64,000 nt of DNA from a bacterium (GTDB lineage Bacteria; UBA8248), in NCBI GenBank assembly GCA_965202625.1, contig CBDBBI010000010.1:2624001-2688000 (forward strand). The letters run 5' to 3'. The translations under genes and the position numbers were made by a program. A model generated the notes under the pieces. The model saw only the letters and a list, made by a program, of their open reading frames with translations, searched no databases and had not been told where the DNA came from. Shown here one piece after another: positions 1-64,000 of this stretch. The first letter of the stretch is position 1. The number at the start of each line of letters is the position of its first letter.

Positions 1-686
1 CGAAGCGCGTGACCATCGACAAAGATAATTCCACCATCGTTGAGGGCAAAGGCACGGCCAGGGATATCGAAGGTCGCGTCAAACAGATTCGCAATCAGAT
101 TGAAGAGACCACGAGCGATTACGATCGTGAAAAACTCCAAGAGCGTCTGGCGAAGCTGGTCGGTGGAGTGGCGGTGATCAACGTAGGTGCCGCTACAGAA
201 GCTGAGATGAAAGAGAAGAAAGCGCGGGTGGAAGACGCCCTGAACGCAACCCGCGCAGCCGTGGAAGAGGGTGTTGTGACTGGTGGCGGCGTCGCCTTAG
301 TTCGCTCGCAGAAATCACTGGGCGACGTTGAAGTGGAAGGCGATCAGCAGGTTGGCGTCGACATTCTCTCCCGTGCTCTTGAAGCGCCCATGCGTGAGAT
401 TGCGAACAATGCGGGCGTAGAGGGTTCTCTGGTCGTGCAGCACGTGAAAGGACAGGAGGGAAACAACGGATACAACGCGGCGACGTGCGGCTATGAGGAC
501 TTGGTCAAGGCGGGTATCATCGACCCGACCAAGGTGGTGCGCTCTGCGTTGCAAAACGCTGCTTCAGTGGCCGGCTTGATGCTCACGACGGAGTGCATCA
601 TCAGCGATAAGCCGGAAGAGAACGCAGGCGGCGGCGGAATGCCTCCGGGCGGAATGCCTCCAGGCGGAATGGGCGGCATGATGTAA
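1..686 (+). CDS. groEL: Chaperonin GroEL, 5'-truncated by the window edge
   Basis: [48 protein letters not shown] and GGM-rich C-terminus. Confidence 0.98.
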
Positions 687-707
687 ATCGTCGTCTTTGA
701 TGACGCG

Positions 708-739
708 AGAGGGGGCCTCCCAGAGGCCCCCTCTTTTTT
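708..739 (+). terminator. Rho-independent terminator after groEL
   Basis: agagggggcctc / gaggccccctct stem followed by a T run. Confidence 0.9.
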
Positions 740-886
740 GCGCCATTTGTCTCTGAGGCTCATTGAAAATAAAGTCGTGCGTCTCATAGGATCAACGCGT
801 GGAGGGTCGTTGAGCACTCACATCGCTAGTGGGGTTTCTCGCGCTGGCGCGGACGATGGACGATGTTGGCAGGTAGGGGAGGACAC

Positions 887-2137
887 ATGGCGATAAATAG
901 GTCGAAAAATCTCCTCGTCCTCCTATTGTTCGTATCATTATTGTTGCACTTATTCGTATTTGTCGTATTGAGTCGAGAATATGTTTGGTCGAGGCGCGTC
1001 CAAGCGAGCCGTTCGCCTAGGTTTCACGTTGTATCTGTCGAGCAACCTAAGAAAGAACTCCCCTTTCGCTCTAAAAGTCGGTTTTTATCGGACGCTAACC
1101 GAAAAGAAAGCGGTGTTGGCAATCTTGGTAAAGCCCCACTTTTAAGGCGCGCGGATAGAAACTTCATTCCCTCTCGCAGGGGCGGGCTCAGCCCGGAGAC
1201 GAGGGTATTGCCGATTGCGATAAAACCCCTACTTTCTACCCCGGCCGTTCCTCGTCCGCCGCCGGTGCCCACAACGCCAGTGCCTAAATGGAGTGTGCTC
1301 TCCAAAGAGCCGAAACCTCCATCGGAAAAGACAACAGGCCCTAAGAAGCCACCGGCTCCAGAGAATTCGAGAGATTTCCTCCCTGAGAGGCTGAAGGCGA
1401 CGACGCCTGCTCCCTTGAAACCTCCCGAAGCCCTTGAACCAAAGGTCGCGCCGAAAGTGGAGAGGAAACCCGGTAAGAAAAGCCCAAAACCGAGGCCTGT
1501 CGTAACGAATGAGGTCAAACCTGAACTAGCGGTGAGGCGTCAGGCCAGGAGTAAATCCGAAGAGAAGGAACCTCCAAGGCAAAAAGGGAAAGTCGAGGCT
1601 AGGGAAAAGCCAAAGAAAAGCGCGGTAGCCGCGCTGCGACCGAATCCTCAGCCGAGGCGTCCACAGCGTCTCGCACCGAGGCGACCGCAACCGGAAGACC
1701 CCTTGGCGTTGTTCAGAGTAAAACCCCAGCCGAAGGGGAAACCCAACGCGCCTAGGCTTGCTCTCTCAGATGAGGAAGCGGACAGGATCGCCAAAGCGAG
1801 TTCGGAAAAAGACTTGGAGAAAGAGGCGGGTGAAATTATTTCGCTTGATACGCGCGATTTTCGGTATGCTGCTTATTTCGCCCATATCAAACGGAAAATC
1901 CAAAACGCGTGGGAATGGCCTTTGGAGGCCAGAAGATACGGAGGACGGCTGTCGTTGCGTTTTGTGTTGAGAGAAAATGGCGCTTTGGAGGAGGTGCGTT
2001 TGCTAAAGTCCTCGAGGGTTCCCATTCTCGATGATTTGGCGATGGCCGCTGTCACCAAGGCGGCGCCGTTCAGGCCGTTTCCGGCGGGCGTCAAGCGCAA
2101 GACAATAGAGGCAACCTTCATATATGCCCGTCCTTAA
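887..2137 (+). CDS. TonB/TolA-family energy transducer
   Basis: N-terminal TM anchor SLLLH, long Pro/Lys-rich linker, TonB C-terminal-like domain (YFAHIKRKIQNAWEWP...LDDLAMAAVTKAAPF); SD GGGGAGGA before ATG 887. Confidence 0.85.
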   Translation: MAINRSKNLLVLLLFVSLLLHLFVFVVLSREYVWSRRVQASRSPRFHVVSVEQPKKELPFRSKSRFLSDANRKESGVGNLGKAPLLRRADRNFIPSRRGGLSPETRVLPIAIKPLLSTPAVPRPPPVPTTPVPKWSVLSKEPKPPSEKTTGPKKPPAPENSRDFLPERLKATTPAPLKPPEALEPKVAPKVERKPGKKSPKPRPVVTNEVKPELAVRRQARSKSEEKEPPRQKGKVEAREKPKKSAVAALRPNPQPRRPQRLAPRRPQPEDPLALFRVKPQPKGKPNAPRLALSDEEADRIAKASSEKDLEKEAGEIISLDTRDFRYAAYFAHIKRKIQNAWEWPLEARRYGGRLSLRFVLRENGALEEVRLLKSSRVPILDDLAMAAVTKAAPFRPFPAGVKRKTIEATFIYARP

Positions 2138-2199
2138 AAGCCGCGTTCGCTTATGAGTGAGCTTGGCCGGGCTGTTTGTCCTTTGGGGAATGTGATTGG

Positions 2200-2228
2200 T
2201 TGACACCTGAGAATATGGATTTTAGGAT
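2200..2228 (+). promoter_or_regulatory. Putative sigma70 promoter of the DtxR/MntR gene
   Basis: TTGACA (2200-2205), 17 nt spacer, TAGGAT (2223-2228). Confidence 0.55.
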
Positions 2229-2243
2229 TGCCCTCTTTTCGCT

Positions 2244-2942
2244 TTGAATCGCCAATCAGAGGATTGTCTTTTGTCCGAATCAGGGCTGCGCTTGAGCAAG
2301 CAAATCGAAGATTATTTGAAGAATATCTTCAAGCTGCAACAAGAGGTGTCCCCCGTCACGACGAACGCCATAGCGAAGTGCATGGAGATATCCACTGCGG
2401 CGGTGACGAGCATGATCAAAAAACTCAACCATCTGGATTTGCTTATGTATCGACCATACAAGGGTGTTGTCTTAAGCAAGAAAGGGGAGAAGGTCGCTTT
2501 AGAAATCATCAGACATCACCGGTTACTTGAACTGTATCTCAACCAGAAGATGGGAATCGACTGGGATAAGGTGGATGCCGAGGCTGAGGAATTGGAGCAC
2601 GTTTTGAGCGAGGAGCTGGAAGCTGTTTTGGACAAAGCGCTTGGCTATCCGACTCTTGATCCCCATGGAGATCCGATTCCCTCGAAAGACGGCACCATGG
2701 TGGACACGAGAGAGGTTGTTCTCATCGCTCTTGAAGAGGGCCGCGCCACGAAAATAACCCGCGTGTTGCAAGATGACCCGAAGATATTGCGGTATTTGGG
2801 AGAGCTTGGCTTTTTTCCGGAGATGCCGATAGAAATAATTAAACAATCGCCCCTTGCCGGCACAGTGACATTGTCGGTAAATGGCAACAAGCATACGTTG
2901 GGCCGCGATATCGCATCTCGAGTTTTTGCCCTGAACGATTAG
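2244..2942 (+). CDS. DtxR/MntR-family metal-dependent repressor with C-terminal FeoA-like domain (start may be TTG 2271)
   Basis: EDYLKNIF, RHHRLLELYL, EAEELEH, DPHGDPIP motifs. Confidence 0.93.
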   Translation: MNRQSEDCLLSESGLRLSKQIEDYLKNIFKLQQEVSPVTTNAIAKCMEISTAAVTSMIKKLNHLDLLMYRPYKGVVLSKKGEKVALEIIRHHRLLELYLNQKMGIDWDKVDAEAEELEHVLSEELEAVLDKALGYPTLDPHGDPIPSKDGTMVDTREVVLIALEEGRATKITRVLQDDPKILRYLGELGFFPEMPIEIIKQSPLAGTVTLSVNGNKHTLGRDIASRVFALND

Positions 2943-3183
2943 GCTCGTTATATTCTCGCATCGTCAGCTTCTTGTTTCTGGTCTCTTTCACATCAAAGAA
3001 TACTCTCGTATATTTATATTTCTGGCGTTTGGGGAGCGGCTCATGCCGGATGGATGCATTGGAGGCGTTTGCGCAGAAGAGTGCGGCATTGGTTTTGAGA
3101 GCGAAGAAGGTCATTTTGTCAGGGAAAAACTTTTTACCGCTTTCGTCATGGGGATTTTTTGAGAATCCGTATCGGGAGAAAAT

Positions 3184-3741
3184 ATGCCAGCGAAAAGAAA
3201 AACGACTGTAAAAAAAGATTTTGACCACCGCTTTTGCGCCATTCATGACAAGGACGTTGAGTGGCGAGAAGATGTGAGCACCGACCTCCTCACTTTGCCC
3301 AAAGGGGTGAAAGTGAAAGTTTTCGCTCATGATCCGGTGATGAAACGCATTGACATGAAGGTGAAATTTCCGAAGGGGTACGTGGAGCCTCGCCATACAC
3401 ACAAGAGTTGGCATTCCATTTTGGTGACCCGAGGCAGGATGTGCGTAGCGGGTAAGGATTTGAGACCGGGCGACTATGTTTTTGGGTGGGATTTGCCGCA
3501 TGGCCCTTATGAATACCCAGATGGCTGCGAAGTTTTTGTCGTGTTTATGGGCGAGGGGACGCAGCATGTTTGGGAAGAGGACGCATTGTTGAAGCACCAG
3601 TTGAAATGGGAGGCGAACACGGACGCGGGCAAAAAAGCTGTTGCTAAGGGCGATGTGGCTAGAAAGCAGGCATTGAAGGAAAAAAGAGCGGCCGCGTCCG
3701 GGAAAAAGGCACTGAAGAGAAAAGTAGGTCGCCCGGAATAA
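3184..3741 (+). CDS. ChrR-like cupin domain protein with Lys/Ala-rich tail
   Basis: FPKGYVEPRHTH...GDYVFG..PHGP cupin motifs. Confidence 0.75.
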   Translation: MPAKRKTTVKKDFDHRFCAIHDKDVEWREDVSTDLLTLPKGVKVKVFAHDPVMKRIDMKVKFPKGYVEPRHTHKSWHSILVTRGRMCVAGKDLRPGDYVFGWDLPHGPYEYPDGCEVFVVFMGEGTQHVWEEDALLKHQLKWEANTDAGKKAVAKGDVARKQALKEKRAAASGKKALKRKVGRPE

Positions 3742-4760
3742 TGCCGCCGCAGCGAATTTCTGTGATAGGCGCCGGCGCCTGGGGGACGGCGCTGGCGGAT
3801 TTGTTTTCTGAAATGGGCCACGAAGTGACGCTTTGGATTTTTGAGGCGGACCTTTGCCGTCGCATGAAGTCGCACCATGAGAATGACGTATATCTTCCGG
3901 ACGTTGCCCTACGCGAGAATTTGCGATTTACGTCCGATTTGGCTGAGGCGGCCTCGGCGGGCCAGGACGTTCTCGTGAGCGTCATGCCGAGCCATGTGGT
4001 CCGAAGCGTCTGGATGCAACTGGCGCCCTCAATTCATGAGGAAGCGATTCTCGCAAGCGCCACCAAAGGCGTAGAGGAGAAAACCCTTTGCCTGCCCACT
4101 CAGGTTATCTCTGAATGTATTGATGAAGTGGGCAGTGAACAGCACGCGCTCGCCTGTCTTTCCGGTCCTACGTTCGCTCGAGAAGTTGCCGAAAGAAAGC
4201 CTACGGCCATCACGATAGCGTCTGATGACTCCGATACTGCGCACGCGCTCCAAGAAGCGTTTTCCGCGTCTCATTTCAGGATTTACACGGGCGATGACCC
4301 CATCGGGGCCCAACTTAGCGGGGCGCTCAAGAATGTCATCGCTTTGGCGGCAGGTATATCCGACGGCATGAAACTTGGGCATAACGCGAGGGCGGCGCTT
4401 ATCGTGCGCGGCTTGTCGGAAATTGGACGCTTGGGCGCGGCGATGGGTGGCAGGGTGGAAACATTTTCTGGTCTTGCGGGAATGGGCGATCTGGTGCTCA
4501 CCTGCACCGGAGAGCTGAGCAGGAACAGAACGGTGGGCCTGCGGTTGGGACAAGGTGAGACCCTACAAAAAATCCTGGAATCAATGAAGGCCGTCGCCGA
4601 GGGCGTGTCCACGGCACCCGCCGCCGTGGGGCTGGCTGATAAATATGGCGTGGACATGCCTATATGTCGAGAAGTCCATGCCATATTGTTTGAGGGTCAT
4701 CATCCGAAAGATGCGGTAAGTGCCCTGATGTCGAGGCCCCTGAAAGCCGAGGACGCATAG
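3741..4760 (+). CDS. gpsA: NAD(P)H-dependent glycerol-3-phosphate dehydrogenase
   Basis: GAGAWGTALA, LSGPTFARE, GALKNVIA, GLAGMGDLVLTC, SRNR. Confidence 0.97.
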   Translation: MPPQRISVIGAGAWGTALADLFSEMGHEVTLWIFEADLCRRMKSHHENDVYLPDVALRENLRFTSDLAEAASAGQDVLVSVMPSHVVRSVWMQLAPSIHEEAILASATKGVEEKTLCLPTQVISECIDEVGSEQHALACLSGPTFAREVAERKPTAITIASDDSDTAHALQEAFSASHFRIYTGDDPIGAQLSGALKNVIALAAGISDGMKLGHNARAALIVRGLSEIGRLGAAMGGRVETFSGLAGMGDLVLTCTGELSRNRTVGLRLGQGETLQKILESMKAVAEGVSTAPAAVGLADKYGVDMPICREVHAILFEGHHPKDAVSALMSRPLKAEDA

Positions 4761-4921
4761 GCAGGGATGTATTCCCTAGAGGAACGCGCGTCATTTTGCG
4801 AGAACGCCCGGTCTCACTCTGAGCGCCGCACTTTCCTTTGCGTTTTGAAATATCCTCTCTGGGGTCAGCCCTGCGTCTGTATTCGTTGAGGAGGCAATGA
4901 AACTAAACTTCTCTCTGCGCA

Positions 4922-5365
4922 TCACGCGCTCTCCAGGTAATTGAGGAGAGAATCAAGGCACTCGCCCCAGCCTTCTTCATGCTCATCGCACATGTTCTCG
5001 TCCGGGAATCCCTCATGGGTAAGTATCAGTTCCGTTCCGTTTTCTCGCTCAAGAAATTCCAGCGTCCCCAAGGTTTTTGGATAATTCCAATTCCCTCTCC
5101 CATTGGAACGTATAGACAAGTCGCTCCGGGGGGTGTATCTTGACGAACTCTCCATTCAGGTAAAACGATTCTCCCTCAAATGGCCGCATCTTGATCCGGT
5201 ACCCCCCCCCCCGATTTTGAAATCCATCTCTATTCGGGGTGTTGTTAACCCCTCTGGGGCCCACCATTTTTTCAAAGCTTCTTGTTGCGTCCATGCGGCG
5301 AAGAGTTTTTCCCTCGGGACTCGAAAGATTCGCGCGAGCCGAAGCGAGTGTTTTGACAGGCGCAT
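4922..5365 (-). pseudogene. SRPBCC/AHSA1-family protein with two frameshifts
   Basis: Three overlapping ORFs join into one domain (FAAWTQQEALKKWW / GGGYRIKM..PPERLVYTFQW / TELILTHEGF..HEEGWGECLDSL). First shift at an 11-C run (5202-5212), second near 5075-5090. Confidence 0.85.
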
Positions 5366-5369
5366 TTTT

Positions 5370-5702
5370 TCACTCCTTCCCGGAGGTTTCGTCCAGGTAT
5401 CTAGCGAGACTCTCGAATTGCTCCTCCCAGAATGGCTGATAAAAGTCGATCCATTCGGAGGCTTTTTTCATCGGTTTGGCCTCCAGGCGGAGGTGATGGG
5501 CGCGCCCTCTTTTTTCTCGATGAATAAGGCCGGCACTCTCTAATACGGCCAAATGCTTGGAAACTGCTGGCAGTGAGATGTGAAAAGGAGCGGCCAGGCT
5601 TGTGACGGTGGTTTCTCCTCGAGAGAGTCGGCGCAAAATAGCCCGTCTCTTGGGGTCTGAGAGTGCTGAAAAAGTAGCGTCGAGACTGGATGATGGACTC
5701 AT
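5370..5702 (-). CDS. ArsR/SmtB-family regulator of the SRPBCC-associated type
   Basis: FSALSDPKRRAIL, SLPAVSKHLAVLESAGLI, FWEEQFESLARYL. Confidence 0.93.
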   Translation of the reverse strand: MSPSSSLDATFSALSDPKRRAILRRLSRGETTVTSLAAPFHISLPAVSKHLAVLESAGLIHREKRGRAHHLRLEAKPMKKASEWIDFYQPFWEEQFESLARYLDETSGKE

Positions 5703-6049
5703 GGAAACGCTTTATCCGGTGATGAATCCCCGCAGGTAGCAGATCTGCCACTGTGTTGGAGATTGTCGACGGTCATTCTTCCGAGATAGGCTCCTATTTT
5801 TATGGTGTTGCCAACGCTATCGGGAATTTCTTTTTCGAAATCATCGGAGGCGAGTATTTGGAGGACAGAAAGCGTATTCGCTTGAACGGTGTCGGCGTAA
5901 CTGACTACATATTCTTTTGCGCATTTGAATTTGAGCACCTGTTCAGGCGAGTTTCCGAATCCTATTTATTGTGGGTTTGCGTCCATGTCAAATTTTCCGC
6001 CTCATTTGCCAGAAATTCAAAGTTGCCTGTTTCCGGAAACAAGTTTCAT
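5699..6049 (-). pseudogene. Degraded DinB-family gene
   Basis: One frame reads QL*ISGK*GGKFDMDANPQ*IGFGNSPEQV (stops at 6017-6019, 6002-6004, 5966-5968); a C-terminal frameshift restores QHSG-QICYLRG, a DinB-like H-x-G-Q motif. Confidence 0.65.
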
Positions 6050-6071
6050 ATTTAACTATATGGTTAAATAT
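6048..6071. promoter_or_regulatory. Palindromic ArsR-type operator
   Basis: ATATTTAAC-N6-GTTAAATAT perfect inverted repeat upstream of the DinB-ArsR-SRPBCC operon. Confidence 0.75.
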
Positions 6072-6213
6072 ATGTTTCCCTTGACCTGCTGTCAACCCTT
6101 TTGTGATGACGGAGTTTCTGGTTTGCTCTTTGTTGTTCTTGGGGGAGAGGTATGGGTAATGTTGAGGCAGCGCCTTAGTGTGGCGACGAAAGCCCTAGTG
6201 TAGGGTCGTTATC

Positions 6214-6930
6214 ATGGAATTTGTGAAATTCATTTTCCTTCGATCTTTGTGCTGGGTGATCTCTATATTCTTAGTACCCGTTTGCTGGGTGGCGGCGCTT
6301 TCCTTTTGCCGGAACCTTCTGTCCGCTTTTCTCATACAGGGTTCAGGAGCTAGCGCTTATCTTCCCACACATCAGGGCGGGGCTTTTCTCATCGGTGTTG
6401 TGGTCTACGCTTTATGGCATCGATTTTGGCCGCCTGAGTTCCTATACGCTTTCGTTCATGAGTTTACGCATCTCACGTTTGCTCTGATCACCGGCAAAAA
6501 GGTGCGTCGCTTTGAGGTGACGCGAGGGAGCGGGAAAGTGGTTTTGAGCGGTACGAACCCCATCATCGTCTTGGCGCCTTATTTTTTCCCTCTTTTGACA
6601 ATCATGGTGCTGATTCTGGGCACCCTCATCAGTTGGGGGTTGGGGTATGGAAAAGTTCACTGGGCGACGGCGTTTTTCTCTGGCCTAACGCTTTGTTTGC
6701 ACGTCCTTATGACTATCAAGGTGCTGGGCGTGCCGCAGCCCGATATTGCGCGCAGCGGGCGAATTTCCTCTTTGGTGCTCATCTTCTTGTTGGGGGTGGT
6801 TTTTGTTGGCGGCGCGGCGCTCGCCTCCATGGGGGGTTGGAGTATACTCGTTTCGTATCTCACGTCTATTTGGCATGAAAGTTGGGATACGTATGCATTT
6901 TTGTTTGGCTTGATGAAGCGCGTTTTATGA
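6214..6930 (+). CDS. M50-like membrane metallopeptidase
   Basis: Multiple TM segments, HEFTH zinc motif, LAPY motif, downstream Asp. Confidence 0.75.
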   Translation: MEFVKFIFLRSLCWVISIFLVPVCWVAALSFCRNLLSAFLIQGSGASAYLPTHQGGAFLIGVVVYALWHRFWPPEFLYAFVHEFTHLTFALITGKKVRRFEVTRGSGKVVLSGTNPIIVLAPYFFPLLTIMVLILGTLISWGLGYGKVHWATAFFSGLTLCLHVLMTIKVLGVPQPDIARSGRISSLVLIFLLGVVFVGGAALASMGGWSILVSYLTSIWHESWDTYAFLFGLMKRVL

Positions 6931-7559
6931 GGTGGGAATCTGGACGCATGGCTTTTGCATCTTGGCGATGCCGATTTTGTTTGATGATTTTTTTGAGCGC
7001 GTTGAGCACAGGCTGTGCCTATGAAGTTTTTAGAACGCAAAACATTTCTCAGCCGACAAAAATACGCGCCCTCCGGCGTATTGCCGTCACCCCTTTTCGT
7101 TATTCGAGTGACTGGACGGGACTTTTCCGCAAGATCTACAGGCAAGCAGGTTTAGCAATACCCAAAGGAAAGAAGGTCGAGTCGGTGGAGGGGACGTTTT
7201 TGATTCGGGACGCTATCACCTCCAAAGGATATGAGGCTGTTTCATTCCCCAAAGAATTGCGGATAAAAAAAACAGGTGGTTCACTGCGCTCGGAGGGGAA
7301 AACTGCGCAAACCTACCCATTAATACCCAGAAATTCGGGCGCCCAAGCCATCATATTTGCTAGAGGCAGCCACCTCTGCAGCGATATGGAATCGTGCGTC
7401 GCCAAAGTGGAAATACTTTTGGTGGATGCCAGCTCTGGCGAAGAACTATGGAAATCGCGGGCGAGAGGAACGACGGGACTGTCCCAGGGGGATGAAATGA
7501 AAGCCGCCGTTCAGGGCGCGCTCGAAGAATTTCCCGACAATTTTCCGGTTTCTGGTTGA
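6927..7559 (+). CDS. Hypothetical lipoprotein
   Basis: Lipobox-like LSTGC; C-terminal ILLVDASSGEELWK beta motif; overlaps upstream stop (ATGA). Confidence 0.6.
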   Translation: MRWESGRMAFASWRCRFCLMIFLSALSTGCAYEVFRTQNISQPTKIRALRRIAVTPFRYSSDWTGLFRKIYRQAGLAIPKGKKVESVEGTFLIRDAITSKGYEAVSFPKELRIKKTGGSLRSEGKTAQTYPLIPRNSGAQAIIFARGSHLCSDMESCVAKVEILLVDASSGEELWKSRARGTTGLSQGDEMKAAVQGALEEFPDNFPVSG

Positions 7560-7604
7560 AGTCAAGAAATTTCATCCATATCCATGCCCGATACCAGGCG
7601 GCCA

Positions 7605-7728
7605 TGACGATTTGTCGTTTTTGATGCGGACGTATATGACAAAATGACAATTTCATTCATGTTTTTTCTTTCTATCTCATTGATATAGAAGTTGTTATAG
7701 AATAGAGAAAAATGGCATAACGTTTGCA
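7605..7728 (+). promoter_or_regulatory. Sigma54 promoter with putative enhancer and IHF sites
   Basis: TGGCATAACGTTTGCA (7713-7728) fits -24/-12 spacing; TGAC-N5-GTCA-like sites at 7605-7617 and 7637-7649; IHF-like TATCAA-N4-ATA on minus strand at 7673-7685. Confidence 0.75.
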
Positions 7729-7738
7729 TTAAAGATCA

Positions 7739-7893
7739 GAAGCGCTAATCAGGGCGTTCATAGGCGGCACGCCTTGGGTAGCCGGCGAGAGGAGTTGCCG
7801 ATTGGGTCGGCGCTCCTCCGCCACGCTATTATTTCTCTCACGTTTCTCCTCCCTTCGTGAGAGCCTCCTCCCGGAGACGGGAGGAGGTTTTTT
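7739..7893 (+). ncRNA. Candidate sigma54-dependent small RNA
   Basis: No + strand ORF between promoter and terminator; several stable hairpins; anti-SD sequence in a loop. Confidence 0.6.
7864..7893 (+). terminator. Rho-independent terminator
   Basis: cctcctcccg-GAGA-cgggaggagg followed by TTTTTT. Confidence 0.9.
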
Positions 7894-8029
7894 ATTTGCT
7901 TCTCGGCGACATGATTTTCCCCTGCGTGGTTTGCAATCGGGGGATGTTGGTTTATAGTGCATTTTGCATGAAATCATGCGGCGTTGATTAGGTGTTGAGA
8001 ACTCATCCATTAAAAGTGAGGAATCGGAA

Positions 8030-9028
8030 ATGGTTACAGGCAAAGTGCGCCTCGCCTCTATCGGGCTTGGGTGGTGGGCTGGTGTGTTAGCGGATGCTTT
8101 GAATCGAAGTGGTTCCGGCGAAGTAGTTTCAGGTTTCGCGCGGAGTGCAGACGCCCGAAAGATGTTTTCCGAGAAATACAGTTGCCGAGCGGCGGGCAGA
8201 CTAGACGATATATGGAAAGACCCGGAGGTAGACGGCGTTCTCATCGCGACGCCTCATTCCACGCACCTTGACATGATCTCCCAAGCCGCATCGGCCGGCA
8301 AGCACGTATTCGTCGAGAAACCTCTTACCTTGACGGCCGAAGAGGCAAAAAAGGCGATTGAGGTGACGTCAAGCGCGAATGTGACTCTACAAGTGGGACA
8401 TCATCGCCGCCGATTCGGTGCCAATCGCAAGATCAGGGAAATGATAGACGGCGGCGAGCTGGGTATGCTGCACCAGCTGGAAGCTAATCTCTCGCTTCCT
8501 ATGGGGTTTGAACCCAGACAAGGTTGGCGCAACGATGCGGAAGAATGCCCGGTGGGATCCATGACGGGTCTCGGCGTGCATATGGTCGATAATCTGCAAT
8601 ACTTGGCTGGTCCCGCAAAAAAAGTATGTGCGTTTAGTAAAAAATTATTGGGCAAAACGAATCTCGACGACACGACGAGCATTATCATTGAATATGAGCG
8701 CGGCCCGTTGGGCTATATTGGAACCACTTTTGTTATTCCCAAAATTTGTGATACCGCGGCTTTTGGTACGAAAATGAGAGCATACAGTCTTGAGGAAGGC
8801 GGAAAACTTCATGTGGCCAAGGTAGGCGAAGAGGTGTTGACGGAGGTTGCTGTCGTAGGCGGAGACGCCTTGGCGGATGAGATGGATGAATTTTGCAAGT
8901 GCATCCGGGGAGAGGCGACTCCTGAAACGGGCGGACACGAGGGGCTCGAAGTCGTCTCGGTGCTTGAGGCGGTTGTCAAGAGCGTGAACACAGGCCAGGT
9001 CGTGGAGGTGGCGTCCGTTCGGGGATAA
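8030..9028 (+). CDS. Gfo/Idh/MocA-family oxidoreductase
   Basis: IGLGWWA, IATPHSTH, AGKHVFVEKPL, VGHHRRF, GVHMVD. Confidence 0.93.
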   Translation: MVTGKVRLASIGLGWWAGVLADALNRSGSGEVVSGFARSADARKMFSEKYSCRAAGRLDDIWKDPEVDGVLIATPHSTHLDMISQAASAGKHVFVEKPLTLTAEEAKKAIEVTSSANVTLQVGHHRRRFGANRKIREMIDGGELGMLHQLEANLSLPMGFEPRQGWRNDAEECPVGSMTGLGVHMVDNLQYLAGPAKKVCAFSKKLLGKTNLDDTTSIIIEYERGPLGYIGTTFVIPKICDTAAFGTKMRAYSLEEGGKLHVAKVGEEVLTEVAVVGGDALADEMDEFCKCIRGEATPETGGHEGLEVVSVLEAVVKSVNTGQVVEVASVRG

Positions 9029-9055
9029 GTCTTGAGCGTTGTTTTGGAGGGAAAA

Positions 9056-11302
9056 ATGTCTCGGATGACTTATGTTGGCGCGTCGCCGACCAAAGCTGAC
9101 GCCCTGGCGAAAGCGGTTGGTGACACCATCTATGGCGATGATTTCCATATGCCGGGGGAGATATACGGCAAAGTTGTTCGCGCCCCAATGGCTCCGGCAA
9201 GAATCAAAAAGATAGACGCGAGCAAGGCGCTTGCACTGCCGGGTGTGCATTGTGTTTTAAGCGCGCAGGACATTCCTGGCAAAAATGCCGGCCGTTATCC
9301 TGATTTTCCTGTACTCGTAGATAATGTTGTCACCGGTATCGGCGATGCTGTTGCCCTCGTGGCTGCGGACACCAGGGATTTGGCGGATGAGGCGGCCACG
9401 CTCGTAAATGTCGTTTATGAAAGGATTTCGGGCGTTTATGACTTCACTAGTCTTGCGCAAGGCGAGGTGATCTGCGACTGGAAAACGGAGAAGGGGAATG
9501 TGGCTGCTGGGTTCGAAAAAGCGGACATGGTGGTAGAGAATATCTATTTTTCCGCTTGTCTTGATCACGCGTTCATTGAACCTGAAGGTGGCGTCGCCTG
9601 GATCGATGAGCGTGGCGTGGTGAACATTCGAGTCCCCACCCAAATGATAGAGAATTATCAAAACGTGGCGAGAATTTTAGGTTTGCCATTGAGCCGCGTT
9701 CGATATGATTGTCCGATGTTGGGCGGGGCCTTTGGCGGGAAAGAACATCCGCTTTTGGGTGCCTTTATGGCGTTGTTGGCGATGGAAACGGGACGTCCGG
9801 TGCACATGGCCTATTCCCGAGAGGAAACCATGAACACCGGTAGTAAAAAACACCCTTTCCTTATGAAATACAAGACCGGTGCCACGAAAGATGGAAAACT
9901 CACAGCACTTGAGGTGGATATCATCGGCGATGCGGGGGGGTATGCGGCCAACAGCAAGGGTCTGCTTTTAGGGGCGCTTGTGTTGAGCGGCGGACCCTAT
10001 GAGATCCCCAACGCAAGAGGCCGTTCGCGTGCGGTCAAGACGAACAACCCCTTTACCGAGGCGATGCGCGGCGTGGGGGCGAACCAAGTATGTTTCGCCT
10101 ATGAGGCCCAAATGGATGAGCTGGCGTGTCAATTAGGGATGGACCCCTTGGAGTTTCGCGAGAGGAATTTTATCAAAAAAGGCGCGACGCTCATGCAAAA
10201 ACAACCCGTGCCCTCACGAGTGATGTTGCCCGAGTTGGCTGAGAAAATCAAAAAGCTCGTCGGTCGCTCGGTAGGACGCACGCCCGAGAAAGATCATGGC
10301 CCATGGCGCGTGGGTGTCGGGATTATCGCAAATATCGGGGGATATGGGAGACCCAGGAACGAGGGGGAAGTCTATGTGTCCATTGATGCCGACGGCAGCG
10401 TCAACGTGCGCACGGGTGCTTCTGACGTGGGAGCTGGCCAAACCCAGACGAATCGCCAAATCGCGGCCGAAGCCCTAGGCGTTTCTTTAGAAAACGTGAC
10501 GGTGACCATGTCGGATTCTCACGTTACTCCCCTTGTGGGCGTGACGGCTGGTAGTCGGCAGACGATGATCTCGGGCGGTTCTTGTTATCGGGCATCAACG
10601 CAGTTGCGGGAGAGGGTGCTTAGGGGCGCAGCGGAGCTGCTCGAAGCCGCGCCCGAGGATTTGGAGATGAAAGATGGAAGGATTTCTGTGAAAGCCGCCC
10701 AGGAGCGTGCTGTCGGTTTCACCGAGGCTATCGCCCAGTGCGGGAGGATGGGAATCGACCTTCACACAGTGGGAAAAATGAAAATCGGCGTTCATGAGTA
10801 TGAGGGGAATGAACGATATGGCGATGCCGGTGGCTGGATGGATTATGTTTTTGGCGTTCACGCCGCCGAAGTGGAAGTGAACGTCGATACGGGGGAGCTT
10901 CGCGTGCTGAACTACTGGTCGGGGCATGACGTTGGCCAGGCCATTAACCTGCAGCATGTGGAGGGGCAGTTTGAGGGCGGCGCGATGATGGGAGTCGGCC
11001 ATGCCTTGACTGAGGAGGTTCTTACGCAAAAAGGTACGCTTCTCAACAATGAATTTCATGGCTATCTCATTCCCACCTCGGTAGATGCGCCTGAGTGGGA
11101 CAACGTCATACTGGAGTCAGGCGAGGGGCTTGGACCTTATGGGGCGAAAGGGATTGGAGAGCCCCCCTGCACCGCGGGCGCCGCGGCTGTAGCCTGTGCG
11201 GTTGGCCAGGCGATTGGCGCGCGCATTACGCGCATCCCCATCACGCCAGATCACGTGATGGAGACGTTGGGCCGTCTGAACAAAAATGGAAGCCAAAACT
11301 AA
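9056..11302 (+). CDS. Xanthine dehydrogenase-family molybdopterin-binding subunit
   Basis: GGAFGGK, AMRGVG, GSRQT, GQFEGGAMMGVGHAL, GAKGIGEP motifs. Confidence 0.93.
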   Translation: MSRMTYVGASPTKADALAKAVGDTIYGDDFHMPGEIYGKVVRAPMAPARIKKIDASKALALPGVHCVLSAQDIPGKNAGRYPDFPVLVDNVVTGIGDAVALVAADTRDLADEAATLVNVVYERISGVYDFTSLAQGEVICDWKTEKGNVAAGFEKADMVVENIYFSACLDHAFIEPEGGVAWIDERGVVNIRVPTQMIENYQNVARILGLPLSRVRYDCPMLGGAFGGKEHPLLGAFMALLAMETGRPVHMAYSREETMNTGSKKHPFLMKYKTGATKDGKLTALEVDIIGDAGGYAANSKGLLLGALVLSGGPYEIPNARGRSRAVKTNNPFTEAMRGVGANQVCFAYEAQMDELACQLGMDPLEFRERNFIKKGATLMQKQPVPSRVMLPELAEKIKKLVGRSVGRTPEKDHGPWRVGVGIIANIGGYGRPRNEGEVYVSIDADGSVNVRTGASDVGAGQTQTNRQIAAEALGVSLENVTVTMSDSHVTPLVGVTAGSRQTMISGGSCYRASTQLRERVLRGAAELLEAAPEDLEMKDGRISVKAAQERAVGFTEAIAQCGRMGIDLHTVGKMKIGVHEYEGNERYGDAGGWMDYVFGVHAAEVEVNVDTGELRVLNYWSGHDVGQAINLQHVEGQFEGGAMMGVGHALTEEVLTQKGTLLNNEFHGYLIPTSVDAPEWDNVILESGEGLGPYGAKGIGEPPCTAGAAAVACAVGQAIGARITRIPITPDHVMETLGRLNKNGSQN

Positions 11303-11701
11303 GCGAGCGTCCCCTATAATACTAAAGGTTCTTGTTGAATGAAGTGCCCCGCACTCGTTATGGGGCTTGTCTACGTCATAAAGCGCGGCGGTGCCCCTAT
11401 CGTATTTTTTTCTCTAGGGTGTATTTGAATCTCGCCCACTCTGGCTAGATAAAGATCTATGCTCTCGCCTTTAGACTGGCCGCTCGTCCTTGTTGACATT
11501 ACGTTTGCCTTAGGGGCTGGAGTTCTCATTTGCAAATCGGTTCTAAAACCATGGCTTCATATTTTATGGCGGAGCGCATTTTGCCCTAGGTGTGGGTGTT
11601 CGTTGGTACTTGGATGCAGATGAGCGGGTTGGGAATCCTGTTGATTTCTCTGTTTGCATGGCATGGGGAATTGATTTGTTTGTCTGAGAAGACTTGGGTG
11701 T

Positions 11702-11736
11702 AAAAACCCCGGGAAGAACGGAAATTCCCGGGGTTT
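11702..11736 (-). terminator. Terminator after the OsmC-like gene (possibly bidirectional)
   Basis: aaaccccgggaa / ttcccggggttt inverted repeat with a T run on the minus strand. Confidence 0.75.
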
Positions 11737-11750
11737 CGATGACGAACTTC

Positions 11751-12227
11751 TTATTCGTCGACTTCTTCGAACTCCGCCGTGTGTTCTACGATGATTCCGC
11801 GCTGCACGCTTTGGCTGGCTGGGCAGCCTTTGTCGTGAACGGCGAGTGCGCGTTCGGCGTATTCTCGCTTTCCTTTCGGAATTTTGCACCTGTAGTGGAC
11901 CTTGATCTTGGTGACCAAGGCCGTCCCGTCTATGTTCTCAATGACGCCCTCGACTTCCGCCACGAGGTTATCTGGACTGCTCTTGATTCCGCGCGCCTCC
12001 AGCGCGCCGCCCATGTTACCAGTCAGTCAGCCTGCGACGGCGGCGGCCAGGTGATCCAGAGTGGCCGGCCGTTCTTCCACGGGTTCCGCCTTGTAGAAAT
12101 TTTTGATCCCCCCGTGGATGCCATAGGGAATCGGCTGATCCGGAAATGCGTCCAAATACGCCGTTTTCATTCCCTTACCTGGTTCTTTGACGATCCGGGC
12201 TTTGGTGACGTGAATGATTTCGCCCAT
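11751..12227 (-). CDS. OsmC-family (seleno)protein, 158 aa with in-frame UGA read as Sec
   Basis: ORFs 12027..12227 and 11751..12014 share a frame: AAAVAG-UGA-LTGNMGGALEARGI; second Cys in HDKGCPAS; SD AAGGAG. Confidence 0.8.
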
Positions 12228-12340
12228 CGATGTTCTCCTTCAGAGGATAAGGCATGAAGAATCTCTATAAAATGACGCCTGCGCGCCAAGGATAGCATGC
12301 TGATGAATTCGAGAAAACCGGCATTTCACGCCCGGAGTTT

Positions 12341-13255
12341 TTACGCGATAACGAATATTGTGCCTGTTACGGTGAGCAGCGATCCAAAAATGAGTCGAGG
12401 CGTAATGTTTTCCGCCTCGCGCATGAAGAACCAACCGATGAGGATGACGATAAGCGGCTGGGCGGAAACGATGGCCGTAACACGTACGGCCATGGTGTGT
12501 ATGAATGCGAAATTATAAAGCGGCACCGCGATGGTCTGGCAGGCGCCTGCGGCAAAAAGCCATGGCCATGATGAGGAGGGAATCGCCCCCTGTGATTCTT
12601 CGCCTTTGTTAAATAGGACGAGGAGAGAAGCCGTAGCAGCTCCCACCCAAAGAGCGATGGAAGCGGTGGCGAGCGGGTGAAGATTCAAGGACGCTTTTTT
12701 GAAGAACACGGCCGCTACGCCCCACAGAATAGACGTGATGCCGGCTGAAAGCCAACCGAACAGCTCCCATTTGGCTCCGTGGGCTTTCGACGCAGTGGGC
12801 GGTGGCGGTTCAGCTTGAACGATCAACGTTATTCCGCCAAGTAAAATCAAAAGACCGAAGATAATGGAAAGCGTTGGTGCCTCCCCTAGGAAAAAGGAGG
12901 CCGTAATTGCTGTGACGACAGGATATGTCATGGCGATAGGTATGGAGCGGTTTGGGCCTATTCGGTGAATGGAGCGGTAGAAAAAAGAGCGTGATATGCC
13001 AATGTGGAAGAAGCCCGCCAGGAAGCTAAAAAGCAGAGCGGTCGTGTTGGTGTTCGATAGGTCATCGATTGATATAAGATAGATGGCGATGAGCGTTACG
13101 AGTGCGGCGTTGATGGTTGTGACGGCCGCGGTGACTTTGAGGATGGGGGCGTTCGTCAGCCCTTTCTTGATGAAATACGTGAATACCGCCCAGGATATAG
13201 AAGCGATTGAAGCCAACAACACGCCATAGGTATTGGATTCGATGTTCATTTCCAT
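12341..13255 (-). CDS. DMT/EamA-family transporter
   Basis: About 10 hydrophobic segments in two repeats; start taken at ATG 13255 (MEMNIES). Confidence 0.88.
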   Translation of the reverse strand: MEMNIESNTYGVLLASIASISWAVFTYFIKKGLTNAPILKVTAAVTTINAALVTLIAIYLISIDDLSNTNTTALLFSFLAGFFHIGISRSFFYRSIHRIGPNRSIPIAMTYPVVTAITASFFLGEAPTLSIIFGLLILLGGITLIVQAEPPPPTASKAHGAKWELFGWLSAGITSILWGVAAVFFKKASLNLHPLATASIALWVGAATASLLVLFNKGEESQGAIPSSSWPWLFAAGACQTIAVPLYNFAFIHTMAVRVTAIVSAQPLIVILIGWFFMREAENITPRLIFGSLLTVTGTIFVIA

Positions 13256-13314
13256 GGAAATACGCGGGGAGGTGCGGCACGGAGGGAGGTTGTGGGGGGT
13301 ATAGGCAATGAAAG

Positions 13315-13938
13315 TTATTTGTCGGGGTTGACGCAAAGTACCGCGCGCCAATAATCAAAGACGTTGACGCGCTCTTGGCGTTTGAGAATAAGGTTGTTCG
13401 CTTCGAGGAGGGGTTCGAGATCCAAGGTGGTCTCCCATCCAAATTTCTTGCAAACGTCGTTGATGAGCTCCTCGAACTTAGACAACAAAAGATGATTGCT
13501 TTTGAAATGGTTGATAAATACGATGCGTCCCCCTGGCTTGCATACGCGAGAAATTTCCGAAACGACTTTGTGTGGATCGGGAGCTGCACTCACCACATAG
13601 CAGGCTGTGACGCAGTCGAAGCTGTTGTCCTCATAGCCCATATTTTGCGCGTCCATCACACGGAGTTCGACATTGCCAAGCCCCATTCTGTCCACTTTTT
13701 GTTTTGCCTTTTCGAGCATTTTAGAGGAGATGTCGATGGCGACAATCTCAGAGGTGGGCGGATAAAGCGGCAAGGAAAGTCCGGTGCCCACGCCTACTTC
13801 AAGTAGTTTTTCACTCGGTTTCAGGTCGAGCAAATCGACGCCAACGTTTCTGCCTTCGTGAAATACGTGTTTAAAGACGAAATCGTAGAATTTCCCCCAG
13901 CGATCGTATATCTTTATTACGGTGTCCGACGATTGCAC
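13315..13938 (-). CDS. Class I SAM methyltransferase, PmtA-like phospholipid N-methyltransferase
   Basis: YDRWGKFYDFVF, LLEVGVGTGLSLPLYP, RVCKPGGRIVFINHF. Confidence 0.85.
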   Translation of the reverse strand: MQSSDTVIKIYDRWGKFYDFVFKHVFHEGRNVGVDLLDLKPSEKLLEVGVGTGLSLPLYPPTSEIVAIDISSKMLEKAKQKVDRMGLGNVELRVMDAQNMGYEDNSFDCVTACYVVSAAPDPHKVVSEISRVCKPGGRIVFINHFKSNHLLLSKFEELINDVCKKFGWETTLDLEPLLEANNLILKRQERVNVFDYWRAVLCVNPDK

Positions 13939-14142
13939 TTTAGGGCTCCTCGGCTAGACTTCTCATCCTCGTGGCTACTCGGTGAATCTAGTGGGCGAGC
14001 GTCGTTCCGTTGACTAATATACGGGGACGCTCCCTAGTTTGGGTAATTTTTATTCAATTCTAACTTCTCCTTTTCACTTTTCATTATATGACATATTTTA
14101 AGGTAAAGGGAAATCTTTTACCAATCATGGGAGAATAGCATA

Positions 14143-14727
14143 ATGCCTTCGAATACCATAGGCTTTGAAGAAGACGGCTTGGCCCTCGTGCGATTGAATC
14201 GTCCCAAGGCGCTAAACGCTCTCAACAGTGAATGAAATGGCCCAAGAGCTGTGCGAAGCGTGCGAACGATGTAATGCGTCTGACGTCCGCGCGATGGTTT
14301 TAACGGGAGAGGGACGCGCTTTCTCCGCAGGTGGAGACCCCAAGGAGATCGAAGCGCGCGTGGATATGGGTGAAAAAATGGAGGAATTTCTTTGGCCTGG
14401 CTATCAAGAAGTTCGATGCCCGACGGTGGCGGCGGTCAATGATCTTGCCGTAGGCGCAGGCGGCGCTGTCCATCGGCCTTGTTCGCTCCCTTCACCCCGA
14501 TGAGTCGCTCATGGAGGCGGAGATGGCACTGGGGCGGAAACTTGTCGATGGGCCATCCATTGCTCTGCGTGCGGCAAGAAGCTCGTTCATCAATCAAGCG
14601 GCCTGGATGTGGCCGCCGCGCTTCGTTCGGAGGCGGAAGCGCTAGCTTGGATTTTCAGGAGGGAATTTCCGCTTTTTTGGAGAAACGCAAACCTTCGATT
14701 CCAGGGCAAATGATCGGTTGCCTTTGA
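14143..14727 (+). pseudogene. Enoyl-CoA hydratase/isomerase pseudogene
   Basis: Fragments LNRPKALNALN, VLTGEGRAFSAGGD, PTVAAVNDLAVGAG and DFQEGISAFLEKRKP lie in different frames; total too short, implying deletions. Confidence 0.85.
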
Positions 14728-14764
14728 TTGGTGACTCGGTCCCTATAAGGGACGCTTTTTGAGT

Positions 14765-15742
14765 ATGGAAGCCTATCTTGCAAGTTTGCCTGTTTGGGCA
14801 AATCTCGTTTTATTTTCTGTGAGTATTTTCATCATCACGAAAGGCGCCGATTGGTTTACCGGCGGAGCGGTTGGCGTCGCGCAAATAACAGGGATTCCCA
14901 AAGTGGTAGTTGGCGCCACCTTGGTGAGTTTAGGGACGACGGCTCCCGAATTCAGCGTTTCCGCCATTGCGGCCTATTGGGGTCACCCGGCCACGTCCGT
15001 CGGAAACGCGCTGGGGTCCACCATTTGCAACATTGGGCTCATTTTAGCGGTCGCGTCCTTGATTGCGCCTGTTTCTCTATCCAGAGGAGACATTTTACCG
15101 AAGGGCGCCTTTATGCTGACGCTAGGCGTATTGATGATTCTCTTGGCCTGGGACGCGCAACTCGGCAGGGCGGAAGGATTGGTTTTGCTCGTATTGGTGT
15201 TTTTCTACCTGGGGTTTATCTATTTATGGGGCAAGAAGAGAGCGAAATGGTCGAATTTGGAGAACGCCGAGAATACGCCCATGACTCCCCAGGCGTATCG
15301 CGTCGGGCTGCGATTCATAACTGGCGCGATTTCAGTCGTCTTTGGGAGCATTTTACTCGTGCAAAATGCGGCGCATTTTGCACGAGCGATGGGCATTCCT
15401 GAACTCGTCATAGGTCTCACTCTCGTAGCGCTTGGCACTTCGTTGCCTGAGTTGGTCACAGCGATTGCCGCCTCCTGGCGTGGACACGGGGACATCGCAG
15501 TCGGCAATGTGATGGGGGCGAATGTTTTGAATCTCGCGTGGGTTCTTGGTGGAGCGTCCATGATTACTCCGCTGCATTTTCAGCGGCAATCCTTTGTTTT
15601 GGATTTCCCTTTCATGCTCATGATGATGGCTCTGTTTTTGTTTCTCGCTTTATGGCAATGTGGCGTCGGACGCAGGGAGGGATTTGCGCTTCTTTCTGTG
15701 TATGTATGCTATCTGGGGCTGATGTTCGCGTATTTTGTCTGA
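14765..15742 (+). CDS. Calcium/sodium antiporter (YrbG family)
   Basis: Two alpha repeats: GTTAPE..GNALGSTICN and GTSLPE..GNVMGANVLN. Confidence 0.95.
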   Translation: MEAYLASLPVWANLVLFSVSIFIITKGADWFTGGAVGVAQITGIPKVVVGATLVSLGTTAPEFSVSAIAAYWGHPATSVGNALGSTICNIGLILAVASLIAPVSLSRGDILPKGAFMLTLGVLMILLAWDAQLGRAEGLVLLVLVFFYLGFIYLWGKKRAKWSNLENAENTPMTPQAYRVGLRFITGAISVVFGSILLVQNAAHFARAMGIPELVIGLTLVALGTSLPELVTAIAASWRGHGDIAVGNVMGANVLNLAWVLGGASMITPLHFQRQSFVLDFPFMLMMMALFLFLALWQCGVGRREGFALLSVYVCYLGLMFAYFV

Positions 15743-15988
15743 ACAGGTCCGTGTCTGGGAGGGATTTTGTTCTGAATGATACGTCTTCCCAGGATCGGGC
15801 CGCAGCCAAGCCGGGCGGGCAACGTGGCCATCCGAAAGGTTTTCTTTAGGAGACGTTCTTCTCAGGTTCGAGGACGCGTCATGGCGTTTTGAGAGGGAGG
15901 ATTAATTTTTTTCGCCCTTTTGCGTCCATATGTTGAGCGGTTCGCTTTGGTTTTAGCTCGTTTCTCGCTCTTGCGGCCAGTGAGGGAA

Positions 15989-16849
15989 ATGGAGATGAAC
16001 ATGAAAGAAATATCCACGCTCATCATAGCGGTTTTGCTGTTTGGCGGCACCCCTGCTGAAGGGGCGGAGGGGGGAAACGATGAATCAGTGAGCAATATGA
16101 ACCAGATTGTCATCGAGGTGAATGACAAGAAAATCACTTTAGGAGAAATAGAGCAGAGACTGAAATTGATGGCTCCGGCCGTTCGAATTCGTATTCGGGA
16201 AAATAGGGAGCAGTTTCTGGAGGGCTTGGTGCAGGCGGAGCTCTTATATCAAGAGGCGATTCGGCAAAGGGTTGACGAATTGCCTCAGATTCAAAAAAGG
16301 GTCGAACGTTTGAAGCGCAGACTCATCATCGAGCAGTTCTTGAGGCGAGACGTGGAAGTGGTAGGCATACCTGAGCAGCAATACCGGGATTTTTTTCTCG
16401 TCAACAAAGAGCGATTTCGCCGCGAGGAATCGGTGACCCTCGGCCACGTCGTGCTGAAAACTGAAAAAGAGGCATGGGATGCGGTCGCGCAACTCAGGCG
16501 AGGAATTCCCTTTTCGCAGGTGGCGAGGCGGCGCTCCATCTTCGAGTCCACGCGCGATTCGGGCGGAATGATGGGGACGGCCGAGCGGGGGGAGCTGGAG
16601 AAGGTGTTGGAGGATTTGGCGTTCAGCCTTCCGATCGGGCAGCCCAGCGATCCGATAAAGACATCGGTCGGCTGGCAGATCATAAGGGTTATGGAGCGCG
16701 TCGGAGCGCAGGATGCGAAATATGAGGACGTCAAGGACGACGTAAAGCTCCTTTACTCGGAGCTGAAGCGTCGGGAGAGGTATGAGGCGCTGCTGAGGGA
16801 TTTGCGAGAGAAATCCAGAATCCAGGTGCACGCGGATCGCTTCAGGTAA
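15989..16849 (+). CDS. PpiC/parvulin-type peptidyl-prolyl isomerase
   Basis: Signal-like N-terminus, HVVLKTEKEA, FSQVARRRS, SDPIKTSVGWQII. Confidence 0.88.
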   Translation: MEMNMKEISTLIIAVLLFGGTPAEGAEGGNDESVSNMNQIVIEVNDKKITLGEIEQRLKLMAPAVRIRIRENREQFLEGLVQAELLYQEAIRQRVDELPQIQKRVERLKRRLIIEQFLRRDVEVVGIPEQQYRDFFLVNKERFRREESVTLGHVVLKTEKEAWDAVAQLRRGIPFSQVARRRSIFESTRDSGGMMGTAERGELEKVLEDLAFSLPIGQPSDPIKTSVGWQIIRVMERVGAQDAKYEDVKDDVKLLYSELKRRERYEALLRDLREKSRIQVHADRFR

Positions 16850-16889
16850 GCGGACGATCCATCGGCCGCCGCGACCCCCTCGTCCACGT

Positions 16890-17006
16890 TTTTCCACAAG
16901 TTCTGCCCGCGTATCCCCGATCCGCGCACGGTCTATCCACAACAAATTGTATTTTTCGTATACGTATAAAAAGCGTTGACATGACGCTATATGTTGTGGT
17001 GATAAT
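16890..17006 (+). promoter_or_regulatory. Promoter region upstream of dcd with NrdR-box-like and DnaA-box-like sites
   Basis: TTTTCCACA 16890, CTATCCACA 16933, CCACAACAAATTGTA 16937-16951, TTGACA 16976, ACGCTATATGTTGTG 16984-16998. Confidence 0.6.
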
Positions 17007-17308
17007 ACTTTTGTTCCAGTTGAATTTCAAAGTGCGGTATTCAGACGTATGCGTTCTAGCGAGGAGAAAGCCTCTCCCGTTTCGGGCGGATGGGAGTGGC
17101 GTCTGGGGGTGAGAGGAGTCGGCCTTCTCTTACCCCCAGATATTTTCACTTGATTTTCGGAAAATTTACTGAAAAACGCCGTGAATTTAGTGAAATTGAC
17201 GGTATGAAAGCGGGGCGATGGGTGGCTAGGAGGCGCCTGAGTCGATGAGACCCGGATAGCGTCAGGGGGCGGGCCGCACAGCGCGCTCGGGAAAGTGGAA
17301 TTCGCAAG

Positions 17309-17863
17309 ATGTCGATCAAACCGGATAAGTGGATATCCAGAATGGCGCGCGAGCATGGCATGATAGCGCCCTTTGAGGACAGGCAGGTGCGGGAGGGTGC
17401 CATCTCCTACGGCGTCTCCTCCTATGGCTATGACATTCGCATCGCCGATGAGTTCATGATCTTCACGAACGTGAATTCCACCATCGTGGACCCGAAGAAT
17501 TTCGATGAGCGTTCGCTCGTCTGTGTGAAGGCCGAAACCTGCGTCATTCCGCCCAACTCTTTCGCCCTCGCCAAGACGGTGGAGTATTTTAGGATTCCCC
17601 GAAGCGTGCTCACCGTCTGCGTCGGCAAGAGCACCTACGCGCGCTGCGGGATCATCGTCAACGTCACGCCCTTTGAACCCGAGTGGGAGGGTTTCGTCAC
17701 TCTCGAGATTTCCAACACCACGCCCCTGCCCGCCAAGATATATGCGAACGAGGGCATCGCTCAGGTGCTGTTCTTCGAGAGCGACGAGGAGTGCGAGACC
17801 TCCTACGCCGACAAGAAGGGCAAATACCAAAAACAGCGGGGCCTCACGCTCGCGAAGCTCTAG
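17309..17863 (+). CDS. dcd: dCTP deaminase
   Basis: [37 protein letters not shown]. Confidence 0.97.
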
Positions 17864-18008
17864 CGGGCACGCACCGCCGTTTCCCTTTCGCCCGCCCGTC
17901 GTTTTCTTTGATGGGCGCAGGTGCGCCGGAGAGAGACGCGGCGACCTGCCGCAGATCTCGAGAGCCGTCGCCTCCGGTAGGGTTGCCGTAACTATGGCCG
18001 CGCAGCTC

Positions 18009-20534
18009 TCAGAAGCCGGCGTTCAGTCCGGTCGTCGTCGCTGAGAAGTCCTCATCGCTGAACACCAGGTGGAACATGCCTTTGGCCGGGCCGTCGCTCA
18101 CCGTCATTGTTCCGCAGTTGAAGGCGTTTTGCAGGGTCTCCAGCACTTTGCGCTTGTAGTCGGTGTCATCGTTTCCGCGCAGGTGCGCGCCCTTGGTCTC
18201 GATGACCAAGATGTGCGACTTGCCGTCGGGCTCTCCGCCCATCGCCACGAAGTCGGGCCAGATGCGCTGCTGCCTCCAGCCCCGCAGGTAGTAATCCCCC
18301 CGCTGGCGCACGGCCACCCGGTGCCACCATCGCAACGCCTTTTGCTCGTCAAGATAACGGGCGAACTTGCGCTCCAGCTCGGTGTCGAATTGCTGCGCGA
18401 ACACCGGCTCGAAAAGGCTGAGTTGCGCTGGTTGGCCGTCGTTCCTCGCCAGCAGCCCCCACTCCTCCGATACGGAGATTTTATAGCTCTCCGCCATGCG
18501 GAAGTTGGGCGGCCCCGTTTTGAGGTCGAAGCGGATTTCGCCCTCGCGCAGTTTGCGGCGAAACGCCTCTTCCGCCTGTCGCTCCACGAGAGTGGTCACG
18601 TGTTCGCGCAGCGTGAAAGCGAGGGAGGAGCGCCGATCGTGAATGTCCGCGTCCGTCTCGCCCTTGTTCCGTAATCGGTCAATCAGTTTCTGGACGACGC
18701 GCGCCGCTTGCCACGGGTTGGGGATGACGTCGGACAGGCGACGGGCATACCATGATATTTTCACCGTCTTGTCGATATACGGTTCGTGCGCATCATGAAA
18801 AACGGGAGGAGCGTCGCCGAGGTCGACGGTCGCCGATTGCCAGCTGGCCGGTTGGGGAAGAGCTTCTCCCGGGTTCGGGGCGTCAACGGCGTCCCAGTCG
18901 ATGGCGGGCAGGATATGCCGTTGGTAGTCCAGCTCAATCCATCCCTTTCCGTCCTTGTGCTGCACGAGTGGCAGGAAAATGTCCTCCCCCCGAAACCGCT
19001 CCCGCCGCTGCGCGGGAACGGGCGGCAACTCCCCGGACGCGCCCATCACCTCGTCCATGAGACCCGTCAAGCCCTCCTGTTCCAGTCCCTTCTTGACGTT
19101 GCCGACCGCCGCGCCCACGTCGGCGTTCCAGCAATACACGTAGCACTGATCCAGCCGCTCCCGCCCCGTGCGCCGCGCATGGGGCTGGCGCATCACCCGC
19201 CCCACCAGTTGGGTGATCGCGCGCTGGGCTTGGGTGTTGTCCAGCATCACCAACAGATAGGCGAAGGGGCAGTCCCATCCTTCCATCAACGCCGCCTTGG
19301 TGATTATCCACCGCACCGGCGAGGATTCGGAGAGCAGATTCTCGCGGCCCAATTCGTCGTTCTCCGCCGACTTCACGCGCACCGCCTCGGGGGAGACGCC
19401 CAGGTTGTGAACCAGATAATCGCGCGCGTCCTCGGCGTGAACGCGCTCTCCGTCGCGCTGATCCTTACCCGTGCGTTCCACGCGCACCACCGAGATGGGA
19501 CGCACGTAGCGGCCCTCGCCGTGCTGGAGCGATTCCGCCTCCGCCGCCAGCCTCTCCAGCTCCTCGTGGGCTTGCGCCAAGGCGTATTGCCATTCGACGT
19601 TCTTGAACGAGGTCACCTGCACCGGCAGCTTTATCATCTCCTCCTCTTTCAGGGCGACGCCGGAGACGTCCGCCAGCAGGTTGCTGACGCCCCGGTTCGG
19701 CGTGGCGGACAGTTCGAGCACCAGCCTGGGATTCAGGCGATTCACGGAGCGGACGAACTCATCGTTTGCTTCTTTCCTTGGTCCGTAGGCCTTGTGCGCC
19801 TCGTCCAACACCACCACAGGGCGCAGCGTCTTGAATACGTTGAACAGGCTGTGCTTGACGGGCCCGTTTTTCGAGGCGCGTTCAAGATACGGATGGTCGC
19901 GCAGCAGGCGGCCTTCCCCCAGCGCGTCGTCCGCATCCGGAAAGAGCGTGGGATACCGCCCGGAATCCCGAAACATCCGGAGGAATTCCCTGCCCTTTCG
20001 CCGGTTGGCGGCGGGCAGCATCAGCAGCATCACGCACAGATAATGGGCGACGTCGGAGGCGGTGAACGGGTCGTCCTTCTCCAGCAGTTTGACGCGCCCG
20101 CCGCTGGCGCGCTCCAGCATCTGCCGGTAGGGATGCTCCCTGCTCCAAAGAGCAGTCTTGGTCTGTTCGTAGATGGCGCGGGTCGGCGTTATCCAGAGCG
20201 TGAGCCCGGCTTGTCGGTTCAGCCGCTCCAGGGCGGCGGCGGCGAGCAGCGTCTTGCCCCCGCCGGTTGGCACCTTGAAGCAGACGTGCGGAATGGGGCG
20301 TCCTGCCCCGTCCGTGCGGCTCACGTAGTCGCCTGCGGTTTCCGCCACGCCGCCGATTTTCGCCAGTTTTTGCCAAGCGGTTTTGGGGTGGTTGCGCACG
20401 TCGTCGGGAACGTCGGCGTTGGCGTCCCGCAACGCTTTGGCGGCTTGCGCGGATCTGATCCGCTGCTCCTCCAGCGCGTTGTGCCAGCGGACGAAAGCCT
20501 TTAGGACGGCCACCTGGTATTCTTTCAGCTCCAT
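18009..20534 (-). CDS. res: Type III restriction enzyme Res subunit (helicase + nuclease)
   Basis: Walker A PTGGGKT, DEAH, LSATP, EGWDCP, QLVGRVMRQP, C-terminal PDFV...IETKG. Confidence 0.92.
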   Translation of the reverse strand: MELKEYQVAVLKAFVRWHNALEEQRIRSAQAAKALRDANADVPDDVRNHPKTAWQKLAKIGGVAETAGDYVSRTDGAGRPIPHVCFKVPTGGGKTLLAAAALERLNRQAGLTLWITPTRAIYEQTKTALWSREHPYRQMLERASGGRVKLLEKDDPFTASDVAHYLCVMLLMLPAANRRKGREFLRMFRDSGRYPTLFPDADDALGEGRLLRDHPYLERASKNGPVKHSLFNVFKTLRPVVVLDEAHKAYGPRKEANDEFVRSVNRLNPRLVLELSATPNRGVSNLLADVSGVALKEEEMIKLPVQVTSFKNVEWQYALAQAHEELERLAAEAESLQHGEGRYVRPISVVRVERTGKDQRDGERVHAEDARDYLVHNLGVSPEAVRVKSAENDELGRENLLSESSPVRWIITKAALMEGWDCPFAYLLVMLDNTQAQRAITQLVGRVMRQPHARRTGRERLDQCYVYCWNADVGAAVGNVKKGLEQEGLTGLMDEVMGASGELPPVPAQRRERFRGEDIFLPLVQHKDGKGWIELDYQRHILPAIDWDAVDAPNPGEALPQPASWQSATVDLGDAPPVFHDAHEPYIDKTVKISWYARRLSDVIPNPWQAARVVQKLIDRLRNKGETDADIHDRRSSLAFTLREHVTTLVERQAEEAFRRKLREGEIRFDLKTGPPNFRMAESYKISVSEEWGLLARNDGQPAQLSLFEPVFAQQFDTELERKFARYLDEQKALRWWHRVAVRQRGDYYLRGWRQQRIWPDFVAMGGEPDGKSHILVIETKGAHLRGNDDTDYKRKVLETLQNAFNCGTMTVSDGPAKGMFHLVFSDEDFSATTTGLNAGF

Positions 20535-20540
20535 CGTCCG

Positions 20541-22369
20541 CTATCCCGCCTGGTGCAGTTCATAAGGCAGTTGGCAGAAGGTGACGCCCATGTGCGTGAG
20601 CGCGCGCTGGCCGACGTATTTGCCCGCTCCGAAGACGATGGCCGTTTTCTCGTCTCGCCGGCTGGCCTCGCCGATGCGCTCCGCCCGTTCCTCGTTCAGT
20701 ATCGCCTCGTTGCCGCGCAGGTAATCCGCGTCGGGTTCGTAGAGAAGGTAGTAGTCGGTCGCGTCGCCTCGATGAAACAGGCCGTCCTCGTTCAGACGCT
20801 CCAGGGCGTTCGCGCCGCTGGATGCTCCGCAAGCCGTGTGCAGAAGCCAGGCGGCCAGGGCGGAGTAGGTCGGCAGGGCGTCTCCCCTGAGCATCCCCTC
20901 AATCGTTATCGGCGCGCCCAAAGTGCAATAGGTGAACGCGCCGCCCAGACCCTCTCTGAGGGATTCGTCCTTCGCCCCCGGCACGCCCCTGATGACGCGC
21001 CGCACCCGCTCGGCGGTGATGGAATCCGCGTAATCCTCGCATTCGATGAGAATGAACCTGCGGTTTCCGCCGTCCTCCTTGTTCAGGGCGAGAACGGCGT
21101 GGGCCGTCGTGCCCGAACCGGCGAAGGAGTCTAGGACGATGTCGCCGGGGCCAACGTTCGCGAATCGAAGTAGATCCGCCACAAATGGAACTGCTTTAGG
21201 GAAGTCAAACAACCTTTGTCCATCGAATATGGTCTTGATGGTGTTGGTTCCGTTCGCCGCTGAGTATTGCGTTTTGTTCCATAGCGAGGTGGGTTTTTCT
21301 CTGAAATTGCCGTCCGCGTCACTTGGACGAATTTTTATGGTGAACTGATATCCCATCCTTTTGTGCGGCTTGATCAGCAGATTATGCGGCTCTCTTTCTA
21401 TTTTTTGCTTTCCCCACCGCCAAACGGCCGCTTTCCCCTGCCCGTCCGTAGGATAAATTTCCGTGTTTGAAGACGAGCGCCGCTTGGTAGATATGGAAAG
21501 GTCAGTTCCTATAAAGATCGGAAAATGCAGATTGGGGCGGTCCTCGGGAGTTCCGCTCATTCCTATTCGGACGAGCCCGCTTCCCAAGCGATAATCGCCT
21601 CTTTTGTCCTTGTACCATCCTTCTTTCGGCGGGGTTTTTATGAACGTCCCCATATTTACTCGGGATGCGTCTTTTGCAAAAATGTGAACGTGTTCATTCA
21701 CTTCCCGCAGCCATTTTCCCGACACCGCCCCAAGATTCTGAATCAGGACAAGCGTGTCCAGAAAGTTATTCTCCCCGAATATCTCCTCCATAATACCCAG
21801 GAGTCGCCATTGTTCATGATCGTCAATGGAGACGAAAATCACGCCGTCATCTGCCAATAGTTCCTTGAGCAGATGCAGTCTTGGCCACATCATGCAGAGC
21901 CATTTGTCGTGGCGTTCGAGGTCTTCTCCGTCAACGGGGCTGTTCTGGGCGAACCACGCTTGCATCAGCGGGCTGTTCACGCGGTCGTTATACACCCAGG
22001 CTTGGCTTCCCGTGTTGTAGGGCGGGTCGATATAGACGCACTTGATTTTGCCGGCGTAGCGGGGAAGGAGCGCCTTCAGGGCGTGCAGATTGTCCCCGTG
22101 GATGATATAATTATTTTCTGGCTCTCTGCTCTCTGCTCTCTGCTCTCTGCTCTCTGCTCTCTGCTCTCTGCTCTCTGCTCTCTGCTCTCTGCTCTCTGCT
22201 CTCTGCTCTCTGCTCTCTGCTCTCTGCTCTCTGCTCTCTGCTCTCTGCTATGAGACAGTGCGTCGCCGCATTCTGCGGATTTGGCTTCGTCGGAAACCAG
22301 CGGTCGGTAGGGAACGGTGAGGTGGTGGGCGTAAACGTGCTGCTTGCCCTTGAAGTCAATCGTGGGCAT
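20541..22369 (-). CDS. mod: Type III DNA methyltransferase Mod, frameshifted (OFF) at a heptamer repeat
   Basis: 5' part MPTIDFKGKQHVYAHH; after the repeat another frame gives IIHGDNLHALKAL, IDPPYNTG and DSFAGSGTT. Confidence 0.9.
22121..22249 (-). repeat. Simple sequence repeat (AGAGAGC)18 plus 3 nt inside mod
   Basis: 18 perfect GCTCTCT units from 22121 to 22246 on +, then GCT. Confidence 0.98.
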
Positions 22370-22564
22370 CGCGCGGAATCTCCCCTTGAAGTGAGCGCGC
22401 AAGGTAGCAGAGTCGGAAGAAGCGGGCAACGCCCGGCGGCTTAGGAGGACCGCAGACACCTTCGCCCGTCTTGATATTTCGCGCGCCTGTTGTATGATGA
22501 TGTGGGTGAGGAAGAGAAACCGCCCATTTCAGCAGGCGCATTAAGCGCACGCGGAGACGTTCCG

Positions 22565-23047
22565 GTGGCGCGTCAACTCTCTCATGTGGATGGGCAAGGT
22601 CGCGCCCGAATGGTGGACGTAGGCGAGAAGCCGCTCACCCATAGGGAGGCTGTGGCCCGCGGCCGGTTGGAGATGGCACCCGATACGTTGCGCCTCATCA
22701 TGACCGGCGGCGTCCCCAAGGGCGACGTCCTGGGCGTGGCGCGCGTCGCCGGCGTCATGGCGGCGAAGGGGTGCGCGAACCTCATTCCGATGTGCCACCC
22801 GCTGCGCATATCGAGCGTGGAGATCGATTTCTCCGCCGATGCGCCGGCCGGCGCGCTCCGCATTGAAGCCGCCGTGCGCGCCGAGGACAGGACGGGTGTG
22901 GAGATGGAAGCCTTGACGGCTGTGAGCGTGGCAGGCCTGACCGTCTACGATATGTGCAAGGCGGTGGACAGGGGAATGACGCTCGCAGAAGTCCGGCTGG
23001 TGCGGAAAACAGGCGGAAAAAGTGGAGATTACGTTGTCGATCCATAG
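22565..23047 (+). CDS. moaC: Cyclic pyranopterin monophosphate synthase
   Basis: ARMVDVGEK, LIPMCHPL, TGVEMEAL, YDMCKAVD, KTGGKSG. Confidence 0.96.
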   Translation: MARQLSHVDGQGRARMVDVGEKPLTHREAVARGRLEMAPDTLRLIMTGGVPKGDVLGVARVAGVMAAKGCANLIPMCHPLRISSVEIDFSADAPAGALRIEAAVRAEDRTGVEMEALTAVSVAGLTVYDMCKAVDRGMTLAEVRLVRKTGGKSGDYVVDP

Positions 23048-23095
23048 CGTTCGCGCATTCTTTGTTTTGCATACGACGTCGCGGGAGGGGGGCGC

Positions 23096-24166
23096 ATGAA
23101 CAAGAAATCCATGCGGAAGGCGCCGCCTGAGAAGAGTGCGAGGCCGCGTTTGTTGACTTTGGCCTCGGGCGTTCTTTTCATTCTCCTTTGCGGAGGCTTG
23201 GGCGCGGCGCTCGGCGCGGTGCTCATCGCGCCCGGGTGGGCGGCTGCGGCTGGTCTTGCAACCGGCGTCTTGGCGGGCGTCCTTGTCCTCGCCCTCGCCA
23301 GAGAACTCGCCAAGGCCGGCGTCGGCGCGCTGGCAGGAGGGGCGGCCGGCCTGCTCCTCGGCCTTGCGGCCTCCTTGCTGCTCATCGCTGTCGTTGGGGA
23401 GGCGCTTCCGCGCGGCGTCCGTCCCCTGGCCGGCGCCTCCTTCGGCTTGCTTCTCGCCTATCTGGGCGCTTTCCTCGGTGCGGTGGCGGGAGGGGGGTAT
23501 GACCATCCCGCCCGGCGCGAAAAGGGGGCGGCCGAGAAGAAGCGCGACCGGGCGAAGATTCTCGATACCAGCGTCATCATCGACGGGCGCGTCGCGGATG
23601 TTTGCGAGGCGGGCTTCGTCGAGGGCCCCTTGGTGCTGCCTCAGTTTGTGCTCAAGGAATTACAGCAGATCGCGGATTCGTCCGATTCCCTCAAGCGCAA
23701 CCGCGGCCGTCGCGGTCTCGACGTCCTCCAACGCATGCAAAAAAACCAGGACCTCGACATTCAGATTCTGGAGACGGATTTTCCCCGCGTGAAAGAGGTG
23801 GACACCAAGCTCGTGCTCCTGGGCAAGGAGATATGCGGCATGGTGATGACCAACGATTTCAACCTGAACAAGGTGGCGGAGCTGCAGGGGGTGCGGGTTC
23901 TGAACATCAACGAGCTGGCGAACGCTGTGCGGCCCGTCGTTCTGCCCGGCGAGGAAATGAGTGTGTTCGTGGTCAAGGAGGGAAAGGAGCACAACCAGGG
24001 CGTCGGCTATCTGGACGATGGAACCATGGTGGTGGTGGATCACGCGCGCGCTCGGATTGGCCAGCAAGTCTCCGTCTCTGTGACGAGCGTCTTGCAGACG
24101 ACCGCTGGACGGATGATTTTCACGAAAATACGAGATGAAGCCAAAACCTCACGAAACGGCGCCTGA
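23096..24166 (+). CDS. Membrane PIN/TRAM-domain protein (YacL-like)
   Basis: 4 TM segments, [44 protein letters not shown]. Confidence 0.93.
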
Positions 24167-24181
24167 ACGCGCCCCGCGCCC

Positions 24182-24901
24182 GTGTTGCCGCATCCCGATC
24201 AGGTAGCGGCTATCGTTCCCGCCGCGGGGCAGAGCGCGCGCCTGCCCGGAACGGCAGCAAAGCAGTTCCGAAACCTCGCGGGAGTCCCCCTGTTTCATCA
24301 CGCCCTCTCTCGCGTTGCGTGCTCGGGCCTGGTCGGTGCGATCGTCCTAGTGGTCCCCCCCTCTTTGAACCCGCCGGCTCTTCCCGACGGAATGGGCGTG
24401 GACGTGAAAATTGTGGAAGGTGGCGCGCGCCGGCAGGATTCCGTGCGCAACGGGCTGGCCGCACTCCGTGACGACGCAGCGTGGGTGGTCGTGCACGACG
24501 GGGCGCGGCCTCTTTTGCCGCAGGGCCTCGTGGAGCGATGCCTGCTCGCCGCAGCCGAAACGGGAGCGAGCGCGGCCGCTTTGCGCGTGGTGGACACGGT
24601 GAAGGTGGGCGACGCTGAGGGTTACGTCGAGAGGACGCGCCCGCGCGAGGGACTCTGGCTCGCCCAGACGCCCCAGGTGGCGCGTCGGGAGTTGCTCGCT
24701 CGCGCGTTGACGTGGGCCGAGGCAAACCGCTTCAACGGGACGGACGAGGCGGCGTTGTTGGAGGCGACGGGCGTCCGTGTGAAGCTTGTGGAGAGCTGCG
24801 CGGAGAACCTCAAGGTGACGATGCCCCAAGACCTGCAGTGTGCGGAGTGGTTGCTAGGTGCGGAAAAACGCTTTGGGCGGCGGCGATTTTCTTGGATATG
24901 A
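24182..24901 (+). CDS. ispD: 2-C-methyl-D-erythritol 4-phosphate cytidylyltransferase
   Basis: IVPAAG, GGARRQDSV, VHDGARP, AQTPQ, NLKVT. Confidence 0.95.
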   Translation: MLPHPDQVAAIVPAAGQSARLPGTAAKQFRNLAGVPLFHHALSRVACSGLVGAIVLVVPPSLNPPALPDGMGVDVKIVEGGARRQDSVRNGLAALRDDAAWVVVHDGARPLLPQGLVERCLLAAAETGASAAALRVVDTVKVGDAEGYVERTRPREGLWLAQTPQVARRELLARALTWAEANRFNGTDEAALLEATGVRVKLVESCAENLKVTMPQDLQCAEWLLGAEKRFGRRRFSWI

Positions 24902-24980
24902 GGCTCGGTTGAGCACAGGTTCTGAGATCGCGTCTTTCAAGGAGTGCACCGCGCGTGAACGACATTGGGAGGAGATTCTC

Positions 24981-25463
24981 TTGATCCGCATCGGTGTGGG
25001 CTACGATGTCCATCGTTTCGAGGTGGGCCGTAATCTCATACTCGGCGGCGTTGAAATTTCCCATGAGCGGGGCCTGGGCGGGCACTCCGACGCCGATGTG
25101 CTCACCCACGCGATTTGCGACGCGCTGCTGGGCGCGGCGGCTCTGGGCGACATTGGCGTCCACTTTCCCGACACGGACGAGGCGTATCGGGGCGCGGACA
25201 GCCAGATGCTTCTAGCGCGCGTGGTGGAGCTTCTGGCGAAATCCGGTATGAGACCCCAGAACGTGGACGCCGTGGTCGTGGCGCAAAGGCCGAATCTGGC
25301 TCCGCACGTCCCCGCGATACGAGAAGTTCTCTCCGCCACGCTGGGCCTCTCCCTTGGCCTAGTGAGCGTCAAGGCGACCACGAGTGAGGGCCTGGGTTTT
25401 GCTGGGCGCGAGGAGGGGGTGGCGGCCCAGGCGGTTTGCACGATAAGGACGGATTCTCCTTGA
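24981..25463 (+). CDS. ispF: 2-C-methyl-D-erythritol 2,4-cyclodiphosphate synthase
   Basis: RIGVGYDVH, GHSDADV, DIGVHFPD, VKATTSEGLGF. Confidence 0.97.
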   Translation: MIRIGVGYDVHRFEVGRNLILGGVEISHERGLGGHSDADVLTHAICDALLGAAALGDIGVHFPDTDEAYRGADSQMLLARVVELLAKSGMRPQNVDAVVVAQRPNLAPHVPAIREVLSATLGLSLGLVSVKATTSEGLGFAGREEGVAAQAVCTIRTDSP

Positions 25464-25558
25464 CGCCCTTCCCCAGGACATGACAAGTTTCTGCCCGAAC
25501 CCGGCCCCGTAGAGCCGTCTTTATCCCGCGCGCCGCCGCGGATCTTGGAGAGAGTCGC

Positions 25559-27019
25559 TTGGGTGTTCGTCTATACAATACGCTGACGCGGAAAAAGGAG
25601 CCCTTTGAGCCCCGAGAGGCCGGCCGCGTGGGGATGTACGTGTGCGGAGTGACGGTGTATGACCATTGCCATCTCGGACACGCGCGCGCGTCCATCGTCT
25701 TCGACGTCATTCGCCGCTACCTCGAATATCGGGGCTACGAGGTGCGCTTCGTGTGCAACTTCACGGACGTGGACGACAAGATCATCGCGCGCGCCAGGCG
25801 CCTGAAGGTCTCCATCGGCGAGCTGACCGAGAAATTTATCGGCGAATACTACGCCGACATGGACGCCCTTGGCGTCCGGCGGGCGGACGTCGCGCCCCGC
25901 GCCACGGAAAACGTCGAAGGTATGATTGACATGATCTCCAAACTGCTCGACAAGGGCGTCGCCTACGAGGCGGCGGGCAACGTGTATTACAAGGTGGATA
26001 AATTTTTGGACTACGGGAAGCTGTCGGGTCGGAACACCGAGGAACTGGAGGCGGGCTACCGGATAGAGATTGGCGCGGGCAAGCGCGACCCGCTCGACTT
26101 CGCCCTTTGGAAGGCGGCGAAGCCCGGCGAGCCGGAGTGGGAGAGTCCCTGGGGGAGGGGGCGGCCGGGCTGGCACATCGAATGTTCCGTCATGTCGAGC
26201 CGCTACCTAGGCGAGCGGTTCGACGTGCATGGCGGCGGCGAGGACTTGATATTTCCCCACCATGAGAACGAGATAGCCCAGAGCGAGGGCTGTTTCGGCC
26301 ACGACTGGGTGCGCTATTGGGTGCACAACGGCTTCGTTCGAATCAATCACGAGAAGATGAGCAAGTCGAAAGGGAATTTCTTCACCGTCAAGGCGATTCT
26401 CAAGGACTACCCCCCCGAGGTGATTCGATATTTCTTGCTCGGGACGCACTACCGCCATCCGGTGGATTATTCGGATCAGGTGGTGGGAGAGGCGCGAAAG
26501 GGGCTGGACCGCCTTTACAACGTGCGGCTGCGGCTCACCCGAAGCGGCGGGGAGAAAGCCGGGGACTGGCGCGAAAGGGTAGAGGAGGCCGTCGCCTCGT
26601 TTCGCGCCCGCTTCATCGAGGCTATGGACGATGACTTCAACACCGCGCGCGCCCTCGGGTATTTTTTTGACTTCGCGCGACGGATAAACGGCCTCATCAA
26701 CGAGGCGGGGATGTTGCCGGAGGAGGCGGCCGTGCCCGCGCGCGAGGTTTTCGAGGAGGTGGGCGCCGTCGTGGGACTTTTCTCCCACGCCCCGCATGAT
26801 TGGTTTCGAAGCGCCGCAGACGCCGCGCTCGCCGAACGAGACGGCTCTTTAAACGGCGCCTTGTGCAACGAGGAGATCGAGGAGTTGTTGTCTAGACGCG
26901 CGCGCGCGCGCGCGAACAAGGATTTTCCGGAGGCTGACAGAATCAGGGCGGAGCTCGCCCAGGCCGGCGTCATTCTCGAGGATGGCCCCCAAGGCACCTT
27001 GTGGAAGCGAAGAACTTGA
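25559..27019 (+). CDS. cysS: Cysteine--tRNA ligase
   Basis: YVCGVTVYD, HLGH, GRPGWHIECS, KMSKS. Confidence 0.98.
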   Translation: MGVRLYNTLTRKKEPFEPREAGRVGMYVCGVTVYDHCHLGHARASIVFDVIRRYLEYRGYEVRFVCNFTDVDDKIIARARRLKVSIGELTEKFIGEYYADMDALGVRRADVAPRATENVEGMIDMISKLLDKGVAYEAAGNVYYKVDKFLDYGKLSGRNTEELEAGYRIEIGAGKRDPLDFALWKAAKPGEPEWESPWGRGRPGWHIECSVMSSRYLGERFDVHGGGEDLIFPHHENEIAQSEGCFGHDWVRYWVHNGFVRINHEKMSKSKGNFFTVKAILKDYPPEVIRYFLLGTHYRHPVDYSDQVVGEARKGLDRLYNVRLRLTRSGGEKAGDWRERVEEAVASFRARFIEAMDDDFNTARALGYFFDFARRINGLINEAGMLPEEAAVPAREVFEEVGAVVGLFSHAPHDWFRSAADAALAERDGSLNGALCNEEIEELLSRRARARANKDFPEADRIRAELAQAGVILEDGPQGTLWKRRT

Positions 27020-27179
27020 CTATGAGGATGATGCAAAGCTAGGCGGCGGGAGCGGTCGTTGGGTGTCCAGTCTCTCGTTCGCGTGAACATCACGGAGTCC
27101 GCAGGCGCGCGGGCGGAGGCGTCGAGAAAAGGCGCGGGCCATGCTCCGCGCCGTCTCCTGCCCAGTAGAAGGGCGTAAA

Positions 27180-27962
27180 ATGGGATCCGCTCCGGAGCAC
27201 GTGTGTGGAGTGCACAGCGTGCTGGCGGCTTTGGAGCGAGGGCCGCAGCGCGTCAGGTGCTTGTTCGTCGCCGGAGGGCGAAGAGGCCGCAGAGTGGCCG
27301 AGGCGGTGCGGATCGCCGAGGCGCGCCGCGTTCCCGTCGAATCGCTTTCACCTGAGCGGCTTGCCCGCAAAGCCGCTACCGTCAAGCACCAAAACTTGGT
27401 CGCGGAGGTGTGCCCCACGCCACTGCTCGCGCTTGATGCGTTGCTCTCGGCGCAGCCGGCGCCGGCCCCTCCCATCCTGCTGCTCGATCGGGTGCAGGAC
27501 CCGAGAAATTTTGGTGCCATCTTGCGGAGCGCGGCGGCTCTGGGCGCAGGCGGCGTCGTCTGGTCGAAGGACGGTGCCGTGGGCCTCACGCCCATCGCGG
27601 CGAAAGCGGCCTCGGGTGCCATCGAGATTTTGCCGCTCGCTCGCGTGGCGAATTTGGCCCGCGCGGTCTCGCGCCTCAAGGAGGCCGGCTACTGGACTCT
27701 GGCGGCGGATGCGCGTGGCGAGAAGTCTCTGGGCGTTGACGCGCCCCCCTTGCCGTGCGGGTTGGTGATTGGATCGGAGGGCGGGGGAGTGCGGCCGCTT
27801 GTGCGCAAGAATTGCGATGCGCGCGTGAGGATACCTATGGATCAGGGAGCGGTATCTTCCCTGAACGCCTCGGTTGCCGCGGCAATTCTGCTGTATGACC
27901 TCCGCCGCGCGGCCGAATCGACGAAGGATAGTAGAATATGTGCGCAAGGCGACGAAAAATAA
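27180..27962 (+). CDS. rlmB: 23S rRNA G2251 2'-O-methyltransferase
   Basis: QDPRNFGAILRSA, IGSEGGG, SLNASVAA SPOUT motifs. Confidence 0.9.
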   Translation: MGSAPEHVCGVHSVLAALERGPQRVRCLFVAGGRRGRRVAEAVRIAEARRVPVESLSPERLARKAATVKHQNLVAEVCPTPLLALDALLSAQPAPAPPILLLDRVQDPRNFGAILRSAAALGAGGVVWSKDGAVGLTPIAAKAASGAIEILPLARVANLARAVSRLKEAGYWTLAADARGEKSLGVDAPPLPCGLVIGSEGGGVRPLVRKNCDARVRIPMDQGAVSSLNASVAAAILLYDLRRAAESTKDSRICAQGDEK

Positions 27963-28215
27963 CCTAGGGAGCGATTTCGGCATCGAGCTTGTGAGGCGCT
28001 GGCTGAGTTCCTCTGTTAGGACGACCGCCTGCTCGCCGATTTGTGGCTTGTGAGGGAGCGGAAACGCCATGGCGATTTGCAGGAACTTGCTAAAACCCTG
28101 GGTGTTGCGCAAATTGTTTCCCCGACGTGAGGCGGCGCGGCGATTCTCTCCACCAACCCTGAAAATGCGCTCTTTCCTTGCCTGCGCCTTCCGACTCAAG
28201 GGGATAAAAAGGGGG

Positions 28216-28244
28216 TTGACAAGGCGGGCTTTGGCGCCTATCTT
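28216..28244 (+). promoter_or_regulatory. Sigma70 promoter of the tRNA-tuf cluster
   Basis: TTGACA, 17 nt spacer, TATCTT just upstream of tRNA-Thr. Confidence 0.7.
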
Positions 28245-28259
28245 AATTTGCCTTTGTCG

Positions 28260-28335
28260 GCTGGCGTAGCTCAGTGGGTAGAGCGGCTGATTTGTAATCA
28301 GTAGGTCGGAGGTTCGAGTCCTCTCGCCAGCTCCA
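28260..28335 (+). tRNA. tRNA-Thr(TGT)
   Basis: Cloverleaf, anticodon loop TTTGTAA, GTTCGAG T-loop, CCA end. Confidence 0.96.
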
Positions 28336-28470
28336 TGGCGGAGTGGATTCCCGAAAGCCCCAAAGGGCGATCCGCCCCCTGGACCTTTGTCCCGTCTCTC
28401 CCCTCTTCGCGTTTTTGGGGCGCGGCGGATTCGACGAAGGTTTGGTTTTTTGACGAACGGCGGGTTTCGG

Positions 28471-28555
28471 GGGGAGGTTCCCGAGTGGCCAAAGGGATCA
28501 GACTGTAAATCTGACGGCTCAGCCTTCGGAGGTTCGAATCCTCCCCTCCCCACCA
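28471..28555 (+). tRNA. tRNA-Tyr(GTA)
   Basis: Anticodon loop CTGTAAA, long variable arm, CCA end. Confidence 0.96.
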
Positions 28556-28602
28556 ACTGACACATCGTTGCGGCGGCAGGGAAGAGCGTTTTCGATTCAG
28601 AG

Positions 28603-28678
28603 GCGGGAATAGCTCAGTTGGTAGAGCATCAGCCTTCCAAGCTGAGGGTCGCGGGTTCGAGCCCCGTTTCCCGCTCCA
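28603..28678 (+). tRNA. tRNA-Gly(TCC)
   Basis: GCGGGAA acceptor stem, loop CTTCCAA, CCA end. Confidence 0.96.
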
Positions 28679-28863
28679 AGACTATTCGAGGCTTTATCTG
28701 CACCTTTTTTTCGATAGATCGAACATTTATTTTTCGCGGCTCCGGGTTGCTCTGGTTGAAGTTGGTTGTATCATCCGTTGAGGGAGAACCTTCGTGCTCA
28801 TCATCCATGAGAGGTTCTTCTGGGTAAAATAAAATGTATTCTTCGCGACTGTGACGTAAGCCA

Positions 28864-28936
28864 GCCCACGTAGCTCAGCCGGCAGAGCACTTCCTTGGTA
28901 AGGAAGAGGTCACCGGTTCAAGTCCGGTCGTGGGCT
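28864..28936 (+). tRNA. tRNA-Thr(GGT), CCA not encoded
   Basis: GCCCACG/CGTGGGC acceptor stem, loop TTGGTAA. Confidence 0.95.
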
Positions 28937-29160
28937 CAATGGCGTGGAATTCATTGAAATTTTGAAACCCCGACGTTATTTTGGGGGCACAGCGAATTTT
29001 TGAGATTCGCGGGTTCTGCTGTTCCGGATAGACAAAGTTTCGATGCAGCGTGTATAAAGCAAGCGCGTTTTCGAGGAGTCCTGAATTAGGGGGGGAATGG
29101 CTTCCTCGCCCCGTCGCTGAAGATTATTCTTGGAAGTTCAAACAAGAGGGGAGCAGCTCC

Positions 29161-30339
29161 ATGGCGAAGGCGAAGTTTGAGCGGACGAAGCCGCACGTGA
29201 ACGTAGGGACGATAGGTCACGTTGATCACGGGAAGACGACTCTGACGGCGGCGATCACGCGGCATTTGTCTGGGAAGGGGATGGCGCAGGAGGTAGGGTT
29301 TGACGAGATAGACAAGGCGCCGGAGGAGCGCGAGCGAGGGATAACGATAGCGACGGCGCATGTGGAGTATGAGACGGAGCGTCGGCACTACGCGCACGTG
29401 GATTGTCCTGGTCATGCGGATTATGTGAAGAACATGATAACGGGCGCGGCGCAGATGGATGGTGCGATTTTAGTGGTTTCTGCTGCGGATGGTCCGATGC
29501 CGCAGACGCGGGAGCACATTCTGTTGGCGCGCCAGGTGGGGGTTCCGTATATTTGCGTGTATTTGAACAAGGTGGACATGGTGGACGACGAGGAGTTGCT
29601 GGAGTTGGTGGAGTTGGAGGTTCGGGAGTTGCTCTCGACGTATGAGTTTCCTGGAGACGACATACCAGTGGTTCGCGGCTCTGCGCTTCGGGCTTTGGAG
29701 GGGAGCGATACGGGTTCGATAGATGATTTGATGGAAGCGGTGGACGAGTATATTCCTGAGCCTGTTCGGGACGTTGACAAGCCGTTTTTGATGCCTGTGG
29801 AGGATGTGTTCTCGATATCGGGTCGAGGGACGGTGGCGACGGGTCGGGTGGAGCGCGGGGTTGTGAACGTGGGGGACGATGTAGAGATAGTGGGGATAAC
29901 GGATACGCGGAAGACGGTGGCGACGGGCGTGGAGATGTTTCGCAAGTTGCTGGATCAGGGTCGTGCGGGCGACAACGTGGGAGTTTTGCTTCGGGGTGTG
30001 AAGAAAGACGAGATAGAGCGGGGGCAGGTTTTGTCGGCGCCCACGTCAATACTGCCGCATCTGAAGTTCAAGGGCGAGGTGTATATTCTGACGAAGGAGG
30101 AAGGGGGTCGTCACACGCCGTTTTTTAACGGGTATCGTCCACAGTTTTATTTTCGGACGACGGATGTGACGGGTCTGGTGACGTTGCCGGAGGGTCGAGA
30201 GATGGTGATGCCCGGAGACAACGTGTCTCTGGACGTGGAGTTGATAACGCCGATAGCGATGGAGCGCGAGTTGCGGTTCGCGATACGCGAGGGTGGGCGC
30301 ACGGTGGGTGCCGGCGTCGTCACCGAAGTCCTCCAGTAG
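29161..30339 (+). CDS. tuf: Elongation factor Tu (copy 1)
   Basis: [27 protein letters not shown]. Confidence 0.99.
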
Positions 30340-30387
30340 CCGTGAAAAAAAGGTAGCGTTTGGAGTCGTTTGTCAGGTTTTTATTAA

Positions 30388-30463
30388 AGGCCAGTGGCTC
30401 AATTGGTAGAGCACCGGACTCCAAATCCGGCGGTTGGGGGTTCGAGTCCCTCCTGGCCTGCCA
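30388..30463 (+). tRNA. tRNA-Trp(CCA)
   Basis: AGGCCAG/CTGGCCT stem, loop CTCCAAA, CCA end, upstream of secE. Confidence 0.96.
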
Positions 30464-30503
30464 TGCGCCCGAAGGCGAAGTCTCGGCTACGGAGAGTGGA
30501 TGA

Positions 30504-30719
30504 ATGCATAATAAGGTAGTGGGCTGGATTCACGAGGGGCGCTCCTTTCTGAGAGACGTGCAAAGCGAGGCGAAGCGCGTGACGTGGCTGGACAGACGCC
30601 AGACGGCGGCGCAAACCGCGGTTGCGCTCGTCTTCGTCTTTATCATAGCGATATATTTGGGCCTCGTCGATTTGGGTTTGTCCCGATTCGTCAGCTATAT
30701 CCTTAACTTTGGTTTCTAA
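30504..30719 (+). CDS. secE: Preprotein translocase SecE
   Basis: FLRDVQSEAKRVTW plus one TM; position before nusG. Confidence 0.92.
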   Translation: MHNKVVGWIHEGRSFLRDVQSEAKRVTWLDRRQTAAQTAVALVFVFIIAIYLGLVDLGLSRFVSYILNFGF

Positions 30720-30732
30720 TCAGGGTTCGGTC

Positions 30733-31281
30733 ATGTCTGAAAAAAAGTGGTATGTGGTCCACACCTATTCGGGTTTCGAGAACAAGGTGAAGCACTCTAT
30801 TGAGGAGCAGTTTCGCGGAAAGCCGTATGAGGAGCAACTCGGCGACATCGTGGTGCCCACCGAGCAGGTGGTGAAGGTGCAGGGTGGAAAGAAGCGGACG
30901 AGCTCCCGAAAATTTTTTCCCGGCTATGTCCTGATTCAGATGGAGTGCGGCGAGGGAGGGCAACTGCCCACGGAGACCTGGTATGTTGTCAAGAACACCC
31001 CGAAGGTGACCGGTTTTCTCGGCGGAACCGCTCCGAGCCCCATTTCGGACGAGGAGATGGAGAACATTCTCAAGCAGATGAGAGGAGAGGTCGAAAAGCC
31101 CAAGCCCAAAATCGATTTTGAAAAGGGAGAGAACATTCGGGTGATAGACGGACCTTTCGTGAATTTCACGGGCGAGATTGACGAGGTTCACCCCGACAGA
31201 GGGAAGCTGAAGGTTATGGTCAGTATTTTTGGCCGTGCGACGCCGGTGGAACTTGAGATGCTCCAGGTGGAGAAGGTCTAG
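30733..31281 (+). CDS. nusG: Transcription factor NusG
   Basis: WYVVHTYSGFENKV, FFPGYVL, KOW motif, IFGRATPVEL. Confidence 0.98.
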   Translation: MSEKKWYVVHTYSGFENKVKHSIEEQFRGKPYEEQLGDIVVPTEQVVKVQGGKKRTSSRKFFPGYVLIQMECGEGGQLPTETWYVVKNTPKVTGFLGGTAPSPISDEEMENILKQMRGEVEKPKPKIDFEKGENIRVIDGPFVNFTGEIDEVHPDRGKLKVMVSIFGRATPVELEMLQVEKV

Positions 31282-31398
31282 GCGAGGTGTGCGCGTCCGC
31301 GGGATGCCTGGCAATGGTTCGGAACGTTCGACAGAGGAAAAACCCAGGAGAGGTTTGAAGTATCAAAACCCGCGCCTTGTGAGGGAGAAAATGCCTAA

Positions 31399-31824
31399 AT
31401 GGCTAGAGAAGTAGTGGGCATCATTAAACTTCAGATACCGGCTGGTCAGGCGAACCCCGCCCCTCCTGTGGGCCCTGCCCTCGGCCAGCGGGGCGTGAAT
31501 ATCATGGAATTTTGCAAGACCTTCAACGCACAGACCCAGGGGAAGGAAGGCACGATCATTCCGGTCGTGCTCTCTGTGTACACGGACAAAAGCTTTACTT
31601 TTATCATGAAAAGTCCGCCCGCCTCCGCTCTCTTGAAGCGGGCGGCCGCCTTGGCGAAAGGCTCCTCTGAGCCCGGCCGCGACGGCGTGGGCAGCGTGAC
31701 GCGCAAGCAAGTCGAGGAAATAGCGGAGATCAAAAAAGAGGATTTGAACAGCGTTGACCTTGATGGTGCCGTCAGGATCATTGAGGGCACGGCCCGGAGC
31801 ATGGGAATTGAGGTGAGCGGATAG
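31399..31824 (+). CDS. rplK: 50S ribosomal protein L11
   Basis: [21 protein letters not shown]. Confidence 0.98.
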
Positions 31825-31894
31825 TTATTGGTTTTTGGCCCAAAGTGGGAGGTGCTCCTTGAGCACCGCGTGGACCACGATGAAGGAGGCGGAA

Positions 31895-32599
31895 ATGCCG
31901 AGGCGGGGAAAGAAATATCGAGTCGCTCGAGAGCGGATCGAGAAGGAGGGCTTTCGTGAACTCTCAGATGCCGTGGATTTGGTGAAGGAGGTATCCCCGG
32001 CCAAGTTCGACGAGACCGTCGAGGTCACCGTGAAACTGGGCGTTGACCCCCGCCATGCGGAGCAGATGGTGAGAGGAAGCGTGGTTCTGCCCAATGGCAT
32101 TGGCAAGGAGGAGCGCGTCGTGGCGTTCGCCAAGGGTGAAAAAGTGTCTGAAGCCAGGGAGGCGGGCGCCGAATACGTGGGAGCGGACGATCTGGCCGAG
32201 AAGATCCAGGGCGGCTGGATGGAGTTCGACCGCGTCGTGGCGACGCCTGACGTCATGAGCGTCGTGGGTAAGCTCGGGCGCCTGCTTGGGCCGCGCGGCA
32301 TGATGCCCAACCCGAAATCCGGCACCGTCTCTTTCGATGTGGGCCGGATGGTCAGGGAGATCAAGGCGGGCAAGGTGGAATATCGTGTGGACAAGGCAGG
32401 CATCGTTCACGCTCCGGTGGGGAAGGTGAGTTTTGAGCCAAAGGCACTCTCCGAGAACGTCTCGGCGGTCGTGGACGCGCTCGTTCGCGCGAAGCCCGCG
32501 GCGAGCAAAGGGCTATATTTCAAGGGTCTCTCTATTTCCAGCACGATGGGCCCGGGTGTGCGGGTCGATCATCAATCTCTTCTCGCGGCGTTGAAATAA
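31895..32599 (+). CDS. rplA: 50S ribosomal protein L1
   Basis: [24 protein letters not shown]. Confidence 0.98.
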
Positions 32600-32611
32600 G
32601 GAGTCTCTGAA

Positions 32612-33178
32612 ATGGCGACGGGCGTTATGGAGAAGGGGAGGCTGGCGAGGGGGAAAGCACCTCGCCCAGATAAGGTCGAGATGGTCCAGAATCTTCAAAA
32701 TCACTTCAACGAGACCACTTCCCTGGTGTTGTTCGACTATCGCGGGCTGAACGTTTCGCAGATGACGAATTTAAGGAAGCAGACACGCGCGGCCGGCGTC
32801 CGGTTGTCCGTCATCAAGAACGCGCTCGCCGAGCGCGCGCTGGAGGGCACGGGTTTCGAGCAGTTGCGCGGTAGGCTCATTGGGTCAATTTCTATCGCGA
32901 CAACTGACGGCGACCCTGCGGTTCCCGCCAGAGTGTTAAAGGATTTCGTGAAAGAGCAGTCCGCGGGCGAGATCAAGGGCGGCGTTCTCGACGGGAGGTT
33001 TCTTGAGAGCGACGAGGTGAATGCGCTCGCGGATTTGCCCTCGCGCGAGGTTTTGCTCTCCAGGCTTATCGGCGCCTTGCAGTCGCCCGTGTCGGGTCTG
33101 CCGAGAATTCTGAACGGCGTCGTCGCGCAACTCATAAATATTGTTGACGCGATTGCCAGAAAGAAAAAAGAAGTGTAG
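32612..33178 (+). CDS. rplJ: 50S ribosomal protein L10
   Basis: DYRGLNVSQMTNLRK, KNAL, LADLPSREVL. Confidence 0.95.
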   Translation: MATGVMEKGRLARGKAPRPDKVEMVQNLQNHFNETTSLVLFDYRGLNVSQMTNLRKQTRAAGVRLSVIKNALAERALEGTGFEQLRGRLIGSISIATTDGDPAVPARVLKDFVKEQSAGEIKGGVLDGRFLESDEVNALADLPSREVLLSRLIGALQSPVSGLPRILNGVVAQLINIVDAIARKKKEV

Positions 33179-33284
33179 AAATGTGCACTTGCTTCGAGAA
33201 TGGGCGAGTGCGTCTAATTCTCCTACGATTTGATGGCCATGACATGGCCGATGGTTATCGTGAGCGCGAGGAAAGGGCAGAATT

Positions 33285-33662
33285 GTGGCGACCAAAGAAG
33301 AAGTAGTTGATTTTATTGAAAACATGACTGTTATGGAGTTAAGCGAATTCGTCAAGGAACTTGAGGAGAAGTTTGGCGTGTCCGCCGCCCCCCCCGTGAT
33401 GATAGCTGGAGCAGGTCCCGGTGCGGGCAGTGAAGCCGAAGCGGAGGAGAAAACGGAATTCATCGTTACCCTCAAATCTTTTGGTTCACAGAAAATCAAA
33501 GTCATCAAGGCCGTACGTGAACTCACCAGCTTGGGTCTGAAAGAGGCGAAGGAGCTGGTGGAAAGCGCGCCGCAGGCAGTTTTGGAAGCGGTGCCAAAGG
33601 GAGATGCCGAGGCCGCCGCCGGTAAACTCAAAGAAGTTGGTGCGGAGGTGGAAATCGCTTAG
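33285..33662 (+). CDS. rplL: 50S ribosomal protein L7/L12
   Basis: [29 protein letters not shown]. Confidence 0.98.
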
Positions 33663-33762
33663 AGCTCACCCGGGAAACCGATAACCTGGTCTTCGCTGGT
33701 CGCAGCGACGCCGGTGCTTCGCTGGAATCGTCCCTACCATCTTGAGGTGAGCCAACGTGCAT

Positions 33763-36700
33763 ATGCAAAATGGCGCAAACGGCCGTCGGGTTCGTGATGA
33801 TTTTTCTTCTATTCCCGCGGTAATTGATATTCCGAATTTAATCGACATCCAGCTGACCTCCTACGAGAGATTCCTTCAGTGGGAGGCAAATCCCTCTGAG
33901 CGTCGGCCGGACGAGGGGCTTGAGGGCGTTTTTCGCAGCGTGTTCCCCATATCTGACTCGAGCGAGAGCGTAACCCTCGATTATCTGGGGTATGAAATAG
34001 GTCTTTGGGAATCGAAGCGCAATGAGTATTCGGGTCTGGGCGGCCCTGGCGTAAAAGACGAAGACGGGGTGGAGGTTTTCTGTCGGCAAAAACACGAGGC
34101 GGATGAATGCCGCCAAAGGGGAATGACCTATGTCGCGCCCTTGCGCGTCATGCTACACCTCACGGTGCATGAGCGCGATGAGCACACGAAGGAGCGACGC
34201 GTCCGGGAGGTGAAGGAGCAAAAGGTATATCTGGGCGATATTCCCCTGATGACGGAGAATGGCACCTTTATCGTCAACGGCACGGAGCGCGTCATCGTAA
34301 GTCAGATGCACCGCTCGCCCGGGGCCTTCTTCAGTGCGGACAAGACGAAGCCCGCCGCCAAGTCCGCCTTCACGGCCAGGCTCATTCCCTACCGCGGCAG
34401 CTGGCTGGATTTCGAGTTTGACAGCAAGGAATGGCTCTACGTCCGCATCGACAGGCGTCGCAAGCTTCCCGTCACTATCCTCCTGCGCGCGTTTGGCCTG
34501 GACAAGGACGACATTCTGAATTCCTTTTATCAGAGTGAGGATATTTTCTACGACGAGAAGCGCGACGCTTATTACAAGAAGCTCTCCGAACTTATGGTGA
34601 ATCAGCGGATTTTCGAGGATATCGTTCTTCCCGAGACGGGCGAGCTGGTACTGCGGGCGGGGCGGAAGTTCACGCGTGCGGCCTTGCGGAAACTCCAGGA
34701 CGCGGGTGTCGAGAACCTCGAACTCCAGGATACGGAAGTCGTCGGGGGTATTCTCGCCCAGCCTGTGGCGGATCCCGAAACCGGCGAGGTGCTCTTCGAC
34801 ACGAATCTGGAGATCACCTCGGAGGTGCTCGCCGCCCTGCGCGAGAAGAAAATCCCGAAGCTGGCGATTCTCTACGTTTCCGGCGTCGGCGCAGACAGAA
34901 CTATCCGTGACACCCTTACGGGGGATAAATGCGAGACGCGCGAAGACGCTCTCGTGGAGATCTACAAGCGCCTGCGCCCGGGCGATCCGCCGACGAAAGA
35001 AACGGCGCGACTCCTATTCGAGAACCTTTTCTTCAACGCGAAGCGATATGACTTGTCCCGCATCGGACGCCTGAAGCTGAACACGAAGCTGGGTCTCAAC
35101 CTCCCGCCAGATCAGAGGACTCTGACGCTCGACGACGTCACCGCCACGGTGCGCTACATTATCGAGCTGCGTCACGGACAAGGCTCTGTGGACGACATCG
35201 ATCATCTCGGCAACCGGCGCGTGCGTTCGGTCGGCGAACTGCTTGAGAGCCAGTTTCGCGTCGGTCTCGTGCGCATGGAGCGCGCCATTCGAGAGCGACT
35301 CAGTATCCAGGACATGGACAATATTCTGGTTCGCGATCTCGTCAACTCCAAGATGATAACGGCTGCGGTGAAGGAATTCTTTGGCTCTAGCCAGTTGAGT
35401 CAGTTCATGGACCAGACGAATCCGCTCTCTGAAATTACACATAAACGCAGGCTCTCCGCCCTAGGCCCTGGGGGTTTGACGCGCGACAGGGCGGGTTTCG
35501 AGGTGCGCGATGTTCACGCCACGCACTATGGCCGCATCTGTCCTATCGAGACGCCCGAGGGACCAAACATCGGTTTGATAGCGAGCCTTTCTACGTATGC
35601 GCGCGTGAACCCCTACGGTTTCATCGAAACACCCTGCCGCAAGGTGGTGAACGGGCGCGTCGGCGAATCTGTCGAATGGCTCTCGGCGATCGACGAGGAT
35701 AAGTACAAGATAGCCCAGGCGAACGCGCCAGTGGACCAGCTGGGGAACCTCGTCAATGAGTTCGTCTCGGCGAGGACGAACGGTGAGTTCATCATGGTAC
35801 CGCGTGACCAAGTGGACTATATGGACGTCTCTCCAAAGCAGCTGGTGAGCGTGGCCACTTCCCTCATCCCCTTTCTTGAGAACGACGACGCCAACCGCGC
35901 GCTCATGGGGTCGAACATGCAGCGTCAGGCGGTTCCCCTGTTGCGACCCGAGGCCCCCTTCGTTGGGACCGGCATGGAAGGAATCGCCGCGCGTGACTCA
36001 GGTGCGGTCGTCATTGCGCGCTGCGACGGCGAGGTGGTGAGTGCGGATGCGGCGCGCATCGTCATTCGCGCGACCGAGCAAGACGGAGACGTGGCCGAGG
36101 AGGGCGTATTCATTCACAACTTGGTGAAATATCGCCGCTCGAACCAGAATACGTGCATTAACCAGAAGCCTATCGTGCATGTGGGGCAAAGGGTGAAGAA
36201 GGGCGATATCGTCGCGGACGGTTTCTCCACGGACCAGGGCGAGCTCGCCTTGGGCCGAAACATGCTCGTCGCCTTCATGCCCTGGAACGGTTACAACTTC
36301 GAGGACGCCATCGTCATCTCTGAGAAGGTGGTGAAAGAGGACATCTACACTTCCTTGCACATAGAGGAATTCGAGCTCGAGGCGCGCGACACGAAGCAAG
36401 GCGCCGAGGAGATTACGCGGGATATTCCGAACCAGAGCGAGGAGGCACTGCGGGACCTTGACGAGAGCGGCATCATTCGCGTGGGAGCGCGCGTCAAACC
36501 CGGCGACGTCCTCGCTGGACGCATCACGCCGAAAGGAGAAACGCAACTCAGCCCGGAGGAGAAACTTCTGCGCGCTATCTTTGGCGAGAAGGCGGGCGAC
36601 GTTCGCGACTCCTCGCTCAGGGTGCCCCCTGGAATCGAGGGGACGGTCGTGGAGGTTCGGGTATTCTCCCGCCGCGGCGCGGCGAAAGACAGCCGAATGA

Positions 36701-37803
36701 TCGAACTGGAAGGTGTGGAGATCAGCAGGCTAGAGAAGGACTATGGCGACGAGATCCGAATTCTGAACGAGGAGGGCGACGCTAGAATCCGCTCCCTTCT
36801 CCTCGGGCGGCGTGTCCGCGCTAAGGTGCTTCACCCGAGAACGAGCGAGATTCTCTACGCCAAGGGAAATGAGCTCGAAGCGGAGGGTTTGGCGAACTTC
36901 AGCGGTGTCAACCTTCTGAAACTGCCAGTTGAAAAAGAACTGACCGAGCAGATCAAGGCGATGTCCAATCGGACGGACGAGCAAGTGCAGCTGCTCGAAA
37001 GCATACTGACGGAGAAGATAGAGAAGCTCCAGCGCGGCAACGAGCTTCCCCCCGGCGTCCTCAAGATGGTGAAGGTCTATGTCGCGATGAAACGCAAACT
37101 CCAGGTAGGAGACAAGATGGCGGGCCGCCACGGAAACAAGGGCGTCGTGTCCATCATCGTTCCAGAGGAGGACATGCCCCGCCTAGAGGATGGCACGCCC
37201 ATCGAGATTGTCTTGAACCCCCTCGGCGTGCCCTCGCGCATGAACGTCGGCCAGATTCTGGAGACGAACCTCGGATGGGCTGCCAAGGTGTTGGGCAAGC
37301 ATTTCGCTACGCCGGTGTTTGACGGCGCGACGGAGGAAGACATCGTCCGCTACACGGATGAGGCGGGGTTGCCCCCTTATGGCAAAACCCGGCTGTATGA
37401 CGGGAAAAACGGACAGCCCTTTGAGCAGAAGGTCACTGTGGGAATGATCTACATGCTCAAGCTGCACCACCTCGTGGACGATAAGATCCACGCGCGCTCG
37501 ACGGGTCCGTATTCTCTGGTTACACAACAGCCCTTGGGCGGCAAGGCGCAGTTTGGGGGGCAGCGCCTCGGCGAGATGGAAGTGTGGGCGCTTGAGGCGT
37601 ATGGTGCCGCCAAGACGCTGCAGGAGATACTGACGGTGAAGAGCGACGACGTTTCTGGCCGCACGAAGATGTATGAATCTATCGTCAAAGGAGAGAACTT
37701 GCTTGAGGCGAGCTTGCCCGAGTCTTTCAACGTGTTAATGAAGGAGCTTCAAAGCCTCGCCCTTGACGTCGAACTGATCGAGAGCGGCGAGGTGCCGAGC
37801 TAG
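33763..37803 (+). CDS. rpoB: RNA polymerase beta subunit
   Basis: [46 protein letters not shown]. Confidence 0.99.
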
Positions 37804-37953
37804 GCTCCCCGCTTAGGAGCGGTGACGCCGAATTTTAGGAGACTCGGATCGTGTGTGAGAGACGCTTGATGAGGGGGTGTTCGTCCCGTTTGCCCGGCCG
37901 TTCCGTTGGCCGTCGCCCAGAGGATGGCGCGGGCGCTCCCAAGGAGGATTGAA

Positions 37954-40900
37954 TTGGACAGTAGCTTGAATTTATTCGAGAAGCCAAAAGATCCTGTTTC
38001 GTTCGATGCGATACGCATTCGCCTTGCCTCTCCCCACATCATCCGCGCCTGGTCTTCGGGGGAGGTGAAAAAGCCCGAGACTATCAACTACAGGACCTTC
38101 CGGCCCGAGCGCGACGGGTTGTTTTGTGCGGTCATATTCGGTCCTCAGAAAGATTATGAATGTCTATGCGGCAAATACAAACGCATGAAGTATAGGGGCG
38201 TGGTTTGCGAGAAGTGCGGGGTTGAGGTCATCTCCTCGAAGGTGAGGCGCGATCGCCTGGGCCACATCGAGCTGGCCACGCCCGTCTCCCACGTGTGGTT
38301 CTTCAAGGGCCTTCCAAGCCGAATCGGCAATGTGCTCGACATGACGCTGCGCGAGTTGGAGCGCATCCTTTATTTCGAGAGCTACGTCGTCATCGATCCG
38401 GGCGAGACGGAACTCAAAAAGTTCGACCTCCTCACGGAGGAGCAATACCGAAAGATAGCGGAGGAATACGATGAGGATGAATGCCGAGTCGGCATCGGCG
38501 CGGAGGCGATTCGAGAGTTGCTGGACCAGATAGACCTGGAGGCGCTCTCCGCGCAGCTGAAGGAAGAAATTCAGGAGACGTCGAACTTGCAGAAACGCCG
38601 CAAGCTTATCAAGCGTTTGAAAGTGGTGGATGCTTTCAGGAATTCGGGCAACCACCCGGAGTGGATGATACTTGAGGTCATTCCGGTGTTGCCGCCGGAG
38701 CTTCGTCCGCTGGTGCCGCTCGACGGTGGCCGCTTCGCCACGAGCGACTTGAATGACCTCTACCGCCGGGTGATCAACCGCAACAATCGCCTGCTCAAAC
38801 TCCAGGAGTTGCGGGCACCGGACATCATCATCAGAAACGAGAAGCGCATGCTTCAAGAGGCGGTGGACGCGCTGTTCGACAATGGACGCCGGGGCCGCTT
38901 GCTCCGGGGACCGAACAAGCGCCCGCTCAAGAGCCTATCGGATATGCTCAAGGGCAAGCAGGGACGGTTTCGCCAGAATCTTCTGGGCAAGCGGGTGGAC
39001 TACTCAGGCCGCTCGGTCATCGTCATCGGACCGGAACTCAAGTTCAACCAATGTGGTTTGCCGAAGAAGATGGCACTGGAGCTTTTTAAGCCTTTCATCT
39101 TCAACCGCCTGGAGGAGAAGGGCCTGGTCTCCACGATCAAGGCGGCGAAGAAAATGGTTGAGGAGGAGCGTCCGGAAGTCTGGGACGTGCTTGAGGAGGT
39201 GGTACGCAACCATCCGGTCATACTCAACCGCGCGCCCACTCTGCATCGGATGGGCATGCAGGCGTTTATGCCCGTCTTAGTGGAGGGCAAGGCCATTCGC
39301 GTGCACCCTCTGGTCTGTGCGGCGTTCAATGCGGATTTTGACGGCGACCAGATGGCGGTGCACGTGCCCCTTTCGGTGGAGGCGGTGGAGGAGACGCGCG
39401 TGCTGATGCTCTCGGCGAACAACATTCTCTCGCCGGCCAACGGCACGCCCCTCGCCGTTCCCAGCCAGGACATCATTCTGGGTTGCTACTATCTGACGAA
39501 ACCGCGCGGCGGATCGGTGGGAGAAGGCCACGTGTTTGGCAACGTGGACGAGGCCAGAGTTGCCTACGATCAGGGGGAGGTAGGACTGCAAACCCGCATC
39601 CGGATTCGTCTAGGGGATGAGCTGGTGGAGACCACCGTCGGGCGCGTTCTGCTGTATGAGATATTGCCGGAGGGCGTTCCGTTCGATGCGGCGAATTGCG
39701 TCATGGACAAGCGCGCGCTCACTCGGCTCGTCGCCACCTGCTATGAGAAGGCGGGCCGCTCGAAGACGGTGACGTTTCTCGACGCGCTCAAGAATCTCGG
39801 CTTCACGCACGCCACCCAGGCGGGGATTTCGATCTCCATCGACGACATGAAAGTGCCCGACAGCAAGGGGCAGCTCACCGAGCAGGCCAGAAGCGGGGTG
39901 CTTGGCGTGGAGAACGAATACCGCGAAGGCCTCATCACGGACGGGGAGCGCTACAACAAGATCATCGACATCTGGTCGCATGTAACGGAGGAAGTCTCGG
40001 GCGAGATGTTCAAGGTGCTGGAGCAAGAGGATGATTCCGCAATGAGCGGGCCGGGAGGCTCTGATGGCCAGCCGTTCGACTTCAACCCCATCTACATCAT
40101 GGCGGACTCCGGCGCGCGCGGAAGCACGGCCCAGTTGCGTCAACTGGGTGGAATGAGAGGCTTGATGGCGAAACCATCGGGCGAGATCATCGAGACGCCG
40201 ATCACGGCGAACTTTCGTGAGGGCCTCTCGGTGCTTCAGTACTTCATCTCCACGCACGGGGCACGCAAGGGGTTGGCGGACACCGCTCTCAAGACGGCGA
40301 ACAGCGGTTACCTCACGCGGCGGCTGGTGGACGTGGCCCAGGACATCATCATAAACGAGGAAGACTGCGGAACGATCAATGGCATTGAGATGAGTTCCCT
40401 AGTCGAGGGAGGCGAGATCATCCAAGCGCTGGGTGAGCGGATCATCGGCCGAATTGCCCTCGAAGACATCAAGGATCCCTTCAACAGCGAGGTTCTTTGC
40501 TTGGCGGGCGAGGAGATTGACGAGCAGAAGACGCGCCTCATCGACAATGCGGGCGGCGTGGAGAAGGTCACGATTCGCTCCGTCCTCACGTGCGAGTCCC
40601 ACACGGGCGTCTGCTCGAAATGCTATGGTCGAAGTCTCGCCACGGGACAACTCGTGGAGGTGGGAGAGGCGGTCGGCGTCATCGCCGCGCAATCGATTGG
40701 CGAGCCCGGCACGCAGCTCACCATGCGGACGTTTCACATCGGTGGTACCGCCACGCGCGCTGGTGAACAAAGCACGGTGGAGGCCAAGCGTGAAGGTTTC
40801 GTGAAATACATCGACCTGCGGATCATCACGACCGAGAAGGGCGATATGATCAACATGAACCGCAACGGCCAGATAGCCATCTGCGATGAGACGGGCCGTG

Positions 40901-42108
40901 AGCGCGAGCGTTATCCGGTGGTGTATGGTGCCTACGTTCGCTCCCGAGAGGATTCCAAGGTGAGCGAGGGGGAGATTCTCCTCGAGTGGGACCCTTACAC
41001 GTTTTCCATCATGGCGGAGAAGGAAGGCGCCGTCGCGCTGATCGACGTCATTGAAGGCCTCACTATGCAGGAGGAGATCGACGAGATCACCGGTCTTTCC
41101 CGCCGGGTGATACTGGATCACGCCGATGAGAAACTTCAGCCGCGCGCCGCCCTGCTTGATGACGCCGGCGAACAAATCTCTGTGTATCCCCTGCCGGCTG
41201 GAGCGCATATTAGCGTTCAGGACGGAGAGGCGATTTCCTCGGGGGACATCATCTTCAAGATCACGCGCGAAACGTCCAAGACCAAGGACATTACGGGTGG
41301 GCTACCGCGTGTAGTCGAATTGTTTGAGGCGCGCAAGCCAAAAGAGAACGCCGTCATCTCCGAGATCAACGGGCACGTGAAATTTGCTGGCACGCTTCGG
41401 GGGATGCGGCGCCTCATGGTCGTTTCCGATGAGGGTGATGAGCGCGAATATCTGATTCCCCGCGGCAAACACGTGAACGTGCAGGAAGGAGATAACGTTG
41501 TGGCGGGCGAGCCTCTCATGGACGGGGCGGTGAACCCGCACGACATTTTGGCCGTGCTCGGCGAGAATGAATTACGAAATTATCTCGTCAACGAGGTGCA
41601 AGAAGTGTATCGCCTCCAGGGCGTGAACATCAATGACAAGCACATTGAGATCATCGTTCGCCAGATGCTCAGAAGGCTCGAAGTCGTCGATCCGGGAGAG
41701 ACGGACCTCGTCATTGGAGAGCAGGTGACGCGCGACATGTTCCAAAGGTGCAACCAGGAGGCGCAGAAGGAGGGAAGAACTCCCGCCACGGGCCAACCCA
41801 TCCTCTTGGGCATCACTCGGGCTTCCTTATCCACGGATAGTTTTATCTCGGCGGCTTCCTTTCAGGAAACCACACGCGTTCTCACGCAGGCCGCGGTTTC
41901 GGGAAAAGTGGATTTTCTGCGTGGCTTGAAAGAGAACGTAATTATGGGGAGGCTCATTCCGGCAGGGACTGGAGCGCGTCGATATCAGCAGGTGGAACTC
42001 CTGTCCCCCGGAGTGGATCTGGCGCCCATCGGTGATGACATTCCCGCCGTCATGGACGAGCAGGAGGAGATGGTCTCCGCGACCGAGGAAGGGGCATCTT
42101 CAGAATAG
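37954..42108 (+). CDS. rpoC: RNA polymerase beta' subunit
   Basis: NADFDGD active site, N-terminal Zn finger; TTG start after AAGGAGG. Confidence 0.99.
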
Positions 42109-42143
42109 CCCCTTGAAAATCTATATTTTTCAACCGTTCGCGG

Positions 42144-42171
42144 TTGACAAGCGTAGGGGTTTGGCTATAAT
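42144..42171 (+). promoter_or_regulatory. Sigma70 promoter of the str operon
   Basis: TTGACA, 16 nt spacer, TATAAT. Confidence 0.8.
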
Positions 42172-42371
42172 CGCCGTTCTTTGCGCGTGCTTGCGTGATT
42201 TACGGACCTCCGTAGCCATGTAATCATTCGGAATCATTGTGTATATTTGATTCATCCCGTCTTGGTACTCGGCCCAAAAGGGAGGGAGTTTCCGAGATGA
42301 TTGTGAAGATTGCTTTGAGCTCGGAAGGGGATAGTTTTCGGGAGCGACTTTTCTCGACCTTGGAGTGAACG

Positions 42372-42743
42372 GTGCCGACGATCAACCAATTGATACGCAA
42401 GGGACGCAAGCGGATTCAGACGAAAACTGACAGCCCGGCGTTGCGCAACTGTCCCCAGAAGCGCGGCGTTTGTGTGCGCGTGTATACGACGACGCCCAAG
42501 AAACCGAACTCCGCGCTCAGAAAAGTTGCGCGCGTGCGACTTACTAACGGCATGGAGGTGACTACTTACATTCCGGGCGAGGGACATAACCTTCAGGAGC
42601 ACTCCATCGTTTTGATTCGGGGCGGACGCGTGAAGGATTTGCCCGGCATCCGCTATCATGTCGTTCGAGGCACGCTGGATACCGTGGGCGTGGAGGCGCG
42701 CCGCAACGGCCGCTCCAAATACGGGGCCAAAAAACCGAAATGA
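42372..42743 (+). CDS. rpsL: 30S ribosomal protein S12
   Basis: [19 protein letters not shown]. Confidence 0.99.
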
Positions 42744-42794
42744 GCGAGGTTTGCCCTTGACGCTCAAGATATAAAAGGGAGGTTCATTCTTTCC

Positions 42795-43262
42795 ATGGCG
42801 AGAAGAAAGAGAGCCACGAGAAGAACCATTTTGCCGGATCCAAAATTCAACGACCGGATGGTGACGAAATTCATCAACTCCTTGATGCTCAAGGGAAAGA
42901 AGAGTTTGGCGGAGCGCGTGTTCTACGGAGCGATGGACGTGGTCGAGGAGAAGATGAAGGAAGATCCAATCAAAATATTCAAGCGCGCCATGGACAACGT
43001 GAAGCCTGCTCTTGAGGTTCGCTCCAGACGCGTGGGCGGTGCCACCTATCAGGTGCCCGTGGAGGTGCGGCCCGACAGGCGTACGGCCCTAAGCATCCGT
43101 TGGATCATCCAGAACGCCCGAAGTCGGGATCGAAAGATAGCGCACGGCCTTGCCTCCGAAATTATGGACGCTGCGAACGATACGGGCGGCGCGGTTCGTT
43201 TGAAAGAGAATACGCATCGCATGGCGGAGGCGAACAAGGCGTTCGCCCATTATCGCTGGTAG
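42795..43262 (+). CDS. rpsG: 30S ribosomal protein S7
   Basis: [25 protein letters not shown]. Confidence 0.99.
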
Positions 43263-43282
43263 ATTCGAGGGAAGGACGAGGC

Positions 43283-45391
43283 GTGCCAAAAGAAACGATG
43301 CTCGAAAAGACGAGAAACATCGGCATCATGGCGCACATCGACGCCGGTAAGACAACTACGACCGAGCGCATCCTGTTTTACACGGGCAGAACTCACAAGA
43401 TAGGCGAGGTTCACGACGGCGCGGCCACCATGGACTGGATGGCGCAGGAGCAGGAGCGCGGCATCACGATTACGTCTGCAGCGACGCGCTGCGCCTGGAA
43501 CGATCATGTCATCAACATCATCGACACGCCTGGCCACGTGGACTTCACGGCCGAGGTGGAAAGAAGTCTGCGTGTTCTTGATGGCGCGGTGGCTGTGTTC
43601 TGCGCCGTGGGCGGTGTAGAGCCGCAAAGCGAGACGGTATGGCGACAGGCGGAGAAATACGGCGTACCTCGCCTCGTGTTCGTCAATAAAATGGATAGGA
43701 CGGGCGCGGACTTCACTCGCGTGGTGGAGGAGGTGAGAGAGCGCCTCGCCGCGAATCCGCTCGTGCTTCAGGCACCGATAGGGGCCGAGGAGGACTTCTC
43801 GGGCATGGTAGATATCGTGACCATGAAGGCGCGAGTGTTCAGGGATCCGATGGGCGCGTCCTACGAGGAGGCAGAGGTGCCCGAGGAGATGCGGTCGGAG
43901 GTGGCGGATTTAAGGGAGAATCTCTTCGACGCCCTCTCGATGTTCGATGATTCGCTGTTGGAGAAATACTTGGAGGGAAAGGAAATTTCTTCGGCGGAGA
44001 TTCGTGCCGCGGTTCGTCGGGGGACGCTGGCGGGCGAATTCGTGCCCGTTGTATGCGGCGCGGCGTTCAGGAACAAAGGCGTGCAGCTTTTGCTCGACGC
44101 CATCGTGGATTATCTTCCCTCCCCCCTCGACATTCCGCCGATTCAGGCGGTCCTCTCGGATGCGGATTTAGAATTGGGTAGAAGGCCCGAGGATCGGGCA
44201 CCAGCAGACGATGCTCCCCTGTGCGCCTTGGCTTTCAAGGTGATGACAGACTCTTACGTCGGTCAACTGGTGTTTATGCGCATATATTCCGGCGTGCTGA
44301 AATCCGGCTCCGCTGTGTTGAATACGACTACTGGAAAGCAAGAGCGCGTCGGGCGGCTCATGCGAATGCACGCGAACAAGCGCGAAGAAATAGGGGAGGC
44401 CCATGCGGGGGATATCGTCGCCGCATTGGGCATCAAGCAGGCGAAAACGGGCCATACCCTCTCTGATCCCGTTCATCCCGTCCTTCTTGAAACCATCCAC
44501 TTTCCCGAACCCGTCATCTCCATCGCAATTGAGCCGAAGACGAAGTCGGACCAGGATAAGCTCGGCACCGCCCTCGCTAGGCTTTCGAACGAGGACCCGA
44601 CCTTTCGGGTGCGCTCCGATGAAGAAACTGCGCAGACCATTCTCTCCGGCATGGGGGAGCTTCATTTGGAAGTTCTGGTGGACAGGCTTTTCAGGGAATT
44701 CGCGCTGGAGGCCAGTGTGGGCAAGCCCCAGGTGGCTTATCGGGAGACGATTCGGGCGGAGGCCGTCGCTCATGGACGCTTCGTGCGCCAATCCGGCGGG
44801 CGAGGGCAGTTCGGTGACGTGGAAATCGCGATCAAGCCTCTCGTTCCTGGCAGCGGCTTTCAATTCGTCAACAAAATTGTAGGCGGCGTGATTCCAAGAG
44901 AATATGTTCCAGCGGTGGAGAGCGGTGTCAAGGAGGCCATGGAAAACGGCGTCCTCGCGGGGTATCCGCTTCTCGACGTAGAAGTTACGCTTTTTGATGG
45001 TTCTTTTCATCAGGTGGACAGCTCCGAGATGGCTTTCAAAATTGCCGGCTCCATGGCTTTTAAGGAGGCCGCGCGGAAAGCCAACCCAGTCCTACTCGAA
45101 CCCGTTATGGATGTGGAGGTGGTGTGTCCTGCGGATTTCCTGGGCGACGTCATGGGTGATCTTACTTCTCGCCGCGGCCGAATTCGTGAAATGGAGGACA
45201 GGGCGGGAGCGAAGGCGGTGAGCGCCTCCGTCCCTTTGTCGGAGGTGTTTGGCTACGCGACCGATTTGCGATCGATGACCCAGGGCAGGGCGACCTATAC
45301 GATGCAATTTGGGCGCTATGAGGAGACGCCTCGACAGCTTTCCGAGGAACTCGTGGCGCGAAACGTTGGTGCGGCGGCCCACACGGCGTAG
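43283..45391 (+). CDS. fusA: Elongation factor G
   Basis: [36 protein letters not shown]. Confidence 0.99.
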
Positions 45392-45464
45392 CTCTGTTTC
45401 CTGAGAGACGGCGCGCGGCCCGCTCCCATCTCTGGATATAAGACGAAAAGGAGAAAGAGGCTCC

Positions 45465-46643
45465 ATGGCGAAGGCGAAGTTTGAGCGGACGAAGCCGCAC
45501 GTGAACGTAGGGACGATAGGTCACGTTGATCACGGGAAGACGACTCTGACGGCGGCGATCACGCGGCATTTGTCTGGGAAGGGGATGGCGCAGGAGGTAG
45601 GGTTTGACGAGATAGACAAGGCGCCGGAGGAGCGCGAGCGAGGGATAACGATAGCGACGGCGCATGTGGAGTATGAGACGGAGCGTCGGCACTACGCGCA
45701 CGTGGATTGTCCTGGTCATGCGGATTATGTGAAGAACATGATAACGGGCGCGGCGCAGATGGATGGTGCGATTTTAGTGGTTTCTGCTGCGGATGGTCCG
45801 ATGCCGCAGACGCGGGAGCACATTCTGTTGGCGCGCCAGGTGGGGGTTCCGTATATTTGCGTGTATTTGAACAAGGTGGACATGGTGGACGACGAGGAGT
45901 TGCTGGAGTTGGTGGAGTTGGAGGTTCGGGAGTTGCTCTCGACGTATGAGTTTCCTGGAGACGACATACCAGTGGTTCGCGGCTCTGCGCTTCGGGCTTT
46001 GGAGGGGAGCGATACGGGTTCGATAGATGATTTGATGGAAGCGGTGGACGAGTATATTCCTGAGCCTGTTCGGGACGTTGACAAGCCGTTTTTGATGCCT
46101 GTGGAGGATGTGTTCTCGATATCGGGTCGAGGGACGGTGGCGACGGGTCGGGTGGAGCGCGGGGTTGTGAACGTGGGGGACGATGTAGAGATAGTGGGGA
46201 TAACGGATACGCGGAAGACGGTGGCGACGGGCGTGGAGATGTTTCGCAAGTTGCTGGATCAGGGTCGTGCGGGCGACAACGTGGGAGTTTTGCTTCGGGG
46301 TGTGAAGAAAGACGAGATAGAGCGGGGGCAGGTTTTGTCGGCGCCCACGTCAATACTGCCGCATCTGAAGTTCAAGGGCGAGGTGTATATTCTGACGAAG
46401 GAGGAAGGGGGTCGTCACACGCCGTTTTTTAACGGGTATCGTCCACAGTTTTATTTTCGGACGACGGATGTGACGGGTCTGGTGACGTTGCCGGAGGGTC
46501 GAGAGATGGTGATGCCCGGAGACAACGTGTCTCTGGACGTGGAGTTGATAACGCCGATAGCGATGGAGCGCGAGTTGCGGTTCGCGATACGCGAGGGTGG
46601 GCGCACGGTGGGTGCCGGCGTCGTCACCGAAGTCCTCCAGTAG
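45465..46643 (+). CDS. tuf: Elongation factor Tu (copy 2)
   Basis: Protein identical to copy 1. Confidence 0.99.
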
Positions 46644-46669
46644 CCGTGAAAAAAAGGTAGCGGGAGATC

Positions 46670-46978
46670 ATGAGCCAGAAGATCCGGATTCGGTTGAAAG
46701 CCTACGATCATCGCCTGTTGGATCAATCGGTGGGCGAGATTGTTGATACAGTGAAGCGCACGGGTGCCTTGTTGGTTGGTCCCGTGCCGCTGCCCACCTC
46801 CATCAATAAGTATACGGTGCTGCGCGGCCCGCACATCGACAAAAAATCGAGAGAGCAGTTTGAAATTCGGACGCACAAGCGCCTTGTGGACATCATGGAG
46901 CCGACGCAGCGGACGGTGGACGCGTTGATGAAGCTGGAACTCGCCGCTGGCGTGGACGTCGAGATCAAGTTGAATTAG
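46670..46978 (+). CDS. rpsJ: 30S ribosomal protein S10
   Basis: [17 protein letters not shown]. Confidence 0.99.
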
Positions 46979-46983
46979 ACGGG

Positions 46984-47706
46984 ATGGGAGAGATGGAATT
47001 TTTGCTTGGTCGAAAAATTGGAATGACCCAGGTTTTTTCTCCGGATGGAGGCTCCGTTTCAGTGACGGTAGTCGAGGCCGGCCCCTGCACCGTCGTGCAG
47101 CGTAAGAGCGAGGAGAGAGACGGTTACGCGGCGCTTCAGCTAGGCTATATGCCCCGAAAGGAGAAGGGGCTCTCGAAGGCGGCCCTGGGTCATTTCCGAA
47201 AAGCGGGGACGCAGCCATTTCGCTATCTGAGGGAAGTTCCATTTGAGGAAGGGGATGCGTCCTTAGAGTCCGGTAGCTTGGTGGACGTGACGATATTCGA
47301 TCGGGGCGATCGCCTTGATGTGACGGGTACGAGCAAGGGGCGCGGCTTCGCTGGCGTGATGAAGCGCCATGGCTTCGGCGGCGGACCGGCCTCTCACGGT
47401 GGCATGTTCGACCGCCTGCCCGGCGCGATGGGAGCCTCGGCCTATCCCTCGAAAATCATCAAGGGAAAGAAAATGCCGGGTCAGATGGGAAACAAGAGGT
47501 TCACTGCGCAGGGGCTTTTGGTGGTGGACGTCATTCCCGAAGATAACCTGCTTCTGCTTCGAGGTGCTGTCCCCGGGGCGAATAATGGATTTTTGGTTTT
47601 GCGCACAAGTGTCAAGGGCGACAAGGGCGGGTTGGAGAAGCCAAAAGAGCAGACCAGAAGTCTGGATCCTCTAAAGGCTTCCAAGCGGGCCGCTCGAGGA
47701 AATTGA
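46984..47706 (+). CDS. rplC: 50S ribosomal protein L3
   Basis: GRKIGMTQVF, SKGRGFAGVMKRH. Confidence 0.98.
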   Translation: MGEMEFLLGRKIGMTQVFSPDGGSVSVTVVEAGPCTVVQRKSEERDGYAALQLGYMPRKEKGLSKAALGHFRKAGTQPFRYLREVPFEEGDASLESGSLVDVTIFDRGDRLDVTGTSKGRGFAGVMKRHGFGGGPASHGGMFDRLPGAMGASAYPSKIIKGKKMPGQMGNKRFTAQGLLVVDVIPEDNLLLLRGAVPGANNGFLVLRTSVKGDKGGLEKPKEQTRSLDPLKASKRAARGN

Positions 47707-47714
47707 GGAACGAG

Positions 47715-48341
47715 ATGCACCAAATCGACGTCTATGACCTAGAGGGAAGGGTGGTGGAGCGGATGGATTTGCCCGAATCCGTTTTTGACGGGCGGGTCAA
47801 GATGCACCTGATCCACCAGATGGTGAAGGCCCAACTCGCGGTGCGGCGGGCGGGCACGCATTCGACGCTGACGCGCAAGGAGGTGCATGGCACGGGGGCG
47901 AAGCCTTTCCGGCAAAAGGGCGGAGGTCGTGCGCGCGCAGGCGACGTGAAATCACCCATCTGGCGGCATGGAGGAGTGGCCTTTGGTGTCAAGCCGCGCG
48001 ACTACGAGCAGAAGATGAATAAGAAGATGAGGCGCGGCGCGTTGAGGAGTGCTCTCAACCTCAAGTGGAAGGAAGGAAAACTGCTCGTCGTGCGCGACCT
48101 CCATTTGCCGGAGCCAAAGACGCGTCTGGTGACGAGCGTCATCGAAAGTTTGAACCTGGGGCGCAAGTCGTTGGTCGTGGATGATGGGAAGGAACGGAAT
48201 TTCGAGTTGGGGTCGAGAAACGTCAAGGGAACGAAGCCGATAAGACCTGAGGGTCTGAACGTGTATGACATCATGGGTCATGAGCACCTGGTCTTCACTA
48301 GGCGCGCGCTTGAGGGCATCTCCGAAAGGTTGGGGGGTTAA
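47715..48341 (+). CDS. rplD: 50S ribosomal protein L4
   Basis: KPFRQKGGGRARAG, SPIWRHGG. Confidence 0.98.
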   Translation: MHQIDVYDLEGRVVERMDLPESVFDGRVKMHLIHQMVKAQLAVRRAGTHSTLTRKEVHGTGAKPFRQKGGGRARAGDVKSPIWRHGGVAFGVKPRDYEQKMNKKMRRGALRSALNLKWKEGKLLVVRDLHLPEPKTRLVTSVIESLNLGRKSLVVDDGKERNFELGSRNVKGTKPIRPEGLNVYDIMGHEHLVFTRRALEGISERLGG

Positions 48342-48344
48342 GAG

Positions 48345-48632
48345 GTGGAGAGCACGTTTATCATCCGCCGCCCCTGCGTGACGGAAAAGAGCATCGCGAG
48401 CGCTGAGGGAGCGAACAAAATCGTCTTCGAAGTCGCCATGGACGCCAATAAAATAGAGATCAAGAAGGCGGTGGAAGAGTTGTTCGGCGTGGTAGTGCTC
48501 AACGTGAACACGATGCGAATGCCCAGCAAGAGCGTTCGTATGGGACGTCATCAGGGCAGAAAGCCGCCGTGGAAAAAAGCGATAGTGACGTTGCGCGAGG
48601 GCGATACTATCGAGTTTTTTGAATCCGCTTAG
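48345..48632 (+). CDS. rplW: 50S ribosomal protein L23
   Basis: [23 protein letters not shown]. Confidence 0.97.
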
Positions 48633-48649
48633 TTTTTGGAGTGTGTGTT

Positions 48650-49480
48650 ATGCCGGTCAAAAAATACAAACCGACCTCTCCGGGACGAAGGTTTCAGGAT
48701 GTCCTGACACGTGAGGACATAACGGCGGATCGCCCCGAAAAAACCCTCACCAGGGGAATGTCGAAATCCGGCGGACGCAACAACCGGGGGCGCATCACCA
48801 CCTACCAAAGAGGTGGAGGCCACAAGCGCCGCTATCGGGTGGTGGATTTTCGGCGCGAGAAGATCGGTGTGCCCGGCAAGGTGCGTTCCATTGAGTACGA
48901 CCCTAACCGCTCTGCGCGTTTGGCGCTCGTTGTCTATCTGGACGGGGAGAAGCGTTACATCATCGCGCCCGATGGACTGGAAGTGGGTGCTACTGTCAGT
49001 TCGGGGCCAGAATCTGAAATTCGCGTCGGCAACGCGTTGCCCGTAGAGCGGATTCCATTGGGGACGACATGCCACAACATCGAGATGAAACCCGGGAGGG
49101 GGGGGCAGATTGCCCGCAGCGCGGGCGTGAGTGCCCAGCTCATGGCGAAGGAGGGCAATTATGCGCAATTTCGCCTCTCCTCCGGCGAGGTTCGCATGAT
49201 TCACCTCTCTTGCTATGCCACAATAGGCGAAGTGGGAAATTCCGACCACGGCAACGTGAGTCTCGGCAAGGCGGGGCGAAAGCGTTGGCTGGGCCGACGT
49301 CCAAACGTCCGCGGCGTTGCCATGAATCCGGTGGATCACCCCTTGGGTGGTGGCGAAGGGAAAAGTTCGGGCGGCAGGCACCCGGTCACTCCGTGGGGGA
49401 AGCCGACGAAAGGGTATAAGACGCGGAAGAAGGGAAAGTCCTCTTCCAAGTTCATCGTGCGGCGCGGAAAATCCAGATAG
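48650..49480 (+). CDS. rplB: 50S ribosomal protein L2
   Basis: [25 protein letters not shown]. Confidence 0.99.
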
Positions 49481-49506
49481 CTGGATTTCAGGGAGGTTTC
49501 ATAGAG

Positions 49507-49791
49507 ATGCCACGTTCTCTTCATAAAGGACCATTTATAGATACCCATCTTCGCAAGAAGGTGGAGGCGATGGACGAGAGCGGCGAGAAGAGGATGATCA
49601 GGACTTGGTCGAGACGTTCCACCATCATCCCTGACTTCGTCGGTCATACGTTCGCCGTGCACAATGGCAAGAAATTCATCCCCGTTTACGTGACGGAGAA
49701 CATGGTGGGCTTCAAACTTGGGGATTTTTCTCCGACTCGGACGTTTCGCTCCCACTCCGGTATGGCGAAGCGGCAGGTGACGCTGAAATAG
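49507..49791 (+). CDS. rpsS: 30S ribosomal protein S19
   Basis: [13 protein letters not shown]. Confidence 0.98.
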
Positions 49792-49829
49792 TTTTTCGTT
49801 CGAACGGACGGGAGGGGCAAGGGAAAGGC

Positions 49830-50165
49830 ATGGCGAGAGCGACTTTGCTATACTATCGGGCCAAACCGCGCAAGACGCGCCAGATAGCCGACATGATTCG
49901 CGGGGAGCGGGTGTCGGACGCGCTCACGCTTTTGCGCCTTTCCGTGCGTTCTTCGGCGCGGGTGGTGGAGAAGGTTCTTCTTTCTGCGCTGGCGAATGCC
50001 ACGGAAAAGGGGGAGAACGACGATCCCGAAGGTTTGATCGTCAGAAGCGCGCGGGTTGACAATGGGCCGACCCTCAAGCGCTTTCGCGCGCGAGCGCGCG
50101 GCCGCACTGGCCGCGTGAAACATCGGAGCTGCTACGTTCACGTAGATATTGGAGAGGCGGGTTAG
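49830..50165 (+). CDS. rplV: 50S ribosomal protein L22
   Basis: PRKTRQIADMIRG, GPTLKRFRARARGR. Confidence 0.96.
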   Translation: MARATLLYYRAKPRKTRQIADMIRGERVSDALTLLRLSVRSSARVVEKVLLSALANATEKGENDDPEGLIVRSARVDNGPTLKRFRARARGRTGRVKHRSCYVHVDIGEAG

Positions 50166-50174
50166 GGGGATAAC

Positions 50175-50840
50175 ATGGGTCAAAAGGTTCATCCCATCGG
50201 GTTTCGGGTCGGCATCACCAGAGGCTGGAATTCGGCATGGTTTGCGAAACGCAATTTCGGCGATCTGCTTTTGGACGATTTACGCATCAAGAAATATGTG
50301 AAGGAGCGTCTCTCTCACGCGGGGGTGAGCAACGTGGAGATCGAGCGCGCCAGCGAGCGGGCGCGCATCAACATCTGGACGGCGCGACCGGGCATCATCA
50401 TCGGAAAGCGTGGAGCAGAGGTGGATAGGCTCAAGGCGGATCTGCAAAGGCTGACGGGCAAACAGGTGAACGTGAACATCAAGGAAGTGCGCAAGGCGGA
50501 AATGGACGCCCAACTCGTGGCGGAGAACATCGCCATGCAGCTGGAGCGTCGAATCGCTTTTCGCCGCGCCATGAAAAAATCGGTGACCTCGGCCCTTCGA
50601 TTCGGCGCTAAGGGCGTGAAGATTCAGTGCTCTGGCAGGTTGGGCGGCTCCGAGATTGCGCGAACGGAATGGTATCGGGAGGGGCGCGTGCCCCTGCAGA
50701 CTCTTCGCGCGGATATTGACTACGGGTTCGCCGAAAGCAAGACGACGTATGGAATCGTCGGCGTGAAGGTCTGGATATTCAGGGGCGAGATGATTCGACA
50801 GGCCAGAAGAAAGCCGGCTTCTCAGCCGCTGGGTACCTGA
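50175..50840 (+). CDS. rpsC: 30S ribosomal protein S3
   Basis: [25 protein letters not shown]. Confidence 0.99.
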
Positions 50841-50859
50841 GCCGCTTAGGGGGCGAGAT

Positions 50860-51267
50860 ATGTTGCAACCAAAAAGAACGAAGTTCAGAAAAATGCAAAA
50901 GGGCCGTCTGAACGGGAAGGCCCAGCGCGGCGCCACGCTCTCGTTTGGTTCCTATGGACTTCAAGCCCTGGAGACGACACATATTACGGCACGCCAGATT
51001 GAGGCGGCCCGTATCGCGATGACGCGCCACGTCAAGCGCGGCGGGCGGATATGGATTCGCCTTTTTCCGGATAAGCCTGTTTGCAAGAAACCGGCCGAGG
51101 TTCGTATGGGCAAGGGCAAAGGCGCGCCCGAGTCGTGGGTCTCGCCCGTGCGCGCGGGCAAAGTGCTCTATGAGATGGATGGAGTCGGCGATGATGTCGC
51201 GCGCGAGGCGCTTCGTCTAGCTGCCCAGAAGCTACCCTGCAAAACCCGAATCGTGAATGCTTCATGA
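50860..51267 (+). CDS. rplP: 50S ribosomal protein L16
   Basis: [18 protein letters not shown]. Confidence 0.99.
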
Positions 51268-51279
51268 GAGGTTGACGGC

Positions 51280-51495
51280 GTGAAATACAGCGAAGTGCTC
51301 GATTTGAGCGATGACGAACTGGGATTGAAAGAGAAGGAGCTGCGTCAGGAATTGTTCAACTTGCGCTTTCGCAAGGCGACGGGCCAGTTGGACAACACGG
51401 CGCGCATCGGCCTTTTGAAGCAGGATTTAGCGCGGGTGTTGACTTCAAGGCATGAGCGGGCGCGGACGACGGGCGCTGGGGGAGAGCGGTCATAG
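51280..51495 (+). CDS. rpmC: 50S ribosomal protein L29
   Basis: ELFNLRFRKATGQL. Confidence 0.95.
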   Translation: MKYSEVLDLSDDELGLKEKELRQELFNLRFRKATGQLDNTARIGLLKQDLARVLTSRHERARTTGAGGERS

Positions 51496-51756
51496 ATGAA
51501 TGAGGTTCGGGGCAGGCGGAAGGTCCGAGAAGGGAAAGTTGTGAGCGATCGCATGGATAAGACTGTCACCGTTGAGGTGGTGCGCATCTTTAAGCATGCG
51601 ACCTTCAAGCGCGTCGTGCGCAGGCGCAAGAAGTATTTGGTGCATGATGAAGAAAACGCCCTCCATGTGGGGGACAGGGTGCGCATCATTGAGTCCAGGC
51701 CGCTGAGCCGGAAGAAGCGCTGGCGCCTTCTGGAAGTGATCCAGCGGGCGAGGTAG
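51496..51756 (+). CDS. rpsQ: 30S ribosomal protein S17
   Basis: GKVVSDRMDKTVTV, ESRPLSRKKRW. Confidence 0.98.
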   Translation: MNEVRGRRKVREGKVVSDRMDKTVTVEVVRIFKHATFKRVVRRRKKYLVHDEENALHVGDRVRIIESRPLSRKKRWRLLEVIQRAR

Positions 51757-51768
51757 GGAACGAGAGAA

Positions 51769-52137
51769 ATGATTCAGGTTGAAACGATGTGTAGCGTGGC
51801 GGATAATTCGGGGGCGAAGCGCGCTCAATGCATCAAGGTGTTGGGTGGTTCTCGGCGCAGGTACGCGCGAATCGGCGATATCATTGTCGTGGCGATTAAG
51901 GAGGCCATACCGAATAGTTCCGTGAAAAAGGGAGAGGTCAGGCGGGCCGTCGTGGTTCGGACTGTAAAGGAGACCGGGCGGGCGGACGGCACCTATATTC
52001 GCTTTGACGACAACGCCGTCGTCATCATCAACGAAGCGCGTGAACCGATGGGGACGCGCATTTTCGGGCCAGTAGCCCGCGAGTTGAGGCGAAAGCGGTT
52101 CATGCGCATCGTCTCGCTCGCGCCGGAGGTTTTGTGA
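51769..52137 (+). CDS. rplN: 50S ribosomal protein L14
   Basis: [20 protein letters not shown]. Confidence 0.99.
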
Positions 52138-52160
52138 GGAACAAATTGGGCGCGAACTCT

Positions 52161-52484
52161 ATGAAGGCGCATGTGAAAAAGGGCGACATTGTTCAGGTGA
52201 TCGCAGGCCGTGAAAAGGGCAAGACCGGCAAGGTGCTTCAGGTACTCAAGAATGAGAACCGCGTGCTTGTCGAGAAGCTGAACATGGTGAAGCGACATAC
52301 GAAGCCGACCCAGGCGAATCAGCGGGGCGGCATTCTGGAGCGCGAGGGGAAGATTCATATTTCCAACGTCATGCCGATGGACCCCAAGACGAGTCGTCCC
52401 TCCCGCGTTCAAAGGAAGCGACTTGAAGATGGCGCGCGTGTACGCGTGACACAGCGTAGCGGCGAATTGCTCGACACAGTGTAG
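52161..52484 (+). CDS. rplX: 50S ribosomal protein L24
   Basis: [24 protein letters not shown]. Confidence 0.98.
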
Positions 52485-52506
52485 GCGAAGAAGGGTTTTG
52501 ACGGAG

Positions 52507-53058
52507 ATGGTATACGTTCCCAGAATGTTGCGGTTGTATCGTGATGAAATCATCGAGAAGCTTCGCAAGGAGTTTGCATATGCCAACGTCATGCAAATTC
52601 CGCGGCTTCTGAAAGTTACGTTGAACATGGGGCTTGGGGAGGCCGTTCAGAACGCGGCGACTCTCCAGAACGGTATCGCGGAGTTGACGAGTGTTGCGGG
52701 ACAGAAGCCGGTCATCACACGGGCGAGGAAATCGATTGCGAATTTCAAGCTTCGCGAGGGGATGCCCATCGGAGCGATGGTGACGCTTCGAGGTGCTCGG
52801 ATGTGGGATTTCACGGATCGTCTGGTGAATGTGGCCCTCCCCCGCGTGCGCGATTTTAGGGGGTTGAGTCCAAAGTCGTTTGACGGCCGTGGAAATTACA
52901 GCCTAGGACTTCGCGATCAAATCATTTTTCCCGAAATCGACATCGACAAAGTGGATAAATCTCGTGGTATTGGTATTGTCATGAATACGTCGGCGAACAC
53001 GGATGAGGAGGGACGGGCGTTGCTTCGCGAGTTGGGCGTCCCCTTCAGGACGACTTAG
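52507..53058 (+). CDS. rplE: 50S ribosomal protein L5
   Basis: [27 protein letters not shown]. Confidence 0.99.
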
Positions 53059-53070
53059 AGAGGAAATGTG

Positions 53071-53256
53071 GTGGCGAAAAAGTGTCTGATCGCGAAACAG
53101 AGAAAAAAGTCTAAATTCGGCGTTCGCGCCTATAATCGTTGCCAGCGTTGCGGGCGTCCTAGGGGGTATTTGAGGCGCTTTCGGCTTTGCCGGATATGCT
53201 TCCGTGAATTGTCGCTCAAGGGCGAGATTCCGGGAGTCACGAAATCAAGCTGGTAG
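53071..53256 (+). CDS. rpsN: 30S ribosomal protein S14 (zinc-binding type Z)
   Basis: RCQRCGR...CRICFR. Confidence 0.97.
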
Positions 53257-53271
53257 TCGGAGACGAAGAAC

Positions 53272-53673
53272 ATGAGCATGACAGATCCTGTTGCCGATCT
53301 TCTGACGCGCATTCGCAACGCGGTGCGCGCGGGGCATTCGAAAGTTGTGATTCCTGGGAGTCGGCTGAAATCCCAGGTCGTCGGTATTCTGAAGACCCAA
53401 GGCTATGTCAAGGGATACGAAGTCGCGCCCGGTCCGGCGGGGCAGAGTGAGATCAGGGTGGATCTCAAGCCTCCTCAGGACGGCAAGCTCGTGCTGAGCG
53501 GTCTTAAGCGCGTCAGCAAACCCGGTCTTCGCGTGTACGTAGGTAAGGAGTTCGTACCCAAGGTGCTCAATGGCATGGGAATAGCGATTCTCACGACCTC
53601 GAGAGGCGTGCTGACGGATGAGGAGGCGAGAATCCTAGGAGTGGGCGGGGAAGTTCTTTGTGAGATTTGGTGA
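53272..53673 (+). CDS. rpsH: 30S ribosomal protein S8
   Basis: DPVADLLTRIRN, SKPGLRVY, GGEVLC. Confidence 0.98.
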   Translation: MSMTDPVADLLTRIRNAVRAGHSKVVIPGSRLKSQVVGILKTQGYVKGYEVAPGPAGQSEIRVDLKPPQDGKLVLSGLKRVSKPGLRVYVGKEFVPKVLNGMGIAILTTSRGVLTDEEARILGVGGEVLCEIW

Positions 53674-53683
53674 GGTGGCCTGA

Positions 53684-54235
53684 ATGTCGCGTGTTGGAAA
53701 AATGCCGATTCATATACCATTGGGTGTGGGAGTGCAGCTCGACGGGCGGTGCATCTCCGTCAAGGGGCCGCTGGGTGTGCTCTCGCGCGAGTTGCATCAC
53801 CGGATCAGGGTGGAGATAGACATAGATAAGGAGAGCATCGTCGTTTCACGAGTCAGCGAATTGCGCCAGGATAAGTCGCTGCACGGTCTTACGCGTACTC
53901 TGATTGCCAACATGGTGGAGGGTGTGACCCAGGGATTCGAGAAAGAGCTGGAAATCATCGGCCTCGGATACCGCGTGGAAGCGAAGGACGGGGGTGTTGT
54001 CCTGAACGTAGGCTATTCGCATCCGGTGAGCGTCGACCGGATCGAGGGCATCACTTTTGAAGTGCAGAGCGACCGAAATCGAACGGCAATCAAGGTGAAG
54101 GGTGTCGACAAGCAGATGGTGGGGTGGGTGGCTGCTGAAATCCGCAAGGTGAAGCCCCCAGAACCGTATAAAGGCAAGGGCATCCGCTATGCGGGCGAGA
54201 TGGTTCGTCGCAAGGTGGGTAAGACCGGCGTATAG
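53684..54235 (+). CDS. rplF: 50S ribosomal protein L6
   Basis: [17 protein letters not shown]. Confidence 0.98.
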
Positions 54236-54252
54236 CGCGGGAGGCGGGAGAA

Positions 54253-54633
54253 GTGGGTCGATTGAGCAAGCTGGAAGCGAGACGTAAGCGAAAAATGCGC
54301 ATTCGCAAGAAAAATCGCGGAACGAGCGAGCGTCCGCGTCTGTCCGTTTTCAGGAGCGGCGCGCATATCTACGCCCAAATGATCAACGATGTCTCGGACG
54401 AGACGCTCGCGGCGGCCTCCTCGCGTGAGAAAGGTTTCGCCTCCGAGGCGGAGGCCGCCGAAAGCGCGGGTGGGAGCAATGTGGCGGGTGCCGTCATCGT
54501 CGGCAAGCTTCTGGCGGAACGTGCAAAGGCCAAGGGCGTGGGAAAAGTGGTTTTTGATCGCAACGGCTATCTCTATCATGGTCGCGTGAAGGCGTTGGCC
54601 GATAGCGTGAGAGAGGCGGGGGTGAGTTTCTGA
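54253..54633 (+). CDS. rplR: 50S ribosomal protein L18
   Basis: [21 protein letters not shown]. Confidence 0.98.
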
Positions 54634-55322
54634 TGGCGCGAGAAGCGAGAAGAGGACGGAAAAGGGAACCTGAGCATCCCGAGGAGCGTGAATTTATTGA
54701 TCGTGTTATCTACGTGAACCGCGTGGCCAAGGTGGTGAAAGGTGGCCGGCGCTTCAGCTTTAGCGCGTTGGTGACCATCGGCGACAGAAAAGGTCGGGTG
54801 GGCGTCGGTATGGGTAAGGCGAACGAGGTGCCGGAGGCCATTCGCAAGGGCGTGGAGAAAGCCCGCAAGTCGATGGTGAAAGTGTCCCTTGACAAAGAGA
54901 CCATTCCCCATCAGACGATAGGTCGCTTCGGCGCGGGCCGCGTTTTGCTCAAGCCCGCGGCGCGGGGTACGGGCGTTATCGCTGGTGGTCCTGTGCGCGC
55001 GGTGTTGGATGTCGCAGGCGTGCGCGACATATTGACGAAATGCCTCGGCACGAACAACCCCCACAACGTGGCCAAAGCGACGCTGGAGGGTTTGTGCTCG
55101 CTGCGCAGTAGGGAGGATGTGTTTGCGCTCCGGGGAATCGGCGTCGAAAGTGTAGCAAGTGAAGAGGGACGGGACGCGGCGGCTGAGCAGGCCCAAGATC
55201 GACAGACGCAAGGCGAGGAGCCGGCCGCGATCGTAGATGAGACCGTGGAGCGGATTCCCGCTGAAGACGCTGGGGAGGGGAAAATTTACGACAGGTTGAG
55301 AGATGTGGCGAAATCCGGTTAA
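54633..55322 (+). CDS. rpsE: 30S ribosomal protein S5 with long C-terminal extension
   Basis: [31 protein letters not shown], then about 55 extra residues. Confidence 0.97.
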
Positions 55323-55620
55323 ACCACCGGTTACGTGGATATTGCTCCTATCATCGGATGGAACGCGGATGATCAACGATTCCACGACGTCCTCGGTAAA
55401 ATTTCTGTGAAGGAGCACGAGGCGGGCAGACCACTCTTGTCTGTGGTTGTCGTAGAAAATACGGGTGGCAAGCCCGGACCTGATTTTTTTGAACTTGCCA
55501 GAAAATTGATCGCGTTTTTCGGGCGAGAATGAAGAATCCTTTTTTGTGTAAGAACTCAGAAAAGCCCATGCGCATTGGCGTGGCGACGCCAACGCCGAAG
55601 ATGTCGGCGCAGCCGAATAG
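55280..55620 (+). pseudogene. Decayed small non-ribosomal domain continuing in frame from rpsE
   Basis: [25 protein letters not shown]...LGKIS..EHEAGRPLLSVVVV...PGPDFFELA, then a +1 shift to NEESFFV*ELRKAHAHW. Confidence 0.6.
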
Positions 55621-55629
55621 AGGGAAGAT

Positions 55630-55839
55630 ATGGCGGACGAGAAGGTGAAAATCACCCTGAGAAAGAGTGTGTCCGGATCAGACGTGAGACAGCAAGCTGT
55701 TTTGCGGGGGCTGGGGCTGAGGCGGATCAACCAGACGGTCGTGAAAAAGAACAATGCTTGCATTCGCGGCATGGTGTTCAAGATCAAGCATTTGGTGGAA
55801 ATGAAGGAAGGGCCCGGCACCTTGGGCAGAGGTCTATGA
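55630..55839 (+). CDS. rpmD: 50S ribosomal protein L30
   Basis: [32 protein letters not shown]. Confidence 0.95.
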
Positions 55840-56348
55840 CTAAGAGCGACGCTACATCAAAAGACTCATTCACGGGTCTGGGAAATATGGCTTCCCCTGA
55901 AGGAGCGACGAAAGCCAGACGCCGCGTGGGGCGCGGTGCGGGTTCTGGCAGGGGTAAGACTTCAACGCGTGGGCACAAGGGTCAAAAATCGCGTTCCGGC
56001 TATCGACGCAAGGTGGGTTTCGAGGGCGGACAAATGCCGCTCCAGCGTCGTTTGCCGAAGCGCGGATTCATCTATCACTTCAAAAAAGAGTTCTCTGAGT
56101 TAAACGTGGATCGTTTGAGCGCTCTGGCCCCGGGCTCCCGTGTCGACGCCGTGACGCTTCAGGCCGCAGGTCTTATTCGGAAAATAGCTAAGGATGGCGT
56201 CAAACTACTGGGCGAAGGCGAAATAGATCGCGCCCTTCACTTAATGGTGCAAAAGTGCAGTCGATCGGCTTGCCGGAAAATCGAAGACATGGGCGGCAGC
56301 GTCGAGATCGTGGCTCTTTCCGACAAGCAAGAGGATAAGGGCGAGTGA
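55836..56348 (+). CDS. rplO: 50S ribosomal protein L15
   Basis: [30 protein letters not shown]. Confidence 0.97.
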
Positions 56349-57667
56349 GGGAAGGCGGCGTTCCTAACATCTTTCAGGTACCTGAGCTCAAGAATAGGAT
56401 TCTGTTTACGCTCGGTCTTTTGGCGGTCTACCGAATTGGGGCGCATATTCCCACGCCGGGCATCGACACCGTGGCGCTGGCGGCCTTTTTCGCCGAGTTG
56501 AGCCGCGGTGGCGGGACCCTCATGCAGTTTTTCGACTTGTTCACGGGCGGTGCCCTGAGCCAGCTGACCATTTTTGCCTTGGGCATCATGCCTTATATCA
56601 GCGCCTCCATCATCTTGGAATTGCTTACGGTCGTGATTCCGCATCTCGAACGCCTCAAGAAAGAGGGGGATTCGGGACGTAAGAAGATTAACCAGTACAC
56701 GCGCTACGGCACGGTCTTTCTCTCCACGGTGCAGGGCTTCGGCATCGCCGTCGGCATTGAGCAGATGGCCGCTCCCACGGGAGCGCTCGTGGTTCCGGAC
56801 CCGGGGTGGGGTTTTCGGTTGATGACGGTGCTCACCCTCGTGGCGGGCACTTCGTTCATCATGTGGCTCGGAGAGCAAATCACCGAACGCGGCATCGGCA
56901 ACGGAATTTCCCTTATCATTTTCGCAGGCATCGTTGCTGGTCTTCCCGGCGCTATCATCAACACGTTCCGCCTACTTGGCACCGGCGAGCTTCAGCCTTT
57001 CGTCATGATATCGCTGGCGGTGGGCATGGTGGCCGTCGTGGGCCTTGTGGTTTGGTTCGAGGCGGGGCAGCGTCGAATAAGGGTGCAGTATGCGAAGCGG
57101 ATGGTGGGCCGAAAAATGGCGGGAGGCCAGGAAACGCACCTGCCTTTGAAGGTCAATACCTCTGGAGTTATTCCACCTATATTCGCGAGTTCCATGATCC
57201 TTTTCCCCGCGACGCTCGCGCAATTCTCAAACGTGGGCTGGCTCCAACAATTGAGCGCGGCGCTTACTCCACCGAGCACCTGGTATGTGGTGTTGACGGT
57301 CGTGCTGATTTTCTTCTTCGCCTATTTCTATACCGCCATCATATTTAACCCGATGGATGTGGCGGAGAATTTAAGAAAATACGGCGGCTTCGTTCCCGGA
57401 AGGCGTCCAGGCCGGCCTACGGCAGATTATATTGATCGCACCCTGAGCCGATTGACATTCTTGGGTGCCATCTACTTGAGTGCCATCGTCATTTTACCCA
57501 CCTATCTGATCCAGTGGTTCAATGTACCATTTTTCTTTGGTGGAACCGCACTTTTGATCGTCGTGGGCGTGGCGGTGGACACCCAGCGTCAGATCGAATC
57601 TCATTTGGTGATGCGGAATTATGAGGGTTTTTTGCGTCGTGGCCGCGTGCGGGGTCGTGCGGGGTAG
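56345..57667 (+). CDS. secY: Preprotein translocase SecY
   Basis: LGIMPYISASII, GIGNGISLIIF, GGTALLIVVGV. Confidence 0.99.
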   Translation: MREGGVPNIFQVPELKNRILFTLGLLAVYRIGAHIPTPGIDTVALAAFFAELSRGGGTLMQFFDLFTGGALSQLTIFALGIMPYISASIILELLTVVIPHLERLKKEGDSGRKKINQYTRYGTVFLSTVQGFGIAVGIEQMAAPTGALVVPDPGWGFRLMTVLTLVAGTSFIMWLGEQITERGIGNGISLIIFAGIVAGLPGAIINTFRLLGTGELQPFVMISLAVGMVAVVGLVVWFEAGQRRIRVQYAKRMVGRKMAGGQETHLPLKVNTSGVIPPIFASSMILFPATLAQFSNVGWLQQLSAALTPPSTWYVVLTVVLIFFFAYFYTAIIFNPMDVAENLRKYGGFVPGRRPGRPTADYIDRTLSRLTFLGAIYLSAIVILPTYLIQWFNVPFFFGGTALLIVVGVAVDTQRQIESHLVMRNYEGFLRRGRVRGRAG

Positions 57668-57671
57668 TTGG

Positions 57672-58301
57672 ATGAGGATCATTCTTCTGGGGCCTCCAGG
57701 ATCGGGAAAAGGCACGCAAGGTGCCTTGCTCTCGAAATCCCTTCAACTGCCTGAAATCTCGACAGGGGACATGTTGCGGCAGGCGGTTGCGGAGAGGACG
57801 GTGCTTGGCCAGCAAGTAGAGAGCATGATCAACCAGGGCCAGCTCGTACCCGACGACCTCATCGTGTCGATTATCGAAGAGCGCATCTCCCGCGAAGATT
57901 GCAGGCATGGCTTTATTCTGGATGGTTTTCCGAGGACGATTGAGCAGGGTGAGGCGCTGGAAAGGGTTTTGCCCGAAAGTGTGGATGTGGTTGTTTATAT
58001 GAACATATCGAACGAGGTCGTGGTGTCGCGGCTGGCGGGAAGGATCACGTGCAAAAAATGCGGCGCGGCGTATCCCAAGATGGACACCTCGCTTTGTCCC
58101 GCCTGCAGGGGAGATCTCTACCAGCGTGAAGACGACATGATGAGCACGGTGCTCCGCCGTATTCAGGTGTATAAGGAGCACACAGAGCCTCTAGTAGCGT
58201 TTTATCGCGCGAAGGGTAAAGTCGCTGAAATTGACGGCCAGGGGAGTATGGAGGAGGTCGCACAGAGGGTGGAGGTAGGTGTTGCCCGGGTGTGCGCTTG
58301 A
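57672..58301 (+). CDS. adk: Adenylate kinase (Cys4 zinc LID)
   Basis: GPPGSGKGTQ, STGDMLR, LDGFPRT, CKKC...CPAC. Confidence 0.97.
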   Translation: MRIILLGPPGSGKGTQGALLSKSLQLPEISTGDMLRQAVAERTVLGQQVESMINQGQLVPDDLIVSIIEERISREDCRHGFILDGFPRTIEQGEALERVLPESVDVVVYMNISNEVVVSRLAGRITCKKCGAAYPKMDTSLCPACRGDLYQREDDMMSTVLRRIQVYKEHTEPLVAFYRAKGKVAEIDGQGSMEEVAQRVEVGVARVCA

Positions 58302-59053
58302 TGGCTATCATCCTTCGCTCCCAGAAAGAGATAGAGCGATTGCGCGCGAGTAACCGGGTGGTGATGTGTGTTATGGAGGAGCTCCGAAAGGAAATTCGGC
58401 CGGGTGCTTCTACGCTGGAACTGGACGCCCTTGCGGAACGGATTATTCGCTCTCAGGGGGCGCTTCCCGCCTTTAAGGGATACAGGGGCTATGAACACAC
58501 TATATGCGCTTCAGTGAATGAGGAGGTGGTTCATGGGGTGCCTTCCGAGAGGAAATTGAGAGAGGGAGATATCGTCAGCGTGGATGTCGGGGCGAAATTG
58601 TATGGCTACTATGGGGATCATGCGCTCACTTTTCCGGTGGGCAGCGTTGGTGCTGAGCCGAAAAGACTGCTGAAATACTGTGAGGGGGCGCTTTTCAAGG
58701 GAATCGAGCAGGCTAGGCCGGGCAACCGGTTGTTTGACATTTCCCATGCCGTGCAAAAACACGCAGAAGGCGCTGGTTTTTCCGTGGTGCGTGCCTATGT
58801 GGGCCACGGAGTGGGGACGAATCTTCATGAAGAGCCGCAGGTGCCGAATTTTGGCGAACCCGATACGGGGCCGGAGTTGAAGCCGGGCATGGTTCTGGCG
58901 ATTGAACCCATGCTGAACATGGGCGTTCATGAGGTGAAAGTCTTAAGTGACGAATGGACGGTCGTCACGGCAGACGAGAAACTCTCCGCGCATTTCGAGC
59001 ATTCGGTCGCCATCACGGAGAGCGGGCCCGACGTTTTGAGTCTTACAGCATGA
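58301..59053 (+). CDS. map: Methionine aminopeptidase type I
   Basis: [34 protein letters not shown]. Confidence 0.98.
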
Positions 59054-59337
59054 AGAAGCCGCGTCGAGGGGGGAGCAGGAGAAGAAGAAAGCGCGAGCAG
59101 GTGGAGCGAGAGGAGCGCGCGCCCAAGGAAGGTGTGATAGAGGTAGATGGAATCGTAGTGGAGCCTCTGCCGAACGCGATGTTTCGAGTCGATCTTGAAG
59201 GGGGCCACAAGGTATTGGCCCATATTTCAGGCAAGATGCGTATGCACTTCATCCGAATCCTTCCGGGGGACAACGTCAAGGTGGAACTCTCGCCGTATGA
59301 TTTAACGAGAGGGCGGATAACGAGCCGCTACAAATAA
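59050..59337 (+). CDS. infA: Translation initiation factor IF-1 (start uncertain)
   Basis: [28 protein letters not shown]. Confidence 0.96.
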
Positions 59338-59370
59338 GGGTTTATTGCAGTTGAACACTGGAGTCAGACC

Positions 59371-59484
59371 ATGAAGGTGAGAAGTTCTGTCAAGCCTATG
59401 TGTGATAAGTGCAAAGTCATCCGTCGCAAAGGGATCGTGCGCGTCATGTGCTCAAACCCGAAGCACAAACAGCGCCAGGGTTAG
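59371..59484 (+). CDS. rpmJ: 50S ribosomal protein L36
   Basis: Manual translation [37 protein letters not shown] (below the ORF-track cutoff). Confidence 0.97.
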
Positions 59485-59508
59485 GGCGGAAAACAAAGGA
59501 GAACGTGG

Positions 59509-59883
59509 ATGGCGCGTATTGCTGGAGTGGATATTCCTAATAACAAGAACGTCAACGTCGCCTTGACGTATATTTTTGGCATCGGGCGCACTTCGGCGAA
59601 TAGGATAGTAGAGGAGGCGAATATCAACGCCCTCTCTAAGGTGAAGGACCTCTCCGAGGGCGAGGTGCAGAACTTGCGCGAGATTATTGAGCGCGGCTAT
59701 GCGGTGGAGGGAGATTTGAGGAGCCGGGTAACCATGAACATTAAGCGGTTGATGGACATCGGCACCTACCGGGGGCTTCGGCACCGCCGCGGCCTCCCCG
59801 TTCGCGGACAAAGAACACACACGAACGCGCGCACCCGAAAGGGGCCTCGCAAGACGGTGGGCGCGAAGAAAAAGGACACCTGA
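59509..59883 (+). CDS. rpsM: 30S ribosomal protein S13
   Basis: [25 protein letters not shown]. Confidence 0.99.
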
Positions 59884-59920
59884 TTTTTCATTTCGTCTTT
59901 CGCGGGGCAGGAGATTTCAA

Positions 59921-60322
59921 TTGGCGCAAGCGGGCAGAGGAAAACGCGGCGGAAAGCGACGCCGAGAGAGAAGGGCCATCAACAAGGGCCAAGCCCATAT
60001 ATTGGCGACCTTCAACAACACGATGCTCTCGATTTCCGACACGGGTGGGAACGTGGTTTGCTGGTCAACGGCTGGTGGGCAGGGCTTCAAGGGTTCTAGA
60101 AAAAGCACGCCTTTCGCCGCGCAGATGGCCGCTGCGGACGTTGCCAAGAAAGCGCTGGACCTTGGAGTGACTTCTGTGGAGGTATACGTGAGCGGGCCTG
60201 GTTCTGGCAGAGAGGCGGCGATTCGCTCGCTGGCCGCAGCGGGGCTCGAAGTGAGTCTCATTCGTGACGTGACGCCTATTCCCCATAATGGTTGTCGCCC
60301 GCGCAAGCGGCGGCGAGTCTAG
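59921..60322 (+). CDS. rpsK: 30S ribosomal protein S11
   Basis: [24 protein letters not shown]. Confidence 0.99.
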
Positions 60323-60348
60323 GTTAAGACGAAGAGGGAGTCTGCATT

Positions 60349-60981
60349 TTGGCGCGATACAAGGATTCGGTTTGTCGGCTTTGCCGAAGGGAGGGAATGA
60401 AGCTCTTTCTGAAGGGCGATCGCTGCATCGGGGATAAATGCTCTTTTGAGAAGCGGAGCTTTCCGCCGGGACAGCATGGAGCGGCGCGTTCAAGGGGAAA
60501 ACTGAGCGAATATGGTATTCAGCTTCGAGAGAAGCAAAAGGCGCGCCGGGTATACGGCGTGTTGGAGAAGCAATTTCGGCTTTATTACAAAGAAGCGGCG
60601 CGCCGTAAGGGAGTCACTGGCGACAATCTATTTTCCTTGCTGGAGTCTCGCCTTGATAACGTCGTGTTTCGGGCAAGTTTCGCGGACTCACGGAATCAGG
60701 CACGTCAACTGGTGACTCACAGCCACGTTCTGGTGAATGGCCGGAAGGTGAATCGCCCGGCGTTCATCGTGCGAAAAGGCGACCTCGTCGAGATCAAAGA
60801 GAAGAGCAAAAAGATGGGATTGGTTTTGCAAAGCGCAGAGAATGGGAAGGTGCGCGGTGTTCCCGCTTGGCTCGACGTAGACCACGCCGACCTTCAAGCG
60901 CGCGTCTTGGAGCCGCCCCGCTTGCTTGACTCGCAAATCGACATCAACGCGCAGCAAATTGTGGAGCTTTATTCCAAATAG
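60349..60981 (+). CDS. rpsD: 30S ribosomal protein S4
   Basis: [31 protein letters not shown]. Confidence 0.99.
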
Positions 60982-61033
60982 ATTTCAACCAACTTCCCTG
61001 AAAAAGTGCTCAACCGCCGAACGGAGAGGACCC

Positions 61034-62056
61034 ATGGAAATGACGGCTATTGCTGAGCTTGTCAAACCCACTGGCCTGGAGCCGCAGCCAGGGAGTTTGA
61101 CCGATACTTTCGGTTGCTTTGTCGCCGAGCCGCTGGAGCGCGGGTATGGCGTTACGCTGGGGAACGCGCTTCGTCGGGTGATTTTGTCTTCGTTGCAGGG
61201 CGCCGCGTTCACGGGCTTGCGTATTGAAGGGGTGTTTCACGAGTTTTCAAGCATTCCGGGTGTCATGGAGGATGTGATGGAGATCGTCTTGAAACTCAAA
61301 GAGGTCGTCATCCAGGTGGACTCGGAAAATACGCCGGCTCGCATGTATTATCGGCACTCAGGTTCCGCCGGCGTTTTCAGGGCAGGGGACATTGAGGTTC
61401 CGGCGGGCGTGAAGGTGCTGACCCCCGACGTAAGGATCGCCAACATGAACGATGAAGCAGACCTCGACATGGAACTCGTGGCGAACGTTGGCCGTGGCTA
61501 TGTGCCTGCGGAGAGAAACGTGGACCTTGACCTCGGCCCTCAGTTTATCCCGATGGACTCCATCTTCTCTCCCATCCGCCGATGCGCTTTTCAGGTGGAA
61601 AAAACGCGGGTCGGCGACATTACGGACTACGACAAGCTGATTCTCGACGTGGAGACGAACGGCACTATCGCTCCCGTGGACGCCGTCGCACACGCGGCGA
61701 AGATACTGAAGGATAACCTTCAGATATTCATCAATTTTGAGGAAGAGCAGACACCCCAGGAACCCAAGGTGGATGAACGCAAGCAAAGGATTGTGGAGAG
61801 CCTCAGCAGAAGCGTGGAGGAGTTGGAGCTTTCGGTTCGCAGCTATAATTGCCTAAAAAACGCGCGAATTCGCACGCTGGGTGAGTTGGTGCAAAAGTCC
61901 GAAGGCGATCTGTTGAAAACGCGCAATTTTGGCCGGAAGAGTTTGAACGAAATTCGTGATATTCTCACGGGCATGGGTTTGTCCCTCGGGATGGATTTGG
62001 TGGACTACATGAATCTCCCAGTGCGTGAGTTAAGCGGGCGGGATAACATCGAATAA
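61034..62056 (+). CDS. rpoA: RNA polymerase alpha subunit
   Basis: [36 protein letters not shown]. Confidence 0.99.
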
Positions 62057-62075
62057 GGGGGCGGGGTGTAGGCAG

Positions 62076-62498
62076 ATGCGACACCGATGGCACGGCAGAA
62101 AACTGGGGCGTACGTCGAAGCATCGAGACGCTATGACGCGGAACATGGTCACCTCTCTCATTGCTGAGGAGAGAGTGCGAACGACGCTGGCGAAAGCAAA
62201 AGAGGTTCGTCGGCACGCCGAGCGCGTCATTACTATGGGTAAGAAGGGCACACTACATGCGCGTCGGCAAGTCGCCTCCTATCTCAAGACTCCGCGTGCG
62301 GTCGTCAAGCTCATGGACACCATTGCCCCGAGGTATGCGGAACGTCCTGGCGGCTACACCCGAATTCTGCGTCTTCCGCCTCGACAGGGAGACGCCGCAC
62401 CCATGGCGATTCTTGAGTTAATTGACAGAGACATCTCTAAAGAAGAGGAGATACGGGAGCGTCGCCTGAAGAAAAAAGAGGCCCGCGGAGAAGCGTAG
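62076..62498 (+). CDS. rplQ: 50S ribosomal protein L17
   Basis: [27 protein letters not shown]. Confidence 0.99.
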
Positions 62499-62524
62499 AG
62501 GGCCGTAACCTGGAGGAGGCGTGT

Positions 62525-62552
62525 AAGGAGAGCCGATGAGGCTCTCCTTTTT
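62525..62552 (+). terminator. Terminator of the alpha operon
   Basis: aaggagagcc-gatga-ggctctcctt plus T run. Confidence 0.85.
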
Positions 62553-62584
62553 CGTTTATCCCCAAATGAAGTGGAGACCCTCAA

Positions 62585-63007
62585 TTGTCTCATTTGAGAG
62601 GACGACCGGATGCGGATGGCTGTTTCGTTTGTGGGCTCAAGAACCCGATTGGCTTGAAGATCGCTTTTCGCATGGATGGTGACGTCTGTCGCGCGGAATT
62701 CACGCCGCAGTCCGCACATCAGGGTTATGACGGCATAACACATGGCGGAATCGTCTTCAGCATTCTTGATGACGTCATGGCGAACTGGCTTTTCTTGCAA
62801 GGGTTCCGCGCCTACTCGGCGAGAAGCGAAATTCGTTACCGGGCACCTCTTCCAGTGGGTGTTCCCTTGTTGCTTGAGGGGAGGTTGAAGAAAAAGAGGG
62901 GCAAGTTCGTTCTGCTGGTGGGAAAGGCGATGCGGGCGGAGGACGGCCGGCCCGTCGCCGAGGCGGAAGCCATGTTTCATGTCGTGGAAGGTGAGGCGGA
63001 CGATTGA
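62585..63007 (+). CDS. PaaI-family hotdog thioesterase
   Basis: CFVCGLKNPIGL, HQGYDGITHGG...LDD. Confidence 0.9.
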   Translation: MSHLRGRPDADGCFVCGLKNPIGLKIAFRMDGDVCRAEFTPQSAHQGYDGITHGGIVFSILDDVMANWLFLQGFRAYSARSEIRYRAPLPVGVPLLLEGRLKKKRGKFVLLVGKAMRAEDGRPVAEAEAMFHVVEGEADD

Positions 63008-64000
63008 TGAGGATTGGGTTGCCGAGAGAGAGCAAGCAGGACGAATACCGGGTTGCCCTGGCGCCGAGCGCTGTGGAGGCACTTTCGGAGGCGGGGCACG
63101 CCGTGCTGGTGGAGCGGGGTGCTGGTCGGGGAGCCGGTGTTCTGGATGAGGACTACGAGGGGGTGGGCGGGCGCCTCGTTTCGTCGGCGGAGGAAATTTG
63201 GGCGAAGGGGGAGATGATCATCAAGGTCAAGGAACCCTTGAAATCAGAGTTTGCGCTGATGCGCAAGGGGCAGATATTATTCGCTTTCTTGCATTTGGCC
63301 GCCTGCCTGCCCCTTGCGCGGGCACTTCTGCGAAAGGGAGTGTATGGCGTCGCGTTCGAGACGGTGAGTTCGTCCGACGGCGTTTTGCCGATTTTGCAAC
63401 CCATGAGCGAGATAGCGGGCCGAATGGCTGTTCAGGAGGGCGCGAAGTATCTGGAGAAGAATTTGGGTGGGCGCGGCGTTTTGCTGGCCGGAGCGCCAGG
63501 CGTTCCCCGTGGAAACGTGATCATCCTTGGAGCGGGCATCGTGGGAAAAAACGCCGCCAAGATAGCAGTCGGAATGCATGCGAGCGTCACCGTCTTCGAC
63601 ATCAACCATGCGCGACTCGAGTATATTGACGATATTTTCGACGGTCGGGTAAAGACCTTGGTGTCCACGCGTTTCACCGTTCGAGAAGCCATCAGCGAGG
63701 CGGATTTGGTTATTGGCGCTGTTTTGGTGCCTGGAGGGCGGACGCCCGTTCTCGTTTCCCACGAGATGCTTAGGGAGATGCATCCAGGTGCTGTCGTCGT
63801 GGATGTGGCGGTAGACCAGGGCGGTTGCGTAGAGACGATACACCCCACATATCATTCCAGCCCCACTTACGTTGTTGATGACGTCGTCCACTACGGCGTG
63901 GCGAATATGCCGGGGGCCGTTCCTCGGACGAGCACCATCGCGTTGTCGAACGCCGTGCTCCCCTATGCCTTGGAGCTGGCCAACCTGGGGTTAAGGGAGG
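63007..64000 (+). CDS. ald: Alanine dehydrogenase, 3'-truncated by the window edge
   Basis: Manual translation MRIGLPRESKQDEYRVALAP, KVKEP, PMSEIAGR, DVAVDQGG, YGVANMPGAVP. Confidence 0.95.
   Translation, partial: MRIGLPRESKQDEYRVALAPSAVEALSEAGHAVLVERGAGRGAGVLDEDYEGVGGRLVSSAEEIWAKGEMIIKVKEPLKSEFALMRKGQILFAFLHLAACLPLARALLRKGVYGVAFETVSSSDGVLPILQPMSEIAGRMAVQEGAKYLEKNLGGRGVLLAGAPGVPRGNVIILGAGIVGKNAAKIAVGMHASVTVFDINHARLEYIDDIFDGRVKTLVSTRFTVREAISEADLVIGAVLVPGGRTPVLVSHEMLREMHPGAVVVDVAVDQGGCVETIHPTYHSSPTYVVDDVVHYGVANMPGAVPRTSTIALSNAVLPYALELANLGLRE

Follow-up and report, generated by a model that had tools for sequence, protein, structure and literature searches.

A conserved structured RNA of the Nitrospinaceae, probably a stand-alone small RNA transcribed from an enhancer-activated sigma-54 promoter

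What is encoded between positions 7605 and 7893 of the 64,000-nt stretch of Nitrospinaceae DNA analysed here (GCA_965202625.1, CBDBBI010000010.1:2624001-2688000; hereafter the window), where promoter-like elements are followed by hairpins, a terminator and an operon? An initial annotation, made from the sequence alone, had proposed a sigma-54-driven small RNA built around an anti-Shine-Dalgarno (anti-SD) loop. The comparative evidence set out below indicates that the locus is probably a stand-alone small RNA gene of the Nitrospinaceae, transcribed with sigma-54, activated from an enhancer, and acting in trans by pairing without Hfq. Positions are those of the window, and all its features described below lie on the plus strand.

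Sigma-54 promoters carry GG at -24 and GC at -12 at a fixed spacing, start transcription about 12 nt after the GC and need rpoN. A box of this type, TGGCAT-N5-TTGCA (TGGCATAACGTTTGCA), is read in the sequence at 7713-7728, as originally claimed, and is kept across the copies of the unit in other genomes. The two TGAC-N5-GTCA-like dyads of the initial annotation are likewise present as putative upstream activator site 1 at 7605-7617 (TGACGATTTGTCG, dyad TGAC-N5-GTCG) and site 2 at 7637-7649 (TGACAAAATGACA, family consensus TGACAwwwTGnCAAyTT). Relative to the -24 box, the dyads occupy the region about 60-110 nt upstream; site 2 is about 64 nt from the box, and the centres of the two dyads are placed roughly 80 and 110 nt from it. 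The predicted IHF-like bending site, TATCTCATTGATA, stands at 7673-7685, where it had been reported; it has one mismatch against the reverse form of the IHF consensus, YAANNNNTTGATW, and the genome holds four genes of the HU/IHF family. A search for rpoN, called for when the promoter was proposed, returned one Sigma54_DBD gene (C10:595079-596575, 201 bits), and rpoN is present in 41 of 42 family genomes.

The RNA itself is placed at 7739-7893 (about 155 nt), its 5' end inferred from the promoter and its 3' end given by the T-run. Folding of 7739-7895 bore out the proposed series of hairpins of about 155 nt after the promoter, closed by a GNRA-capped terminator: four hairpins form at -82.7 kcal/mol (z = -6.2), against a mean of -57.1 (sd 4.1) for 200 shuffles, none of which folds equally well. 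Hairpin 1 (7744-7782) shows AGGCGGCAC in its apical loop, and hairpin 2 (7784-7822) has the nearly invariant form GGCG..GGAG..GAU.GG.UCG..CUCC.CCGCC. An A/U-rich single-stranded linker, ACGCUAUUAUUU (7823-7834, family pattern ACGnnAUyAU), leads to hairpin 3 (7835-7863), a variable module recognized from fold and alignments, in which CTCTCACG (7835-7842) and CGTGAGAG (7856-7863) enclose the loop TTTCTCCTCCCTT (7843-7855), the 13-nt UUUCUCCUCCCUU of the RNA. The intrinsic terminator (7864-7893) consists of a pyrimidine-only 5' arm CCUCCUCCCG, a GAGA loop, the 3' arm CGGGAGGAGG and U6; its 10-bp G+C stem pairs 7864-7873 with 7878-7887, T6 occupies 7888-7893, and it is the sole terminator-like site in 7300-8300. 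The absence of an ORF also stands, with only a 51-aa plus-strand frame and a 171-aa antisense frame over the RNA, and coding is further argued against because the stems covary and indels are not multiples of three.

The whole unit, including enhancer and promoter, was found by BLAST of 7600-7900 in 22 of 22 same-genus genomes at 72-77% identity. A calibrated covariance model, R1, was built from 29 genus copies; it matches 7735-7897 of the window with 166.7 bits. In a phylum sample of 51 genomes, the window's own included, R1 matches 36 of the 41 further Nitrospinaceae genomes, and the 10 genomes from other families give no match. By genus, the counts are 22/22 in g1, 4/4 in g17, 1/1 in g18, 1/1 in g19, 2/2 in g20, 1/1 in g21, 5/5 in g2, 0/1 in g3 and 0/4 in g22. 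The g3 absence (G024) is uninformative, as the contig ends 220 nt upstream of the gene for a Gfo/Idh/MocA oxidoreductase (Gfo gene), where the RNA is expected. The genomes of g22 are about 2 Mb in size, and their syntenic site, though intact, is shorter: an M50B-like gene is followed by about 260 nt and then the Gfo gene, the RNA and the hypothetical gene upstream of it are both deleted, and R1 with filters off reaches at most 6.1 bits. An exact-pattern scan of one genome per species across 185,579 species returned 25 stretches, and all 6 whose titles give a taxon are from Nitrospinota or Nitrospinaceae. Two 55-nt BLAST matches from outside the family, in G030 and G033, fall within a protein-coding gene and were discarded as chance.

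Strong covariation of pairs, a check suggested with the original proposal, was observed in 43 aligned copies from eight genera; because these were fitted to R1, the alignment leans towards the structure. Standard pairs fill 96.2% of pair cells, compared with 43-53% when partners are slid by 1-3 columns, and double changes occur in 23 of 49 pairs; the observed values were reached by none of 500 column shuffles. RNAalifold on an independent MAFFT alignment recovered the same helices. Compensatory double changes affect 9 of the 16 pairs of hairpin 1, whose loop word AGGCGGCAC is invariant across the family, and 6 of 9 terminator pairs covary, as do 5 of 7 in hairpin 3 where that hairpin exists. 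Hairpin 2 is different in kind, with 3 pairs that covary and 7 of 17 that never vary, and with the pattern GGCG..GGAG..GAU.GG.UCG..CUCC.CCGCCAC invariant family-wide. The linker is unpaired in 8 of 11 representative folds and its UyAU core is conserved; in the other three representatives (the window, L080 and L082) it is partly taken by an outer long-range helix. The 5' arm of the terminator is mostly pyrimidine in all 43 copies.

The anti-SD loop fared differently from the rest of the initial annotation. An 8-bp stem with a 13-nt loop is indeed present at 7835-7863, but the sequence of that loop is peculiar to this genome. Within the genus the CUCCUCCC loop of hairpin 3 is not kept, and its proposed role as the functional core is not supported. 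Most genus relatives have (A/U)CUACCCCCU in the loop position, g17 carries a different pyrimidine-rich insert there, and the representatives of four genera (g2, g18, g19 and g20) either lack the hairpin or have something else in its place. Both conserved copies of CUCCUCC are paired in stems, one in the 3' arm of hairpin 2 and the other in the 5' arm of the terminator. Behind the A/U-rich linker there is always some pyrimidine-rich stretch, be it a loop or the 5' arm of the terminator. As judged from the alignments, the conserved functional core is thus hairpin 1, hairpin 2, the A/U-rich linker and the pyrimidine-rich element, and not the CUCCUCCC loop; what apparently survives of the anti-SD idea, in weaker form, is the pyrimidine run that persists after the linker. 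Repression of ribosome-binding sites of the GGGAGGAG type, as first proposed, is possibly one outcome.

The promoter elements travel with this core. A GG-N10-GC box with at least 9 of 11 consensus positions (TGGCAC-N5-TTGCW) was found in 38 of the 43 copies, namely in all 23 genus primaries and all 15 copies of other genera, and in none of 5 genus second copies. In 37 of the 38 promoter-bearing copies, spread over eight genera, the box stands 12-22 nt from the modelled RNA while the flanks diverge; the spacing exception, G014, has an insertion of about 68 nt after the box, which lies 83 nt from the RNA. A dyad with at most one mismatch to TGAC-N5-GTCA is found upstream in 35 of 43 copies. For site 1 this holds in 22 of the 23 genus primaries, L038 having TGACGATTTTTCG, and in genera g2 and g18 a TGCCAC-N-CTGGCA dyad takes its place. 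A TATC-N3/4-TTGAwA element is kept in the genus copies and at the promoter of a second sigma-54 RNA described below. The five genus second copies lie 5-7 kb further downstream, with an ARPP-1-domain gene on one side and a sodium:solute symporter gene on the other; they are without dyads, and 4 of 5 are without any GG-N10-GC box. Compensatory changes of their own in hairpin 1 indicate that these copies are maintained, and since they keep the RNA without the promoter, sigma-54 is not the sole route to such RNAs.

Taken together, the likely course of events would be as follows. An enhancer-binding protein of the NtrC/AtoC type would activate from the two dyads, with an IHF-like bend in between, and sigma-54 RNA polymerase would transcribe an RNA of an estimated 150-155 nt from the -24/-12 box; transcription would end at the strong intrinsic terminator before the operon promoter. 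The RNA would then act in trans without Hfq, most likely through pairing of the exposed loop, the linker and the pyrimidine segments with mRNAs. Hfq was not found in the 99.69% complete genome by a search whose control run matched 5 of 14 reference genomes, and CsrA and ProQ were not found in the genome (99.7% complete) either. Pairing would therefore be chaperone-independent or involve some other protein.

Target prediction, which had been recommended as a check, gave no convincing target in single-genome scans. RNAduplex of the three exposed segments against -70 to +25 of 3,605 crudely called genes, a crude single-genome method, yielded best z values of -3.2 to -4.1 and no outlier. A genome-wide search for exact seed complements pointed to a Tim44-like gene with UGCCGCCU just before its SD; 13 relatives have GGCCGCAU there, so the site is not conserved and the candidate was rejected. 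A match over the gpsA start codon comprises 7 bp, which is chance level, and full-length duplex energies with the neighbouring genes and with the leader of a kinase-regulator operon proved meaningless.

An RNA that binds, sequesters or scaffolds a protein, with hairpins 1 and 2 as recognition elements and the promoter logic unchanged, would account for several of these results. Hairpin 2 hardly varies, even in its stems (7 of 17 pairs are constant among 43 copies in eight genera), which fits protein binding at least as well as base-pairing and keeps protein binding as the main rival mechanism; the invariant AGGCGGCAC loop of hairpin 1 points the same way, as do the lack of an emerging pairing target and the failure to find Hfq and ProQ. 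No candidate partner is at hand, however, CsrA being among the proteins not found, and the RNA shows none of the repeated motifs, GGA or CA-type, that characterize known sponge RNAs. Its conserved single-stranded linker followed by a pyrimidine-rich stretch is instead typical of pairing small RNAs, and the missing predicted targets stem from the crude single-genome method. We regard a protein-binding role as unlikely, though worth keeping in view, and favour an RNA that pairs in trans.

The position of the RNA raises the further question of whether it is a gene of its own or a part of its neighbour. Upstream are an M50B-like gene and a hypothetical gene (6882-7559); downstream is an operon of a Gfo/Idh/MocA oxidoreductase (8030-9028) and a xanthine-dehydrogenase-family molybdopterin subunit (9032-11302), both assigned by Pfam and NCBIfam matches. 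A Gfo gene follows the RNA at 23 of 23 genus loci and 14 of 15 loci of other genera, that is, 37 of the 38 copies with a promoter stand on the operon's strand and directly before it. This synteny also fits a role in cis, in which the RNA would be a sigma-54-driven leader or attenuator of the molybdoenzyme operon with regulated read-through of the terminator. In this genus, GGAGG and CUCCUCC words common to hairpin 2 and the terminator arms could swap partners.

Several observations argue against such a leader. The operon has its own promoter, as first claimed: TTGCAA-N16-TATAGT at 7931-7958 (TATAGT at 7953-7958), the only sigma-70-like match ahead of the 8030 gene. The terminator ends about 40 nt before this promoter, and the element between terminator and Gfo gene is kept family-wide, as GGTTTTCAAGCG...TTGGGTTATGGTGC in the genus and as TTG-N2-TAT(G/T)(G/T)T in other genera. 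In g2, whose terminator is CCCCCCGC/GCGGGGGG, the words that could swap partners are not preserved, and g22 retains the operon without the RNA. Further, G043 has a second copy, L080, at an unrelated locus, where the RNA still comes with dyad, sigma-54 box and terminator. A TPP-enzyme gene precedes this copy, and the end of a convergent gene lies 43 nt beyond it; it has no co-oriented gene downstream, and the sole co-oriented ORF translates to Arg/Gly/Pro-rich nonsense. Neither a shared promoter nor a conserved alternative antiterminator pairing was found at the locus and in the copies compared.

Transcript evidence comes from contigs of four runs of one metatranscriptomic study, which show neither ends nor levels. 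One contig of 153 nt covers 7755-7907 alone (one of the four runs, depth 2.8). Its last 14 nt lie downstream of the T-run and thus show some read-through, which could be taken in favour of a leader. Operon contigs begin downstream of the operon promoter, at 7993, 7996 and 7997 in three runs and at 8023 in the fourth, and no contig bridges 7908-7992; runs X1-X3 are without a contig on 7739-7893, and because contigs drop rare and short RNAs, such gaps are not evidence. None of the four runs has a contig on 6184-7655, so the RNA signal is not DNA carry-over. A leader function is thus quite improbable, and the description of the locus as a stand-alone, ORF-less, self-terminated unit holds, with its own promoter and terminator, a conserved structure and no conserved ORF. 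That the block is just the 3' end or terminator of the hypothetical gene at 6882-7559, or a transcript-less intergenic structure, beside a fortuitous -24/-12 match is hardly credible: chance matches do arise (32 sites of the genome, most of them within genes, agree with TGGCAC-N5-TTGCW in at least 10 of 11 positions), but in 37 of the 38 copies with a promoter the GG/GC box holds its place ahead of the RNA, dyads and TTGATA site are conserved along with it, L080 moved with promoter and dyad and without the upstream gene, and an RNA contig lies on the RNA and none on 6184-7655.

With the stand-alone small RNA as the preferred reading, the question becomes which protein activates it. Just two proteins of the genome have a true sigma-54 activation domain (Sigma54_activat). 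One is a REC-AAA-HTH response regulator (G000:C10:2602796-2604172), encoded directly after the gene for a 730-aa PAS histidine kinase in an operon about 28 kb from the RNA; it is similar to AtoC, NtrC and ZraR, without reaching the cut-off for any of them. The other is a GAF-AAA-HTH protein. Full-length orthologues of the response regulator, at 70-88% identity, are found in every genus with the RNA. In g22, which also has rpoN, the best match is 48-49% identical over residues 123-456 and is the GAF-type paralogue; this genus is without regulator orthologue and without RNA, yet keeps the molybdoenzyme operon. The joint absence concerns one lineage and amounts to a single evolutionary event, which makes it a hint of a link rather than proof. 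The activator of the RNA is most likely the kinase-linked response regulator, and the GAF-type protein may serve as the remaining alternative. Upstream of the kinase-regulator operon we found no dyad, only a CIRCE-like repeat, and autoregulation of that operon was rejected for want of a dyad. Another AT-rich sigma-54 promoter, the third, is located 2.6 kb downstream of the GAF-type gene; its dyad, ACGAT-AA-ATCGT, is a different one, which fits a possible division of labour between the two activators.

The enhancer also marks a second candidate RNA gene. Of 399 sigma-54-like sites in the genome, just two have an AT-spaced TGAC-N5-GTCA dyad (at most one mismatch) 40-200 nt upstream: this locus and a site at C10:1745033 on the minus strand. 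About 0.76 such dyad-plus-promoter sites are expected by chance, so that the two seen are not significant alone. At the second site, TGACATTTTGTCA is accompanied by another, half-conserved site, by a TATC-N4-CTGATA element and by TGGCAyGATTCGTGCA. Downstream of these comes a non-coding, structured region of about 186 nt with a terminator-like hairpin at its end and an invariant unpaired AUUCCUUCC ahead of that hairpin. BLAST detects this second RNA in 21 of 22 same-genus genomes, and none of the 19 genomes from the rest of the family has a match. The second RNA and that of the window share no homology.

The arrangement has parallels in Proteobacteria. In Vibrio, the Qrr small RNAs are the output of LuxO on sigma-54 promoters, the LuxO site being TTGCA-N3-TGCAA, and they need Hfq. 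The present locus similarly has a small RNA gene as the proposed output of an NtrC-type regulator on a sigma-54 promoter, a 13-bp 5-N3-5 dyad (TGACA-N3-TGTCA) of the same geometry as the LuxO site, and more than one small RNA gene with the same enhancer. It differs from Qrr in that there is no likeness in sequence or structure and no Rfam Qrr match, Hfq was not found here, and the phylum is another. The enterobacterial small RNAs GlmY and GlmZ are under GlrK/GlrR (QseE/F), sigma-54 and IHF, with TGTC-N10-GACA as the GlrR site. Shared with these are the combination of sigma-54 promoter, putative activator sites and IHF-like site before a structured, terminated small RNA of 150-200 nt, and the control, proposed here, of two small RNAs by one two-component system. 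The two RNAs here are, in contrast, homologous neither to each other nor to GlmY/GlmZ, the dyad is unlike the GlrR site, and the kinase-regulator operon does not adjoin the RNA gene. RsaE/RoxS-type small RNAs have C-rich loops and belong to Hfq-independent systems. In a comparable way the unpaired C-rich stretches of most genus copies (CUACCCCCU) could pair with G-rich ribosome-binding sites without Hfq, whereas the C-rich loop is not conserved across the family, homology is lacking and the promoter type is another.

An Rfam scan, likewise recommended beforehand, found no family that reaches its gathering threshold on the RNA, the only hits in the window being five tRNAs elsewhere. A search of 7400-8200 at a permissive E-value gave two best matches, both on the CCUCCUCCC-rich 3' part. 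The first, anti-hemB (RF02837), scored 22.7 bits against a gathering threshold of 49.5 on 7836-7895, which covers hairpin 3 and the terminator only, and was set aside as motif-level likeness. The second, ar14/alpha-r14 (RF02344), scored 20.6 bits against 58.8 and is again a likeness of motifs. The cuckoo RNA/alpha-r14 family is described as having 2-4 adjacent hairpins with CCUCCUCCC in each loop (PMC4615179). An anti-SD word of this kind, displayed here as CUCCUCCC in one loop, accounts for the sub-threshold ar14 match. Membership in that family was rejected on account of the single loop, its restriction to this genome, the location of the conserved copies in stems and the low score. Among the titles and opening abstract lines of open-access and bioRxiv literature on Nitrospina small RNAs and sigma-54, no report of such an RNA was found. 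The RNA is a previously undescribed small RNA family, which works like the sigma-54-controlled small RNAs of Proteobacteria and belongs to none of their families.

The Nitrospinaceae carry out much of the nitrite oxidation in the ocean, and their phylum is poorly studied and ecologically important. The locus offers a testable regulatory module of kinase, regulator, enhancer, sigma-54 promoter and small RNA, and the calibrated covariance model can be used to annotate the RNA in metagenomes and metatranscriptomes. Sigma-54-controlled small RNAs are thereby extended to a phylum in which no known small RNA chaperone was found, which bears on how targets are sought. It is conceivable, if doubtful, that the direct regulon of the PAS-kinase/NtrC-type system of the Nitrospinaceae consists of small RNA genes only, as a post-transcriptional switch similar to LuxO/Qrr. 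If so, the regulon would comprise the family-wide RNA and the genus-only second RNA in a phylum where Hfq, ProQ and CsrA were not found, and the invariance of hairpins 1 and 2 would point to a new way of recognizing targets or proteins without a chaperone. Such a switch could adjust molybdoenzyme or nitrogen-redox metabolism in the principal nitrite oxidisers of the sea.

Besides the sigma-54-driven RNA itself, a second copy is found in five genomes of the genus, with an ARPP-1-domain gene on one side and a sodium:solute symporter gene on the other (extracted loci L017:3237-3394 (-), L018:8631-8788 (+), L019:9378-9535 (+), L020:3114-3271 (-) and L021:10664-10821 (+)). Hairpin 1, the first stem-loop of the RNA, has acquired its own compensatory changes in these second copies, and all five were without the dyads (TGAC-N5-GTCA-like enhancer sites) and without a clean sigma-54 box (GG-N10-GC promoter element). 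An altered form of the RNA locus occurs in one species (G014, L035:2889-3030), in which hairpin 1 is preceded by an insert of about 68 nt that resembles an incomplete copy of it, and the sigma-54 box upstream of this insert is 83 nt from the RNA body as compared to the usual ~15 nt. The G014 assembly holds this locus twice, on contigs C1 and C8.

A second sigma-54 transcription unit was recognized from its sequence outside the window, on the minus strand of the source genome (L096:4820-5215, equivalent to G000:C10:1744820-1745215). Its enhancer, TGACA-N3-TGTCA, is the same as that of the window RNA, and the unit also carries a TATC-N4-CTGATA site and the promoter TGGCACGTTTCGTGCA. Next to the promoter, on its downstream side, are about 186 nt of structured non-coding RNA, in which an unpaired, invariant AUUCCUUCC precedes a terminator-like hairpin. 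Of the 22 same-genus genomes, 21 gave a BLAST hit for the unit; the 19 genomes from other genera of the family gave none. A third, AT-rich sigma-54 promoter, TGGCATAAATTTTGCT, was likewise read from sequence (L095:9770-9915, equivalent to G000:C10:2088770-2088915), and the gene of the GAF-type enhancer-binding protein lies 2.6 kb upstream of it. The dyad upstream of this promoter, ACGATAAATCGT, is unlike the TGAC-N5-GTCA type, and downstream of the promoter come an ORF for a small membrane protein and then the genes of a universal stress protein and a RimK-like protein. Separately, a CIRCE-like inverted repeat, GCACTC-N9-GAGTGC (L094:3440-3475), is intergenic, with hrcA and the PAS histidine kinase gene divergent on either side.

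On the operon side, the Gfo gene carries, in its 5′ leader, a small hairpin, GCATG-AAAT-CATGC (window 7966-7979), that is kept within the genus with compensatory changes (e.g. AGTG/CACT and GTAC/ATAC), and the conserved word GAATTCATCCATTCAG lies 3′ of it. Five orthologues of the xanthine-dehydrogenase-family molybdopterin subunit gene (window 9032-11302), in G047, G048, G054, G056 and G057 of genera g2 and g20 (68-70% identity), each have a reading frame that runs across one in-frame TGA, and those in G045 and G051 have one TAA each. The TGA could represent selenocysteine or a broken gene. Elsewhere in the window, five tRNA genes are clustered at 28260-30460.

In the small-genome genus g22 (deletion sites L110:5048-5306 and L111:4776-5036), the homologue of the hypothetical gene at window 6882-7559 is deleted along with the RNA, and the kinase-linked NtrC-type regulator is likewise absent from these genomes. 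The hypothetical gene may thus form one functional module with the RNA and this regulator.

Follow-up and report, generated by a model that had tools for sequence, protein, structure and literature searches.

A Type III mod gene split by an (AGAGAGC)18 tract in a bacterium with sponge-associated relatives: a probable phase-variable restriction-modification system caught OFF

The locus studied here, situated in the window (i.e., the whole analysed stretch of 64,000 nucleotides), consists of a Type III mod gene and a co-oriented res gene, which are bounded by dcd and by the divergently oriented moaC (Table 1). The res gene starts 6 nt past the mod stop. PADLOC identifies the pair as MTase_III (1.2e-104) and REase_III (6.3e-194), the top model for the 841-aa Res being PDLC03653. 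Concerning the assignment to the restriction-modification (R-M) systems of Type III, Mod exhibits the elements of a beta-class N6-adenine methyltransferase (DPPY, target-recognition domain [TRD], FxGxG), albeit split by the tract at n = 18, and the adjoining Res possesses SF2 helicase and PD-(D/E)XK motifs (PTGGGKT, DEAH, SAT, MEGWD, QLVGRVMR, PDFV, and IETKG). The expectation that res is intact was correct, since all of these motifs are found in a single ORF, and no second lesion exists across the 4.1 kb of mod and res.

Table 1. Position of the features of the mod-res locus within the window.
Feature	Position	Strand	Remarks
dcd (dCTP deaminase)	17309..17863	+	left boundary of the locus; neighbour also in G001 and G015
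res, Type III helicase-nuclease	18009..20534	-	841 aa, intact single ORF
mod 3' frame	20541..22118	-	525 aa, without internal stop
Target-recognition domain, exchangeable	21164..21773	-	residues about 116-318 of the 3' frame
Motifs in the mod 3' frame	GDNL 22097-22086; DPPY 22028-22017; FAGSG (in DSFAGSG) 21125-21111	-	beta-class order
Premature TGA at n = 18	22076..22078	-	product of 97 aa; ORF 22076-22459
(AGAGAGC)18 tract in the variable linker	22121..22246	-	frame lost at n = 18 and restored at n mod 3 = 1
mod 5' segment, ATG and 40 codons (MPTIDFKGKQHVYAHHLTVPYRPL...)	22250..22369	-	conserved N-terminal arm of the Mod family
moaC	22490..23047	+	right boundary, divergent from mod; neighbour also in G001 and G015

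The reading frame of mod begins with the ATG at 22369 (MPTIDFKGKQ...), and its residues 1-31 share 74-77% identity with the orthologues of two congeners (L004, L005). After 41 codons it enters the perfect heptamer tract, by which it is split; TRF calls the tract at 22121-22249 with 18.4 copies, 100% matches, and 0% indels. Tract, ORFs, and motif positions thus bear out the original prediction that the catalytic part of mod lies in a frame other than that of its start. When unit numbers from 0 to 30 were computed, a single full ORF resulted only when n mod 3 = 1, with a Mod of 604 aa at 16 units and of 611 aa at 19 units, exactly the two numbers that had been proposed to restore the gene; the offset of 374 nt given for the two frames is the distance from the ATG at 22369 to a GTG at 21995 and yields the identical frame rule. 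This GTG is the start of the 484-aa ORF reported by the gene caller, from whose product DPPY is absent. Re-initiation as a rescue of the OFF state was rejected, as in-frame ATG, GTG, or TTG codons are lacking between the tract and DPPY, where two CTG codons leave CTG starts possible. Measured by the features used for phase-variable mod genes in the accessible part of Atack et al. (2018; PMC5909438), the tract lies above the threshold (at least 3 units for units of 3 nt or longer), the unit is not a multiple of 3, and the full ORF can be restored. A promoter scan of 17700-22700 yielded a single site, on the moaC strand and at chance level.

The host genome (G000; 3.09 Mb, 10 contigs) contains just three 7-mer tracts of at least three copies (14, 23, and 18 units), each with its own unit, and among the 51 phylum genomes three consecutive copies of AGAGAGC are present solely in this host, at its mod linker, such that the tract is not explained by chance. 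A dispersed heptamer family comparable to GGGAATC of Xanthomonas or GGGGA(C/T)T of Nostoc was likewise rejected, given the single site of AGAGAGC among the 51 genomes and the three different units of the three long tracts in G000.

Among the other repeats of this genome, a perfect (GCACCTC)23 (L002:6682-6842; G000:C10:1297681-1297841) starts 3 nt past a sigma-70-like site (TTGTCA-18-TAGAAT with TG) and ends about 127 nt ahead of the ATG of a single-chain R-M gene (intact, 1,463 aa; PADLOC REase_MTase_IIG, 3e-148), whose expression it could tune through leader length; two of the three long heptamer tracts are situated at 5' ends of R-M genes. The remaining one, (GAACTCC)14 on the minus strand (L001:6613-6710; G000:C10:1244612-1244709), ends 2 nt ahead of the ATG of a low-GC 449-aa ORF with metallo-beta-lactamase fold that is not found in 22 congeners. 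A further ATG just upstream of this tract is in another frame, and the tract may be a second frameshift switch or part of a leader ORF. An in-frame G10 among the opening codons of a further gene for an N6/N4 methyltransferase (L036:1389-1398; G000:C10:498034-498043) is a second candidate switch, in this case ON, whereas the poly-G/C tracts beside six further gene sets of G000 revealed no second frameshifted R-M gene. The genome exhibits 19 matches to PF01555, one of which (L042) contains three internal TGA codons. On contig C10, 20 G/C runs of at least 10 nt are found versus 5 A/T runs, with a tail of up to 15, and a NeuB/cytidylyltransferase frame (L250) exhibits one G/C run at its 5' end. 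Within the window itself, a C11 (5202-5212) is located in a SRPBCC/START-like ORF region (4922-5294, minus strand) that is apparently split into two frames and lies downstream of an ArsR-like ORF (family names read from the translation), and a 15-nt tandem repeat of 2.6 copies occupies 633-671.

In sequence, the closest solved structures to Mod are 6K0W (4e-39), Mbo45V (2e-36), and EcoP15I Mod (5e-33). These three share with the Mod of the locus the beta-class order DPPY - TRD - FxGxG, but differ from it by their low identity (22-28%) and in the N-terminal region, which is shorter at the locus. An AlphaFold model of the orthologue from the congener G001 (60-row alignment, pLDDT 69, TRD unresolved) retrieved Type III Mod structures as top fold matches in Foldseek (4e-29 to 3e-20). 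In this model, the site corresponding to the repeat insertion is a coil (27-39) flanked by two strands (22-26 and 40-44), and a repeat-peptide insert is likely tolerated by Mod. We infer this tolerance rather than observe it, because the linker of an ON allele would measure 228 or 249 nt (16 or 19 units), i.e., more than any natural in-frame linker among the scored loci (at most 180 nt). A second Type III mod-res pair of the host (L209; G000:C10:2841296-2845400) is intact, possesses a linker without a tract, and encodes a Mod with 43% identity to the 3' frame of the first.

Close matches to the locus (at least 55%) were found in three of the 23 genomes of the genus, namely in the host itself, in G001, and in G015, and in all three the order dcd - res/mod - moaC is syntenic. 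The orthologue of G001 is without a tract and encodes an intact Mod of 542 aa, whereas the one of G015 contains, at the identical site and out of frame, a different heptamer tract, (AGAACGG)12 with one variant unit. Also this unit occurs in three consecutive copies in only one of the 51 phylum genomes, exclusively at the mod linker of G015. The congeners hence differ from the host in the presence or in the unit of the tract; this comparison of orthologues and the lack of another lesion at the locus speak for a switch. The G015 locus exhibits extra frame changes, one in mod and three in res, two of which look, as read from the sequence, as though a short run had gained one base; frame changes are also present in two other genes of this contig, and decay or assembly error may account for the extra changes. 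A search of the 51 phylum genomes with a degenerate DNA pattern yielded no further orthologue; a match in G018 and a second one in G015 turned out to be unrelated genes. Two more Mod homologues of G001 are split mid-gene and not at the linker: L028 (G001:C1:2096712-2100371), of which the sequence was read, and G001:C1:2631291-2632590, for which the split is known from the match table only.

Concerning the origin of the host (GTDB label UBA8248), the lineage had been expected to be unlike the known pathogens, and this is confirmed by its L11 protein cluster, in which the named members are MAGs of Nitrospinae/Nitrospinota (4 named among 40 read), as well as by DNA at least 99% alike to the locus in sponge metagenomes. 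R-M genes are described as enriched in sponge symbionts (PMC5649159, in its accessible part). Over dcd, res, and the two conserved mod segments, two sponge metagenome runs of another study (X5 and X6) agree with the locus in long contigs, with at least 99% identity and without indels, and the parts of res covered in X5, X6, and a further run (X2) are free of indels; X2 is possibly the source sample and as such not independent of the locus. The substitutions listed against X5 and X6 in the conserved 3' part of mod amount to three, all of them synonymous, and three are listed in res, two of which change a residue. The contigs of the assembled runs end 32-50 letters past a tract edge, such that the unit number is unreadable from them; those of X5 and X6 stop 32 letters past 22118, i.e., 30 letters into the tract position. 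These ends, in which the tract letters themselves are unseen, would fit the breaking of a 31-mer graph at a tandem repeat. In an RNA run (X7), dcd is covered, res is uncovered, and mod is present only in short pieces running on into unlike sequence, which is uninformative on expression.

The TRD differs from its surroundings: its GC content is 0.49, that of the conserved 3' segment 0.65. It has no match among the TRDs of the syntenic congeners and shares 70-77% identity with homologues of Chloroflexota. Contig 24 of X6 is identical to the locus over 21774-22118 and continues, exactly from the TRD boundary, with 184 unlike letters; to judge from these letters, the strain in X6 appears to carry another TRD. 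[quoted passage not shown] In X5, the TRD is uncovered, which is compatible with another TRD and by itself no evidence of one. Exchange of the TRD among near-identical strains suggests that the system is in use.

For a wider view of the mod family, 166 loci, some of them near-duplicates, were compiled from species genomes (78, out of the best 80 of 530 matches), from metagenomes (80, the best 80 of 457 matches), and from the genus search (8). Thirteen were excluded (the N-terminal catalytic segment was missing in 8 and the N-terminal motif in 2, and 3 lay at a contig edge), and 153 were scored with thresholds after PMC5909438. Linker tracts exist in 10 of them, the own locus included, within 8,019 nt of linker in all; the rest of the gene contains 7 tracts in 235,833 nt, such that tracts are 42-fold denser in the linker, where 0.24 would be expected. 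Nine of the 10 loci with a linker tract are out of frame, versus 4 of the 143 without one (two of these 4 possess a G8). Apart from the heptamers, the linkers contain tracts of poly-G or poly-C, 9-27 nt long, and the records concerned bear the titles Poribacteria, Dehalococcoidia, Pseudomonadales, and Spongiisociaceae; some of the frame calls at such runs may be sequencing errors.

In a quick IQ-TREE tree of the conserved segments (141 distinct rows, without linker and TRD), the 12 rows with a tract (G8 and C8 counted) all fall inside one clade of 85 rows (SH-aLRT 99) and none among the 56 rows outside; this count omits the in-frame A8 of L126, which lies outside the clade, and the contrast may be inflated by short-read assemblies, which lose long tracts. 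To judge from the taxon names and from general knowledge of these taxa, the clade is presumably rich in sponge symbionts. Tract presence requires 12 changes on the tree, at least 5 of them forced by starred branches, with gain and loss being indistinguishable. Different repeat units, however, cannot go back to a single origin.

Truncated N-terminal products in the protein database point in the same direction: their peptides fit (TCCAG)n, (GGTC)n, a 10-mer repeat, and poly-C at the linker point (units derived from the peptides and counted by eye), and at least four prolines are found at this point in 10 of 54 such products. Eleven homologous loci with an in-frame stop, or with a tract or run in the linker, were checked for res, and 9 of them encode it in one open frame; in the other two, res is absent from the flank or is cut by the flank end, respectively. 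Homologues from viral collections, which are more distant relatives, possess a linker tract in none of the 28 scored (of 41). When the 525-aa frame was searched against proteins, the host's own 484-aa product matched at 100% and all others at 77% or less among the best 120 of 7,993 matches; in the linkers of the 119 remaining best homologues of full length, no heptamer peptide was found, and thus no in-frame allele among them. The mod products form singleton protein clusters. Two records exhibit tandem mod copies ahead of one res, namely a Dehalococcoidia record with three copies, each with C10-C11 in its linker (L071:3821-9161), and a Poribacteria record with two copies, each with C9 (L107:3956-7509); combinatorial switching of specificity is possible in these cases.

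Taken together, the locus is probably a Type III R-M system that is phase-variable and was caught OFF, as judged from its sequence and that of its relatives. At 18 units, the frame closes after codon 97, and no standard start yields a product bearing DPPY. Slipped-strand mispairing, which alters such tracts by whole units (PMC5909438, in its accessible part), would restore a full Mod, with a surface loop containing the repeat peptide, whenever one unit is gained, two are lost, or n mod 3 = 1 is reached in another way, and in a mixed population about one length class in three would be ON. In EcoP1/EcoP15, Mod provides sequence recognition and stabilises Res; site recognition, guidance of Res, and an increase of the Res level are described as functions of Mod (PMC3874151, in its accessible part). 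OFF cells would be r- m-, with the site neither methylated nor restricted, and ON cells r+ m+. The tract would have been gained in the host lineage, in a linker where relatives independently gained other units. Most likely, the switch serves to hedge bets in defence and DNA uptake within a dense community associated with a host, and effects on gene expression are possible. As to the ON/OFF switch for both methylation and restriction that had been postulated, it is well supported by the anatomy of the locus and by the comparison with relatives, whereas switching as such is what we infer from them.

The switch could instead be kept mainly for the ON/OFF methylation of a gene set (e.g., for surface or host interaction), restriction being secondary, and the locus would then be a true phasevarion. 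This seems unlikely, even though a phasevarion was controlled by each of the mod groups examined so far that combine variable tracts with multiple TRD alleles (PMC5909438, as far as accessible), the TRD is exchanged at the locus as well, and the bacterium is host-associated. Inactivation of res, a supporting but not required feature of phasevarions, is not found at the locus, and res is intact also in 9 of the 11 checked homologues, whereas in some strains of H. influenzae the loss of res accompanied the evolution to a regulator (PMC1976455, in its accessible part). The intact res fits a switchable defence at least as well as the candidate phasevarion of the original prediction, which was to this extent overstated, and given the 19 PF01555 matches of the genome, one more methylated motif would be one among many.

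Still less probable is a neutral expansion of the repeat in a tolerant loop of a gene being lost, with OFF fixed, or selected once, and no reversion. It would agree with the OFF state of the dominant allele and the missing ON allele among the best homologues, with the extra frame changes in mod and res of G015, with the long heptamer tracts elsewhere in G000 outside annotated ORFs, and with the over-representation of heptamers among bacterial repeats, which may have mutational reasons such as polymerase bias (PMC4692102, in its accessible part). A decaying gene would, however, hardly be expected to retain mod and res without a second lesion, neither over the 4.1 kb nor in the parts covered in two other samples, and to keep its tract uninterrupted; the clustering of tracts with units not divisible by 3 in one short linker in several phyla, and a TRD exchange that suggests use, argue against it as well. 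That 18 is a miscount and the actual allele a stable one with an intact frame appears very improbable. Assemblers can misstate tract lengths (PMC5909438, accessible part), and the public runs are kept as contigs in which units cannot be counted. However, the contig of 2.9 Mb points to long reads that would span the 126 nt, an error would need to comprise a whole 7-nt unit, an independent genome has a different out-of-frame unit at the identical site, and a perfect tract of 16-19 units is unlikely to stay stable anyway.

Beyond the probable OFF-state switch of this locus, a broader scenario may be sketched with considerable reserve: one Type III mod family would be shared horizontally by sponge symbionts of multiple phyla, switches (poly-G, poly-C, two heptamers, and, by inference from peptides, units of 4, 5, and 10 nt) would have evolved repeatedly in its linker beside exchangeable TRDs, and the switch of the host would drive a regulon. 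We regard this combination as doubtful; if true, pathogen-style phasevarions would mark sponge-associated life as a convergent trait and would not be a speciality of vertebrate pathogens. Atack et al. raise the question of why bacteria other than pathogens possess phase-variable methyltransferases, and note that OFF cases escape surveys based on full-length genes (PMC5909438, in its accessible part); the present locus constitutes an example of such a missed OFF gene, in the setting of a beneficial symbiont. Its heptamer tract is, unlike the poly-G/C of its relatives, exactly countable in long reads, and the same molecules can carry methylation signals, which makes it a good place for a direct test of phase variation in an uncultured symbiont. 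The locus is of interest mainly because one linker has repeatedly and independently gained switches, and because this long-read test is easy.

In the accessible part of Atack et al. (PMC5909438), repeats are reported for 662 of 3,805 mod genes, with units of 1-9 nt and including environmental hosts. A 7-nt unit in mod is accordingly not new, nor are repeat-bearing mod genes of environmental bacteria, and the designation of the unit as unusual was overstated: M.Eco131I of STEC, with its CAGCGAC26 tract, is a tested precedent, for which length variation in the population was recorded by fragment analysis and the motif GCC(m6A)TC by SMRT (PMC5909438). A search for AGAGAGC in the supplementary tables of that paper gave no match, as did one for CAGCGAC, the tables listing enzyme names only. 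In the literature covered, outside of which most subscription journals lie, no report on phase-variable mod genes in sponge symbionts was found. Like the mod gene of the locus, M.Eco131I of E. coli possesses a long heptamer tract near its 5' end with a unit not divisible by 3; the two are likened by tract anatomy, our locus being known from its letters only, and they differ in the unit and in the host, a sponge symbiont as opposed to a pathogen. With the phase-variable mod genes of pathogens in general, the locus shares the frameshifting tract at the 5' end, the conserved ends around an exchangeable TRD, and res downstream. In these pathogens, units are 1-5 nt long, one unit is kept per group, and regulons have been shown. 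The family of the locus differs from the pathogen mod groups in that several unrelated units are found in one linker across phyla and in that res is mostly intact.
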